A stretch of DNA of 64,000 bases from Entomortierella parvispora E1425 (taxonomy: Eukaryota; Fungi; Mortierellomycota), in NCBI GenBank assembly GCA_020891255.1, contig BQFW01000003.1, forward strand, positions 372,001-436,000, in the 5' to 3' direction. Positions 1 to 64,000 of this stretch are shown one piece after another; position 1 is the first letter of the stretch, and the number at the start of each line of letters is the position of its first letter. Both the position numbers and the translations under genes were made by a program. The notes beneath the pieces were generated by a model. The model saw nothing but the letters and a program-made list of their open reading frames with translations, searched no databases and was not told where the DNA came from.

Positions 1-731
1 GTGGCGCCTGGCAATCAGAGATCGCCACCATCAATACCACGCTGAGGATTCCAAAGCAAAAGCCTCCAAAGGCTATTCCATACCCCAGTGCTGCTCGTCG
101 TGCTGTTCAGATGATCGCGGACGCCGATGCTGCTTCCACTACCGCTACCGCCACCAACCCGTCACCCTCGTCCACAGCAGAGTCAACATCTACAACGGAA
201 CCAACCTCCACGACTGATGCGCCCTCCCCTGTATCTCCAGAATCGACAACGATAGCAAAGCCTAAAACCAAGAAGTCTCCCGAGATGATATCGATGGATG
301 TGACGCTCACGCTGCTGAAACCCACACTTCTCATGAACGTGAGTGGGATCTCTGTGCAGATGGCGGTCAAAGGATTGGGGATCCCCCACAGTGACTTGAT
401 TGTGATCCATGACGACATGGAGCGCGAACTGGGCAAGGTCTCGTACAAGACACATGGATCGCACAATGGTCATAATGGCATCAAGTCAGTTATCAAGTCC
501 TTGTCCTCACAATATTTCAAGCGGTTGAGGATAGGTATCGGCAGACCCACCGCGCCAAGTGGCAACAGGGATCAGGATGTCGTCTCCAAGTTTGTGCTGG
601 GCAAGTTCAAGCCATTGGAGATGAAAACTCTGGAAGAACAGGTCTATGATCTGGCCCGGGATGAAGTCCTGAGGATGGTGGTCCCCTCAAAGTCACTCAA
701 TGAAGTGCGTGGAACCACCTGGTCTACCTAA
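1..731 (+). CDS. PTH1: Peptidyl-tRNA hydrolase (Pth family), 3' part; gene begins upstream of the window
   Basis: Frame is open from position 3. Pth motifs LLKPTLLMNVSG, LIVIHDDM, HNGHNGIKS and RLRIGIGRP, and FVLGKF near the C-terminus. Confidence 0.9.
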   Translation, partial: GAWQSEIATINTTLRIPKQKPPKAIPYPSAARRAVQMIADADAASTTATATNPSPSSTAESTSTTEPTSTTDAPSPVSPESTTIAKPKTKKSPEMISMDVTLTLLKPTLLMNVSGISVQMAVKGLGIPHSDLIVIHDDMERELGKVSYKTHGSHNGHNGIKSVIKSLSSQYFKRLRIGIGRPTAPSGNRDQDVVSKFVLGKFKPLEMKTLEEQVYDLARDEVLRMVVPSKSLNEVRGTTWST

Positions 732-877
732 AAGACCATTATTGTATTTTTATAATAAAAAAAAAATAATATAAAACTCTGCTTTTTGTGTCTTTTGTGT
801 CCACTTGGGCGCCCAGGAACGTTTTGCTCTTGGACCGGATGGATGCGCGCTGTCAAGTGTCAGCCCCTTCCGTTTTT

Positions 878-2032
878 TTATTCTTCTGTGGTCAAGAAGG
901 AATGACGGAATTTTTGCCATCTGAAATTTTGACGCAGCTTTTCCCAGGCCTCGAAGGCCTCTGGTTTGTAGTTTTCGCCCGCCCAATGCACCGCAAAGTC
1001 GCCAATGTGATATTTCTGGTCGGGTTCCTCCGCCACCAGCCAGTAGCTGTTGAAGCTGCACTGAGGGATATACTTGACGTTGTCTTCGGCTCTTGAGCTG
1101 TCCCAGGTGACGCGAGACGTTTTCTCCTCCCGTCCTCCCTCTGGGGTAATGATGGTGGCAGTTTCAAGAACCATTTTGCTCTGTAGCATCACGTTCATCC
1201 AATCCTGTTCATGGAGACCAGGCCCCATCTTTTGAAGAAGGCTGTTCATGAACTGACGGGACCATTCATCAATCTTCAAGAAAAACACGCCCGCATTCAA
1301 TCCATTGACGTCCTTGGTAATGATCAACGAGTATCGATTGTCAAGAAACTGTTCGAGGCGAACGCCCATCTCCATCAAAATCGCATCCGTGTCGATCCAA
1401 AAGATCCAGTCGTGTCTCTCTTGCTTGACGTACTCTTCCTTTTCGCCTTTGCCCGCTTTCGATGGATCGAGTTGTCGATCCAGCTCATCCTTGAGAATTT
1501 TGATCTTTGCCCAAGCAGGTGTCACGTTTCCGTAGGGATGCGCGGCCGCGATTTCTTCAAAGTAATGTGTAAAGTTGTCCCTGAGATCGTAGCGACCCCG
1601 ATGGTAGGTCACATAGTCACGTCGGTTCTGGTAGGATGTTTCGCCAAGGACCCGGCACTTTGATTTGGGATCCGAGTTGGTACAACGTTCACCTGAAAGG
1701 ATCACGATCTTGGGCGGGAGGAAGTCTCTTGCAGAAAAAGGGCTCTCGCGCTCATGCTTGTGTTCGTTCGGAGTAGAAACGGAAGGGGGTTGTGGTCCGT
1801 TTTGGCCGGATGTGTTATCTTCACCTGTTGTGTCCGATGGTCGTTTGGAGGGAGTCGACAGGCCGGAAATTCTCATCCCAGTTTGATACCTTGGATCGAC
1901 ATAGGGTATACAGGTCCGAGTAGAGTGGAGGAAGATCCTTGGACTGAGCAACGTTGCAGTAGTTAGAAGGGCAATGATAACGGCGGCAGCTACGAAGAGG
2001 ACCCTGTTCTTCTTGAATCGAACAAAAGTCAT
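878..2032 (-). CDS. Glycosyltransferase family 34 (MNN10/GMA12-type Golgi mannosyl/galactosyltransferase), single exon, 384 aa
   Basis: N-terminal type II membrane anchor (VLFVAAAVIIALLTTATLL). Motifs WAKIKIL, WIFWIDTDA (DXD), DVNGLNAGVFFLK, EQD and FAVHWAG. Confidence 0.85.
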   Translation of the reverse strand: MTFVRFKKNRVLFVAAAVIIALLTTATLLSPRIFLHSTRTCIPYVDPRYQTGMRISGLSTPSKRPSDTTGEDNTSGQNGPQPPSVSTPNEHKHERESPFSARDFLPPKIVILSGERCTNSDPKSKCRVLGETSYQNRRDYVTYHRGRYDLRDNFTHYFEEIAAAHPYGNVTPAWAKIKILKDELDRQLDPSKAGKGEKEEYVKQERHDWIFWIDTDAILMEMGVRLEQFLDNRYSLIITKDVNGLNAGVFFLKIDEWSRQFMNSLLQKMGPGLHEQDWMNVMLQSKMVLETATIITPEGGREEKTSRVTWDSSRAEDNVKYIPQCSFNSYWLVAEEPDQKYHIGDFAVHWAGENYKPEAFEAWEKLRQNFRWQKFRHSFLTTEE

Positions 2033-2898
2033 GTTGTGTCTTTTTTACTTGTTGCAGTTAATTGATGATGGAAAATGAAGACGAGAAAGCAGAGGGGAAG
2101 GTAGAGGAGAGTCAGGGTGATGGCGCCGTGTTTGGTTAATGAAAAGTGATGGAGGTGGTGAAAGTGGTAAAGGTGGGGATAGGGGGCGTTCGGCAGAGAA
2201 AGAAGAAAAGAGTGCAAATCAGCTGAAGTGATGCAAAAGTAGCCTGGTCGGCAAGGAGAAAGTCACTGCCAATGCAGGCCCGAACAAAGGGTCTGAAAGC
2301 ACAGAGCGGGTAAGAGGGCGTCGCATGAGGGCTCATTGGGAGGTCGTGAACGGAAATCGACAGAATCGGCGGAGATAGCAGAGGTGTTGGATGAGTGGGC
2401 GTTCACCAGAAACAGAAGAGAATTGTACAAATCAATTAAAATGATGCAGCTCGGTCGGTGCAGGAGAAAACTTGGAAGGGTTGTGTTGATTGGAGTCATT
2501 TGCCAAGGGCACAGGTTTGCAGGCGCGGGGCAGGCAAGAGGGCGGGGTGAGAGGGTTCACAAGGACCTTGTTTCTGAAAGCTTTTAACGGTAGATGGGTT
2601 ATTGTTCCTCAAGGTAGCTGTGAGGACTTTACATAGTTGCTGTTGGCGACCCATTTGATCGATGCCAGTCGATCGAAGCTCAGAGGATTTCATTATATCC
2701 TTGCATCCTCACTCACCTTTCATCTCGATATGGAACATGTCACTCAAATTCGATCCTTCTCATCTCAAAAACATTATTCACAATATTTCCATCTATCGGT
2801 GGAGTTGAGGGCAAGGGTGTTCCAAATGTATGGCGTCGAGGGCAAGCCCAAAGAATTTTGGGCTGTAGGGATTTCTTTCCTGGGCTGATAAATATACC

Positions 2899-2927
<29 letters not shown>
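2899..2927 (+). repeat. Poly(A) tract, 29 nt
   Basis: Direct read, in the TRL1/GT34 intergenic region. Similar tracts occur throughout the window. Confidence 0.9.
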
Positions 2928-2929
<2 letters not shown>

Positions 2930-3056
2930 CAAAAGGGTTTTGAGTACAAGCAGCGCTGTGCACGCAACCTGCTGCAGGCGATATTTGTTTATTTTTTCAA
3001 AGGCAGCTCCTCGACAGAGCAATACCGTACTGTACGTGCAAGAAAAAAAAAAACAG

Positions 3057-6000
3057 CTAGAACATCATCCCCTTCAAATGGCCTGTAAACACCTTGGCTT
3101 TGTCTAGCTTGATCGAAAAGATCTCGGGACCCGTCGGCGCCTTCTCGTCACCATGCTTCATCCTCTCGCTCCAAAGTCGAAGCACATCGTTCGACTCGTA
3201 CGGCTTCACTTGATCATCCACTGTACCCACCGTGATGTGCAGCATTGATTGAACAGTCTCATACCCCTCGCCCGACCTTGTTCTCCTGGCGTCGCTGACG
3301 CGTAAGATTGCAATTCGCTCTGTCCAAACCAAATAATCTACCACCACAGTGCTATGTAGATCCGAGAGGCCATCATCTGCTCCCTCTCCTGCCAAGGGCG
3401 TTGTGACAGTGGCGGCAGGGGGAGTGGGCAAAGAGCTAGCTGCAGAGTTTGCTGCTGTTGTCGTTGTTGTCGGGACTGCGGGGGCCGATTTCCGTCCATG
3501 ACGGTCTCGCCTCCGCACAACAGGTATAAATGCATCTTCTGTGTCCGCTGTTGCTGTCGCAGAATCGTCAATCGACGGCAAAGCCTGGGACATTGTGGAC
3601 GTAAACGTTTCCAGAGGTGATGCGGGAAGTGAAGTCGAGGGCGACGATGACAAAGAAGGTCCCCCGGCGAGCTCTTGGGTATATTTTTGCCACAAGTCCT
3701 CTGCTCGCTTGGCCTTTTGAGGAGACGCGTTCTTGCGAGCAGATGTATGGACCAAGGTGACATGTTGGTACTGTCCAATCCGATGGGTGTCCTTCCATGT
3801 CTGGAGCTGTCTTTGGAACTGCAACCAGTGGGCATCCTTGGGTCCAGTGATATGACCACTCGATTTCTCGATCGGCAAATCCCTCTGTTCAAACTGCTCT
3901 TCCAGAAAGTGCAAGACTGAGGACGCTTCCAACGATACGGCATAGTACTTTGGTTCCCGAACCTTTCTTCCTTTGAAGGCAACTGATCCACCGTTGCCGG
4001 GGCTCGTCTGGTTGTTGTCTGAGGTCAACAAATTATCCTTGGATGCTAGTCGCATTTCTGTCAACTGTTTCTCCTTGTGAAATTTTTCAGCCTCTCCAGA
4101 TGCTACACGCGCAGGTTTCCAGTCCTCGCGTGCAAATCGGACCGCTTCCACAATCTCTTCATCCGAGGGGACAGAATGGTTCCCAAGACCTCCAGCGCCC
4201 AAGGTAGGGATCGCAAACTCCTTGACAATCCTCTGCACAAACACAAGCGACTCTTCTCCAAACTTGGACTCGACCACGTTGCTGAATTGGGAGTCAGGTG
4301 CCACCATGGGGTTCAGTGGATTAAACGCTCTCAAGAACACATTGATCACATGCTCAAACTCTGGGCAGTACTCTGGGGTCAGGTTCTGATGGTTCGATCC
4401 TCGGTCTTTGACTCGCTCGACCTCCATCTCATGAATCTTGGAGCTGGGCAGATCATCGTGCGACCAGTACAGAGCTACAAACCGGGTCTTGGGGAATTCC
4501 TCCAGCACCGCGTTCATGAGGCGTTCTCGGTGCAGGTACTCGTGGTTGTTGCGGTCCGCAATCACGACCATATGGGTTCGAAGTTGGTTCACAATCTCAC
4601 GGACAAACTTTGGACCAGGATTCTTTCTAATATGCTGAAAGTCGTCGCTGCTCACATGCGTCCATCCAAAGAGTTTGTTGAGCGACACACTGACAGTTGT
4701 CTTGCCGCATCCGATGGTTGCAATTGGGATAATGACAGTTCTCTGGAAATCCTCCCGAGTTACTTTGCTGGAGGAGGAGGAAGAGGACGTTGTCGTAGTA
4801 GCAGTGATAAGAGCCTCCTGTTCCTTGGTTGGCTTGGACTCCCAATGTTTGATGAACATGTCACGAATGGCAATGATTCCATGGTTCTTGTTGTATCCTC
4901 TAAAGAGCTCAGGCTGAGTCTTCATCAAGCCGTAGACGAAATCCACATAGGGTCTTGTCAGGGGATACTTCATCCTCCGAGGCATGACCGCCACCTCTGG
5001 TGCATTGCCAGGAGTCGTCGCGGCCTTGGGTGTTGCAGTCGATCCTCCGGCCTTGGACTCCTTTGCCTTCTTGCTCTGGGCCTTGCCCTCCGCAATCATC
5101 TTTGCCCTCACTTCTGCAGCAGCCTTCTGCTTCTGTTCCGTGGCCTCCCGCTTGGACTCGACGCTCCAGATATGTTTCGTGACCTCGCGCCATTCGCGGT
5201 ACATCAGATAGGGTTCATCGTACTTGATCTTGAAAAATTGGACGTGGCCATTGTTTCTGTGCTGCGCCCTGACGACGAACCCTTCGACGGCTCGATTGTC
5301 GTATTCTCCTGCATTTCGGACCTTTTCTGCAAAGGTCATGACTTCCTGGAAGGATTTGCAGGTGATGTAATCCACACGCTGGAATCCCCAGTGTTCAGCT
5401 GCCTGTTGAACCTGTTCACTTGGCAAGGTCTGGAAATTTGCCGTGTTGCGGTTCAGTCCATGGAGGTACAGCCCAGCACGCTCTCCAGTGTACTCCAAGA
5501 TATGTTCTTCGAAGCTGTCATCACAGAGCTAAGGGGAGGCAAGAATAGAAAAAAAGGAGCAGAAAAAGACGTTAGTATAGCCCTATGAAGCTAAAAAAGA
5601 AAGAAGATTCGTTTCGTGCAACAGCAGAGGAAAAGGGCCCAAAAAAAAAAAAAGTTACCTCGGCCACCGCCGTCAAGTTGTTGTTCCAAAGCCAGAGTCC
5701 AAACTCTTGAACAGTCTTTCCCTTGGCCGCCAAGTTTCGCTCGAGCCATTCGCGTCCCTTGACTGGATGCTGTCCATCCGAGTCATTGCTGCCTTGCTGC
5801 ACTTCTCCAAACTTTTGCTGCTGTTGTTCAATCGTTCCTAAATTGTGCTTGCTGCTCACGACACAACCGCCCTCTTGTCCGACAAGATGAGGAGGTAGTC
5901 CCGCCATAAAGATGATGCATCCGTTCTCCTTCAGCGTCACCTCGTACGGTCCTGTCGTCTCTGCCTCCAAGTAGTCGAGCTTTGTCTGTGCAACCTCGCC

Positions 6001-6501
6001 GATATTAAAGAACTTGTCGTATCCTCGGATCAAAATATGGCTGTATGGTTGAGGAGAGACGGCGCCATCGATGGAGGATCCAGGGGAGGGATGATCCATA
6101 TTCGGGCCGTTATTGTTGTCGCTAGGGCGATTCTGGTTCCTGGAGGGTGCGTCCTTGTCCTGGTATGTGAACAGACCACGAGCCAAGGTGGGAAGCGTTC
6201 CCTTGGAGTACTCAAACTCGTTCAGACGCCATGAGATCACCTCGAGGGTATTCTTGCCATCACTGTCGTTGTTCTTGTGGTGGCCGTTTTGTGGGGGGAG
6301 AGGGATCTCAAACTTGTTGGCGTAAACGAGGTTGCGTCTCCGTTTGGGTCCATTTTCGCCCTGGGGCTTGTTCTCGGCACAGTCGTGCAGCTCACGAATG
6401 AGGGCGTCTGCCTTGGCCTGTTCGGCAGCAATGGTCTCGTCATTGTTCCTGGAACGCGTCTTGCTCTGGTCCTGTGGCTGCTGGGGGAGCTGATCGGTCA
6501 T
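3057..6501 (-). CDS. TRL1: Fungal tRNA ligase Trl1 with ligase, polynucleotide kinase and cyclic phosphodiesterase domains; 2 exons (6501-5659, 5528-3057)
   Basis: Ligase motifs GYDKFFN, TLKENG, SKH, AE|LCDDSFEEH across a GT-AG intron, EGFVVR and FFKIKY. Kinase P-loop IGCGKTT and ADRNNH. Two CPD HxT motifs, HVTL and HITVGT. Confidence 0.95.
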
Positions 6502-7023
6502 TGTCTATTGAATGAAGGATGAAAAGGGTGGGTCGAGTTGGATGGGCCGATGAATAAAGAGCGGGTAACTGTGTAGTTGCAGTGAATGAGAGAGAGAGAG
6601 GGAGAGAGCGAGGAAGAGAGGAATTTGAGAGAGGAGGTGGGTGGGTGGGTGGATGAGAATGAGAAATGGCGGGAAACAACGAGAATGAGCAAGAAGGAAT
6701 ATAGATGTCTCTATTTTATGTAAAAGGGGGTCTCCACTCAGCCTCGGCTGCGGCCACGTCCCCGTGCGACGCCCCCGGGTTTCTCGCCGTCCGCCTGCTG
6801 TGGAGCGATACGATAACCCCAATACTCCAATGTCCACTAACACTTGGGCCGCTTCTTATCCCAGCTCGATTACAGAAACATCTATCTGTCCTCGGGGGGC
6901 GCAACGGGAGGGAGCAAGCCAATTGAGGGCACAGCCGTCGTTGGCTCAGTTTTTTTTTTATTTGTTTTCTTTTCAAGGCGATGGGTAGCGGCGCCTTTCT
7001 ATTTGATGGCGGATCAAAAGTTC

Positions 7024-10000
7024 TTACAGGTCGCAACCGTCAACAACGTCGCCAAGGCCAATGCCTTGTGTTCCAATGTGTGTCTGGCCTATGTATCCGC
7101 CAGACTCCTTCATCACCATATACACAAAAAGCACGAGCGTGTACCAAACATTGAGGCGTTGCTGTTTTAAGGAAGAAAAAAAAGAGCGGCCAGGGGGTTA
7201 GTGTGAGCATGCCATTGACTCTGAATAAAGTATATTGCCTATCAGCTCCTCCGCGGACAAAATGCATTGCGAAAAACCAACTTACAGGAATGACTTCCCA
7301 CATAGAACCCTCGACAACGAGGTTGTAGTTGGGTGGCGATTTAGACGTTTGCTTGATCTGAAGAGACGTCGACGAGTCTGGCTTTGCTTCTTGGGGCACA
7401 TAGTGCTTGAACGAGAACATAAACCGATCATAGGATTGACTGGACTGCGTGGGCATAGCCAAATCCATATACACAGTGAACAGGTGCATGATGATCTGGG
7501 CATCCGTGGGAAGCTCAGCTGTCCACGATTTCCTGCCGCCATCCCAAGTCACTCCGTTTGAATTCCAGATGAAATGAGTCAATACTGGTCCCATGGCTAA
7601 GAGGATGACAATCGGAGGCACAGTCAGCAAGGTCTCACCAAGCACTAGTGTCTTTGGAGCAGAATAAGTAGTTATAAATACCTTGCAATCTTTCAACGAC
7701 ATATTTCCGGTTGGCGTAACCAGGGATAGCAAGATACATCTCAAGCACCAAACGCTTCTTCACAATATCCTCCTGTTTTTCAGAACCACAGATCAAAGTT
7801 AGCACCGGTAATAAAATGCATCAGAATAGTCCAGATAGGTCATCGTCGTTTTTTTTGGTTGCTTACCTGGCCATATTGGGCCTCGAGTTCTTGCAGTGAA
7901 GCTGGAAGCTGAGGCTGCTGTGGTTGAGCAGAAGCGGCAGCAAATGCACTGGGAAGTCTTGTGGTAGCGATACTGGCTGCACCCCAGCCCAGAGCGTTTG
8001 TAGGAGCAGGGGCTGGGACCGATGCAGGGGCTGCAGCGGTAGATGGTCCGGTGGCGTTGTTCTTTGGCAGCGGACCAGAGGTATAAAACATGGTTGCGGA
8101 TTTGCAGTCCAGGTACGAAAGTCCGATCTTGGCCAATCCTTCATCCACAATTTCCATGTCCTTGCAAATATGGCTCACGATATTGTTCCACATCCACTTG
8201 CGCATATTCAGGGCCCAACGATCAAGCTGAGCCTCGGAAACTTTGAGAGACTTGAGGACCTTGCTGTGTCCAACAACATACAGACCGTCTTTTTGGAGGT
8301 CGGCTTTCGATGTGTGATCCTTTGAAAGAGTCGTGCGCAGAGCGGGCTGATAGCGTCCCAAGTTTCCACGAAGTGAAAAGTTTCCAAGCATATCCGGCCG
8401 AGCAGCGTTATCGCCCATGTTCGTGACATTCACTCCCTTGGACATATCAAGACCTCCCTGAATACCACTCTGAGGAACTCCAAACGTGCTATGCAGACCA
8501 AACTGCCTCTTGCTGGGATCCGTGTCGACCCCTTTCCATTCAGCCTGCAACTCTTCCCTTGCTTCTACATTCTTCATCAGGCGGAGCAGGTCTGCCTTAT
8601 CCTGGACGACCGATTGGTTGAATGACCGAGACATAGACTTGTTCAAGATGGTGGCGGCGTCCCTGTACTCTGCTGCAGCAGTGCTCACGGATGCTTTCTG
8701 GAAGGGTGCTCTTACAGGTGTAAACGATACAGCGGAAGGGTTAACGTAGGTGCTCATAATGGGACGCTCGGTCGCACTCTGTGTCTGTAGATCAGGATGA
8801 CAAAATACAGGTTAGGGAGTCTCGTTCAAAATAAAAAAAAATGCACATTCGTCCCCCACTTACAAGGTTGATCGATTTCCTGAAGATAGGCACTTCACCA
8901 GGCACTTTGCTGACAACGGGGTCCAAAGCAAGGAGGGCACGCTGTGACGCTGTCAGAGGGGCGTTTTCAAAGTTGTTGGTGCTTGTCAAGTAACTGATAC
9001 CAACTTCAGCAATGTTGACCAAGAGTAAAATTCTCCATGCCCATTCTAAAATATACCACGGTGAAAGGTTAGCCGTTGTTCAACTTGGGTGTCAGTTCAA
9101 AGCATGGAGTAACTTTAGTTTTCAAAATCATACCAAGCCAGAAAATAATTGATGGGTTCACGAAGGAAGTGAGGAGTTTGGTAATTGATCTAGAGGCAAA
9201 TTGGCGAATATCGGTTAGATAAGAAACATGATTGGAATGGCCAGCTTTCCAGAATCATATGTTTTACCTGTATAAGCTTGCTCTCATCACATAGTTGGTG
9301 ACAAACAGTCCACCAATATTGACAAGCAGGCGACGGAAGGCATTAGGGGCGAGTCCATTCTTGCTCCTCCATTGGTCTATTGTCTTGATCGTGGGAAGTT
9401 CGTATTTGCCTCTCAAAACTGGTGCCTTGGATGGGTCTCTAGGAAGAGTAACTGTTGGTTGTACCGATGTGACCGCGACCTTCTCAGAAGGCACATCCGG
9501 ATAGTCCGATAAAAGCGATCTTGCGGGCTTGACTGTATCAGTGGATTGAGGTGGTGTAACAGTCTTTGGTGAACGAGAAGAGCTCATGAATGCGAGGTTG
9601 GGATCATGATTGGCACCGTTGCCGGACGAGCGCGATGAAAGAGCTGGTGACCGGCGCGGGGAGAGCCCGGAGAATGCAGTGGCGGCAGATTCCTCCCAGG
9701 GTGCTGGTGGCGCAGCAGGGTAAATGCGACTCCGGAATTCGTTTTCGCTCCTCACTGGTGGTGACACTGGTGTGGGACTGAACATAGACACAGGAGCCTT
9801 GTTCTCAGCTCTGTAATCTGCATCCGCAACGCTGCTGACGGGAGGTAGGTCATTCCACGTATCAAAGAGACGGTTTTGGCGCGGTTCGGTACGAGAAGGT
9901 TCACTCTCCACCGAGATATTGTCAATTTCCGCTCCTTCCCGGAAAACCGCTTTTCCTTTCTCAGCAGACGTGTATTGTCTGGCTGCTGGGGTTGACTCCC

Positions 10001-11342
10001 GAGAGCTGATAAAGTCCCGTTGACCGTGTCCTTCGTTGGAACTGGACTCTTCATCGGATTCCTTTGGCGATAGGAAGGATTTCATGAGAAGGCCACCTGC
10101 ACCAGCCGCTGTCATGCCCTCGAGCACAGAACGACCACCAGAATGGCTGTCCTTGGTGCTGGTTCCTTGTTGGTTATCGACTCCCAGTGATTCTTTGAGG
10201 GCATCGACAGCCTTTTCCTTAAGTTTGTCCAAAGTAGGACCGTCGTTGAGGATATCAATGGCCTTTTCTTTGAGTTTGTCGAGAGCGGTACCGTCCTTCA
10301 GGCTTTCAACCATATCGTCGTTCATAAAGTTCTTAAACAGATCGCTGTGTTCGATCTTTTCAACGATTACATCCGCTACTGACTCATCCTTGTCGTCCGT
10401 GTCTGCTGTTGGAGGCGAGGACTTGCGAAGGAATGGTGCTAGGGGTGACTCTGTTGTTCCGCTAGACTGGGTTGTTTCTGGTGCAGATCTTGACAGCGAT
10501 TCGGTCTTTTTGATTACGTTGAAACCGTCCTCTGGCTCTGCATCAGACTCGACTTGAAACTGAGTGTCCCATCTTTGAGAGTTGGCGAATTCTGGCAACG
10601 ACGCAACAGCGCTCAGGGTGGGGAGAACTGGAAGACCGGCGTTGCTCTCTGATTTCTTTCCAATCCTCTCAAAAGTGCTATCCGAGAGTGAAGGGTAGAT
10701 GGGTGGCATTTCCTCCTCCTCTTCAAGTGCGCCCTGAGTTGCTGCAGAGTCTTGGATTGCGTGGCTCTGTCCCTGAGCGTGTTCCTGCTCCTGATCCTCA
10801 TGGTTGTCATTCTCCTCTTGATGATTAAAGTCGGGCCCTGATCCAGATCCATTTAAAGAGAACTCCTTGGTCCTTGATAACTCGGGATAGCGACTATGCG
10901 AGGCTTCCTTGGTCCTCATAATATCGGTTGACAAAAATGCAGGGGTCTCCGAACTAATGCCCTGGCCACCACTGAGGATCAGTCGGCTGGTTGTTTGAGA
11001 GACAGGGAAGAGGCTTTTGGGGGCCTGGGAAGAGGGAACTTTGGTCGACTGAGGTACTGCGGTTCCCTGCTCCTGGTCGCTGTCATCAGTATCATCTAAA
11101 ATGACGACGGCGCCTTCGCTCTCTACTGATCCTGAACGGCGCTCAGTCTCTGAGAACTCGAGCTCTTCTTCCTCCTCCAGATTTTCAATCTCTTGACTCT
11201 CAGCACGCGTTGAATCGACCTGGTCTTCCTCCTCCACGATGTCGCTGCTGAATGGCGAAGGTATGTCTTGTGTATGATCATTGTCCGAGGTGGGCTCGCT
11301 CAGCCTGGATGCGGCAGGACGCGAATCAGCCTCTCCTTCCAT
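7024..11342 (-). CDS. TMEM209/POM34-like nuclear envelope membrane protein (CytochromB561_N family), about 1256 aa; exons 11342-9268, 9189-9134, 9045-8864, 8784-7867, 7772-7682, 7596-7286, 7161-7024
   Basis: All six introns are GT-AG and keep the frame. Family-like segments PLTASQRALLALDP, WALNMRKWMW, YVVERLQ, FIWNSNG, W-x-x-ELPTDAQIIMHLF and LVLFVY. Confidence 0.75.
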
Positions 11343-12013
11343 GGTTGGATTCCTGCGGTCGTGATGATGGGTGATAGTGTGAAGGCAGAGTGTCAGCAAG
11401 CAAACAGAAATGGACAGGCCCCATGGCACGACAACACGCGCGATTGCATTGCATGCAGAATGGTGGCTTGGCTGCAAAACAGGGACGGTGTCACGTGCGG
11501 GTCTCATTCTTGAACTTGGATTTTTTTATTTTTTGAAACAGAAAAAGAGTGGGGAGAATGACATTTGATTTTGAACAGAAAAAAGAGTGGAGGGAGAACA
11601 AACACTTGCATGTTTGATCTTGATAACAACGGCATGGAAGTATGAGGAGTATATATATACATGGTGATTTTGAGAAGGTCTTCCCGCTGCAATTTTTTTG
11701 TGTGTTTTGTCGTAATCTTGTGTTATGGTCCTGCCTCTTATCGCATCTTGCCCAGAGAACGGGTTGTACTCATGTACCCCGGCAGTCTGCCGATAACAGA
11801 AACGCACGACTGGAGATTACATTTTGCCCAATTGGAATGGAGGGAGGGGGTAGGGGGAGGCATGCTTTCCAAGAAAGAACCATGCCGTCCCACAATCCGC
11901 AGGTGAAGGCGGACGAGATCGTCGGTCGACAGGATATGAATCGAGGGAACTGAGGGCATCTTGAAACTGAGTGCGCTTGGAAAGTGACATAGTACAGATC
12001 CTGTCTGTTCCAC

Positions 12014-12955
12014 CTAATCCAGCATCTGGCCGTTCAAGATCATGCTCCTCATGGGGCTGCTGGACCGGGACTGATGGTGTGGTTTCAACTTCTCCACGGC
12101 CGTCAAATGCACATCCCCGGCAGTCCGTGGAATTCCAGAGGATGACGAAGAGACATCGTGAGGATTGTTACTACTGATATGGTTCGGGCCAAAGCTGGCC
12201 GGGCCACCCTCGTTCCGGTCCATCGGGTGTCCCGATGCTTTGCTCGATACTGGAAAGTTACGGAAGAATCCTCCTCCACCGACTTTGTTGCTCTCGGCGG
12301 CAGGCGCGGCAGCATTCTCAGAAGAGGATACACCAGTGCCGCCAAAGAAGCTCGCCCTGCGTCCACGTTCAGTCGACTAGTCGCAGCAGGTAGATTGTTA
12401 TCTGGATTAGTTCATATAAAAGTGATATCGCCATGACAAGCATGAACCAAATGTCTGCTAGACAAAAAAAAAAACGAAATTGCCCGGCCCGGTGTGACAA
12501 CCAAAGCTTGGACCCTCTTTGGAGAGGGTACGAAAGAGCACATGAGCCCTTTTGGGCCCTTTCAGAAGAAAAATGCAATATGTTGTGGACAGTCTTCTTA
12601 CCTGGGAGCCCGAAGGTGCGGAGGGGGATGAGGTGGCGATCTGGTTTAGTTGATTGAAGCTGCTTGAGAGTCTTCGGTGGAGGACCGGTACTGTCCGCGA
12701 AGTATTCGCCATGGGTGTAGATCCTGTGGGCGAGGTTGTTGTAGGGGACAGAGGGGTAAGAGCGGCCGAAAAGGAAGACGGGCCTCCGAAAGCGCTGTTT
12801 GGGTTTGAGATGATGGACGAGCCGGTGAAGGTCCTGGGTGAAGTGGCCATCGAGAATGAAGAAGAGAAGGACCGCTGGCGAGGGATAGAGATGGAGAGGG
12901 GGCCGCCGGGTGAGGGCTGGTTGCCGGAGGAGGCCATAGGTCCCGAGGCGTCCAT
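12014..12955 (-). CDS. Small Ser-rich disordered protein of unknown function, about 238 aa; exons 12955-12602 and 12376-12014
   Basis: CAG|gtaaga donor, ctaat branch point and actag acceptor join two ORFs in frame. Repeated RRxS motifs. Ends RSSSPMRSMILNGQMLD. Confidence 0.65.
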
Positions 12956-15040
12956 TGTGGAGAAGTTTGTATGGATCGAAGAAGTTGTGCTCGCTCGTTG
13001 GTGGGCCATAATTGAGCAACGGAGGAGAGTGGTTGGGAGAAGAGAAGACTGGGAACTTTTGTCGATAAAAGGACGGGAGTGAGAGAAAGACAGAACAGGA
13101 AGGAGGCAAGAAGAGAAAGAAAAGGAGGAATGGGGGACGAAGGGAAGAAAGAAAGCGAAAAGACGACGTGGGAGGGAAGAAAAGAAAGGAAAGGGGTGCC
13201 CACCCCAGGCAAGGGGAGACGTTGGGAGTTGTGCGCGTGTGCATGCTGGGACAGACAGAGGGCGTGGAGAGTGGCGGCAGGGGGGGAGACAGACACAGCT
13301 TTGATTTGTGCCACCACCTTTTTCCTTTTGTCCTGGGTCACACGCTGGTCTTGACTGGCCAAGGCAGGTTGTCCCTCTCTCGTTCCTCTGTTTCCGCTTT
13401 CCTCTTTCCTTGCCATCCCATCCCTTGCCTTGCCTTCTTGGTCAAGCGCAGGTGCTCTTTGACAGTGTGCAGTACAGTACCTTCAGAGGATACACCGCCG
13501 TAGACCTCCTCGTCCGACCCGAAAAAAAAACGAAGAGGGACGCGTGCGGTGTCTCACCTTCTGACACCTCTCGCCGCCCGCGGTCTGGGACACTCATCAC
13601 CACGCGACCAGCGATTGGACGGCACTGCTCCCCATTTCCAAAACTGGGCGCATGCGGACTGTGGTATCCTTGGTGGATCTGTGGATGTGGACACCATGCC
13701 CGCGTCTCGTCCTCGTCTCCTTGACAGCCTCGCTGTGCGTTGCATAATGCATCCATCAGGTTTCGGTCCCATTTCTGGTTTTGCTGTTTGTCAGACATTT
13801 GGGCGCTTGTTGGAGTTGATCGTTCTTCCAGACTTATCGACGGTCAATCCGCAATACCATCATACATGTCATAGATGACATAGGAGAATCTTCTAGCCCA
13901 ACAAATGATCCTAAAAGGTGCCATCCCCGGGATTCAGCGTCATGAAAGATTCATCTTGAAACCAAAGCCCTCTGTTCGTGAGGTCCAGGTTGCCCATATG
14001 TGTCTGAGGTTAGCGTACTTCACACTAAAGGGGGCGAGACCCTGGAGGTGCTCGTTTGGTGGCAACGTGTCTTTCCCAGGCCTCTGGACATAGCACGTAG
14101 AACATCCTCGGTCTAGCAATAGAAAGTCAAGCGCCGCACAGGTTCATTTGTGCAACCACGCTCTGTTAATACTCTTCTGCTACGTTGCGATCGGTGGGGT
14201 GGGCTGGGGGCACATTCAGTAGCAGCAACAAAAGGAGCAGCACAATTCATTTTGTTGCTTTGTTGTTGGTCCATTCCACAGAGTTAAAGCAGGAGCAAAA
14301 GCATCGACCACATTCATGTCAACAAGCCTAGATGCACATGTCTGTCCCCTGTCCCCTGGTTTGAGCGCTTCCCCACGTCTGATCGACGTCCATCGCGACT
14401 ATCTCTCCAAGATCAGCAACCACGATCTTCCTACCATTCGGACCACTCGATGCGCTCTTTTTTCAGTTTGGCAGCAGAGATGAGCGATTTATTTTAGAAT
14501 CAGGCAGGGTCCAAATGCCCCTGCAACACCTTTGACAGGCACAAGAATCATAAAAAGACAAAAAAAAGGGAGAGAAGGGGACCTTGCTTGAGAGCGCACT
14601 TGCTCTCAGAGTTGTCTGCACCTGCCTTCTTAATTGGCAGGTCTGGGTGCTCGTGTCCAAATGTCCAGACTCCAGTGTCCGATCGTGGCCAAGCCCAGCC
14701 TGAAGAGGAGGAAAGGATAAAGGAAAGGATAAAGGCAATGGCGGCGGGTACAGCAATGAGAGCCAAAGGACTGGACCATGCCAGCTGGACACGGGAGAAA
14801 AGGCCGCATCTTAGTATTCTTGAGTATAGACTACATGTATGTACTGTACAGTACAGCACCTCTTTTTCTTCTTTTCTTCCTCCTCTTCCTCTCCCTCCTG
14901 TTCTCACCTACCTCACTTCAACCTTTCTCTCCCCGTTGTTCTCTCGTACTTGACGGATTCACCTTTCATTTCGCCATCCTCATTGGACCCTTGTCTTTTC
15001 ATTTTGAATCCTCAATCTCGGAAGGAGACCAATTCGTTGA

Positions 15041-18000
15041 ATGCAATCGAGCGATTCCCGAGGCTATGGGGCGGCTGTACCTGTCCAAGAGGAAGCTCCT
15101 TCAAGTTCATCCCCCGAGAGCAGCCGTCGACGAGTCTTTGGCTTTGCTGCCTCCTCCCCTTCCATTCAAAACACCAGGGGAGACGAACGATCCTGGCTAC
15201 TTGGCGGGCAGGTAGACAGTAATGGATCGGGAGCAGGGTCCAGCAACCGCAGAAGTTCGTGGTTGCCTGGCAAGGCTGGTCACTCGTCGTATTCCATCCT
15301 GCCCACCATTGCTCCAGAGGAGAGCGACCTCTCGAGAAGAAGCTCGCAGAGGGAGAGGGATGTCCCTGGCCAGACAAGGCAAGTGGCTGGGTTCAGGAAC
15401 AAGATTCTACGCCTGAAGCATATGCAGGCCCATTAGCGCCCCTTTTCTTTGATCCTGGACTGACACCACACCTTGTCAACGGACATGATCCGACAATAGT
15501 GACCCCAAAGACCCTCTGAATCGACAGGCATCGGTCGCAAGGGCTGCCAGAGACAAGTAAGTTCCCTTTCAGTCTGGGCGAGGGTTACTTCATTCTTCGC
15601 ACCGATCACCTTCCTCCGCGGGACTTTATGGCCCAAACGGGAAAGAATAATGAGCGCCTAATTGACATTGACTTTTCCTTCCTTGTCATCTCCCCATGGG
15701 TGCCCCTTCTCAAGGTTGACTAGACAAGACACCCAGCAGAGTATTGCGTCCACCACCTCCTTCGCAAATCACGGAAGCGCAGGATCCCTTACTGAACGCC
15801 GCAATCAGCTCCACCGGCAAAACTCGTTTGGTGTGCCCCCAAACAAAATTCTCGATATCGTCTACAGGATCAAAGAACTGACCACCTCAAGTGACTCGAC
15901 CGACGAAAAGACCGCATCCACCATCTTGGTAAGGGTTGTCCTCGTGCTTCATCTGGTTGACCAGCGTTGCAGGGTTGATTCCGTGCTTCTTACATGTCTC
16001 TTTTGTTATTGCCTTAGAATGTGATCAATGTCATTGTAGATTCGATCTTTTGCATCCTCTACCTTGTCGAGGCAAGCAATCTCACCCGTCCTCCTGGACA
16101 TGAGTCGCACTGGCTCTACATCGAGAGAACGCGGTCCTTCTGGCTTGTTCTTGTAACAATCGCCACGTACAACTTCGTAACCGTTTGCTGCAGTATCATC
16201 TTTTCAGAGTCAAAGGCGGCATCTCTCCGAAGTACTCGCCACATCGTCTCAACGCTTGTTGCTCTGCCCTTCATCGTGTCTATTTTCATGAAGGATGGTC
16301 AAGATCTCTACGTCCCTTACTTCTTGCAGAGTTTTGCACTCATCTCGAGGGTACAACAGGCGCTGAACTTTTACATCGATATTGGCGTGTCGGGTATGTT
16401 CCCCCTGGCTTGACAGGCTAGTTCGACACAAGGCAAGGTGTATCCTAACCACATTTGGGTTCGAATTGAACGATAGACCTCCCAATGGATCCTCTGAAAT
16501 CAAAGACAATCATCTTTGTGATGTATATCATCACGCTAATCTATTGCGCCATTTCAGCGTTCCAAGTGGCGGAATATGACCAGCTCTTGAACACGGATGA
16601 TCACAACGATTTGCTCAAGCTTCTGTGAGTATAGCGGAGGATAAGGAGGTCGAGCTCCTTGAGGATTAGAGGCTCATCAACCTTGCCTTGTTCATTTTAG
16701 GTATTTTGTCCTGATCACTATGAGTACGATTGGCTACGGTGACCTTACGCCAAAGAACCAGCTGGGATATGCAATTGTTATCCTGATCATTATTGCCGTC
16801 GTCTCGGTTTTCCCTTGGATGATTTCGGGGATTATGGACGCGTTGGCTCAGGCAAAAGGTTAGAAACGACTCATCGTTGTGCAGTATATTGGATGACTAT
16901 GTATCCATCACTAACCTGGTTCTGTTCCCAATCTGTAGCTGGCGAGGGTATTTTCAAATCTGGAGGAAACAAGTTTATGATTATTTCTGGATCTCTTCAT
17001 TCTGCTCAGAAACTGGCCAATGTACTGAATGGATTCTGGTTCACGAACAAGGTATGCACATATTTCAAATACGATCTCTTAAGCATACTCCAGTGGTTAC
17101 ATTACTTACTAAAGACATCCTTTCAACCGCCAGGAATACTCCAACTCTGCCATCAAGATTGTCATCCTTGGACTGAGCGAGCCCCCTAAAGATATCCAAG
17201 CTCTCCTTCAATCCGCTCGTTACAAAAACAGGGTTGTTTACCTGAAAGGAACTCCGCTGGTAGGATCTGTGTTCTAAACTGCTACGGCGTCATTTTGCAA
17301 TCTTGAATGGGTGCTAAAATGACTTTGTACTATAGGAAAGCAAAGACTTGGAGAGAATCCAGGCAAAGTATGCGGAGGGAATTTTCATCATTGCTGATCG
17401 CAACTCGCCCTTTTCGCCTCAGGACGAAGATCGACACAACACTCTGTCTACTCTGGCTTTCCGAAACGTGAGCGATGCAGGCATTTATACATACAACTTA
17501 TTGCCGGAATCCGAGATTTATCAGAAAATGGCAGCGACGCAGGTCGTCTGTGCAGACGAGCTGCGTCAGGTTCTTTTAGCCTTCAACTGCTTGCAGCAAG
17601 CCAGTGCGACTCTAATTCTGAATTTGCTCCACCAACATCGGCCTTCAGAGAAATTTGAGGAAGCGTGGGAAGCAGAATACGACGATAGTCTTGGAAATGA
17701 GTTTTACATCTCTTATCTCAACCCCATTTTTGATGGAAAGCCATTCTCCTTCGTCACATGGGTACGTTTTGCAGGGCAGTACTCGAACATGTCTTGCTTT
17801 ACATTTTTTTTGAGGATGGCTGTTAACCAGTTACTTTTTTTTATGGATATAGTTCTTATATCGAAGGTTCCAGGTTATCCTCTTTGGCATCCGCATTCGT
17901 CTTCAGTCTGGCGAATATCACACGGCACTCAACCCTGGAAAAGACTATCGATTCCAACACAACGAGCAATGCATTTTTATTGCGCAGAACCCGACTGATC

Positions 18001-20389
18001 TCGACGACATTAATGAGCTCACGGAAACCTATCTAGAGAACTTCTTGCAGCATCTGCACAAAACACAGGAGCAGGATTATGTGGGCATCGGGCCTGATTA
18101 TCACGCAAACAACTTCCAAAAGGCTCTGTTGACTCTCTCACCCAAGAGTCGTAGTGGACAATCAACTCGAAGAGTCCGTACAAAGCACGGTAATTCCGGC
18201 ATGCCCTACAGCAGGAAATCAGGAAGATATCAACTTCAATCTGCCATGCCCACAATCACCAATGAGGACGATGAGATTGATGTTGAGCCTGAGGTCAGCT
18301 TTATTTCAGGGGCAGAGGACAGTGGCGTTGACCAGGATCCTAATGCGCCAAAGTCACCCATCTCACCCATCTCGCCACGGTTCCCTCGATCTTTGATGCC
18401 CACAATGAATGATGTATCGCTGCCACGTGCAGCCCCTAAAATTGGCAGCAATGCCACTCCAGCTCCTTCCCCTTTCTCTTCTGGGAAGCAAAGGGAATAT
18501 CTGGACTCGACTTTTGGAGGGGACGAATTGTCCCAGGCGCGTGTGGATTATCCAATTCCCCCCTTCCCTGGTGCCCAGGTTCCACTTTGTATCCTAGTCG
18601 ATTCATCGAAAGGAGGCGAGCGCAAGGTAGCCGACATGGTGATCAGCAATTGGTCCGATGTCTTGAATCAGCGTCGCGAACAAGCTACAGCGGCGTACCA
18701 GCAAATTCATCCTTCCGAGACAGAGACACTTGCACAGGGATCCAGTTCTTCAGAAGACAATGATGTTCGTTCAGAATCTTCTAAAAAAACGAGCACCGCC
18801 ACAGATGGAGTGTCCGCAGGATCTGATGCAGGCCATATTTTGATTTGTTCGCCAAACTATGACATTTTCCGTCTTATTTGTACCCTTCGATCGGCGCACC
18901 TGAAGCAACTACAGGATGTTGTCATTTTGTGCTCGCGCCAGCCCAATGTGCAGGAATTCAGAGTACTCAAGTGCTTCCCCCGTCTCTACTTCTTAATTGT
19001 AAGGGCTGTTACCTTGAAAAGCTTGATTTGTAGTGAGTCGTCAATTCTGAAATATTATTAACCCGGCCTTTTTTTTTGTTTCTATAGGGCGATTGTCTCT
19101 CGCGAGATGATCTTGAGCGCGGTTCCATCACAAAGTCGAGTAAATATCTTTTCCTTCGTCATCCTGAAAACGCTGGTGTGGACGGATCCTTCTTTGATAG
19201 CGTGGCTGTCATCAATCGGATTCTTGTCCAGCAGATATTCTCAGATGCTCAGGTTGCCAAGGTCTGCCGTATGGGTCGGTCCGAACAAAATCCCACTGGC
19301 CTGTCCAAGGTTGCCGGCGGTTTCGAAACTCTCATTGATTCGAGTACTGGCTCCAGGGTGACGATCGGTACGACCAAGAGGGCCGTCTCTCTCGACAACT
19401 TGAATGAAGGACCGCAGTGCGTGTACGAGCTCGTGGAAGAACGCACCGTGGAATTTTTGCAGATTCGAAAGACTGGTATTGCTGTCGTTCAAGACGGAGA
19501 GGATGAGCGCGGGGGAAGCAAGGTCGCAGAGTTGGACGGTGCAGGCGGTCCCTTGGAAACATTTGGGCCCGAGTCCAACTCGGGTTTCTATGGATTCCCC
19601 ACCAAAGTCCCAGCAGCTCGTCGCAAAGCCCCTGCAACAGCGGGCGATTTCTACCACAATGCGATCTACGCGTCCGGCGGAGTGCTTGTTGGTGGACTGC
19701 TGGACCATGTCCTCTACCAGCTCTATTCGAACCCAAGTATTCTCCAACTTATCAAACTGTTATGTGGTATCCGGACCAAGGCCGATGTAAAGCGAGATTT
19801 CCATCTGTTTAAACAATACGGCTCTGGATGCTACCTAGAATGCATTCCTGTTCCAGAAGGGTTCGGTGTCGAAACTCTCCGAAAGCCCAGCAAGACGACT
19901 GTTCACCACCACAGCGATTCTGAATCCAGCAGTACTGATGAGAGCGATGACAGCTGTTATGACGAGGACGGGGATGACAGCAAGCGTGGAAAGAAAAAGA
20001 AGCCAAGCAAGAACGGACCCGAGACCTCGTTCTCCCGAGCAACGTCTAAGGGTAAGAAGAAGATTACCGAGTTCCTTGACCGGGCCACTCATCTTCATTT
20101 CCACCACGAAGAGGGTGGAAGCAACAGCAGTGTTGACTCGGACTACATGTACGACAATCGACACAAAAACTTTTTGCATCTGTACGAGCATCTGGCCCTA
20201 GACCAAGGTGTGGTCCCAATTGGCCTGCTGCGACTCCAAGGAGATGATCCCAGGACGGTCCATCTCGGCATCGGGGGCAGTTCCCGGTGCTATGCAATTA
20301 CGAACCCATTACTGGACACTATCGTCCTTGATACCGACATGGTATTTGTTCTCACTCGAGACTATGCCCAAAATATTGACCAAAAATAA
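15041..20389 (+). CDS. Slo-family (BK/KCNT-like) potassium channel with 6 transmembrane segments, a pore and two RCK domains; 11 exons
   Basis: Selectivity filter TMSTIGYGD at about 16717-16743. RCK1 motifs VYLKGTPL, DLERIQAKYAEGIFIIADRN, VVCADELRQ and YDDSLGNEFY. RCK2 motifs ILICS, LYFLI|GD, YASGGVL and LDHVLYQ. The first intron needs a GC donor at 15379. Confidence 0.9.
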
Positions 20390-20590
20390 CTCAAAAATCA
20401 AAAGGCACAGAAACGAATAAAAACAGCATATTGAACTATTCATGACAGACTGGCAGCGGTGTTGTATTGAGGTCAATAGCCTGGCTGGTAGATTGCGGGG
20501 TATAGATGGGCGATTGGCGCAGAAAAGGAAAAAAAAAAAGAAAAAAAAGGACGCCCATTGCTTCCTCTCTTTTTGCGCGGGATTCAGATC

Positions 20591-21420
20591 CTAGTGGTAG
20601 CGAGGTCGGTTTGTCTGAGCTTCAGAATCGCCTCCATGGTTCCACCTTGCAGATGCACGTTCTCTCGAAAGGGCCACGATCGACAACTTGCCAGTGGCAG
20701 CCTGGTAATCGTCTCTAGCATTCGAGACACGCGAAAGTCTGTTTGTGCTCCTGCTAAATTGGTTGTTGCCTTCTCCTCCACCTGAAGAATAGAGCGACTG
20801 TCGCCGGGATGGTTGATCGTGCTGCTGTTGATATTGCTGTTGTTGTTGTTGGGGATAGGATTGGTCATCGTTATATTCCTGTTGTTGGTATTGACTCTGG
20901 TTTGACAAGCGTCGCTGTTGCTGTTGCTGTCCCTCGTCTGACTCGTGATAGTCTGGTGTAAAAGAGGTGTTGATACCCTCCTCATCTTGCTGGTCCTGCT
21001 GGTCCTGCTGATCCTGCTGGTATGCCCGTTCCTGGTCCATCTCCCGGACTTGAGCATTGACAGTGTAGACAGAAGACTAAACAAGAGGGTACCAGGGTTC
21101 CGGAGGTAAGTGAGAGTCGATGAGTTTGTCAGAGTCTTTTGAAAGCATGGATGTACCTTGAAGAGCGTGTAGACCAGGCCCATTTTCCGTTCCACGATGC
21201 GAATCTTTTCAATGAGCTGAGTCACCTCCACCGTGTTCATTTCATGGAGTGTTGCATTGATCTGTCATGAAAGTGAAGGCATGATTGAGTGAGTACGTGA
21301 TGTCGAGAGAAAAAGAGGGTCCTTGTTGACGCGTGTTTTTCCTGTTGTGAAGGGTCCCATTACATGCTGCAGCTTGGATGCGAGTTTGGAGTACTCTCCC
21401 AAGAGTTCCTTTGTGGACAT
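20591..21420 (-). CDS. DAD3: DASH/Dam1 complex subunit Dad3 with a long Q/N-rich tail, about 215 aa; exons 21420-21364, 21261-21157, 21076-20591
   Basis: ELLGEYSKLA and IRIVERKMGLVYTLFK|SSVYTV match the Dad3 pattern (yeast [21 protein letters not shown]). Both introns are phase-0 GT-AG. Confidence 0.8.
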
Positions 21421-21726
21421 GGCTGTGTGGATGTGGATGCGGTAGGGTGTCTAGTCAGAGTCTCGTCCTGGTCCTGGGATGCGTGTTGTGAGAAAGAAGG
21501 AAAGGGGACGAGCGTAAAGAGACAAGGAAAAAGAAAAGATCCCATGCAACAAGCCACACATGCACGCATTGATCGCGATCCCCTTTTTGCATCATCTCGG
21601 CGGTGTTTATATTGCGGTCAGTTCTATCGTTTAGTCTGTCCATCGTGTCCCCCTTCCGTCCTTCCTACCTTCATCTCTTCTCATCCCAACCCAGCTCAAC
21701 TTCATCACAATCATCCCTGACGAGGC

Positions 21727-23876
21727 ATGCAGACATCGCTGCTCGTCATCAGCATCGCACTCAAGGTGCTGCTGTACCCCACATAGTGAGTTCCTTTTCG
21801 TTCCTTTTCCTTCCTTTTCTTGCTCCAACGGTCAACCCCTCTCGTTCACTTTCTCTTCCACATTTCCTTCCTTATTATTTCCACGTTCTTGTCCTGATCC
21901 GTCTATCCCTTCCTTCATAGCCACTCTACAGACTTTGAGGTCCACCGCAACTGGCTTGCCATCACCCACTCTCTTCCTCTTTCAAAATGGTACATTGAGG
22001 TAACGACATACTCTCTCTTCAGGCAGGTCTGGCAATGCGCACGCGTTTTATTTTACTCCTACTCACACAGAGCTCATTCATCCATACTCTAGAACACAAG
22101 CGAATGGACATTGGACTATCCTCCCTTTTTCGCCTGGTTTGAAAAGTTCCTCGCCTTCTTTGCAGCCAAGGTGGATCCCAAGATTGTCCAGGTCGACAAT
22201 CTGAACTACGACACGTGGATCACTGTCTACTTCCAAAGAACTACGGTCATTGTGACAGAGCTGGTTCTGTTCTGGGCACTTCAGCGACTGCTCAAGGTCA
22301 TGGGCAACCGACCACTGCAAAAGATCCTCAACTGGTCCTTGATGTTGAACCCAGGACTGCTGATGGTCGACAATATGCATTTCCAGTACAATGGGTTCCT
22401 CTACGGCATCTTGGTTCACTCGCTGGTCGATGCGAAGCAGGTAGGCGACAAAGGATAGGCGATCGAATTTGGACCGCTTTCAGGAAAAGTTCTAACCGTG
22501 AAAAATATGGTGGTTTAATGACAATGTTGATTAGGGCAATCTCTTGAGGTCCGGTATCTTGTTTGCAGCCCTGTTGAACTTCAAGCACATCTTCCTATAC
22601 ATCTCCCTTCCCTACTTTGCCTTCCTTCTCCGAGCCTACTGCTTTGAGAATTCTGGTAACAGTATCCGAGGTAACGAGGCTTCTTTGCGAACCAGTTCTG
22701 TGCCATTGCCTTACGTGGGGAACTGACGCGTTTCTTTTATTCATTTTTGATTAGCTCGATCGTGGATCTCAGCCTTCAGACCTTTCCACCTTTTGGCTCT
22801 TGGATTGAGCGTGATCGCCGTCTTTGCCCTCTCCCTGGGCCCCTTTGTGGCCCTGGACCAACTTCCCCAACTCGCAGGCAGACTCTTTCCCTTCAAGCGT
22901 GGTCTCTGCCATTCTTACTGGGCAGCCAACTTTTGGGCAATTTACTCTTTTGTGGACAGGGTCTTGATCATCGTTGTCTCAAAGTTCCCTCTTCTTGGAC
23001 AGTATTTGAATCTTTCCCTGGACCCTTCAGCCCTGGCGGCCACGACTCGCGGACTGGTTGGCGACACAGCTTTCGGAGTCCTCCCCACGGTGACTGCTCA
23101 GCATACACTGATCTTGACTTTGCTCCTGCAGATCCCAGGATTTGTGGCCGTGTTCAGGAGACCCACATTTGATCGGTTCATTGGATCAATTGTTTTGTCC
23201 GCGTTCGCATCCTTCCTGGCTGGTTGGCATGTCCATGAGAAGGCCATCTTGTTGTGTACGGTGACTATGACAGTGGCATTGGCGAATCAGTTGGGCGCGA
23301 CTCCCAATTCGGGTGCCGGTGCGCTGGCGGATCTGAGAAGCAGCTCATCGGCGCTGACTCCCAGAGATGTTCGCGCTTTTATGATTGTGAGCTTGGCGGG
23401 CTATATTGGCCTCTGGCCCTTGTTCTTTACCCGTGAAGGTAAGAAAAAAGTATGGATTATATTGATCAGGCCGAGGGTATGTACTAACAACACGATGTTT
23501 ACTTTCTTTGTACTTTACAGAAACACCTATCAAGGTGCTGATCACTGTGCTCTGGTTCATTATTGTGGGATCAGGACTGGATCAATGTATACCCAAGCCG
23601 TTGAACGCTTCCCCTTCCTCTTCCGCCATTGGCAAATCCATGCTGCGATACTTCACGACTTTGGAGCGCCTTTATGTGTTTGGGTGTGTCCCTGTACAGC
23701 TGTATGTCAATGTCATCCATGAGGCTCTGTTTGGCCTCGAGACATTGGCCTTTTTGCCCTTGATGATCACTTCGGTCTATGCGGCCGTCGGGGTTATCTA
23801 TGGGTGGCTCCTGTACTCGGCCTCGTACTTTTCCCCAAGCAAGGTTGCTCTGGACAAAAAGAAGAAGTTGCGTTAA
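21727..23876 (+). CDS. ALG8: Dolichyl-PP-Glc1Man9GlcNAc2 alpha-1,3-glucosyltransferase (GT57), 6 exons
   Basis: [72 protein letters not shown] and [12 protein letters not shown]-terminal KKLR ER-retrieval signal. Confidence 0.95.
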
Positions 23877-23976
23877 AAACAAAAAAAAAAAGACCGTTCA
23901 CCACTCTCACCAACAGGTCTTTCGATATCTCATAGAACGAATTTTTTTTAATTAAAAATCGAAAATTCGGAATGCT

Positions 23977-25983
23977 TTAAGAAAAATCAAAGCGCTCCAC
24001 CAGATCTTGGATGCACTTCCATCCGTCCAAGTTGTACCATTTACGACGGACAATGATCTGGACATGGGCCTCAGACTCGATAAAAACGCCAATCTTTGTC
24101 CAATCCATCTCGTGATGGTAACCGTCTGCGACCAATTGGGCCAAGTCAGCGCGCGAGAGGGTATGGATTTTTTTCGACAGAGCAGACGACGATGACGACG
24201 ATGCGCTGTGGGACGATTGGCCAGATTGGGTAGATTGCGACGACCGCTTGGAAGACTTTGAGGACGACCGACGGACGGGCTTTTCTGACTTTGTAGGGGT
24301 CGTTCCAGGAACAGCCACGTCCTCTGACACTGTGGGTGCGGCATCCACATGGCTGACAATCACGACGGGCGAGGGCGCGTCCTGAACGCTCAAAAACTTG
24401 GCTTTGGCAGGCACCTTTGGGAACAACAAGGCCATGGTGCTCGTCAGGGCGGACGAGTACAGGTTCTTGCGGGGCGCGGTGGCGGGACCCTCGGGTGCGA
24501 AGAAGGTATCTAAATCAAAACTAGGGATGCCCATCATGCTTGAGGTGTTGAAACGGACGGCCATATCGTTCTCAATGTTTGCGTATGAAGTTCTGTCCGC
24601 GAACCGGTGGAGGGCCTTGTTGGAAACAGAGCCCGGTCGAGCCATGGCCAACAACAGCGGCTCGGGTCCCTTGTCCAACTCACAGTCCTGCGTCGTCCTG
24701 CTACGAGTCGTTGGTGTCGTGTTTGCACCGTTGGAGGCATGAGCTGCAGTCGTGGTAGATGATGATGACGACGATGACGATGACGAGGGTGAACGTCCAA
24801 CGAGTTTTGACCGATCCTGCAACGCCAGATCTTTTCCTGTTTGACCGATGCATCCAAGCGACAATGCGTAGCCGAGGACCCAGGGGTGCTCAAACCCGAT
24901 GCCGAGCAAAGGTGATGCCATCGTGATGAAATGGACCGGCTGAATAGTTTTAAAGAACTCGCCCTTGGTCACCTCTTCAATATAGCCCAACGCGTAAATA
25001 TTTATCAATCCTCCGAGGGAATGACCAATGATCGAGACCTTGGTGAAGCCTCGCGGGAACACGCCAGATGATTTCCGGTTTTCCGTTGTTGATCCAGAAG
25101 ATGTTGTTCTTGTGGTCAAGGAGTCCGTTGCAGAGGGCCCGTTCGTTTTTGTGTTGCCTTGTGATTTCGATGAACTTTGACGGCGAAGGTGCTTTCCTTG
25201 TTCCGTGTCACAGAAACCTGTAAATTCGAGAATGTCCTGCGCAACCCGGTGTCCCGCCATTTGAATGCCCTCCTCGGTGCCTGCATGGTTCGTGTCGGTC
25301 AAAAAGGTCACAGTCTTGCTATCGGGGCCTGTGTGAGCATCGATCTGTTCCTTCATATAGAGCAAATCCAGCCACGAGCCGTGGATGCCATGGGTGAGTA
25401 GAACCAAATGGAGATTATCTCCATCCTTTTCCTTTGGACCACAGATCCTCATTGTGTCCTTGTACTGGCAGGTAACAAGTTGTGGTTGCAAAACTTGAGG
25501 CTGAACCTCTCCGTCTGTTCCGCCGCTCGAGTTATTCTCTTGTTCAATTGCCGTGGCTGATACCGTCGTTGGCGCTTCGGCACCCGCACAAGGTACGGCA
25601 AAGACCTCGACTTTAAAGTCGATCCGGTTGTGCTGGAGGATCATCTCGGACAGGACCTCAAGCTCCCATTCGTTGGAACCTTCATCAGTCGAGTCCTTGT
25701 CCACTTTGGCATCCAGTCGGCATACCTGGGCACAGCCGATGGAGGGTACCAGTTCGGGCACGGAGGGCGTCTTGTCAGGATTGCGCACAAGTGACACAGA
25801 GAGTTTCCATGGCCCAGAGCTGACAGCGATATTACGATAGATCGGGGCACTATTGTGGATACGGAACTGCAACGACTCGATCGATCCCACTTGGGAGGGT
25901 AGGATTTTAATTCGATAACGCACGATACCGCCAACGGACAGCGAGGCCTTGTGGTGAATGGCCAGAATCGGTGCAAGTGTCAT
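23977..25983 (-). CDS. DUF676 putative serine esterase/lipase (ROG1/LPL1-like), single exon, 668 aa
   Basis: VGGIVRYRI N-terminal segment, HLVLLTHGIHG, nucleophile elbow GHSLGG, FITMASPLLG, YANIENDMAV and AHVQIIVRR. Confidence 0.85.
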   Translation of the reverse strand: MTLAPILAIHHKASLSVGGIVRYRIKILPSQVGSIESLQFRIHNSAPIYRNIAVSSGPWKLSVSLVRNPDKTPSVPELVPSIGCAQVCRLDAKVDKDSTDEGSNEWELEVLSEMILQHNRIDFKVEVFAVPCAGAEAPTTVSATAIEQENNSSGGTDGEVQPQVLQPQLVTCQYKDTMRICGPKEKDGDNLHLVLLTHGIHGSWLDLLYMKEQIDAHTGPDSKTVTFLTDTNHAGTEEGIQMAGHRVAQDILEFTGFCDTEQGKHLRRQSSSKSQGNTKTNGPSATDSLTTRTTSSGSTTENRKSSGVFPRGFTKVSIIGHSLGGLINIYALGYIEEVTKGEFFKTIQPVHFITMASPLLGIGFEHPWVLGYALSLGCIGQTGKDLALQDRSKLVGRSPSSSSSSSSSSTTTAAHASNGANTTPTTRSRTTQDCELDKGPEPLLLAMARPGSVSNKALHRFADRTSYANIENDMAVRFNTSSMMGIPSFDLDTFFAPEGPATAPRKNLYSSALTSTMALLFPKVPAKAKFLSVQDAPSPVVIVSHVDAAPTVSEDVAVPGTTPTKSEKPVRRSSSKSSKRSSQSTQSGQSSHSASSSSSSALSKKIHTLSRADLAQLVADGYHHEMDWTKIGVFIESEAHVQIIVRRKWYNLDGWKCIQDLVERFDFS

Positions 25984-26192
25984 TCTGGAAAGGACGGGGT
26001 ATACTTTTTTTAATGGGAATGAGAATGAGGATGAGAAAGGAGAGGAGATTGATTACGGGTGAATGAAGGGCAGAAGACCCAGCCGGCAAACAGACAAGGC
26101 ATGCTGCAGCGACTGCGAAGCGGAACCCAAAAATATAAAAATGACGTCCGTGCCTCTGTTGACTGGCACGCGCCTTGCCCTTTTCAGCCTGG

Positions 26193-27561
26193 CTAGATAT
26201 CGCGCGGTACCGACGGCGATGACCCAAGACGACTACCGAGACGGGCCATGCTCTGGTGACCTCCCGTATTAGGACCAAACTCGCCGTGTGCACGAACTTC
26301 TGTGTCTTCCAGGGGCGGAGACATGGTCTTGAATCGCATGATGGACGGATCCATGCGCGTGGGCGAAGAAAGTAAGGAGCTGGATGCACTCGTGGATGAC
26401 GACCATGAGGGGGAAGTGGGGGACGAAGTGGACCGAGGAGATACAGGGGACCGCGGTGAAAGTGCCCTTACCCCAGGTATTGTTGAAGGTACTGCCCGCA
26501 CTCCGGTTTCGACCGTGAGTGCCTTTGGAGGAAGGGCCAACTGTGAGCCAGCAATATCACGGCCTCGATTCCGATGGATCTCCTGGAGCGCTCGTCTTTG
26601 TTCTAGTCCTGGGCTGCGGCCATGTTCCTGAAGAGGCGATTGAGGTTGGTCAGGCTCACTCTCGCTTGAGGCTACATGCGACCCAGCATCGGTGCTCGGG
26701 AGTGAGACTCTGTTGTTGAGATGCTGTTCCATATTGTCATTATGTGGTCCTGCGCCATCAGAAACCTTGGCGACCCCGAGCATCTCTCTCAGGTTCTGAT
26801 TCTCGGATTCAAGCGACTCAATTAACGACTCTGTGCTGTAGTATTCCTCCTGCATGACTCGACGCGCGACAGCCCCGAGATCAACCAGTCGAGCCTGTAG
26901 GGCCGCATTCTCTTCTTGAAGCCTTACTACTGCCTCCTATTTTAGTCGCGGGAAGTAAGAGTCAGACGTCCAGTTCATGATAGACCTCCGTCTCCGCTCC
27001 CTCCACACAAAAGGCAATAGCTATTACCCCTCCCTGTTCAGCCATTTTGCGGGCTTCCTGCATTGATTCTTTCCTTGTCTGTGCCATCGCAAACTAATCG
27101 AGGTAATGATATCGTGTGTCAGTGATGTTGTTGTCATTCACTGACTTTTGAACAAACGACCAGAAAAGTCTGAGTATAAATTACATTCTGAAGCCTAAAC
27201 TTTGACATGATGTACTCCATCCAGCGCTCGTATTCCCGTACTTGCTCGTGCAGTTGGTTGTTCTCCTCCTGAAGCCGCTCATTCTCTATCCTTAGTCGAT
27301 AATCTGTATGCTCAACATCCGCGGACGAAAATGAGTTAGACCAAGGCGTGTTAGGCTTTTAGTTACGGTGGTCTCCATAGGCTCACCTTGTATGTTTCCA
27401 TTCGCACCGAGAACAGGGGCCGGTCCCTGAAGAGTCCTTGTCTGAAGTTCAGCCAACTGTTGCTTCAGCTCAAGGGTCGCACTCCTGTTGAAGACAAGCT
27501 GGGCCGTCAGCTCATTGGTGAGCTTCCATAGCCGCTGCATTTCACTGTCGTCCACGGTCAT
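26193..27561 (-). CDS. Coiled-coil protein, possibly SIKE/FGFR1OP2/Far3-7-like, about 367 aa; exons 27561-27387, 27303-27185, 27093-27028, 26936-26193
   Basis: Four GT-AG-joined exons keep the frame. Heptad-rich segments LWKLTNELTAQL, RLQEENNQL, YERWMEYIMSKFR and LESENQNLREML, then an S/P-rich tail. The family assignment is inference. Confidence 0.65.
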
Positions 27562-27812
27562 GGCAATGAGCTCGGCCAATGTCGGAGGAGAAAGGTGGAG
27601 GGAGAGAGTAGGGAAAGGAAAAGAGGGGGAAAGGAAAGAGGGGTCTAAGAGAGGGCTAGGAATGTGCATATGCACACATGCTTTGAATGAATGAATGGTC
27701 GTCTGTCATGCCCGTAGGCAGGCAGGTCCGCAGGTGTCAGGAGTGATCACGTGGACTGTCTTGACGAGAAAAGGGTGGGTTTTGGTGGCAACGCGCCATT
27801 TTGTCTTGTTCT

Positions 27813-27911
27813 TCAATCAATCAATCAATCAATCCCTTCGTTCAGTTCTTCATTCAGCAATCCCTTCCTTCAGTCCTTCCTTCCTTCCTTCCTTCCTTCC
27901 TTCGTTTCATT

Positions 27912-27944
<33 letters not shown>

Positions 27945-27949
27945 ACACA
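27813..27949 (+). repeat. Microsatellite cluster: (TCAA)5, (TTCC)~7 and (CA)n
   Basis: Direct read, in the divergent promoter region between the coiled-coil gene and the exonuclease-like gene. Confidence 0.9.
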
Positions 27950-28167
27950 TTCTTTTCATTTCAGGATACTTTCTGTCTGTCCGACATTCACCTCCAAGTC
28001 CCGCTATCCTCATCGACGCGTCCCCGCTAGCAAACAGTCCAGGACCTGTTCCTGACCGGCACTTTCAGACAGTTCCTCTCTTTGCAACGGCAGGATCAGC
28101 TATATCTGTGGAACTTTCGCCTGCCCAAACACTTTTCCCTCAAAGGCTGAATACTGCCGTGGCAGCT

Positions 28168-29766
28168 ATGGCGGTCCCTTGGCAACATTCACATCCTGTA
28201 GATGGACAAGAACACATCGGCCCTGCCCTCCAACTTCTATGTGATGCCTTGCAACAGGCCGGGATCCGACGAGTGTACGAGTTACCACCAGTCTTCTTGG
28301 CCTCGACTTATGATGACGCAGAGTTGATGATGGAGATATTTATGGAATTCTACCAGTCTACAAAAGGATCGCTAGGACCTGTGGGCTTTGATACCAAGAC
28401 AACGTCCAATCTTCTCACAAAAGAACAGCGACAGAAAGAGGTCTCGTTGATTCAGTTGGCCACTCGGGATATTTGCGTAATCTTTCAGATCTACAACATC
28501 ATGGGCTTGAAGAAGAAATTGACGCTGCCTTTCCCGCCAAAACTGAAGGCCTTCCTGGAGGATCCGGATCAGCTAATGTGCAGTGTTGGAACTGACAGCA
28601 AATCGAAGAGTCTCCGGAAGGATTACAGCGTTTATTGTGATGGCCTTGTGGAGTTGTCTGAGATGGCGGCCGAACGGAATATTCCTAGAAGATCACTGGA
28701 GGCTCTCGATGTAATGTATGGCCATCCTGGTCGCGAGGTCACCGCGACCAAGAAGATTCTTCGTTGGGATTGGGACAAGGAGTCATTGCAGGAGCAGTGG
28801 GTCTGGTATGCAGCCAAGGAGGCGTTCGCGGGATTAGCTATCTATGAGAACATGTTGTCAGGAATTCTAAAGTCAGAACGTTCGCCCTCTGAGAAACCAC
28901 AAGAGAAGCTACAACCCATGTCTAAAGAGGAGATGATGGTTGACATTCTCCTGTTCTTGGCAAAGACAGATGGCCGTGACATAGGAAAGGTATGTATCGG
29001 CTTGAGCATCATGTTTTGTTCTTTTGTTCACTAATCACCCTTCACACTTCTCACTAACCGTGGTCTCCCCTTCTTCCATCTCTGATTATAGCCATTCTCC
29101 ATGAGAGTGATGACATCTGCAGTTTTTTCACAATATCCTCGGTTGAAGAAACTATATCAAGGACCCCAACGGGAAAAAATGGCAAGACGACACGTTATGA
29201 GCCTGATCCGTGCAGGCAAGATTGTCATCACCAAGCGAGAAAAATATCACGGTAGCGATCCTACGAAAAATGTTAGCCTTCGCGACACGGTCATGATCCC
29301 AAAGGTGATGCATGTTCTGCGAACCCTTGAGGGCATTCGCGTAACTTCACCTTTTTTCAATGGCCGAACCTTGGCTCCGGGGGGATTGGCTAAGAGAGGC
29401 GTGACCACGACCGCCGTGGAATACCAGGGTGACCAAGATCTGAGCGACTTGCGCATGTTTTTGGAGTTTTCGGTTTTATGGGATCGGCCCTTAATCTTCA
29501 AGGACTTGGTCGACTATTATATCCAATCGATGCCGAAGCAGCTAAAGACGGTGAGGACACATGGGAGCCAGTGCGCGCGTATAACCAGGGATCCTTCTGA
29601 AACGAGTGCAGCGATAATGGCCGTTAGTGAGATGTTGACTGAATTTTTGAGTCGACTCTTGGAACGGAAGGTGATCGCGCGACAGGGCAGATTCTATGAA
29701 ATCGAACTTGCTTTCAGGAAGAAATTGATGGCTTTGTTGACCGCTTCCAACCAGAGTGCTGTTTAA
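28168..29766 (+). CDS. WRN/EXD-type 3'-5' exonuclease-fold protein with a degenerate active site and a C-terminal helical/winged-helix-like region; exons 28168-28989 and 29092-29766
   Basis: VGFD, VSLIQLAT, PPKLKAFLED, LVELSEMA, WDW and YAAKEAFAGLAIY align with the WRN exonuclease domain. AAG|gtatgt...tag intron in phase 0. The start ATG is uncertain. Confidence 0.75.
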
Positions 29767-29982
29767 TCGTCAAGCAGCGCAGCGACAGTTGCCCCTGTAT
29801 ATAGCTATGCACAACTTCATCAAAAAAAAAAACGTCGCGTGCAGCACATCTACCGCGTTAATTACGTCACCGTATTTTTTGGCGCATTTTCCCGACAGTT
29901 CGGAGGAAGGCGATCAATGTCCAAAAGACAAGAGACTCCGGCGGAGGCATCTGCATCATCACCATCCACACATCTTTTCACC

Positions 29983-30786
29983 ATGTCCAGCAGCGTCATG
30001 ATCCGCTCCTTTGCCCGCACACCCCTCCGCAACGCTGCCTTGCAGCTCCGTCGAGGTGGACATGCCGAGGGTTACAACCAGCCCACCGGATACCTTTTTG
30101 GCGAGAAGGTACCTTGCCCAGCTCATCAGAAAGAAAATCAACCCAGGAACACGCACATTGGAAACACGCCACGGATCAGCCGTGGACATGGATAAGGGCA
30201 GAGGCAGATTCACCTTCATTTTAGCAAGAGGAAGCATTCTACACGAATGGACAGGAATCAAGAACGCGATGAGCAGGATGAATCGGACCTGTCCCTGAAA
30301 GATTATGGCCATCGGTGCTGCCTTTGTTCTCTTCGTCTCGGGTTGCCGGAAACCTCGACAGGCTTAAGAGAGGCTCACCGGAACCATGAAAGTACTGAAA
30401 CCAGGAGCATGATATCCCTGGACGTTGCAACAGGATTATCACCTATTTGCGGACGTATAGGATCGAGAAGCAGGAATCTAAAGGTGGAAGACTCAGGACA
30501 GGAATACAATGGCTGCTAGGAGAAGGAGAGAGACGCTCAGCAATATGATCAGTGACTCATTCTACTTGTCTATTCTATGTATCATTAGCCCCTCCCTGCC
30601 GGCACCAAGCGCGTCAAGGAGGACTGGGAGAACCTTTTCTTCTACGGATTCTTCGGCGCCATGGCCGTCGGCGGTGTCTTGGTCTACTACAAGCCCGATA
30701 CCAACCTCCACACCTGGGCTTACAGAGAGGCTAAGGCCAGGATGGAGGCTCGCGGCGAGCCTGTCGAGTACAAGCAGAAGGAGTAA
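29983..30786 (+). CDS. NADH:ubiquinone oxidoreductase ESSS subunit (NDUFB11-like); exons 29983-30108 and 30589-30786
   Basis: Mitochondrial presequence, then YNQPTGYLFGEK|PLPAGTKRVKEDWE, one transmembrane helix and YKPDTNLHTWAYREAKARM. Confidence 0.9.
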
Positions 30787-31686
30787 TGCCCCACCGGAAT
30801 ATACAATGATACACCAGGAGCTGTTACGATTGAGAACGATGATAAAGAACGATATACACCCCTCTCCTCTTCCGCTTGGACTACGTTGAAGGTCAAGGAA
30901 TCAACAACTACAATAAACAAATAGACACTATGACACTATTTTGGATCATTTAGTGTAACTCTCGTGGATGAGGGTTGTGGATATCTGCTTAATCTTTATT
31001 GAATGATTCGATCCGATGATAGACAACTAAAGCAGGGGCATTGATTTGATATTCTTGATAACAAGTTATTAGCGGGTGGAGAGAGTAAGGATTTCGAATG
31101 GTTGCCATAGCGGACGCCAGTTTGGAGAGCTACTGAGATCTCGAGTCAGGGTTATATAGTCAAAAAGAATGGTTCCAATGTCAATCATCCTGAATTTACA
31201 GGTCACTGAATGTCAAGAGAGAGAGAGAAGGAAAGATGAGTTAGATCGGGAGTTTGGGATCTCTTTCTTACAAGCTACAAATTCTGTCAAGTACGTCTCC
31301 AAGGGGTTAGACTCTCCTATTCATACGTATTCCTGGGCCGGTGGAGGTGCAATTGGATGTAAGAAAAGAGACGGTAGGGTTCAGATACAATTGTAGAGCT
31401 AATGTATCCAAGGCCGCGGGTTCGCATTGGCAGGTTGTTGCTTACAGCAAAGTAATTGATGAGTAGACAGTCGATAACGAATACCTGTGGTTTTCAAGTT
31501 TTAGAAATATCCCTGCCGGGTCATTGTTGTCATTTGTGTGAGGAACGATTAGTCCCCAAGAACCCCTCTCATAATGATGAGACTGGCATCTCAGCTTCTT
31601 TGAAGTCCAAGTACCCGTTGCCCTTTTTTTTTTTTTATTTGTTTTATTTGGTCTATCAAGGTCGATCGATCTTTGTCGCCTTTTTT

Positions 31687-32842
31687 TTATTTCAGGGTTT
31701 TCTGGTGCCTCTGTTGGACACGCGTGATCCTAGCAATCCGACCATCGCGACTAATAATCCTCGCGGCTCCTTCCTCGTTCTGGCTACTATTGTCATCTAA
31801 CTGGCCCTGACTGTCCGTCTCGGCCCACAAATGCGGGAGCCAGCTAAGGAATCCGCCCTTTTCCTCGACTGGTTTCGTGGTCGCGACAGGCTTGGTGGCA
31901 GTAGACGAGCCCGATGAGGTGACCTCTGGCTTTGCCTCTGGCGTTGCTGTGTTCTTGTCGGTAGGAGTAGATGGAGCAGTTTTCCCTCCAAACAATCCTC
32001 CCAAGAAAGAAGAGATACTGCCTAATATCCCACCGCCACTACCACTAGTGGTTGCTCCAGACTCGGAGGAGGGTGGTGTGGACTGAGAGGGACTGTCGAC
32101 CCAGGTGTCTAGGAAATGGCAGACTGATTGGACGCCGTGGACAATGTTGAGAAAGATGGGCACCCCAGGAATGAATGTCAGGCCGTCCAGGAAACCTTCG
32201 GCTGTAAAGTCCGATGTTGGCTTCGACTTGGATGATACCACTCCTCCAATGCTAATAGTGACGAGGGTATGAAGAATCATGGCAGGCAAATGAAAAGCAG
32301 GTTAGCAAGTCGGTCAGCTGAAGAAGATATAGCCGTCCAAGATGTCAAGGATGTCAATCGAGAGACTTTTTTTTTTTTTTTTTTTACACTGCAAAGTTGA
32401 CACGGTCCGTCAGATCGTATCCAGCACAAACGCAGGTCGCTTGAGCCAACGACACTGACATGGCAGACTTGTCCATGCATCCACCTTTTCGGCGAGATCC
32501 CGACTTTTCGGAACCATCAATGTCCCCTCCGTCTCCTCGCTCTTCACATGCCAATGAGCAGACGGCATCAAATGCCTTGCAATAGCCATCCATGGTCTCA
32601 AAGAGGGGCTCGACGGTCTGGGCCGGGACTTGTGATAGAATTGCTCTGATTCCTTCGCGTGCCATGGAGAGCTGATCCGACGTCAAATCCAAAGGTGATA
32701 ACTGGAACGACTGTTGTGGCGGCGGCTGGTCGGCATCTTGCTGAGATGCCCGGCCTTGTTGATTTTCTTGCTCTTCTACAGCCTTGACCGCGGAGGTCAA
32801 GCAGAGAATGAGCACTAAGATCGAGGTGGAGTTTGAACGCAT
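31687..32842 (-). CDS. Secreted Cys-containing protein of unknown function; exons 32842-32388 and 32251-31687
   Basis: Signal peptide MRSNSTSILVLILCLTSAVKA. About 7 Cys in the mature chain. A phase-2 GT-AG intron with a gctaac branch point joins two ORFs. T/S-rich tail. Confidence 0.6.
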
Positions 32843-33217
32843 GGGTGTTTGTTGTAGAAACGGAGAGTGATGGAGGGAAGCAAACAAACAAGGTGGGTCC
32901 CTTCCAGGGCCTGCTGTTCAACCTTATGATTCCTTATTCCTTGTTCCCTCCTGCTCACTGAATCCACGTCTTTTCTGTCATCCTCCGAAATCAAGGGGGG
33001 ACGGGAAGGATTGTGGGTGTTGTCGCGAACGCGATTTCTTGCTATCTGGGATCATGAGAGTCGCGTGTTTTCTGTTGAAAAATCACTCTATCCTTTTTAT
33101 TACTTGCTTTTGCTGGAGAGAACAGCAGCAACACAGGGCAACATGAAAATCAGAAAGAAATAAACTGCAACGAAATAAAAAAAAATTATAACAATGACAA
33201 GCACGGTTTGTCCCAAT

Positions 33218-34509
33218 CTACACAATAGTCTCGTCCTGGTCCTGATCGGATTGGACCTTGGAGTCACGGTTATCGCGCTGGAGAACCTTCTCAAACATGG
33301 GTTCCGGAGCAGGGTAGATGTTGTAGACCAAGATGCCTCCAATGATCAATACGTAGGCGATTGGGTACAGCTTGTTGATCTTGGCATTGAACAAGAAGAG
33401 GCCAAAGAGCAACCCGTAAAAATCACTCGTCAACAAACTCAAGTTGAAGAAGGTCGCAGAGCTCAGGCGGAACAGGACTGGGGAGAGCGAGTACATGATG
33501 AACAATGCAATGTCAAAGCCAACCATGTACCCGATGACCTCGGGTGTCCAGTCCACGTTCCTGATCTCGTGTCTTTCCAAAATGGCCAGCTGAATTCCGT
33601 TCAGGATCGTAGCCCAGAAGCCCAATTGACCGACGACCTCGTACATGGGCGTTTGACGGACAAGGAATTCCTGGTAGACGTTCGAGACGGCATAGAGGGT
33701 GGCGCCAAGAAGACAAAAGAGGTCGCCCTTGACATAGTCGGAACCTGGAAAGTCCTTTCCAGCGACCATATCGGACCAGATCAAAAAGCCCATTCCAACC
33801 ATAGCGAGGAAAACGCCGAGGTAATGGTAGCGGATGAAGCGCATCTTGAGAAAGAAGACAGAGAGCAACACCACGCAGGGAATCGTCCATGCATCGAGCA
33901 GCATGGCCGAGAGCAACGAGGTGTAGTTGTAGGCTTTGACGACAAAGTAGTTTCCTTCAACATCAATAACGGCAAACAACATGTCTATTACGGATAAAAG
34001 TCATGTATGGGGTCAGTCTCTGTTGCTCCTGCCCATCCTAATGATGTGCGAAAAGGTCATTCCTCTTGCAACGAATTCTTACAGTAGAAAGCCCTCCTGC
34101 GCATGATGTTGATCCATCCTCTGAATCCCTCCTTGTAGATCGTGATAGCCGTATATACAAGGCCCAGTACAAAGTAGTTCAAGAACGACTGTGTGGTTGG
34201 GATCGAGACAGGGTTGTCGCCCTGGGCCAGCTTTGTCGTGAAGATGGTTGTGGCCGTGATGCAGAGCGATAGCAGTTGACCAAGGAGCAAGATGGTCAGA
34301 AACCTTCTTGAGCAGAGGTTGCTCAGACGCTCCTTCCAAGTAGGACGGCGACTGCTGCTGTTCTCACTGTTGATGCCACCGCCATTGCCGACAAGAGGCT
34401 TGGATGAGGAGGCGAGAGAGGAGGGGTCCGAGATCTTGGTTCCCACCTGTTCCTGGTACGACGGCAAAGTACGGTCTGTCTCCATTGAGGTGTTTCCAAA
34501 GGTAGCCAT
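33218..34509 (-). CDS. SLC35F1/F2-like (DUF914) drug/metabolite-type transporter; exons 34509-34083 and 33984-33218
   Basis: LLLGQLLSLCIT, PTTQSFLNY, DVEGNYFVVKAYNYTSLLSAMLLDAWTIP, GDLFCLLGATLYAVSNV and SATFFNLSLLTSDFY. Confidence 0.9.
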
Positions 34510-37500
34510 GATGGTTGCGATAGCTTTTTTTTTTGTTTAGAGTGTTTCCTGTGAGTTTCCTGCTGCGAGAGTCGACAAGTGTGGAGTTGGATCCAAGTGG
34601 ATTTCGTCTTTTAGATGAATGAGGGGTGAAAAGACGATGAAAGCGGCCCATCAGATTCACAGATGGGGAATCGCCCTCCCTTTTATACCATTCCCATTGT
34701 GTTTGGATTGGCCCCCCTCTTTCTTATTTTTTTTTTTTTCTTTTTTTTTTTTTGTCTTTCCCTGGGTTCAGTGACACCGCCATTGGGAAGCGCGGTCGGG
34801 GTGCGGATTTTCCTATTTCTGAGTGGATGGATGTGTCTGAGTGACTTTGATAATTGTCCCATGCAGCGACGGAGTTTAGGGCGGAGACCCCTGGTATCTA
34901 GACGACCGATCGATGGATGTGCGGAGATACTGTAGCTGCCACACTCATGAAGAGACAAGCCAACGGTGTGGCCACAGCGAAAGTCCTCCGACTTTGACAG
35001 ACTGGTAACGGAGCTAGGACTGTGCTACCAACGCCTAGATTGTCTAGGAGCCCACAAGCTACTGTGACAACAGCAATTGGGCCTCGAATGTCCTGCTCTG
35101 CGCTTTGCTCTTTGTTCTCCCTCGGCTGGGTGCTGTTTTGCTCTTCCCGTTAACGCAGCTTAAGCCACGATGATGCCATTTTGCTGCGTAGCCGTTGTTT
35201 TACTTTTGCTTTTACTCTTCATGTGCCAAGGCAAGCCCCCCTTTTCATACAGGCTCGTCTGTTGCAAAGTCTCCTGTCGGTCGTTTAGAAGGTGCTGACA
35301 TGAAAAAGGATAATTTCGATCGAGTGAGGGGGACAGAGCAAAAGAGAGATAAGGGTGTCGGCAATTGGAGAATCAGGGACAGAGGGCGTGGCATAGATCG
35401 AGGCAGGCGAAATGCAGTAGCGAGATTATCTCTTTTTTTTGTTGTTCCTGACAATGATCCGTTGTCCCGAGCTCTTCATGCAAGGTAGTCGCGTTGTGCC
35501 CTGGAAGAAGGAGAGAAGGAAAATTAAAGACTGTGCTCGCAATTGCCAAATACCCGTCTTCTACCACTAGCAGGCAATCGGTACCTTCAAAATCGCGAAT
35601 ACCTGTTTGGATCATTGGGTTTCCGGATAGGATAGCCAGGTTTCGAAACAGGAATAGAGGCAAGGAAGCATCACAAGGACCGGGAGCAAAGGGATGGGGG
35701 AAACTGCAGAGCAAGGGCCACATTCTCCACGGTTCCGCACGTCAGGGGGGAAGAAAGAACACAGGGGAAAAAAATGGTACAGTGATACAACACAGGGCGG
35801 CCGATGGACAAGGACAAGATCTCTCCTGCCCGGTCGCTGTCTTCTATTCTATGTTGATTTTTGAAACAAGGCCTTGGGGTGCGCCAATGCTCCACGGAAA
35901 AGTGTTTCCGAGTGTAGAGAACCCACACACAGGCTATACCCTCTTTTTAACGACTCTTAACACGCAGGACCAAACTGGCCGATAGAAGGTTGATTTTCCG
36001 GGAACTTATTTTACCAAGTGATTGCCGACCGATCTGACGTACCTGTTCAGCAGCTGAGAGCAATGTCGCCGAAACTTTGCCATGTGCCCTTCCACTTCTC
36101 CTCCAAGCCTCCAAAAAAAAAAAAAAAAAAAAAACTTTGACAGAATTGTAAAGAACAGGAATACTAATGAACACGAGTCCGTTTCTGATATAGTCTGGGT
36201 TACCGCAGAACCTGAAGTCTGGGATTACAAAGGCAGCTGGCTGGCTCCGAAGAATTGTAAGCAAACTGGCAAAGCCAAGAAAGCTGGTACGGGAGTTGAG
36301 TGGACAGGATCCAATTCAAATTCACCTCCAGACCTCAAGTCAGGGGTAGTGGATTACTCAAAGTAGAAGGGAGAGAACAGATGAGCGGAAAGGGACGCGT
36401 GTGCGATCTCTCCAGAAGACGGAAAATGCGAAGTCGTCCTCTTTACCGCGCCGTAGTCGATTCGCATTCAATCGGAGGGAGGAAGCAAAAGGAAATAAAA
36501 AGTCTCGGCCTTCCAAAAGGTTGGCCTTTGCTTATAAACAACCTGCCCCGTTCTCCACCTCTCTCTTGGAATCCGAATCTTTCCATCCAGATTTCTTCAC
36601 ATTGCTCTATCTCTGCTTTTCTGTCTTGGCACCATTCGCAAGTCAACAAAAAGCTACCTTTCAGATCTCGGTTTTTGGTAAGTTGGAGGGGTCGTACGAG
36701 CCTCGCACAGCAGCCTTTGCCTTCACCCCCGGCCCAAAGGGCTGGTGGACAGATCCGAACGTCAATCCTTCCCGTTTCTTCTTTGGTGGCACCAGCCCGA
36801 TGCTTTGGACTCGAGCTGCAACTGATACTATGACTGGAAGGAATATCTATAATCGAAGGTTCCTTTTGCGAGCGAATTCTGTTTTGGGGTCCTATCGTCA
36901 TCGTATTCTTGATGCAAATAAGGACGCATGAAGGGCACACTTTGCCACGCGCCATTTCGCCCCCAGTCGATCATTGCTCGGCATGACATGCGCAAATCGT
37001 CGACTTTATGTCCGCAGACTTTTAATAAAGAGTCTGCAACAATTGCATGCAGCGGAGCCCTTGCTCCGACTTTGCAGAGTAGACCACCCAACTCACGGTC
37101 TTTGTTCATTTTTATCCATCCCTTGAACAGACACCCGCTCCCACGTTTCTGATCCAGATTCTTTTTGCAACAGCGAACGTTTCTGCAGCAAATTTCCGTA
37201 AGTCTTTTGAACGTCTTGTTTAGCCCGAGGAGGACGCAATCTTGCACACGGATACTTTTGCACGATTTGTTTTCTTTTGTTTTCTCCTTGGCGCGAGGGT
37301 TGGACGGATATTTGCGTGTTTCCTTTTTTGCTCTTCCAGGTTTGTGGTTTGTTCCTTCTCTCTCTCTCTCACAATCTGATCTTGGAGCAGCGTGCGGAAC
37401 AACCAGTTTATATTCGGCGGTGGTTAGGACCGAAAGGGGGGGGGGAGAGTGGGTTGGCCAACTGGGAAGTTTTTTTTTTTTTTTTTTTTTTTTGGTTGCG

Positions 37501-39739
37501 TGGTCTGGATGTCCACTTTGGGGAATAATCTCAATCGACAGAGATGGGCTCGTCGGCATTTCATTCAACCTGTTTGTTGTTCAACTTTTCCCTCCTCTTT
37601 CCTGTCTTGTGGACCCTGCCACCAGGCCCTAACTCAACCACTCCCCTTCGACATGGCAGCACACTCATCATTCCCCTCCCCCCCCCCCCCCCTCGGTTTT
37701 GCGGTTCTGCGGGGTTTGTCTTTTCTCCCTTGGCAAGGGGGTTGTGTCTGAGAGGGAGGTGAGCACAACAGGAGGGCGAAGGAGAATGGGCGAAATCCAG
37801 AAGAGTGGTAACATTGGTAAAATCGCTCAAACAGTGGGTATGTACGAGTTTTGTTACGTGGCCTTCAGATCGGAGGCCAGCCGGATCGAGCGAAGCTGAG
37901 GTCATTCTGTGCCTTCTTTGAGCGCACGAGCACCAAGAGGAAAAAAAAAATTCAAGCAAAAAAGATCGGCATCTTCGTTCAACCGGTTGTTGGTAAAGCA
38001 GTCCCCTGGAACAGGGCGGTGGGACAGGGCCTCTATTTGCGGACAATCCCCCTCTCCGGTCGTCAACTCAGCACGCTGCATGGGCCAGGCCAGGCCCAGG
38101 ACGGAGAGCCTTGGGGATGGACCTCACCCCTTCCCGGCACCGCATTCCCCGAACAACCCAAAAAAGAACCGAAGAGCAAGTGAATCGGTGTGAATTGGTC
38201 AAAGGCCAAGGAGAAGGGCGGCAAAGGGGGATCGCACGCGCTACTCTTATTCAATGTCATTCAGTTCATTTATTTCGGCCACTCCGCCTCCTCCGCTGCA
38301 TTATTATGAAAGCACTCCTCTTTGCTTCCTGTTCTTTTTTCTCTTCATTCTTCACTTTTCTCTCTTCTTTTCTCTTTCTGTCTCTCTTTCTCTCTTTCCG
38401 TCCTGTCCCTTTGCGCTCCGGAACAGATCGTCAACGACACACTCAACACCCTTCCTCACTGTCTCTGTCTCCTCGCCTCCTCACTTCCCTAACTACCCTC
38501 TCACGACACACTCTTGACTCTCACTCACTCACGAATAATCACTGCCACATCCTCACGCCACCTCTCTTGCTCTAGCTGTCGTAGGCCAACACTTCCACAG
38601 CAGCCTTCTCAATTGCCTGCCATCCTCTTCAGACTTCCAGCTATACCCACTCTGCACTCTTGATTCAAAAGGTGAGGCGATTATGATCTGTCCTGCCCCT
38701 TCTTCTTGTCTCCCTCCCTTTCTCCCTTATCACCCTTCCAGACCCTTTCCACTCACGACCGAACAAACAACACACAAGACCTCCCGCCAACACACACACA
38801 CGGCCACAACAACAACATTTCGCTTGGCCAGTGCGGCCATAACCTTCCTGGAAACCACTCTCCCCTTGCACGATAACAAAGATCAGGCCATTCCATTCAG
38901 CCCAATCCACCCTACCTCGGCCAAAGCACCTCCAGATCAGCGCGACTTTTTTTTGTCTCTCTTTCTGGACTTCGCCCCGTCTGTCCCATCCTGCATCGTG
39001 CATTTTCCCGTCAATCCCCCCCTCTCTTCCTTGGTTCGTCCCAAAGTTCCCGATCATCCACATCCACCCACCCACCCACCCACCCCATGCACGTCTTCGC
39101 AGGCGTCCTTGCAACACCTGTTTTTCCTTCAATCCATGTTTTTTTGAACCAAAAGTCGGGTTTTGGATGCTAACAAGCATTCTCTCTTTTATTCCCCGTC
39201 CTCTCGTTCTTCGTTTGGCCCCCTCTAGAACCTGGTTGTCTCGCAACCCTTTTCTTTTTTTTCTGTGTGTTTGACCAGGATCATCCAATCTCCCCTCAGA
39301 CGACCCAAACCCAGGCGCTTTTGCTGCTCACATCATCCCCGTTTGGGAATCAATTGCAGTCGGACGACTTTATCCACGCGGCTCAGGTCATCATCCCACT
39401 CGAAAGTCCCCTTGGACCCAATCGACCCTATCGACCTTAACTCAAACAACCTTTTCTCGACACCTTCACTTTGTACCCCTCGCTCGCCCCCTCCTCCCCC
39501 GCCCCTCTCTCCGCGTACGTCCTTCACCACCTCATCCCACCGTCCTTGTCTCTCCACACACTATTTTCAGCATTGACGATAAAACAACGGCACCCAACCC
39601 CATTGCACCCACCAACAGCCCACACCATTGTACCACCCAGTCGATCTCTGCAACCTGGGCGCTCACCCCCCTAGCTGCAGCCGCACCCTTCTCGGCCCAC
39701 AGCTCAACAGCAACCCTGTGAGTCGTCCCTCCAAAGCCT

Positions 39740-42700
39740 ATGTCGGCCATCGGGACCACTAGAGTGTTTCTCGAGGTAGAAAGGCAGAGGTTGACTATGG
39801 AACAACCTTTGAGAACGTCGTCACCGTCAGCAATGGCAAAGTCGTCGGCAAAGGTACCTCGTTCCCCACAGCAACAGCAGGCCTCCATACCTCAATTTCA
39901 ACAACCAAGTCCTCCACCATTATCTTTACCAAAGCTCACAACGATACCAAGGTCAGGGACGAGTTCAACGTCCTCGTCCACCACACCTTCCCCCACCTCT
40001 TCTACCAACAGTTTACAAAACCCATTGGATACAGTCTCTTTCACCTTCAGTTCACCGCTCTTTTATGACCAAAAGCTCTACATCTACCACAGTCTCTTGA
40101 CCTTGTATCAACAGGTGGGACGATCGATTCAACAACATCCGACGGTGCTCCTGGTGCTTCAGTACTCTGTTGCGGCCGTACATGGCTTTACGGTCTATCT
40201 GTTGTCAGTGATCCTCTCTGTGGCGCAATTGATCATGATTACGGCCACGATTGAGAACTTGGATTGGATCCAGTCTCATAAGCCCCTGATGTTGGAGTGG
40301 GACAGTCGTTTCCCAGGCTTTGTCTTCCCAGCCATCGACACCAGTTACTCAGACTCTGACGCAGAGGAATCTACAGAGGACAGGAGTCGCCGCCATGGCC
40401 AGGGCGCCCCTGTCTCCCGACAGTCTATCCGTGGCGACCGTTACTGGAGTGGAAAGGCTGTCTTGAAGAGTGGCGATGACTCGATGGATGACGGCTATTA
40501 CTCTGAGGAAAACCAGAAGAGAATCGCCATCCAACGTTCCATGAACTCCACCCTTCGACGGAGACTGGCCCGATACCAGCAGTGGGTCCCTTCGTTCTGG
40601 TCACTCGAGGAAGAGCAGGAGCAAGGGGATTCTTCGGAGCCCTCTCTGCAAGAGGGGGAAGAAGATCAGGAGGAGGATGAAGAAGACGCGCAGGACCGCT
40701 ACCTCCCCTCCCGGATTCGCCGTGCGTTGGTCCGGACCCTTTCCAGCAGTTTTGGACCAGCGGTGACAGCCTCGACGGCCAAAGGCAAAAGGGTGACTTT
40801 TAATGAGCAGGTATTGATCCTAGGTCGCAGGCGATCTAGTGAGGCCTCGTCTTCGCGTCGTTCTTCGCTCCATGCCATGACCATAACCCCCTGTTCAAGC
40901 ACCACCACTGCCGCCAACACCACTTGCCCTGGTGAATCGTCCTCTGCTGGGTCAGAGAAAGCAGCCCACCCATCTGCCACCTCTTCTTGTGCCTCCTCCG
41001 TTTCGGGCGTGTCCACTGCAACATCTTTGGGTTCTGTAGCAGATGAAAAAGCAGCAACATTCGCATCCGATTTTTCGCCCGCGGCGGCAGAGACTTCTTC
41101 GACTAGTGCGAGTAGTGCTGCGCCCATTCCGCTCTCATCCTCCATCGCACAGGAAAAACTTTGCGCCATGGCCAAGGAGGAAGCAGAGTACCAGCGCCGG
41201 TCCTCCTTGTCGGGCGAAGACTCCAATGGTTCAGGCACTTCCTCGCCCTTGTTCCAACCAGATCCTCACCAGCAAAAGCCAACGTCGGCCATTCCACCGC
41301 CCACCGTGTCCTCACCACCCTCGGTGTCGGCCCCAACCACGCCTGCCCTTGCCAATACCTCTTTGACTTCTGATTTGAAGCGGTCGACCTCCGTACCGAT
41401 GAAGATTGGTTCCTTTCTCCATCGTCATCCACAGCAGCTGCCTCTTCAAGCGACTGCTCGCCATTCATCCACCTTTTCGGACGCGAGCACAGTGGGTCAG
41501 AACCCCAGGGCGCTGCCTGTTCATTTGTCCTTGCCAATTCAGCCAGGAACGGGTCCAGGAGTAGTTTCCTTGGCTGCCATGGTCCCTACCCATCCACGCG
41601 AATCTAGCGAGCCGGTCTCGCCTCGAACTTCCTTCTCTCTCAGCACTCGTGCCCGACGCTCCTTATCTTTGGCCACGCCTCAGCGTCCCCTGAGCAGTAG
41701 CGAGGCCTCCATAAGGTCGAGCTCGGACGAACAAGGACCTCCTTCCTTGGGACGTCGGGGCTCGACCGGTGGATTGACTGGCTCTGGACTGAAGGGCAAG
41801 AATTTCATGTACCGGATCGTGCACCCTCAACGCTACAAGCGCGAGATGGAGCAGCAAGTTTCCGAACAGGAACGTCAGCGACTCTTGACATTGGCTCAGT
41901 TGCAGCGACGCCACATTCTTTCCACGGACGGGATCTCGTCCCCGGTGCGTGTCACGTCTGCCTCGGAATCCGCGGCGCTGCAAACGGTGTCTGTCAACAG
42001 TCCTGTGCTCTGTGGAGACGCTTATTACTATGCGACCTCGGCCGTGTATGTGGAAGGATTGGGAGCCGAGAACTCTATGATCTCGACCTCGATTGGGACC
42101 TCGTTCCCAGAAGAGTTGCAAAGGGGAAAGAGCAAAAAGAGTAAAAAGGTCCAACGACCGGCGTCGTATGACTTTGGATGCGATCGACCCATCGTTGGAG
42201 CGGCCACGGCCTTGCCGACCAATACGGAATACGGCTACGGATCCGAGAACGACACCAGCTCTAGTCGGGTGAGCGAGGCTTTGGAAAAAACCAGGAAGCA
42301 ATCATCTGGATTCTTGTTCAGACGCGATCCTTTCAACAAGAAGAGCGCCGACTCACCTTCAACCCCTCAAAGGGCGTCCTCCACCAGCCGGTTGCATCAG
42401 CTCTTTTCGAATCCTGGACAGAAGCAGACGCAGACGCAGTCGACTTCGTCCTTGCTGGCGATTCCTGGGTTCTCTTCTTCTGCAATGTGTGGGACCTCCT
42501 CCGCGTCTTCTTCCGATAGCGAGTCTCCTCGACCAACGCCCAGGTACTCTTCCTCGGCTGCGGCGGGTGCGCATCGGTTGTTGAACCGGGCCCGATCCAG
42601 CTCCAGGAACTTTACCAGTTTCACAGCCTTGGGCATGCCCGCCAACCCTCCCGGCCATACCGTCTCGGCGCCCACCACCCCGGCCTCTGCTGCCGCGACC

Positions 42701-43282
42701 CTGCCCATCTACAGCAACGATGTGCCACAGCAGCGACAGCGTCTACAGGACCGGGAAATGGAACACACTTCCTTTGCCGCCTTTGGTTTTCCCTCCCCAA
42801 CGACCTCCCCCGTCCATTCTGCCCCTGCCTCGCCCAGACACTCCACCAGCTCCATGCCCGGTGATTTTCTCCAGGGTCGGATCCAGGCCATGAGTGATTT
42901 TCATGCCAATGTGATTCGAAGACATCCCTTCTTGGAGGCCGATTACCTGTTGGAACAGGATCAGCATCGGTACCTGCAACAGCAGCGTCAGCAGCAGCAA
43001 CAGCAGCATCTGCCTCAACATCAGGAGGTGTTGGAAGATGATAGTCAAGGTCTCTTCTATCCTGCCGCTGCTGCTGCATCCGAGACCGAGGTCAAAGCGA
43101 GCCCCAATGCCAGTCGTGAGACCTTGATCAGCGAGAAGGGCTTGGCCTTGCCAATGTCCCCACCACCACCGGCATCCTTCACACCTGTCTCTGTCAGTCC
43201 TGCAAAAGTCGTGTCGGAAAAGTCGCCCAGTCGCGGTTTGAGTTTTATCCGCAAGCTCAGCTTGAAAAAGAACAAAAAGTAG
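39740..43282 (+). CDS. Large S/P-rich disordered protein with an N-terminal hydrophobic segment and a KRVTF motif; single ORF of 1180 aa, true start may be a downstream ATG
   Basis: 3.5-kb stop-free ORF with coding-like composition. Candidate membrane segment VLLVLQYSVAAVHGFTVYLLSVILSVAQLIMIT. Basic C-terminus RKLSLKKNKK. Confidence 0.7.
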   Translation: MSAIGTTRVFLEVERQRLTMEQPLRTSSPSAMAKSSAKVPRSPQQQQASIPQFQQPSPPPLSLPKLTTIPRSGTSSTSSSTTPSPTSSTNSLQNPLDTVSFTFSSPLFYDQKLYIYHSLLTLYQQVGRSIQQHPTVLLVLQYSVAAVHGFTVYLLSVILSVAQLIMITATIENLDWIQSHKPLMLEWDSRFPGFVFPAIDTSYSDSDAEESTEDRSRRHGQGAPVSRQSIRGDRYWSGKAVLKSGDDSMDDGYYSEENQKRIAIQRSMNSTLRRRLARYQQWVPSFWSLEEEQEQGDSSEPSLQEGEEDQEEDEEDAQDRYLPSRIRRALVRTLSSSFGPAVTASTAKGKRVTFNEQVLILGRRRSSEASSSRRSSLHAMTITPCSSTTTAANTTCPGESSSAGSEKAAHPSATSSCASSVSGVSTATSLGSVADEKAATFASDFSPAAAETSSTSASSAAPIPLSSSIAQEKLCAMAKEEAEYQRRSSLSGEDSNGSGTSSPLFQPDPHQQKPTSAIPPPTVSSPPSVSAPTTPALANTSLTSDLKRSTSVPMKIGSFLHRHPQQLPLQATARHSSTFSDASTVGQNPRALPVHLSLPIQPGTGPGVVSLAAMVPTHPRESSEPVSPRTSFSLSTRARRSLSLATPQRPLSSSEASIRSSSDEQGPPSLGRRGSTGGLTGSGLKGKNFMYRIVHPQRYKREMEQQVSEQERQRLLTLAQLQRRHILSTDGISSPVRVTSASESAALQTVSVNSPVLCGDAYYYATSAVYVEGLGAENSMISTSIGTSFPEELQRGKSKKSKKVQRPASYDFGCDRPIVGAATALPTNTEYGYGSENDTSSSRVSEALEKTRKQSSGFLFRRDPFNKKSADSPSTPQRASSTSRLHQLFSNPGQKQTQTQSTSSLLAIPGFSSSAMCGTSSASSSDSESPRPTPRYSSSAAAGAHRLLNRARSSSRNFTSFTALGMPANPPGHTVSAPTTPASAAATLPIYSNDVPQQRQRLQDREMEHTSFAAFGFPSPTTSPVHSAPASPRHSTSSMPGDFLQGRIQAMSDFHANVIRRHPFLEADYLLEQDQHRYLQQQRQQQQQQHLPQHQEVLEDDSQGLFYPAAAAASETEVKASPNASRETLISEKGLALPMSPPPPASFTPVSVSPAKVVSEKSPSRGLSFIRKLSLKKNKK

Positions 43283-43581
43283 AGAGACCCAAAAAAAAAA
43301 AAAAATGAGAAACCTCCCCCCTCATACTTGTATATACCCCTCATCCCTTCAACTCCTACCACCACCACCACCACCACCATTGTATACTTAGAGTAAACTA
43401 ATCCTGTCACAATAGAAAAAAAAAACAATTGAAAAAAGAACCCTTGGCATTGTCAAAATACAAAACAATAGGATGATGGTCAAAAATGATGATTGTAATT
43501 CAGGTTTGGTCTATTTGAAGTTCTAGGGATGAATGACAATCTTGATGCAAGAGGGGGGGGGGGGGAATGGGAAAATCTTGT

Positions 43582-46500
43582 CTATTCCAAGTCAATGGAA
43601 TAGGGGAGCAGCTTCAGGACCGCACGCGCCAAGTAAGCGTGGGTTCCTTCCTTGCCCTCCTGAGGCAAATCGTAGAACATACGACGGGCCAAGCGCTCAT
43701 GGTGCTCAAAGCCCACCGCGGCCAAAGATCCAACAGGGGCAGCAGAAACAATGGTAAACCCAGGAGCTCCGTTGACACCGGCCTGGCCACGTCCACCAGG
43801 TCCATTCACGACCCACTTCTTCCAGAACTTGTCCATTGCCTCTCTCATAATCATGGGCAGGTCAATAATCTCGGGTTGCACCTCCATGCCTGGGTTTTTG
43901 TCCTCAATCTTGGCAATCACCATCAAAGTCTCGACCGCAATCTGACGCTCAGCTGGATCCAAGATAACTCCCAAGAAATTTTCGACCGCAAGGGCAAAGT
44001 TGAACTCTTCGGGGGTCTTCTCAGAGACAATGGGGTCTCGGGGCAAGAAGTGGGATCCAATACGGAAACCGGCAGCTCTGGACAAGATTCTCCAGACACG
44101 AGGGTAGAATTTGCTGGGGACACGGTTCAAGGAGCCATCGTTCTTGCGACGGCGCAACCAGCGACCGGATGAGTTTGGCACAAATGCAGCAATGGCTGAA
44201 GGCGAAGGGAAGACATCGCCATCGTCGGCCTTGGCTTGGTAAAGGCTCAGGTCGATCGTCTTCTCCAAAACATCAGTGGGCCCATCCGTGAACGCCTTGT
44301 GGGCCTCAGCAGCTGTAGTACCTTCCTTGCCTATTCATAGACATGGACACAGACAAACAACTATTAGTAAATTTTGCAAAAACTTACTTTTTTTCTGTCC
44401 CTCCGTGTTGCTTACCCTTTTCGCCAATCATGCACCAAGAGTCACGGTACTTGAGGTCGTTAATACGCCCACTGCCGAGCTGCTTCAAGGCAGTACGGGC
44501 AGCAGGCGTCAAGTGCTCAAAGCAGTCATCCTTGCAAGCGCAGATGACAATCATGCCGGGCTGAAGCCAGTCGATCAGGCGAGCCAGATCGTCACTTTCA
44601 TCCTCTGAAATGTGAGTATCGAAAGACACAGCCTCGATCAAGACGCCCTGGACAGGGTCGACCACAACCATGTTGATACCGCGCGAAGAGACAGACATGG
44701 TACTTTCGTTGATCATAATCTTGGAAAAGTTGCCAGAGTGATATCCTCCGGACTGGACCTTGATGGTGAGTGTGGTCGATCCCTTGGCCATGTTGGGGAT
44801 AGGAAGGGCACCAACGGAGGCAGAGGGGCCGGATGAGGAAATGTTGGAGCTGACATCTCCACTTTCGCTCATCAACGAAATATTTCCGTATTGACGACGT
44901 CCGGAAATAGGGCTGAGGCGACCGGAAGACTGGTTACGAAGAAGAGTGTTGGTGGCGTTGGAGCTGAGAGTAGGTCCAGAGAGAACGGTTCCGAGCAGAG
45001 ACTTGAGCTCAAAGGGAGAAAGCTGCATCAAATGCTCAACAGCGTCAGTCTCATCGCAGCTGTTCAAACGAGAGATCTCCTCGCGGAGAGCAATGATCAG
45101 GAAATGGGTACGGAGTCGCATGATACCCTCAAACATATCGGGATCGGCGCGAATGAAGGATCCGAGGTAGATGAGAACCTCCTGTACAACAGGTCCCTCA
45201 CGAACATCGTCAAAGTTGTTGTCATAAATCATCCTGCTCAAGACATCGGGTCCAATGGGGCTGGTGATAAAGTGCTCTGTAGGACCAGAGCCAATGGTGA
45301 CCTGCTTTTGGCGAATGACCAAATCAGTAATGTTGATTGTAAGGGAGTTGACGACCTTGGTCAGCAATCCAGCAGCCTGACGGACAATCGACCAAAGTTT
45401 CAACTGCAGCGACTTGAAGTAAACCTCTTCCAAAAGAGTCTCGACTGTAGCCTCCAAGTTGTAGACGTAAAAGTCGGCTCCCTGGCACGAGAGAAGGTAT
45501 TGAAGAAGATCTATAAAGTGCATTGAGTGGTTAGTTATGGTTCGGTCGATATGATGACAAATGCCACCCCATAGCTACTGCCTGCACTTACCAATTTGAT
45601 CGTAGAGGTTGACGGAAATCGAGAGCATACTCATGGCTGCATCCATGCTGGATGGGTCGCCCAAAATCAGACCCAAGCTCTCCATACCATCGGCTGACTC
45701 TTCCTCCTCCTCACCAGTGGCCTCTGCAAGTGTGTCTGAAATCTCAAGGTTGGCCAAATCAGGGGTAAGGCTGGCACCTCCATTTTTGCGGTTGGTGCGA
45801 GGTTCCTCGTGGTCCTTGAGTTTGAAGGCCTTGACCTGTTCCTGCCTGGTGTTACGAGGAGTATAAGGCTCAGAGGCTTGGGAGGTCGCGGCAGGGGTCA
45901 TGGTCAGTGGAGAGCCAGGGAAAGTAGCCTCCAAAGGTGTCTGCACTTGCGATTGCGATCCAAAGTAGTTGTCGCCCTCTTGTTCACTGTTGACAGCAGG
46001 CGTAGTAAGGGAAGCGAGCGAGAATCCAGTTCCAAAGGTCGATGACTGGCGACGAATAGACCAGCGGTGGTGGCCAGGGGTTCTGCTTCCACCGGGGGTG
46101 GCAGCCTGAGTCTTCTTCTCGTTCAATCCAAGCTTTCTGGCAGTGCGGCCCTTGCGACGGTCAGCGGCACCACGAAGGATACCAAGCCAATCAATGTCCT
46201 TCTTGGTGACCAGGAAGTCGAGGGACTCAATGCAGGAGGTGTTGACCATCTCACTCAAACGTCCAAGGCGGACACGGACATTGTTGCACATGCCGTTGCG
46301 CAAGCTCATGAAGAAGTTGAGAAGGTTGCGCTTGTTGTCCTTCTGAGGCGTCGATCCAAGCGAGGCCTTTCTCCAGGTGGTGAGGCCAGCCTCAGACTGG
46401 GATGCAAAGCTGCGAGACCTTGACAATCCACCCAACATGGCATGGGTCAACAATACGGTCATAGTAGGACGACCTGGGCTTACCCAGTACTGGCGAACAA

Positions 46501-49232
46501 AAGCAAGCTCCTGCTCAAAGACAGAGATCAAGTAGTCGTTGTCGCTGGTGAGGTAGAACTCCTCGTTATCCATGAAATGAGGGGTGAAAGCATAGAGGTG
46601 ACCCTGGACACGGTAAAGACGCGAAGTTCCAAGAGATCCGACGGGGCGCTTAGGTCTTCCGCTGAGACCGAGCTTAGCGTTTTGTCCAAGAGCTCCGTAT
46701 ACCTCTTTGAGTCCCTGGGGGTGGCTGACAGTAATGGGGTGAACCTGGTCCATAGTTTGAGTTTCGAGTCCATACATGCTCAACATGCTCTGCAAGTTTG
46801 CATCCTCGGCCAAGAGTACGACCTGGACCACAGTATCATTGGCCTGAGTCTTGCGTGCGTTGAAGCGTCTTCCAAGAGGATCAACCTCGGCAACACTGAG
46901 CAAGTTCTCGTAGATCAAGTTTCCAAGGGTATGCAGAGAGTTTGCCCATACAAGAGGGAGGTTGTCGTTCGCCATGCGTGCCTGTGAGTGATTGTCTTTC
47001 TTTTCCGCCTCAACAAGATGATGAGGAACATAGTACAACTCTGGGATCAGTGGAATGTGCTCCGGCAATTTGCCTTCACCATTGCTTCCGGGGGTGGTGA
47101 ATCCAGGCGAGGTAGGCGTCTTCAAACCGCGTCCATCTTCGCTCTCAGACATCGAGTCTGAAAGGAACTGGCCAAAGTCGACCAGAGTGGCCGAATCAAT
47201 GATCAGAGGCTCCAATTTTGCTCGATACTCCTCGACTTGGTCTTCATTCTCATTGAACAATCCATCGAGGATAAAGTAGGTGAAGAACAAGGGCCACTCG
47301 CACTCAATGTCCTCAAAGATCTTCAGCTCCTGTGCGTCATAGTGTAGACGAGATGTATCTAGTTGTAGCAAAGAAGGATTAGCGATCGGAATCAGAATAT
47401 CGGCCCCTTGGGGGGGTTTTTTTTTGCCACAATGCTAGATCTGGACATACTCTCGAGAATAGTTTGATGTCCGTCACGCAAGAAGCGCTTGCATCCGTAT
47501 TTGCCTCCAAGCTTTTCAATGATTTCATTGCGAGTTTTCTCGACAAGTTTGGCATCCCCAACAGCGAAGGCGGGGAATCCAATAACGGACAAGAGAGCAG
47601 CGTCAATCTCCTTTGAGTTAGATTCTCTTGGCAAGGCCGAATGAAGAGTAGTGTAGTTGCGGGTGATCTCATCAGGAAGGACGTGAATTACCTACAGAAG
47701 AAATAAATACGGCGTTAGGACATGACGGAGGTTTTTTCTTAGTTTGGTATCTCCTGCATGGAAAGAGAGGTAGGCTGACTTACAGAGCTGGGTCCTCCAC
47801 GAGATCCAAACAAGTTGATCCCGTTGATCGCCTGGAGTGCAGCAACAGCCATACCAATGGAGGACGAGTTGAGCTCGGGTTCACCATGGTTGATCTTGTT
47901 GCCACGCTCCCAAATACCGTAATCAGGTGTGCGATAGGCGCGCTCAATATAAAAGACCAAATTTTGGATAAAGTCGACTTCATCCGTAGTGTAGATGATG
48001 AGGATTCCAGAGGCGGTCATCTGGGCAAGGGCCAGCAAGAAGATGGAGGTGGCATCGATCTGCAAATGTCCCCATTCCGAGTCACCAACTACAGTGTCTC
48101 CCGTTGCGGTGTTGTATTTGGCGTGCAGACAGTCGTTGATGCCCTGTGTCTTCTTGAACTGCTCAATCTTTGGTGCCTGACGCATCATGCAGAAAAGCAA
48201 TCCGCGCATCAGCTTGACGACAGAGTTTTCGAGCTCATCTGCAAAAAGAGAAATACGCGGAGAGGAGAAAGTCAGTCCGTGGCCAGATCAGACATTTTTT
48301 TCATGGACAATTGAGCACAACACCACACCACACCACACGACACGACACGACACGACACGACACGACACGACACGACACGACACGACACTACACCACCCGC
48401 CACCACGCTGAGGAACATGCCAATCAACAAACAAACAAACAAACCGTGCGTCCCTGCGTCACATCGGGATGCATGGCCGATTTTTGAATCTGATAAAAAA
48501 ATGGCTCTCCTTTTCTCCGTGATCACCGCGTGGAACAAGAAGTGACATAATGCAAAGATCGATGCCTCCTTCCCTCCTTTGGCGGTGACAACTCGAGCCC
48601 CAATGAAGACGGGCAGGTAGGTAAAAAAGCAAAAGAGTCCGAAATCTCCCAAACCATGACCGAAATCGAAAAAAGATAACAGCCGAGAGCAGGGTGGTCA
48701 TAGCATTCTGAGGCACGCCCTTATCAGCAGCGAATGACTTCCGCGCATTGATTCGCAAGGTTTGAACTCCCCCCAAGCACCGGCCAGAATCTCTCTGAGG
48801 CTAATTCTGCGTCTCTTCCACCGTTCCAGGCTTCGTGTCTCACGGGAAGACAGCTCCCCTCTTTTCTGTCCCCGACTCCTGTGGTGTCTGCAAGACCAAC
48901 GGGCACTTACAGGCGCGACCCTCGTCATCATCGACACGGCGGTACGCGAGAGCCAGACCGAATACAGCCATGATCGAATAGACATTATCACTGTATGAGG
49001 AGAGAGCATGAAGCATTGGTTAGCAACACGAAAGAAGGGCTCCCGTTCCAATCTGATCTATCTGGAGAGTAGCCTACCGAACCCAAGCATCGCGGTAATC
49101 GCCATGGGTCGTCACAGCCACCGAGGCAGGGATCAAGCCTGTAGTAGGATTCTGACGGTTGAGGATGACTGCATTGACAGAGCGATAGTAGTAGTCGAGT
49201 CTCTTCCGGACGTTTGCCTGTGAGTGGTACAT
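43582..49232 (-). CDS. Phosphorylase kinase alpha/beta regulatory subunit (GH15-like) with an ILEI-domain insertion, about 1513 aa; exons 49232-49078, 48990-48911, 48238-47784, 47691-47451, 47358-45592, 45510-44416, 44330-43582
   Basis: [16 protein letters not shown]|[91 protein letters not shown] and [15 protein letters not shown]. Exon lengths sum to 4542 nt, in frame. Confidence 0.93.
48321..48390 (+). repeat. Pentanucleotide microsatellite (CACCA)3(CACGA)10(CACTA) inside phosphorylase kinase intron 2
   Basis: Direct read. Confidence 0.92.
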
Positions 49233-49842
49233 GGTGCAGACTCTGGGCAAAGGACGGAATGAGTGAATGAAAGAAGAACGAGCTCAGGGACCAGAGTGTC
49301 TGCTGATCAGTTGCAAGGAGACAAAAAGGATGTCAAAATAAAACCAACAATGGAAAGCAGAATAAAAGGACGGGAGAGTGGAAGAGTGGAGAGCAGAGAG
49401 TAGGGGAGAGAGAGAGAGGAGAAGAGGTAGAGAAAGGAAGGGATGAATGAAGAGAGGCAAAGGAACTGAAGAATGGAGAAGCAGAAGGAGTGGAGTTTCA
49501 AAGCTGGGGTTGTCTCAGCAGGAAGCTACACGTGACTCGACTTAAATCGATATAAAGTATTTATTAATGATAAATTATCACGATTAAAAAGTATGGAATA
49601 TTTCCAGCCTGCTTGGAAAACTGGACAACTTGGTAATCCAGACTCACAAGGGTGTTGGTCAACAAAGAGCAGAGTACACATTTCCCCCTTTTACTGAGGA
49701 GACCGGTACACACTTCTGGAAACAGAACAATCCAGTAAAAAACTTATTGGAAAATGGGCACTTGTCTGGATGGCCAGGAAATTGTCCTGGAAAACGGGAC
49801 AGCACGGAACTGCTGCCCTACGTTTATTTTTCATCTATCTTC

Positions 49843-52330
49843 CTAGTAGTAGCCCCATGCCTGCTTCATGATCCAGATCTGTCCCTCCTTCTTGATCTTC
49901 ACCGGACTGCAAGCCTCCCACAGCGACACAGCTCTTTCCGTCCAACTTTCCTGACGGTCAGCACCTCCCTGAAGAATCTCGAGAGGATGACACGTCTTCT
50001 TGAGTTGACCCAAAGACTGACGTCCGATACCGGCGTAACCCTGCACCTTCTCCAGGACAATGAATCGATCCTCGTGGTACTCTGGGTTGCCGGTCAAGAG
50101 ATGGGTATATTGGAGGTACTCCTCTGGAGAGGTGTGCGTCTCAACCTTGGAATAGGTCCAATGATGCAATGAGTTGGGGTCCTCTGCTCTTTCGCCAAAT
50201 CGACTGCATCCTGTCTCGGCTGCTGCCACATCAATATGAACCGTTGCTATTAAAAATTGATAAACATGGAGAAGGAGAAGGAGAAAGAAAAATTAGCGCC
50301 ACAGAAACGAGTTTCTATAAACTGCTTGGTCTTTTGGAGTCTTTTGTCCGATCCTTTCTTGTCCTCACCTGCACTGAAATGAGGAAGTTCGAGCTCATGC
50401 AACCGTTGAAGAGCATGGCCACCAGGGTAATTGGTACTGGAGATCAGCGACTGAGCTACACTAGAAGCAAAGTTCAAACCCACAGCCGCGACAATGAACA
50501 ATGCCAACAAACGGTACACGACTGTCTTGCGCTTCAGCCTATAAATTGTCCCAAAATAAAAGTCAGATCAGTCAAGTACAGAAAAGTAGAAAGAGAAAAG
50601 GCTAGATGACAATGACTTACACCCATGAAAGAGTCAGGGCAGCACCCAAGTTCAGAATAGGCACCACATAGATGATGAATCGCCACTCCTTGTGTCCCAA
50701 GAACGAGTACAGACCGACAAAAGCGGCGGCTGGCAAGAAGTATCGTCGGTACCTGACCTCCACTGCTCCAAAGATCACCGCCACCAAGGCCAAAGGAAGA
50801 GCCACTCCTGAAATCTTTGGCAAAAGGTTGGTGAAATAAGTGTGCCAAGGTGAGATTCCCCAAGCAACACTCTTTCCTTCCACAGCATTGAACCAGAATA
50901 CAGCTCCCTCAGCCCACATCCACTGCTGCCAGAACCAAGAGTCGACCCCAACGGCAATCAAAAGACTGACCACGCCGGCTGTGATTCCTTCCTGAATCGT
51001 CCTCCAGAATCGAATTCTATCTGTCGAAAGCTCCAAGAGGAGAATGGGCGCCATCAGCAATAAAATCTCGGATCGGAACAACACTGTCGCCACCACCAGA
51101 CAGTCCAACATGCGCATCAGTCGCTCTTCTGTCTCGCGCTTGGTGATCGAGCGCGAAGTGGGGGTTGAAGCCTGCATCCAGTAGGAAAAGGCCACATTCA
51201 CTAAGAGAAATAAAGAAATAGTCCGAAGGTGAGATCACTAAAGCAAAAATCCCTGATTCCACTCAATGATGCACATTCCTTGATGCCATTTTCTTACCAA
51301 TTGCAAGAGCAAAAGTGTTGGGCAAAGTCCTGCCAGCATAGAAAAGCCAGTGGAATTGAACAGCCGAGACGACCATGAAGAGACGGGTGACAGTCTTGCC
51401 AAACTGGTGGTTGACCCCGCGACTCATTTGATGCCATCCAAAGAACGTGAACAGACCCAGAACCATGCGAACTATAACATAGAAAAAGAGGGGGAGCGCG
51501 GGACATTGGGTAAGCGGCTCTTGATCCGTTTCGGTATTTTTTTTTTTTTGAGTTGCTGCATGCATGATAACAGAAAAAAAAATTCAGCGGGAAAACCAGA
51601 ACAATAAACAACCACTCGACCATACCAATGATCTGTCCAGTGATGCTCTTTGGCACGCCCGAAGAAGGGGCTAGAAACCTGACTACGGCCATGATGGGCC
51701 AGCTTCCAATGGCCAATAGCAATGGTCCAACAAATGTCCTTGGTACAACACCTGGAAACTCCAAGTGGTCATACTAAGAATGAAGAGAGAGGGGGGTGAG
51801 AACATGATCAGCGACGGATAACAGATGGTCGAAAGTAGAGAAAGACTCCCCAGCATAACTCCTACCTTGGAGACGCTATCTTGAGAAACACCCAAAGTGA
51901 GGATATCGTGTGTAGCCTGGAGGTTGAAACTCTCCTCGACTTTTGTAAATGGTGCGACCAAGATATGAAGCGCGATCAGGGACAAGACCAGTCCATGGAT
52001 CACGTAATCCAGGGCTTCAAAAGACGACAACGATGAGGAGGATGCCGTTGACGTTGTTGACGATGACGACCACGACAATGACAGTGACGAGGTAGGGACG
52101 GCGACTCTCTTGCTGGTGGCGGTGGACGAGGTTATGACTGAGGTGTGGAAACTAACCGATCCTTTGGATGACTTTCGCTTGGAAAGGCCTTGCCCATTTC
52201 CATTGGCGCTGCCATTGTTCTTTAAAATGCCATTGCCTTGCTTCGTGCTCATGCTGTGTCCATTGCCATTGCCATTGCCATTGCTGTGCTGTTGTTTCTT
52301 GGCCTGTTCCTCCATCTCGCTGGTCGCCAT
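49843..52330 (-). CDS. ALG12: Dol-P-Man:Man7GlcNAc2-PP-Dol alpha-1,6-mannosyltransferase (GT22), 6 exons
   Basis: [64 protein letters not shown] and [15 protein letters not shown]. All introns are GT-AG. Confidence 0.93.
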
Positions 52331-53027
52331 CTTGAGGGGGGGTTAGGATGATTCTTTTGTTCTATGCTCAATCCACAAAAAAAAAAAAAGAAAGGCGTCA
52401 GAATGACGACGTGAATCGGAAAGAGGAGAGAGAAAGCAAGGAAAGGGGTGAGAGGGGGACTGTGGACGCTCGGAAGCTGGAAGGGAAGGAAACAAGGCAG
52501 GAAAGAGGGAAAGAAAGAGGGGGATAAAGAAAGAGAGGCCCTTTTCCGTCTCGGGGCACTGGCCCTGACTTTGACAAAGGGACTCCCCTCGTCCTCGGGA
52601 CGATCTTTTGCTCCAATTGCGCTCGTTGGTGTTGGTGCAACAGTTTCTGGTCCACACACGTCAAAGCGCGCTCGCACCCCCCTTTGTCCGTTTTGACCAA
52701 CGTGCCCACACACAACACACGCACACACCACCACACATCAGCGTCCGTTCAACCTCTTCCCGTTAGTCTGTTCGCATTGTTGCTTTTTGCTGCACCGCGA
52801 AGGAGGCGCGTGCATTCAACGCGTCTCTCTTTTGACTGCATCCTCCTGAAACAATTCATCCCTGACATTCAACCAGCTGAACGCCATCTTAAGCCCACCC
52901 TCACCCCCCTTGCAGATCCAGTACTTACTCTAGCGAAAACCTAGGCCATTCAGATCCAAGATATAACATGCATGATGCCTTTTCTTCTTTATTCCAGAGC
53001 AACAAGCACTGTCTCATGGGGGTTTTT

Positions 53028-53966
53028 TTAAGCCAAGGTATAGTTGGTCTGCTCTAGGAACTCGGCAAAGGTAGCAGGCTTGCCTCGGGCACTGGCCACT
53101 CCCTCAGCGACAACCTTCCTTGTCTCGGGGCCGTAGTAACCAAAGTCTTGGAAGTAAAAGAACATATCGACCAAAAGTGGAGCTGAGCCAGGGGGCATGC
53201 GGGCCTCGAGCACACTCTCGGGAATCTGCTTGTAGACAACCGTCTTGCCAGTCGCCTTGGAGATGGCCTGAGCAATCTCTTCCCAGGTCAACACTTCACT
53301 CGCCGCCGGGACGAACTTGCCCTCGAATGCATCTGGGTTGGCCAAAATGGCGCCGACCCACTTGCCAGTGTCCTGGATGTTGATCAGAGGGAACTCGGCG
53401 GTGGGGACGGCGATGCTGGCGAGAAAGTACGTGCCATCCCCAGCAGGCTTGGGACCCGTATGGTTGGCAAAGTTTTGCATGAAGGTGCCGGGTCCAAAGA
53501 AGGCACTCCTGATAGGGAGGCCGCGGATATATTGCTCCACATCATTCTTGGCATCGAAGTGACCACACCTGGTGTATTTTCCACCCGAGACCTTGGCCAC
53601 GTTGGGCTGGGAGCTGTAGATGATATAGGAGGCACCGGCAGCCACGGCTGCGTCGGCTGCGTTCTTGCCTTGAAGCTTCTCGATCTCCTCGAGACGCTCA
53701 CCGTACACAGTCGCTGTAGCGACAAAGACGGTGTGGGCGCCTTCCAGAACAGATTTGATCGATGCTGCGTCTGTAAGATCACCTTGGACAACCTCGACGT
53801 CACCAAGCTTGGTCAGTTCCTGGGCAGCAGGCTTGGAGGTGTCACGAGTAACGGCACGGATCTTGTATTCCTTGGACAAGACGGGGTCCTTCAAGACATG
53901 CTCGACAACTGAACCACCTTGGTTTCCAGTGGAACCAAAAACAACGAGAATCTTGCTGGCAGTCAT
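53028..53966 (-). CDS. NmrA-like/HSCARG NAD(P)-binding atypical short-chain reductase, intronless, 312 aa
   Basis: Rossmann motif VVFGSTGNQGGSV, plus RAVTRD, VVQGDL, HFDAKNDVEQY and DTGKWV. Confidence 0.9.
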   Translation of the reverse strand: MTASKILVVFGSTGNQGGSVVEHVLKDPVLSKEYKIRAVTRDTSKPAAQELTKLGDVEVVQGDLTDAASIKSVLEGAHTVFVATATVYGERLEEIEKLQGKNAADAAVAAGASYIIYSSQPNVAKVSGGKYTRCGHFDAKNDVEQYIRGLPIRSAFFGPGTFMQNFANHTGPKPAGDGTYFLASIAVPTAEFPLINIQDTGKWVGAILANPDAFEGKFVPAASEVLTWEEIAQAISKATGKTVVYKQIPESVLEARMPPGSAPLLVDMFFYFQDFGYYGPETRKVVAEGVASARGKPATFAEFLEQTNYTLA

Positions 53967-54066
53967 GGTTGATTTTTTTCTTTTAAAAGAGGATTGTGCT
54001 GTGGGAAGTTGTGAGGGAGAGAGGTTTGAAGGTTGAATGTCTGTTGAAGGAGGCGAGTCTTGCTGC

Positions 54067-54096
54067 TTTTATAGTCGCCTGGACAGTCGCCTGGAC
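54067..54096 (-). promoter_or_regulatory. TATA box (TATAAAA, 54073-54067) adjoining a 12-bp tandem repeat (AGTCGCCTGGAC x2 on the + strand), about 100 nt upstream of the NmrA-like ATG
   Basis: Sequence read directly. The function is inferred from position. Confidence 0.5.
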
Positions 54097-54347
54097 ATTA
54101 CAATTGACATCATTGCCCAAGCTCTGGCCATCTTTTACCCAAGGAGGAATGCAGGTGGCAGGCTATTGTTTATGACACGGTTGTTTTGCGCAGCTACTTT
54201 GAGGGGCCAAGATTCTGTTGGTCCTGGACGCGCTCTTTGGCCAATTCTGGCTGTTGACGACGCGTGTCCATTCTGCTCTGGATCTAAAAGGTATTCCCAG
54301 CGGGCCTTTTTCGGTGGGCGCAAGCAAACCAATGTTTCACAAACAGG

Positions 54348-54535
54348 AAAACTGCGGACATGTCCTTTTGACGGCAATGTTGGTCAACTCAGAAGCGGGT
54401 TTATTATCGCCCGTTTTCCATCTGACGATCAATCTTGACGTGTTTTTGGCCTTTCTAAAACTGCGGACATGTCCTTTTGACGGCAATGTTGGTCAACTCA
54501 GAAGCCGGCTTTATAATTGCCCGTTTTCCATCTGA
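54348..54535. repeat. Direct repeat of about 79 bp, two copies (54348-54425 and 54457-54535), first 49 bp identical
   Basis: Both copies begin AAAACTGCGGACATGTCCTTTTGACGGCAATGTTGGTCAACTCAGAAGC and end GCCCGTTTTCCATCTGA. Confidence 0.92.
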
Positions 54536-54591
54536 TAAGGGCCTTTTTACTTTTTTATTTTATGTTGGCGTTGCAATTGAACATTGCCACA

Positions 54592-57500
54592 TCAATCTCG
54601 ATCGCGGTCCATAACGACATGTCGTGTCGATAACGAGGTGCCAGTGGAAGAGGTTGAAGCCGATCGTCCTTTCTTCAGAAACCCTTCTTGCTCTCCTACT
54701 CTAGTCATCAGAGGCGCCGTTTCCCTACTGGGCGTTGGCACCTCGCTCACATTGGGCTGAATGGGGCAAAAGAACTGGAGTCGTTTCTCAATCTCCTCGC
54801 GGGTCACTGGCTTGACCATCATGTAGTCAAAAATCTGCGCAGCAAGATCTGGGAACGCAGTGACAGCCACAATAGGTGTCAGAGAGTTTGTGTTTTGCGT
54901 CGACTTGATCATTCTCGTGGCAGTATCTCCATCGACTTGAAAAAAAAAAAAAGAAAAAAAAAAAAAGGGAACAAGCAAAAGATCTGTTAGTTCCAAGAAT
55001 GGAAATGAAGGTTGCGTCTGATAGGAAACCATAGCATCGTGTAACTTACTGATAGGCATTCGAATGTCCATGAAAATAATGTCAAACTTTACACTGCCCA
55101 TAGCGCAGCGAATTGCCTCTCCTCCATTGCGCATGACCACACACCGGCAATTCAATCTAGTGAGAATCGTCTCCAAGATCTTGGCACTGATCGGGTTGTC
55201 ATCCACCACTAGACAGTCGCGGGTCCTGCTCGTCTTTCGCGCAGCAGCAGCGGCCGCGCCTCCCTTGGCAGTGGACCGCAAAGTGGCAGTTGCCTTGAGA
55301 GAGTGGCGACTAGACCGCAATCCAGAATTGCTGCTCATACTTCCACTGCGGCGATCGCGAGTCGAGCCCACTTGGGGCAAGTTTTTGTTCGTTGGCACAT
55401 TGGGCGAGGTAGGCGATGCAACGCTGCTTCCAGGAATCGCAAAAGGGTGAATGTCCGTGTTGCTGGCGCTGTGTGTTCTGGGTCGCAGTGGCATGGAAGA
55501 TCGTCGAGAGGCAGGCGTAAGCTCAGAAGGGGACACGCCGTCCTTGGACGATTCACCAAAAGCCACAGGAACAGAGGAGGAGCGCTGAGGTTGGTACTCG
55601 TTGCCCTCCTGTGGAGTACTGGGACCTCCCTGAGTTTGGCTGTTGGATGTGCCAGCAGATCCACTCGATCCAGGGGAGCCTTTGGGTGAATACGAGAAGT
55701 AGTTCTTGCCATCGAATCGTAAAGGGGGGGTACCCACCAACGCTGTCATGGATCTGTGCTTGTTCTTGGCTATACTCGTTGCAGTTGCCTGGTTGCCGTT
55801 AGAGCCAGGGGTACCAGGAGTCTCTGATGAAAACTCTGAGATGGACGAAGATAAACTGCTTCCACTTGCTGATGCAAAAGCGTTATCAGATCGTAGCTTC
55901 CTGATCATGTCATTGTTTGCCTTTTCGAGGACGGGTAAATTAATGAAGGCAAATGTTCCAAAATCAGCCCCCGTTTCGTCCTTTGCAGAGTCATTCGTCT
56001 TGTGACCCTCATCGGACTCGTGTTTGGGGGTGTGCGCACGGGGAGTTGAGTTGTTGTCAATAACGTTGGTGTCGACCGTCAGTGCTAGAGCAGTGGTCGC
56101 TGGTTCTTCTTTGCGAGGTCTGAATTCAGGAGAGTCGCGGGGTGGTGGAGCAAGAGTCTCCTTCTTGCTGAGCGCTTGGGCGATCGATTGGGCATCCTTC
56201 AGTTCTGGAATGTCCTCCTTGAAAGATCCCATTTTTGCTCCTCGGACGTCAAAGTAATCCGTGTCTTCAATACCGGCTGGCGCAGGAACAAAGGCTGGAC
56301 GCTCCGACAGCAAGGTTTCCCAGTTAATGTCCTGGAAGAAGGGATGGTTTTTCACTTCATCAGCACCGTTAAAGCCCAAACGTTGCTCAGGGACAGGGCA
56401 CAGCAGTCGCTCCATAAAGTCACGCGCCTCCGCCGAAATCTCCAACTCCGACTCGTGCCAGTCAATCTCTCGTGAAAGGATATTCTCAAAGACCTGCTCG
56501 GGAGATTCTCCATGGAACGGAGGATACCCAAAGAGAAACTCGTAGCAAATAACTCCCAGTGCCCACTATCATGCGGACGAAAATATTCAAGAAATGTAAA
56601 GCTCACGTTAGAAAAAAAAAAAAAAAAAACTGCTTTGAAATACATCATAGTTCATAACAGCTGCCGAGTAGGATCTTACCCAGTCCACCATGGCATCCTG
56701 ACTCATGCCAAGCACACACTCTGGGGCCAAGTAGTCTGGTGTTCCGACGCACTTTTCTGGAGCCTCTTCCTTCAAGTCATTGAGCAAAAAGGACGGAGGG
56801 ATAAGAGGGGAATTTCCATGCGACGCCTTTGGTGACATGCTGTGTATGGGATGCAGTGCTCCAGAAAGGAATGAGCTCGAGGACTTGACACTACTCTCGT
56901 TCAATGGGAACGGAGCATTCGAAGAGGACGAGGTCAACATCGCAGCTGCTGGTAACTTTGGCAAATCAGCAGCTGCAAATCCAATGGCGGGAGATCGCCC
57001 ATCTACCGAAGTTGAACTGGCATTCGATGAGCGTCTGCTTCTCTCGCCCCAGTTGAAATAGGATGGGTTAGAAGGACCAAGTTTGGGAGTTGGGATCATT
57101 GGAATTGAGGTCGACTCGTGATTAGCATCGACAGCATGAGAGAACAAGAACGGCGACATTGGCCTTGAGTCTGGATAAGGCAAAGGCAACGGGATCTTTG
57201 ATCTCCTATCCGTCTGAGCCTGGCGACCCAAGAATCCCACGCGCGAAAGCCCGAAATCCGTGAGCTTCAAGTGTCCGTTCTGGTCAATAAGCAGGTTGTC
57301 GGGCTTGAGATCACTATTAGATTACAAAGCAAACGCAGCGGATAATTAGTAAATATACAGAGGATGCATTAGGTCCCTATCCATTCATCCGAATATCCGC
57401 CTATATACCGATGAACTACTCCAGCGTTATGAAGATACTCCAAGCCAAGGACGACCTCAGCAAGGTAGTTCCGAGCCCAGTCCTCTGGAAGTCGAACAAT

Positions 57501-60500
57501 GGCCTTCATCAGTGCCATACAATCGCCGCCGTTCAAGTACTCCATAACCAAGTAAAGATACTCTTTGCTCTGGAAAGAAAAGTACAGGTTGACGACAAAC
57601 GGAGAGTCGGTCTGATTCATTAGAATCATACGTTCTGCCTTCACGTTCGTGACCTGGTTTTTTGCCACCATGTCAGACTTTTTCAAGACCTTGATCGCAA
57701 AGTAATCGCCTGTCGCTCTCTTCTTGGCCAAGAAGACAGAACCAAATGCACCCTTCGAAATAGGCTTGATGAAATCAAAATCCTTGATGCTAGGCGGTGT
57801 TGGTCTGGTCAAAGGCGTAGGCTGAGGGAACGAGGGAGATAGGGGTGACTTGAGCAAGGCCCCTGGCGAGATTCCATCAGTAGGCGAGCCTTCTGCCGAA
57901 TGGGGCGCAAGGAACCGACTGGCCACTCTTGGAGACAAGTGAGCCTCCGGGAAGAAGGCAGATGCTGAATGGATGTCTACAAAGGATGGGCGGTGCTTCC
58001 TTGTTGTGGGCGAGACATGAGAGTTGTTAACTGAACTACCAGTATTGTTTTGTGTCCCATTACTGCTTTGACTAGCTTGGGTTCCTGTGCTTGGCTGACT
58101 GACTTGGCTTGTTTGGCTCGATTGGCTTGGCTGCTTGTCAATAGAACCCAGCTTGACAACAGTTTTTGATGACTCTGCCGAGTCAGAGGCCCCTGTACCC
58201 AAATCAGATGATCCCGACGCAACTCGAGACATCTCAGCCGATGTTGGCTCCGGTTCGTCAATGGGCGAAGGCTGTTGCTCAAACACTTGAGGTACGGTGA
58301 CTTCATCGATCGCGCTCTGAGTTTCAAAGTCCTCCTCTAGACCGTAGCCACGACTTCTCTCACGCTCATCCTCCTCCGCAATTCGACGCATGTGAGAAAC
58401 CAAGGTAGTCTTGTGGTGAATAGCAGCATCCACTCTATCTGACACGGCCATGATCGACGCGTCGTTCGTCTTTGGCGCCTCCCAACGGAAAACTTCAGAC
58501 ATCCTTGACTCTGATGCTGGGGACTGAATCACGGCTCTTATGGAGGCATCACCAGGTCGGTCTTCAGGCTCAGCATCGCGTCCAGGTGTCGAGATGGCGA
58601 GAGCAGTCCGTGTAATAACCAGCAGATTGTTAAGCACATCGAGGTCCACTGTGAGAGGCGCTTCTTCATCCAGGTTTGTGAGCAACGTCAAAAGTGGCTC
58701 CTTCAGTGAGTTGATATGGGAAATGAGCTCACGCAAGAGGTCATTGCAAATCTGAAGGTCCATCTCAATCTTGTGCCACTCGGAGCACGTTTTGGAGTGC
58801 TTCTCAAAATAAAGCGAGACGATCATGCGCTCACAAATATTGCATCTGACCTCCTGAAGCGGAATCATTTGCGAATGAAGCGCCATATTCTCGGCCAGCA
58901 TCCTTTGGAAGTTCAGGTCCTGCTCCTGCTCCTGCTCCGCTTCCGAACTGAGTTCCTCGTTTTCCTCCGAATTTTCCGAGACTACCGACATGACAGAATT
59001 GGAGGAAGACAATGCTTTGTCCTCTGGACCAATATAGGGCTGAATAGCCCACATTGTTCGCATTGGCTCGCAGGTGGTGCGGTCATAAATGAGCATGCCT
59101 CGACCGACCATCTTCAGGAAATGAGCCTCCTCGCCTTCACAGTTAATGTCCTGAATGTAGGTGTACTGTTCAGACTGCGAAGAGCTGGCATCGTCGAATG
59201 AGGACGGGGGGCTGTAATCCGAGAGCACATGGAACGTCAGCTCCAAAGTAGACTGGTCATCTTCTAGTAGTCGCGCTGTGGCATGGCGGAAGATATTAGC
59301 CTCTCGTTGAGTCAATATTGAACAAATTGGCATATCCATGAGCTCCTGCCAATCGGACCTATTAAAAACAAAAAAAACCCCCTCCATTAATATCAAGTAA
59401 AGCATTACTGACTACATGAGATGGACAAGCAAAGACAAATAACTCACCCCAAGAGCTCAGACCAACTAGGACTGAGATATAGGATAAGAATATCCTCCAT
59501 GTCCAGATTGAGTTCCATGACCACATTTGTGCTTTGTCCCCGTTCGGCTTCTCGTTTGAGCTGCAAAATTTCTTCCTTTGTAAGCCTCACTTGCTCATCT
59601 GTGTCCTTCTGCAAGCTTTCTACTAGAGCCTCGATTGACACTGCCCCAGTGACCTCAACATCTGCGTTAAGGTCATCTGCGAGTTCTTCCAGATGCAGCC
59701 CATTGTCCTCATCCTCCAACCCTGTGTCGATGGCGGGCTCTGAAGGAGTCTTTTCTGTTTCGGATCTCAGAAGCATCGATGCGCGTGGAGTGGCTGTCTT
59801 TTGGGACGCTGTTTCCGTACCAGTATGTTGCTCGGAGATCGATACAGGTGCTTCCAGCTTTGGCAAGTGCAGACTCGAGGGTCGAGAGACCTCCTTGGGT
59901 TTGACCGGTATGTTGGCGCTCTGCAACCAATGACTTCGCTCTGCTTCCCACCACTGGACAACTCTTGCCAGTCCTGCCACTGCCAACAGAGCCTTGACAT
60001 ACCACGCACGGCATGGCCAGTTTCGGTTCTCATCCCATGCTTTCCCAATGACTTGAAGTTTGGTCACAAAGTTGGTACATGCGCCCTTATTGTCCAAAAT
60101 TGTTTTAAGCGGTGTATCCAGCATCAACTGAGCCACGGAGATGAGCTCTTGAAGCGTGAGGATGAAGGGGGTTGGCTGATACGAGTCCTCGGAGATCAAA
60201 GTGACATTGGCATTGGGCGACGACATGACTGGTGTCCCCGGCGAAAAAGAGGCATTCGAAAAATGGCGACGATTAAGCGATGACACTCGAGAATGAGATC
60301 GTTGCTGACTGTCCCTGGTCATCTTGCGATGCAGAGGGATGCTTCCACCATTCCATGACTGAGAAGGTGACCACTCTCCAGAATCGCGCATTGAACGCAA
60401 CTTTGGATCGTCCGCAACTGGTGACTCACTATCAGAGACTTCTGGGAAATAGCCTTCCCCGAATTCCTGCAGGGTGCTGGGATAATCAGACCGGGGCGTC

Positions 60501-63500
60501 CTGTCTTCTTCATAGATGTCCCGCTCATTTCCACTGTCAAATCCTTTGTCATCATCGAGGCGGCGAACGGCGTCTTCCTGCATTTCCAGTTGACTGTTTT
60601 CGATCCAACCCTCGATCTCCTCGACCTCATTCTGATCCAACTGCTGTGAGCTAAAGTCGGGCATATTGTCCAGATCTTCGATATAGTTGAGACCTTTCTC
60701 GACATACTCATTAAGTCCATCGATAATCTTTCTCATTTCCTCGTCGCAATCAGCCTTATTTTGTTCCAGCATGCTGCGGATCGTCTTTGTGGATCTCTCG
60801 GGTCCTAGTTGCTGAGGACTGGCCTCGTTTGCATTGGCAGAATTGATGCCAGCAGAGAAAGAGGACGTCCGAGCCATGACAGATCCACGTCTTGCCAACG
60901 GTGGTGAGACATTCACCTGGATCGATAAGCCCGGGGGTTTCTCACGAGGAGACGTTCTTGAGCCAGTTGATCTGGTCGGACTGACTGTATCTGCAGAATG
61001 AAGAGGGGTAGTCAACACCAGAGGGCTTGGCTTCGAGGGCGAACCCAGATCCGGCTTTTCGAACAACGAGTGGGAGACAAAGGTTTCTCGCAAGGGATGA
61101 GTAGCCGAGTTAGAGGATACACCATTGGATTCTGTCCCTGAGTGCTTTGGCTCCTTTCCTAACCATAATGCAGGCCCCGGTGGACTCGTTCGTGGCACGT
61201 CCTGCTTCTGGACATTGGCGTCCAGCTGCACTTGGTCTTTTGTTTGAACCGAGACATCACTCTCATTTGCGGCAGATCCTGACGAGTCGATGGATTTTCG
61301 TGGCTGCACCAGCGACATGGACTTTCTCCTGACAGACTTCCACCAGCTCACCAGTTTGGGACCCAGACCCCCCTTTAGCGACTGTTGACTCTTCTGACTA
61401 GAAATCGATATTCCAGAAGGAGATCTAGAGTTGATTCGGAGACCCTGTGGAGGCTTGATTCGAGATGCTGGAGAAAGAGTATTGGGCGAAGAAGGAGAGT
61501 TGGGGTAGGGTGTGACTATGGCGGCTTTGGCAGAGCCTGATCCAGAAGCTGAGGAAGTATTCAACATCCTGGAATCTCCAATGAAGGTTTGGTCTCGTGA
61601 AGGTGGAGAGACGGAGAGAGACAAGGCCGGCGACAAAGACTCGTCCTTACGATTACGTATCCGCAGCTTCTTCTGAGCCTCGTATTCCTCTAGCCAGTCA
61701 ACCCAGACGATCTTCTCCTCTGGTTTAGATCCCACCTCATGTACCCTTTCCACAACAGGAGATGTCGCCTCTGTCTGGGCTTCAGGCATTGGTAGATCCA
61801 GGTCAGGTCTCCACTTCTCCAGCTTGGCCCTTCGGGTTTGTGCAATAATCTCTGCATGCAACATCGAGGGGTCAATGGAGTCAATGGATCCTCGCCGTAT
61901 CGATTTAGTAGGAGTGGGTTCCGATACCTTTGATGGACTTTGTGTCTTGACTAAATAGTGAACAACATCATAACAGAAGGTTATAAAAATGGCATCAAGT
62001 TCCTCACCAATGGCCACAAGTCGAATATTGTTTTATCCGCAACCAGCTGATATTCTTACATGCGTTGACGAAGTCCACAGACTCGAGGTAGTTGGAGTGT
62101 GGCAAATCCGGGGCAGATGTGTTGTTCTCAGAGGTCCTGAGTTCCGAGAATTCAGACGCCAGTTGGTTTAGAGATCCTTTCATGAGCTGTCCTTTTCCCA
62201 CATAGCCTGTTGACCTGGGTGTATCCAGTGAGAGATCATCGACATCCACATCGTTATCGTTCGAGGAGTCGGCCAGGACAGTTGGTTGAAATCCTGACTC
62301 GTAATGGAACCGATTACCAACTTGGCGACGCAATCTCCTCTCGTGAGCGTCTACATCTGTGATAGAAGCCTGTCGGCCATGACCAAGTTTAATGCCAGGC
62401 GATGCAAGCACAGGGGATGGTCGACCAGGTATAATGACTCCAGACAAGGCCGGTCCTGCCAGAGGACTAGAAGCAGAAGATCTTATTGTACTGGGCATGA
62501 TCTTTGGTGAGGCCTTTGGTGAGCCTTTAGGAGATATGTTGGGAGAGCGAGCCAGGAGCGGCGTCCTGATCCCTGCTCCAAGAAGAGAAGGTCCCGGTGA
62601 GGTATATTGCTGCTGCTGCTCGTAATCTGAGGCCACGTTCATATCGATATAGGATGCCTTTCTGGATTTCACAAGGTATCGTCCTGAAAGCGAGGAACTA
62701 CGAGAGATCGAGGGCGAAGGTGTATCCCTGTCTCTGTCCGAATTGCGATCACGCATTGTATCATTGGAAGCTGGATTCCGCATGTTCTCGAATGGGTTGT
62801 TCTGCGATGCAACCTCCAAGAGTGACGCTATACTCTGTCCAGTATTGGGCGACCCAGATCTAGACCGTCGTTCCTGAGCCATGTACTGAGAAAAGGACCC
62901 TGTAGGGATCGAGGTCGAGTATGTATTCATAGATGGCGATGGTATACTCCGTGTTGGGGACCATCCATCCAAGGAAATGTCGTCCGTGATGGATGCCCTC
63001 CGAGAGCGAGCAATCCTGCCAATTGGCTTTGGTGAAGAAGGGCTTGATCCATGCTCCGAGTGAGTTCCAGCATCAATCCAGGATGTCCTCCTAGAACGAA
63101 TCAAGTACTTGCCGCCACTGACTCCGGTTGCGTTGTTACCTCCAGTGCTACTACTGGCTCCTGTTGCGGGCTTGGCAAGAAACGATCCCTGATCCCAATC
63201 ACTCAGGCTGTTGGACACCGATGTTGCTAAATTGGAGGGTCTCCGGCTGGAGCTTCCTCCTCTTGGGTGCTGATGCGTTAGGCGGGGTGATTCTGGAATG
63301 GACAGCGAATCACTATTAACCCGATAGTGATGTTGTTGAGATACATCATCAGAATCATTGGATGATAGTGACGATCGACTCGATCGTCGAGCGAGCAACG
63401 GCTGGGGGATAGGGATACTTTTGAACTTTGTGCTGGAAGTTGACTCTGAGTTTCCGTGTTGGTGACTAGCTTGAGAATGTGAGTGAGGATGCATTGACTG

Positions 63501-64000
63501 GTAGGACGAACTGAACTGATCCGAAGGCCGTTTGAGGATACGACCTGATTCAAAGGATGACGCCGCTGAGGACGTCCCAGAAGCCGATCCGAGGTTGTCA
63601 AAGGAACTCTTGCGACGCGCCGGGATGGCTGCCGCTACTGGTGGGGATGGGAACCGACCTGGTTTCGGTGAGGACTCTCTGCTAGTGTTGGAGGTTGTAT
63701 TGCTGCCGCTGCCATGCATGGAATCCGAGTGATGTAACGAATGCAGTCGCGACAGACTGGAGCTGCTGGTACTCCTACTACTGCTACCAATGCCCTGGCT
63801 GTTGGCGATGCCGATGGTGATTGAGGACATTTTGGGTAATGCTGTTGGCATCAGAATTCGGTCTCGCGTCGGGCTGCTGCCAATCCCCAGGGCCGAGCGA
63901 CCCCTCGTCTCTGGAAGGCGACCATGGTTTATGTTGGTGGGGGTCCTGCCTCCAGATATGCTTCCGCTGTCATTGAAGGAGATACTCGTTGATGGGCCAT
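54592..64000 (-). CDS. RIM15: Rim15/Cek1-type AGC kinase with PAS, C2HC zinc finger, split kinase and receiver domains; the 5' end lies beyond the window; at least 6 exons
   Basis: QSTNVVMELNLD/YLSPSW PAS region, CNICERMIVSLYFEKHSKTC, PSIKDFDFIKPISKGAFGSV, HR|DLKPDNLL, DFGLS, VGTPDYLAPE, DW|WALGV and VVDDNP...FMDIRMP receiver. The frame is still open at 64000. Confidence 0.95.

Follow-up and report, generated by a model that had tools for sequence, protein, structure and literature searches.

On the minus strand of the window, by which we mean the whole 64,000-nucleotide stretch of Entomortierella parvispora DNA that was analyzed, positions 49232 to 43582 contain a seven-exon gene for a 1513-residue regulatory subunit of phosphorylase kinase (PhK) of the alpha/beta type (Table 1). 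The splice model rests on comparative evidence, and the independently annotated Gryganskiella cystojenkinii protein P0217 aligned with it from end to end (1–1509 against 1–1513) at 90% identity. Pfam searches of the exons matched Glyco_hydro_15, ILEI and KPBB_C. The results show that the host protein is a Mortierellaceae PhK alpha/beta-type regulatory subunit. A preliminary description of this DNA had placed an ILEI/PANDER lectin-type domain inside the subunit, at 44250–44790, which fits the domain as delimited here (44764–44254). The peptide blocks that it quoted all lie in one unbroken minus-strand open reading frame (45523–44384) running from the D4-like block through a linker into the ILEI domain, and the 90% identity of the splice model to P0217 bears out its reading of all these parts as one gene, in frame.

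Table 1 Features of the PhK regulatory subunit gene (positions in the window)
Feature	Residues	Positions	Strand	Basis or remark
PhK gene, exons 1–7		49232–49078, 48990–48911, 48238–47784, 47691–47451, 47358–45592, 45510–44416, 44330–43582	minus	Stop included
D1 (glucoamylase-like), D2, D2–D3 loop, D3 (exons 1–5)		49232–45592	minus	Pfam and human alpha/beta alignments
IRRQSS in D2–D3 loop	745–750	46057–46040	minus	Candidate PKA-type site; position equivalent to human beta Ser701 loop
D4-like helical domain	901–1085	45508–44954	minus	Human alpha 781–967, beta 743–917; AF2 pLDDT >90
S/R-rich disordered linker	1086–1148	44953–44765	minus	AF2 pLDDT <50 (model residues 186–239)
Candidate basic-Ser phosphosite in N-side linker	10 residues	44923–44894	minus	R[LIVM]S motif; GRLSP at 1096–1100
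ILEI/FAM3 domain, main part (exon 6)	1149–1265	44764–44416	minus	Pfam, PDB matches, AF2, Foldseek
Triad codon, Arg	R1176	44683–44681	minus	
Triad codon, Asp	D1227	44530–44528	minus	
Triad codon, Arg	R1255	44446–44444	minus	
Intron in ILEI domain	Splits codon 1265	44415–44331	minus	85 nt, GTAAGC...CTAAT...AATAG
ILEI C-terminal strands	1265–1290	44330–44254	minus	AF2 strands E137–141 and E151–156 of the 160-residue domain, high pLDDT
Short linker after ILEI	1291–1318	44253–44170	minus	AF2 pLDDT 64–79
D5-like domain	1319–1513	44169–43585	minus	Pfam KPBB_C, E 3e-24; human beta/alpha alignments

The protein was collinear with the human chains 8jfk_M and 8jfk_B over D1, D2, D4 and D5 in alignments to PDB sequences. 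Exon 3 matched PF00723 (E 7e-41) and residues 76–226 of human alpha (E 3e-63), with the D1 acid retained as E189 in the motif GIWERG, the counterpart of human E185 of WERG, and exon 5 could be aligned with alpha 309–619 and beta 346–672. A conserved 16-residue block closes the D4-like domain and forms the N-side flank of the insert. The D5-like domain aligned with human beta 915–1037 (E 7.5e-28) and alpha 1037–1140 (E 3.6e-16), and its first 18 residues are homologous to the alpha region adjoining the proposed calmodulin-binding stretch. The affinity of the subunit is mixed, since D1, D2 and D4 scored higher against alpha and D5 against beta (bit scores for alpha and beta of 215 and 188 in D1, and of 62 and 101 in D5). 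The protein ends in ...LLPYSIDLE and has no CaaX motif, with no cysteine among its final six residues. The AF2 model of the C-terminal half (pTM 0.67) matched 8jfl_B at E 6e-18 and also 8z5m_A.

The inserted segment is of the ILEI/FAM3/POMGnT1-stem type, as had been suggested from sequence patterns. PF15711 matched residues ~1149–1290 with an E-value of 5.2e-25 and a score of 88.2 bits (cut-off 27; model positions 1–89 of 90), and phmmer against PDB sequences returned FAM3A (1e-10) and the POMGnT1 stem (1.3e-10), with TMEM2, FAM3B and FAM3C also matched. The predicted structure of the domain (pLDDT 94.5, pTM 0.90) gave Foldseek TM-scores of 0.72–0.80 to 2yoq, 5ggj, 5lc2 and 7ecq, which represent FAM3B, FAM3C, FAM3A and the POMGnT1 stem, and the next unrelated match came only at E 0.13. 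The C-terminal strands carry an E..H...GPT motif in which G146, P147 and T148 are each at least 90% conserved. These data show a complete, independently folding beta-beta-alpha domain of the ILEI/FAM3 type, in frame at the D4–D5 junction, tethered by ~60 disordered, S/R-rich residues on its N side and by ~28 residues on its C side, the whole insert measuring ~235 residues. Being internal (1149–1290 of 1513), the domain is not a stand-alone secreted protein of the FAM3 kind, and the alignment of the host with annotated fungal PhK orthologues from the first residues onward leaves no additional N-terminal stretch that could serve as a signal peptide.

An 85-nt GT..AG intron interrupts the ILEI domain, and the frame resumes in exon 7. 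At the Gryganskiella locus an intron occurs at the same ILEI position; its sequence agrees with the present one at only 43 of 85 bases, in contrast to the conserved exons on either side. The dN/dS ratio against Gryganskiella was 0.052 for ILEI and 0.03–0.06 for its flanks (0.031 for the D4-like domain and 0.044 for the post-ILEI linker). Judged from this sequence comparison, the fusion is coding and constrained.

The location of the insert was assessed from the blocks on either side of it. Alignment with human PHKA1 extended to residue 967 and resumed at ~1037–1050, while that with PHKB extended to residue 917 and resumed at 915, human beta having no loop at this site. The multiphosphorylation sites of human alpha lie in Ser972–1042 (PMC11950179), and the flank alignments to PHKA1 and PHKB therefore locate the insert at the alpha multiphosphorylation segment (about 967–1040), in agreement with the position first proposed for it. 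An unstructured segment of the alpha Ser972–1042 type is absent from the fungal site, where the ILEI domain lies between its two linkers instead. In animals the site is a hotspot of length and splicing variation, according to the title of reference 28 in PMC11950179. In human PhK the gamma autoinhibitory domain is bound by D5 alpha, and farnesyl groups, carried on C1220 of alpha and C1090 of beta, lie in the D5 beta–D5 beta and D5 alpha–gamma interfaces (PMC10978961).

A survey of relatives showed that the fusion is the standard PhK alpha/beta architecture of early-diverging fungi and is not rare. PF00723, PF15711 and PF19292 occur together in 117 of the 120 top-ranking fungal relatives. No description of the fusion was found in the literature searched, in agreement with the preliminary description. 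Carriers span Mucoro-, Mortierello-, Zoopago-, Chytridio-, Blastocladio-, Aphelidio- and Rozellomycota and include Rozella, Blastocladiella, Chytridium, Linderina and Ramicandelaber, while ILEI was absent from all of the 120 best holozoan and animal relatives. The data show that the insertion arose once, before the split of Rozella, aphelids, chytrids, Blastocladiomycota, Zoopagomycota and Mucoromycota, and that ILEI has been under strong purifying selection, with sporadic losses. In the chytrids Synchytrium microbalum and Gorgonomyces haynaldii (proteins P0028 and P0275) the domain was lost by true genomic deletion; that these two chytrids keep an otherwise intact PhK subunit indicates that the domain is not indispensable. 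P0034 (Batrachochytrium JAM81) and P0038 (Phycomyces) were rejected as losses: PF15711 is present in more recent models of both genera, which marks these two as old or partial gene models. A possible PhK gene cluster in Synchytrium, with a kinase gene and an EF-hand gene beside the alpha/beta gene, was likewise rejected: the neighboring EF-hand protein is CIB-like, the kinase open reading frames had no PDB match at cut-offs of 1e-10 and 1e-20, and none of the genes adjoining the orthologue is evidently a gamma or delta gene. Public databases already hold the fusion as a machine annotation.

Three residues of the domain, R1176, D1227 and R1255, align with R129, D179 and R207 of POMGnT1, which contact GlcNAc, and in C. 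elegans Fam3L1 loss of this triad goes with loss of binding (PMC9802357). In vitro, FAM3C and FAM3A bind to GlcNAc resin (PMC9802357). Among 156 fungal PhK ILEI domains, 148 retain the first Arg of the triad, 154 the Asp and 155 the second Arg, and the full RDR triad is present in 153 of 168 PhK copies (91%), as compared to 149 of 258 other ILEI copies (58%). This difference makes sugar-dependent tethering or gating of PhK by the ILEI domain plausible on the strength of sequence conservation, although the triad residues are among the most conserved positions of the family and could have a partly structural role. Gating by glycogen, a sugar or a lipid, as put forward in the preliminary description, would be consistent with the near-invariant triad; the ligands known for the ILEI fold, however, are beta-GlcNAc, mannose and sugars in a hyaluronan context, and not alpha-1,4-glucan. 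Elsewhere the domain is fused to alpha-amylase (P0072), GH72, CBM_4_9, GNT-I, CEMIP and phage tail fibers.

The proposal that the fungal kinase is gated by a ligand "rather than only by PKA" has to be qualified. In the D2–D3 loop, 58 of 73 diverse fungal orthologues carry an R[RK]x[ST] motif, as against 14.9 ± 3.6 in shuffled sequences, mostly 40–50 residues past the final D2 block, and the equivalence of this position to the Ser701 loop of human beta follows the loop mapping of PMC11950179 together with the exon 5 alignment. The conservation of RRxS suggests that PKA-type control probably persists through the D2–D3 loop. The N-side linker, which varies from 32 to 110 residues among orthologues, also holds basic-Ser motifs; these are lineage-specific (R[LIVM]S in 16 of 66 sequences against 6.2 ± 2.4 in shuffles), and RRxS and R[LIVM]S are modestly enriched there, an excess confounded by the shared ancestry of the sequences.

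[quoted passage not shown] Fungi that retained PhK have, apparently throughout their history, placed a lectin-type fold at the very loop that animals made a phosphorylation hub, a natural experiment on what the loop regulates. As the best explanation overall we favor, with roughly even confidence, an ancient in-frame ILEI insert serving as a sugar-binding-type module that tunes PhK. The domain appears to retain, in the R-D-R triad shared with the POMGnT1 stem, the site at which its sugar-binding relatives take up their ligand. It would most likely serve as a carbohydrate-binding module, either anchoring the kinase to a glycan or signaling the state of that glycan, for which glycogen would be the obvious candidate and a GlcNAc-type sugar the alternative. 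It is predicted to adjoin the D5 surface, which in human PhK holds the gamma autoinhibitory domain, and the proposed calmodulin-binding stretch, and from this position beside D5 ligand occupancy could tune kinase activity or localization. Fungi may thus use ligand occupancy where animals phosphorylate the same loop, with PKA-type control probably kept in the D2–D3 loop. If this is true, it would be the first case of the FAM3/ILEI fold at work in the cytosol, which may inform the obscure biochemical role of the FAM3 proteins. The proposal is testable, as the domain is small and confidently modeled, has candidate ligand residues, and is missing from two species by nature.

A more specific version, which we put forward only tentatively and consider rather unlikely, is that the PhK regulatory subunit of early-diverging fungi is a direct carbohydrate sensor, in which the cytosolic ILEI domain, by binding a glycan, would control whether the neighboring D5 releases the gamma autoinhibitory domain. 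Such a sensor would give the FAM3/ILEI fold its first cytosolic function and would add a new input to classic glycogenolysis control. The glycan might then be the outer chains of glycogen or a beta-GlcNAc signal (O-GlcNAc or chitin-pathway metabolites), and ligand occupancy would be the ancestral fungal loop switch, with multisite phosphorylation its animal counterpart.

Another possibility, to which we would give a similarly low weight, is that ILEI is a protein–protein module and not a lectin, with calmodulin or the gamma autoinhibitory domain as possible partners, and that it could make up for the missing CaaX-farnesyl contacts of the human beta4 core and alpha–gamma interface. The absence of CaaX from the fungal subunit, the position of the human farnesyls in the D5 beta–D5 beta and D5 alpha–gamma interfaces (PMC10978961), the insert adjoining D5, and a Foldseek match to the FAM3C dimer 5lc4 are all consistent with this idea. 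FAM3C dimerization, however, involves disulfide chemistry and concerns a secreted protein, the near-invariant residues of PhK ILEI are the sugar-contact triad that many other ILEI copies have lost, and two species manage without the domain.

It is quite improbable, in our estimate, that ILEI is a tolerated passenger that came into a permissive surface loop early in fungal evolution, with no ligand and no regulatory role, kept mainly because its deletion or misfolding would harm the host protein. The animal site is a variation hotspot by the title cited above (reference 28 of PMC11950179), the linkers vary widely (32–110 residues), and there are two clean natural deletions, but the domain has been kept across all early-diverging fungal phyla at a dN/dS of 0.05, its surface-type ligand residues are near-invariant beyond what is seen in other ILEI copies, and a passenger would be expected to have decayed or vanished far more often than in 2–3 of ~120 relatives. 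That the fusion is an artefact of annotation or reading, with the ILEI segment intronic, spliced out or part of another gene, has next to no probability, for although splicing in this species rests on comparative evidence, one unbroken reading frame joins the D4-like block, linker and ILEI, the codons are under purifying selection against an unconstrained intron, more than 100 independently annotated orthologues share the order of parts, and AF2 folds all three parts from a single chain.

The sugar-binding-type module that we favor can be set beside several known systems. Animal PHKA1/2 and PHKB (8JFK, 8JFL, 8Z5M-T) share with the fungal subunit the five-domain layout, the WERG acid, homologous helical D4 and D5 domains and collinearity over the full length, and animal beta also has a basic-Ser motif in the D2–D3 loop (Ser701). 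The animal D4–D5 junction, in contrast, consists of an unstructured phospho-segment of ~80 residues in alpha or of nothing in beta, as compared to the ~235 fungal residues with ILEI, and the fungal subunit lacks the CaaX farnesylation motif. The POMGnT1 stem (5GGJ) resembles the fungal domain in fold (TM 0.77–0.80, rmsd 2.4 Å over 157 columns, 25% identity) and in all three GlcNAc-contact residues, and both are accessory modules on carbohydrate-pathway enzymes, but the stem is lumenal in the Golgi, lies N-terminal to GT13 and binds an O-mannosyl glycan, whereas the fungal domain is cytosolic and inside a kinase regulatory subunit. FAM3A/B/C/D (2YOP, 2YOQ, 5LC2–4, 7ECQ) share PF15711 and the fold (TM 0.74–0.80) but are small, stand-alone, secreted and animal-only, unlike a domain within a 1513-residue cytosolic protein. 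The closest non-PhK ILEI domains in a library of 1.8 billion proteins, at 30–37% identity, occur in microbial multi-ILEI proteins such as P0072 (alpha-amylase with three ILEI), P0060 (Peptidase_C25 with two ILEI) and P0008 (six ILEI with an acyltransferase). There too ILEI is an accessory beside polysaccharide- or surface-acting enzymes, although as tandem terminal repeats that are probably extracellular, many of them without RDR and none in a kinase subunit.

The gene for the phosphorylase kinase (PhK) alpha/beta-type regulatory subunit was assembled from seven exons into a protein of 1513 aa with no internal stops. An uninterrupted ORF of 379 aa (45523-44384, minus strand) runs from the glucoamylase-like/PhK end block recognized by Pfam through an S/R-rich stretch into a domain of the ILEI type. 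The exon 6 reading frame ends in IGEKG at a GTAAGC donor and resumes at 44330 (-) after an 85-nt intron within the ILEI domain, which has a CTAAT branch-like site and an AATAG acceptor. The model aligned over its full length (1-1513 on 1-1509) with an annotated Gryganskiella cystojenkinii protein at 90% identity and was 77-86% identical to about 40 further Mortierellaceae proteins; the end-to-end match validates the gene model, and the identities place the window in the Mortierellaceae. Constraint was compared between the window and the Gryganskiella locus (L002), the DNA of which is 78% identical over exon 6, intron and exon 7; the intron position is common to both, yet only 43 of its 85 positions are identical. 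The acid E189 of GIWERG in the glucoamylase-like D1 domain is retained. A (GACAC)10 microsatellite (48339-48388, GTGTC on the gene strand) lies within the 672-nt intron 2, and a 1180-aa Ser/Thr/Pro/Gln low-complexity ORF (39740-43282, plus strand) converges on the 3′ end of the gene, the two stops being ~300 nt apart.

Predicted features of the PhK regulatory subunit gene, with constraint between the window and L002
Feature	Window position (strand)	Residues	Remarks
Exon 1	49232-49078 (-)		predicted splice model
Exon 2	48990-48911 (-)		predicted splice model
Exon 3	48238-47784 (-)		predicted splice model
Exon 4	47691-47451 (-)		predicted splice model
Exon 5	47358-45592 (-)		predicted splice model
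Exon 6	45510-44416 (-)		predicted splice model
Exon 7	44330-43582 (-)		predicted splice model
IRRQSS	46040-46057 (-)	745-750	candidate PKA-type R-R-x-S/T motif, D2-D3 loop
[10 protein letters not shown]	44894-44923 (-)	1096-1105	disordered linker just before ILEI; basic-Ser phosphosite-like, conserved in Mortierellaceae
D4-like flank			dN/dS 0.031
ILEI segment			dN/dS 0.052 (pN 0.063, pS 0.61)
D5-like flank			dN/dS 0.058

The FAM3/POMGnT1-stem identity claimed in the preliminary description was borne out by profile, sequence and structure searches. The Pfam ILEI family (PF15711) matched with an E-value of 5.2e-25 over model positions 1-89 of 90, scoring 88.2 bits where the cut-off is 27. With residues 1140-1264 as a phmmer query against all PDB sequences, the ILEI fold family alone rose above noise: FAM3A (1.1e-10), the POMGnT1 stem (1.3e-10), TMEM2 (1.4e-8), FAM3B (2.8e-8) and FAM3C (2.8e-7). 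The orthologous 160-residue Gryganskiella segment (P0217:1137-1296) was modelled with AlphaFold2 on an alignment of 74 sequences (A1), giving a mean pLDDT of 94.5 and a pTM of 0.90. Foldseek returned 21 PDB matches to the model at E<=0.001, each of them FAM3B, FAM3C, FAM3A, POMGnT1 stem or TMEM2, with TM-scores of 0.72-0.80 (5ggj_B, rmsd 2.4 A over 157 columns), and the first match beyond this set had an E-value of 0.13.

The domain lies, as had been proposed, at the position of the alpha-subunit phospho-loop. Its N-terminal flank (to LLGTVLSG) aligns with human PHKA1 781-967 and PHKB 743-917, and its C-terminal flank (from [17 protein letters not shown]) with PHKA1 from ~1037-1050 and PHKB from 915, so in the human beta subunit the two flanks meet without a loop. 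They correspond to the homologous helical domains D4 and D5 (nomenclature of PMC10978961), and the ~70-80 human alpha residues left unaligned between them are the multiphosphorylation segment. This segment (Ser972, 985, 1007, 1018, 1020, 1023, 1030 and 1042) is flexible and not visible by cryo-EM, adjoins a proposed calmodulin-binding stretch (1046-1086) and is near the gamma autoinhibitory domain (PMC11950179), which in human PhK is held by D5 alpha (PMC10978961). In a second AlphaFold2 model, spanning the last 615 residues (alignment A2), D4, ILEI and D5 were all confidently folded, with a pLDDT below 50 in the N-side linker (model residues 186-239). In a structural comparison, the helical part of this model matched 8jfl_B, human PhK beta, at E 5.7e-18 and also 8z5m_A, the alpha subunit, and the ILEI part separately matched POMGnT1 and FAM3.

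A HMMER search with the 379-aa ORF, covering 1.84 billion representative proteins in full, found many proteins in which one alignment covers D4, linker and ILEI, and local domain mapping gave the order D4-like, ILEI, D5-like in all PhK-type matches with ILEI. Among the named members are Parasitella, Cunninghamella, Umbelopsis, Mortierella, Chytridium, Phlyctochytrium, Gonapodya, Spiromyces, Linderina, Ramicandelaber, Blastocladiella and Rozella. When the first 400 residues of the Umbelopsis protein were used for a word-index search, the relatives also took in Endogonales, Zoopagomycota, many chytrid orders, Paraphysoderma, Sorochytrium and the aphelid Amoeboaphelidium; the precomputed set PF15711, PF00723 (glucoamylase-like D1) and PF19292 (KPBB_C) was present in 117 of the 120 best relatives listed. 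Domain mapping found no ILEI in the PhK of Corallochytrium, Ichthyophonus or animal alpha subunits, and of the 120 best-ranked relatives of the Corallochytrium protein, every one carried PF00723 and PF19292 only. Together, these sequences indicate that the insertion is a trait common to Fungi sensu lato, seen in none of the Holozoa sampled.

Two genuine losses were found, as independent genomic deletions in PhK genes that are otherwise intact; the two are natural domain-less controls. In Synchytrium microbalum (L001/L004) the exons flanking ILEI are just ~200 nt apart, and tblastn with the S. endobioticum protein gave no match for its residues 973-1208. In Gorgonomyces haynaldii (L003) a continuous ORF passes from the end of D4 straight into the last ILEI strand (GPTEVI); an in-frame deletion has thus removed the body of the domain and kept this strand alone. 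Apparent losses in Batrachochytrium JAM81 and Phycomyces were rejected as old or partial gene models, since newer models of both genera have the domain. Immediately upstream of the S. microbalum PhK gene are a protein kinase gene and an EF-hand gene (L004 2608-5625); they were rejected as a gamma/delta cluster, the EF-hand protein being CIB-like and the kinase ORFs matching nothing in the PDB at 1e-10 or 1e-20. The subunit was duplicated within Mortierellaceae (P0188-P0242) after Actinomortierella split off: a maximum-likelihood tree of 47 sequences resolved two paralogue clades (SH-aLRT 92 and 99), both with ILEI, and grouped the window protein with Gryganskiella copy 1. Two copies are also listed for many Mucorales and Chytridium lagenaria.

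In the POMGnT1 stem, Arg129, Asp179 and Arg207 mediate the binding of beta-linked GlcNAc; FAM3C, FAM3A and C. elegans Fam3L2 retain these residues and bind GlcNAc resin, while Fam3L1, without Asp179 and Arg207, does not (PMC9802357). In the HMMER alignment to 5ggj the triad corresponds to R1176 (SRGIN), D1227 (CKDD) and R1255 (YRDSW), kept in 148, 154 and 155 of 156 fungal PhK ILEI domains. When all ILEI copies in the collected protein set were placed in a single profile alignment, the full triad was present in 153/168 PhK copies (the exceptions mostly gaps) versus 149/258 non-PhK copies, which argues that it is not merely a structural constant of the fold. Outside PhK, ILEI keeps carbohydrate-active or receptor-binding company, namely alpha-amylase, GH72, CBM_4_9, GNT-I, CEMIP and phage tail fibres; in one protein (P0072, 1861 aa) three ILEI domains follow an alpha-amylase catalytic domain, and others combine Peptidase_C25 and CARDB with ILEI (P0060) or Acyl_transf_3 with six ILEI repeats (P0008). 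Triad retention and this company favour a candidate carbohydrate-binding role, which we hold with about even confidence. Alpha-glucan is not among the ligands known for ILEI domains. The main rival, a protein-protein or oligomerization module, seems rather unlikely; it may tie to the C-terminus (43585-43620, minus strand), which ends in LLPYSIDLE with no CaaX farnesylation motif, the motif that holds D5 interfaces together in human PhK. If the domain binds carbohydrate, it would tether PhK to glycan or gate it next to the adjoining D5, the anchor of the gamma autoinhibitory domain in human PhK.

PKA-type motifs were also compared. The linker preceding ILEI is 32-110 aa long among orthologues, with GRLSPxSGRR in Mortierellaceae and RRxS variants in Mucorales; RRxS occurred in 10/66 linkers (3.5±1.8 in shuffles) and R[LIVM]S in 16/66 (6.2±2.4), both counts being inflated by shared ancestry. 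The stronger signal is in the D2-D3 loop, where 58 of 73 diverse orthologues from fungi have R[RK]x[ST], versus 14.9±3.6 in shuffles, mostly 40-50 residues past the last D2 block.

The preliminary description knew of no account of the fusion. This stands for the literature covered by full-text searches, which found no paper on the architecture, and not for databases, where it is common in early-diverging fungi and machine-annotated in more than 100 public protein records. PhK with ILEI is a new, undescribed form of a known complex; the kind of system is not itself new. The human beta PKA site Ser701 is located in the D2-D3 loop (PMC11950179). The IRRQSS motif occupies the same loop, the beta LDFL block at 672 aligning to window residue 694, and this conserved motif suggests that ILEI probably adds a regulatory input and does not replace phosphorylation control. 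Both human subunits carry a CaaX farnesylation motif, whereas the fungal subunit is without one.
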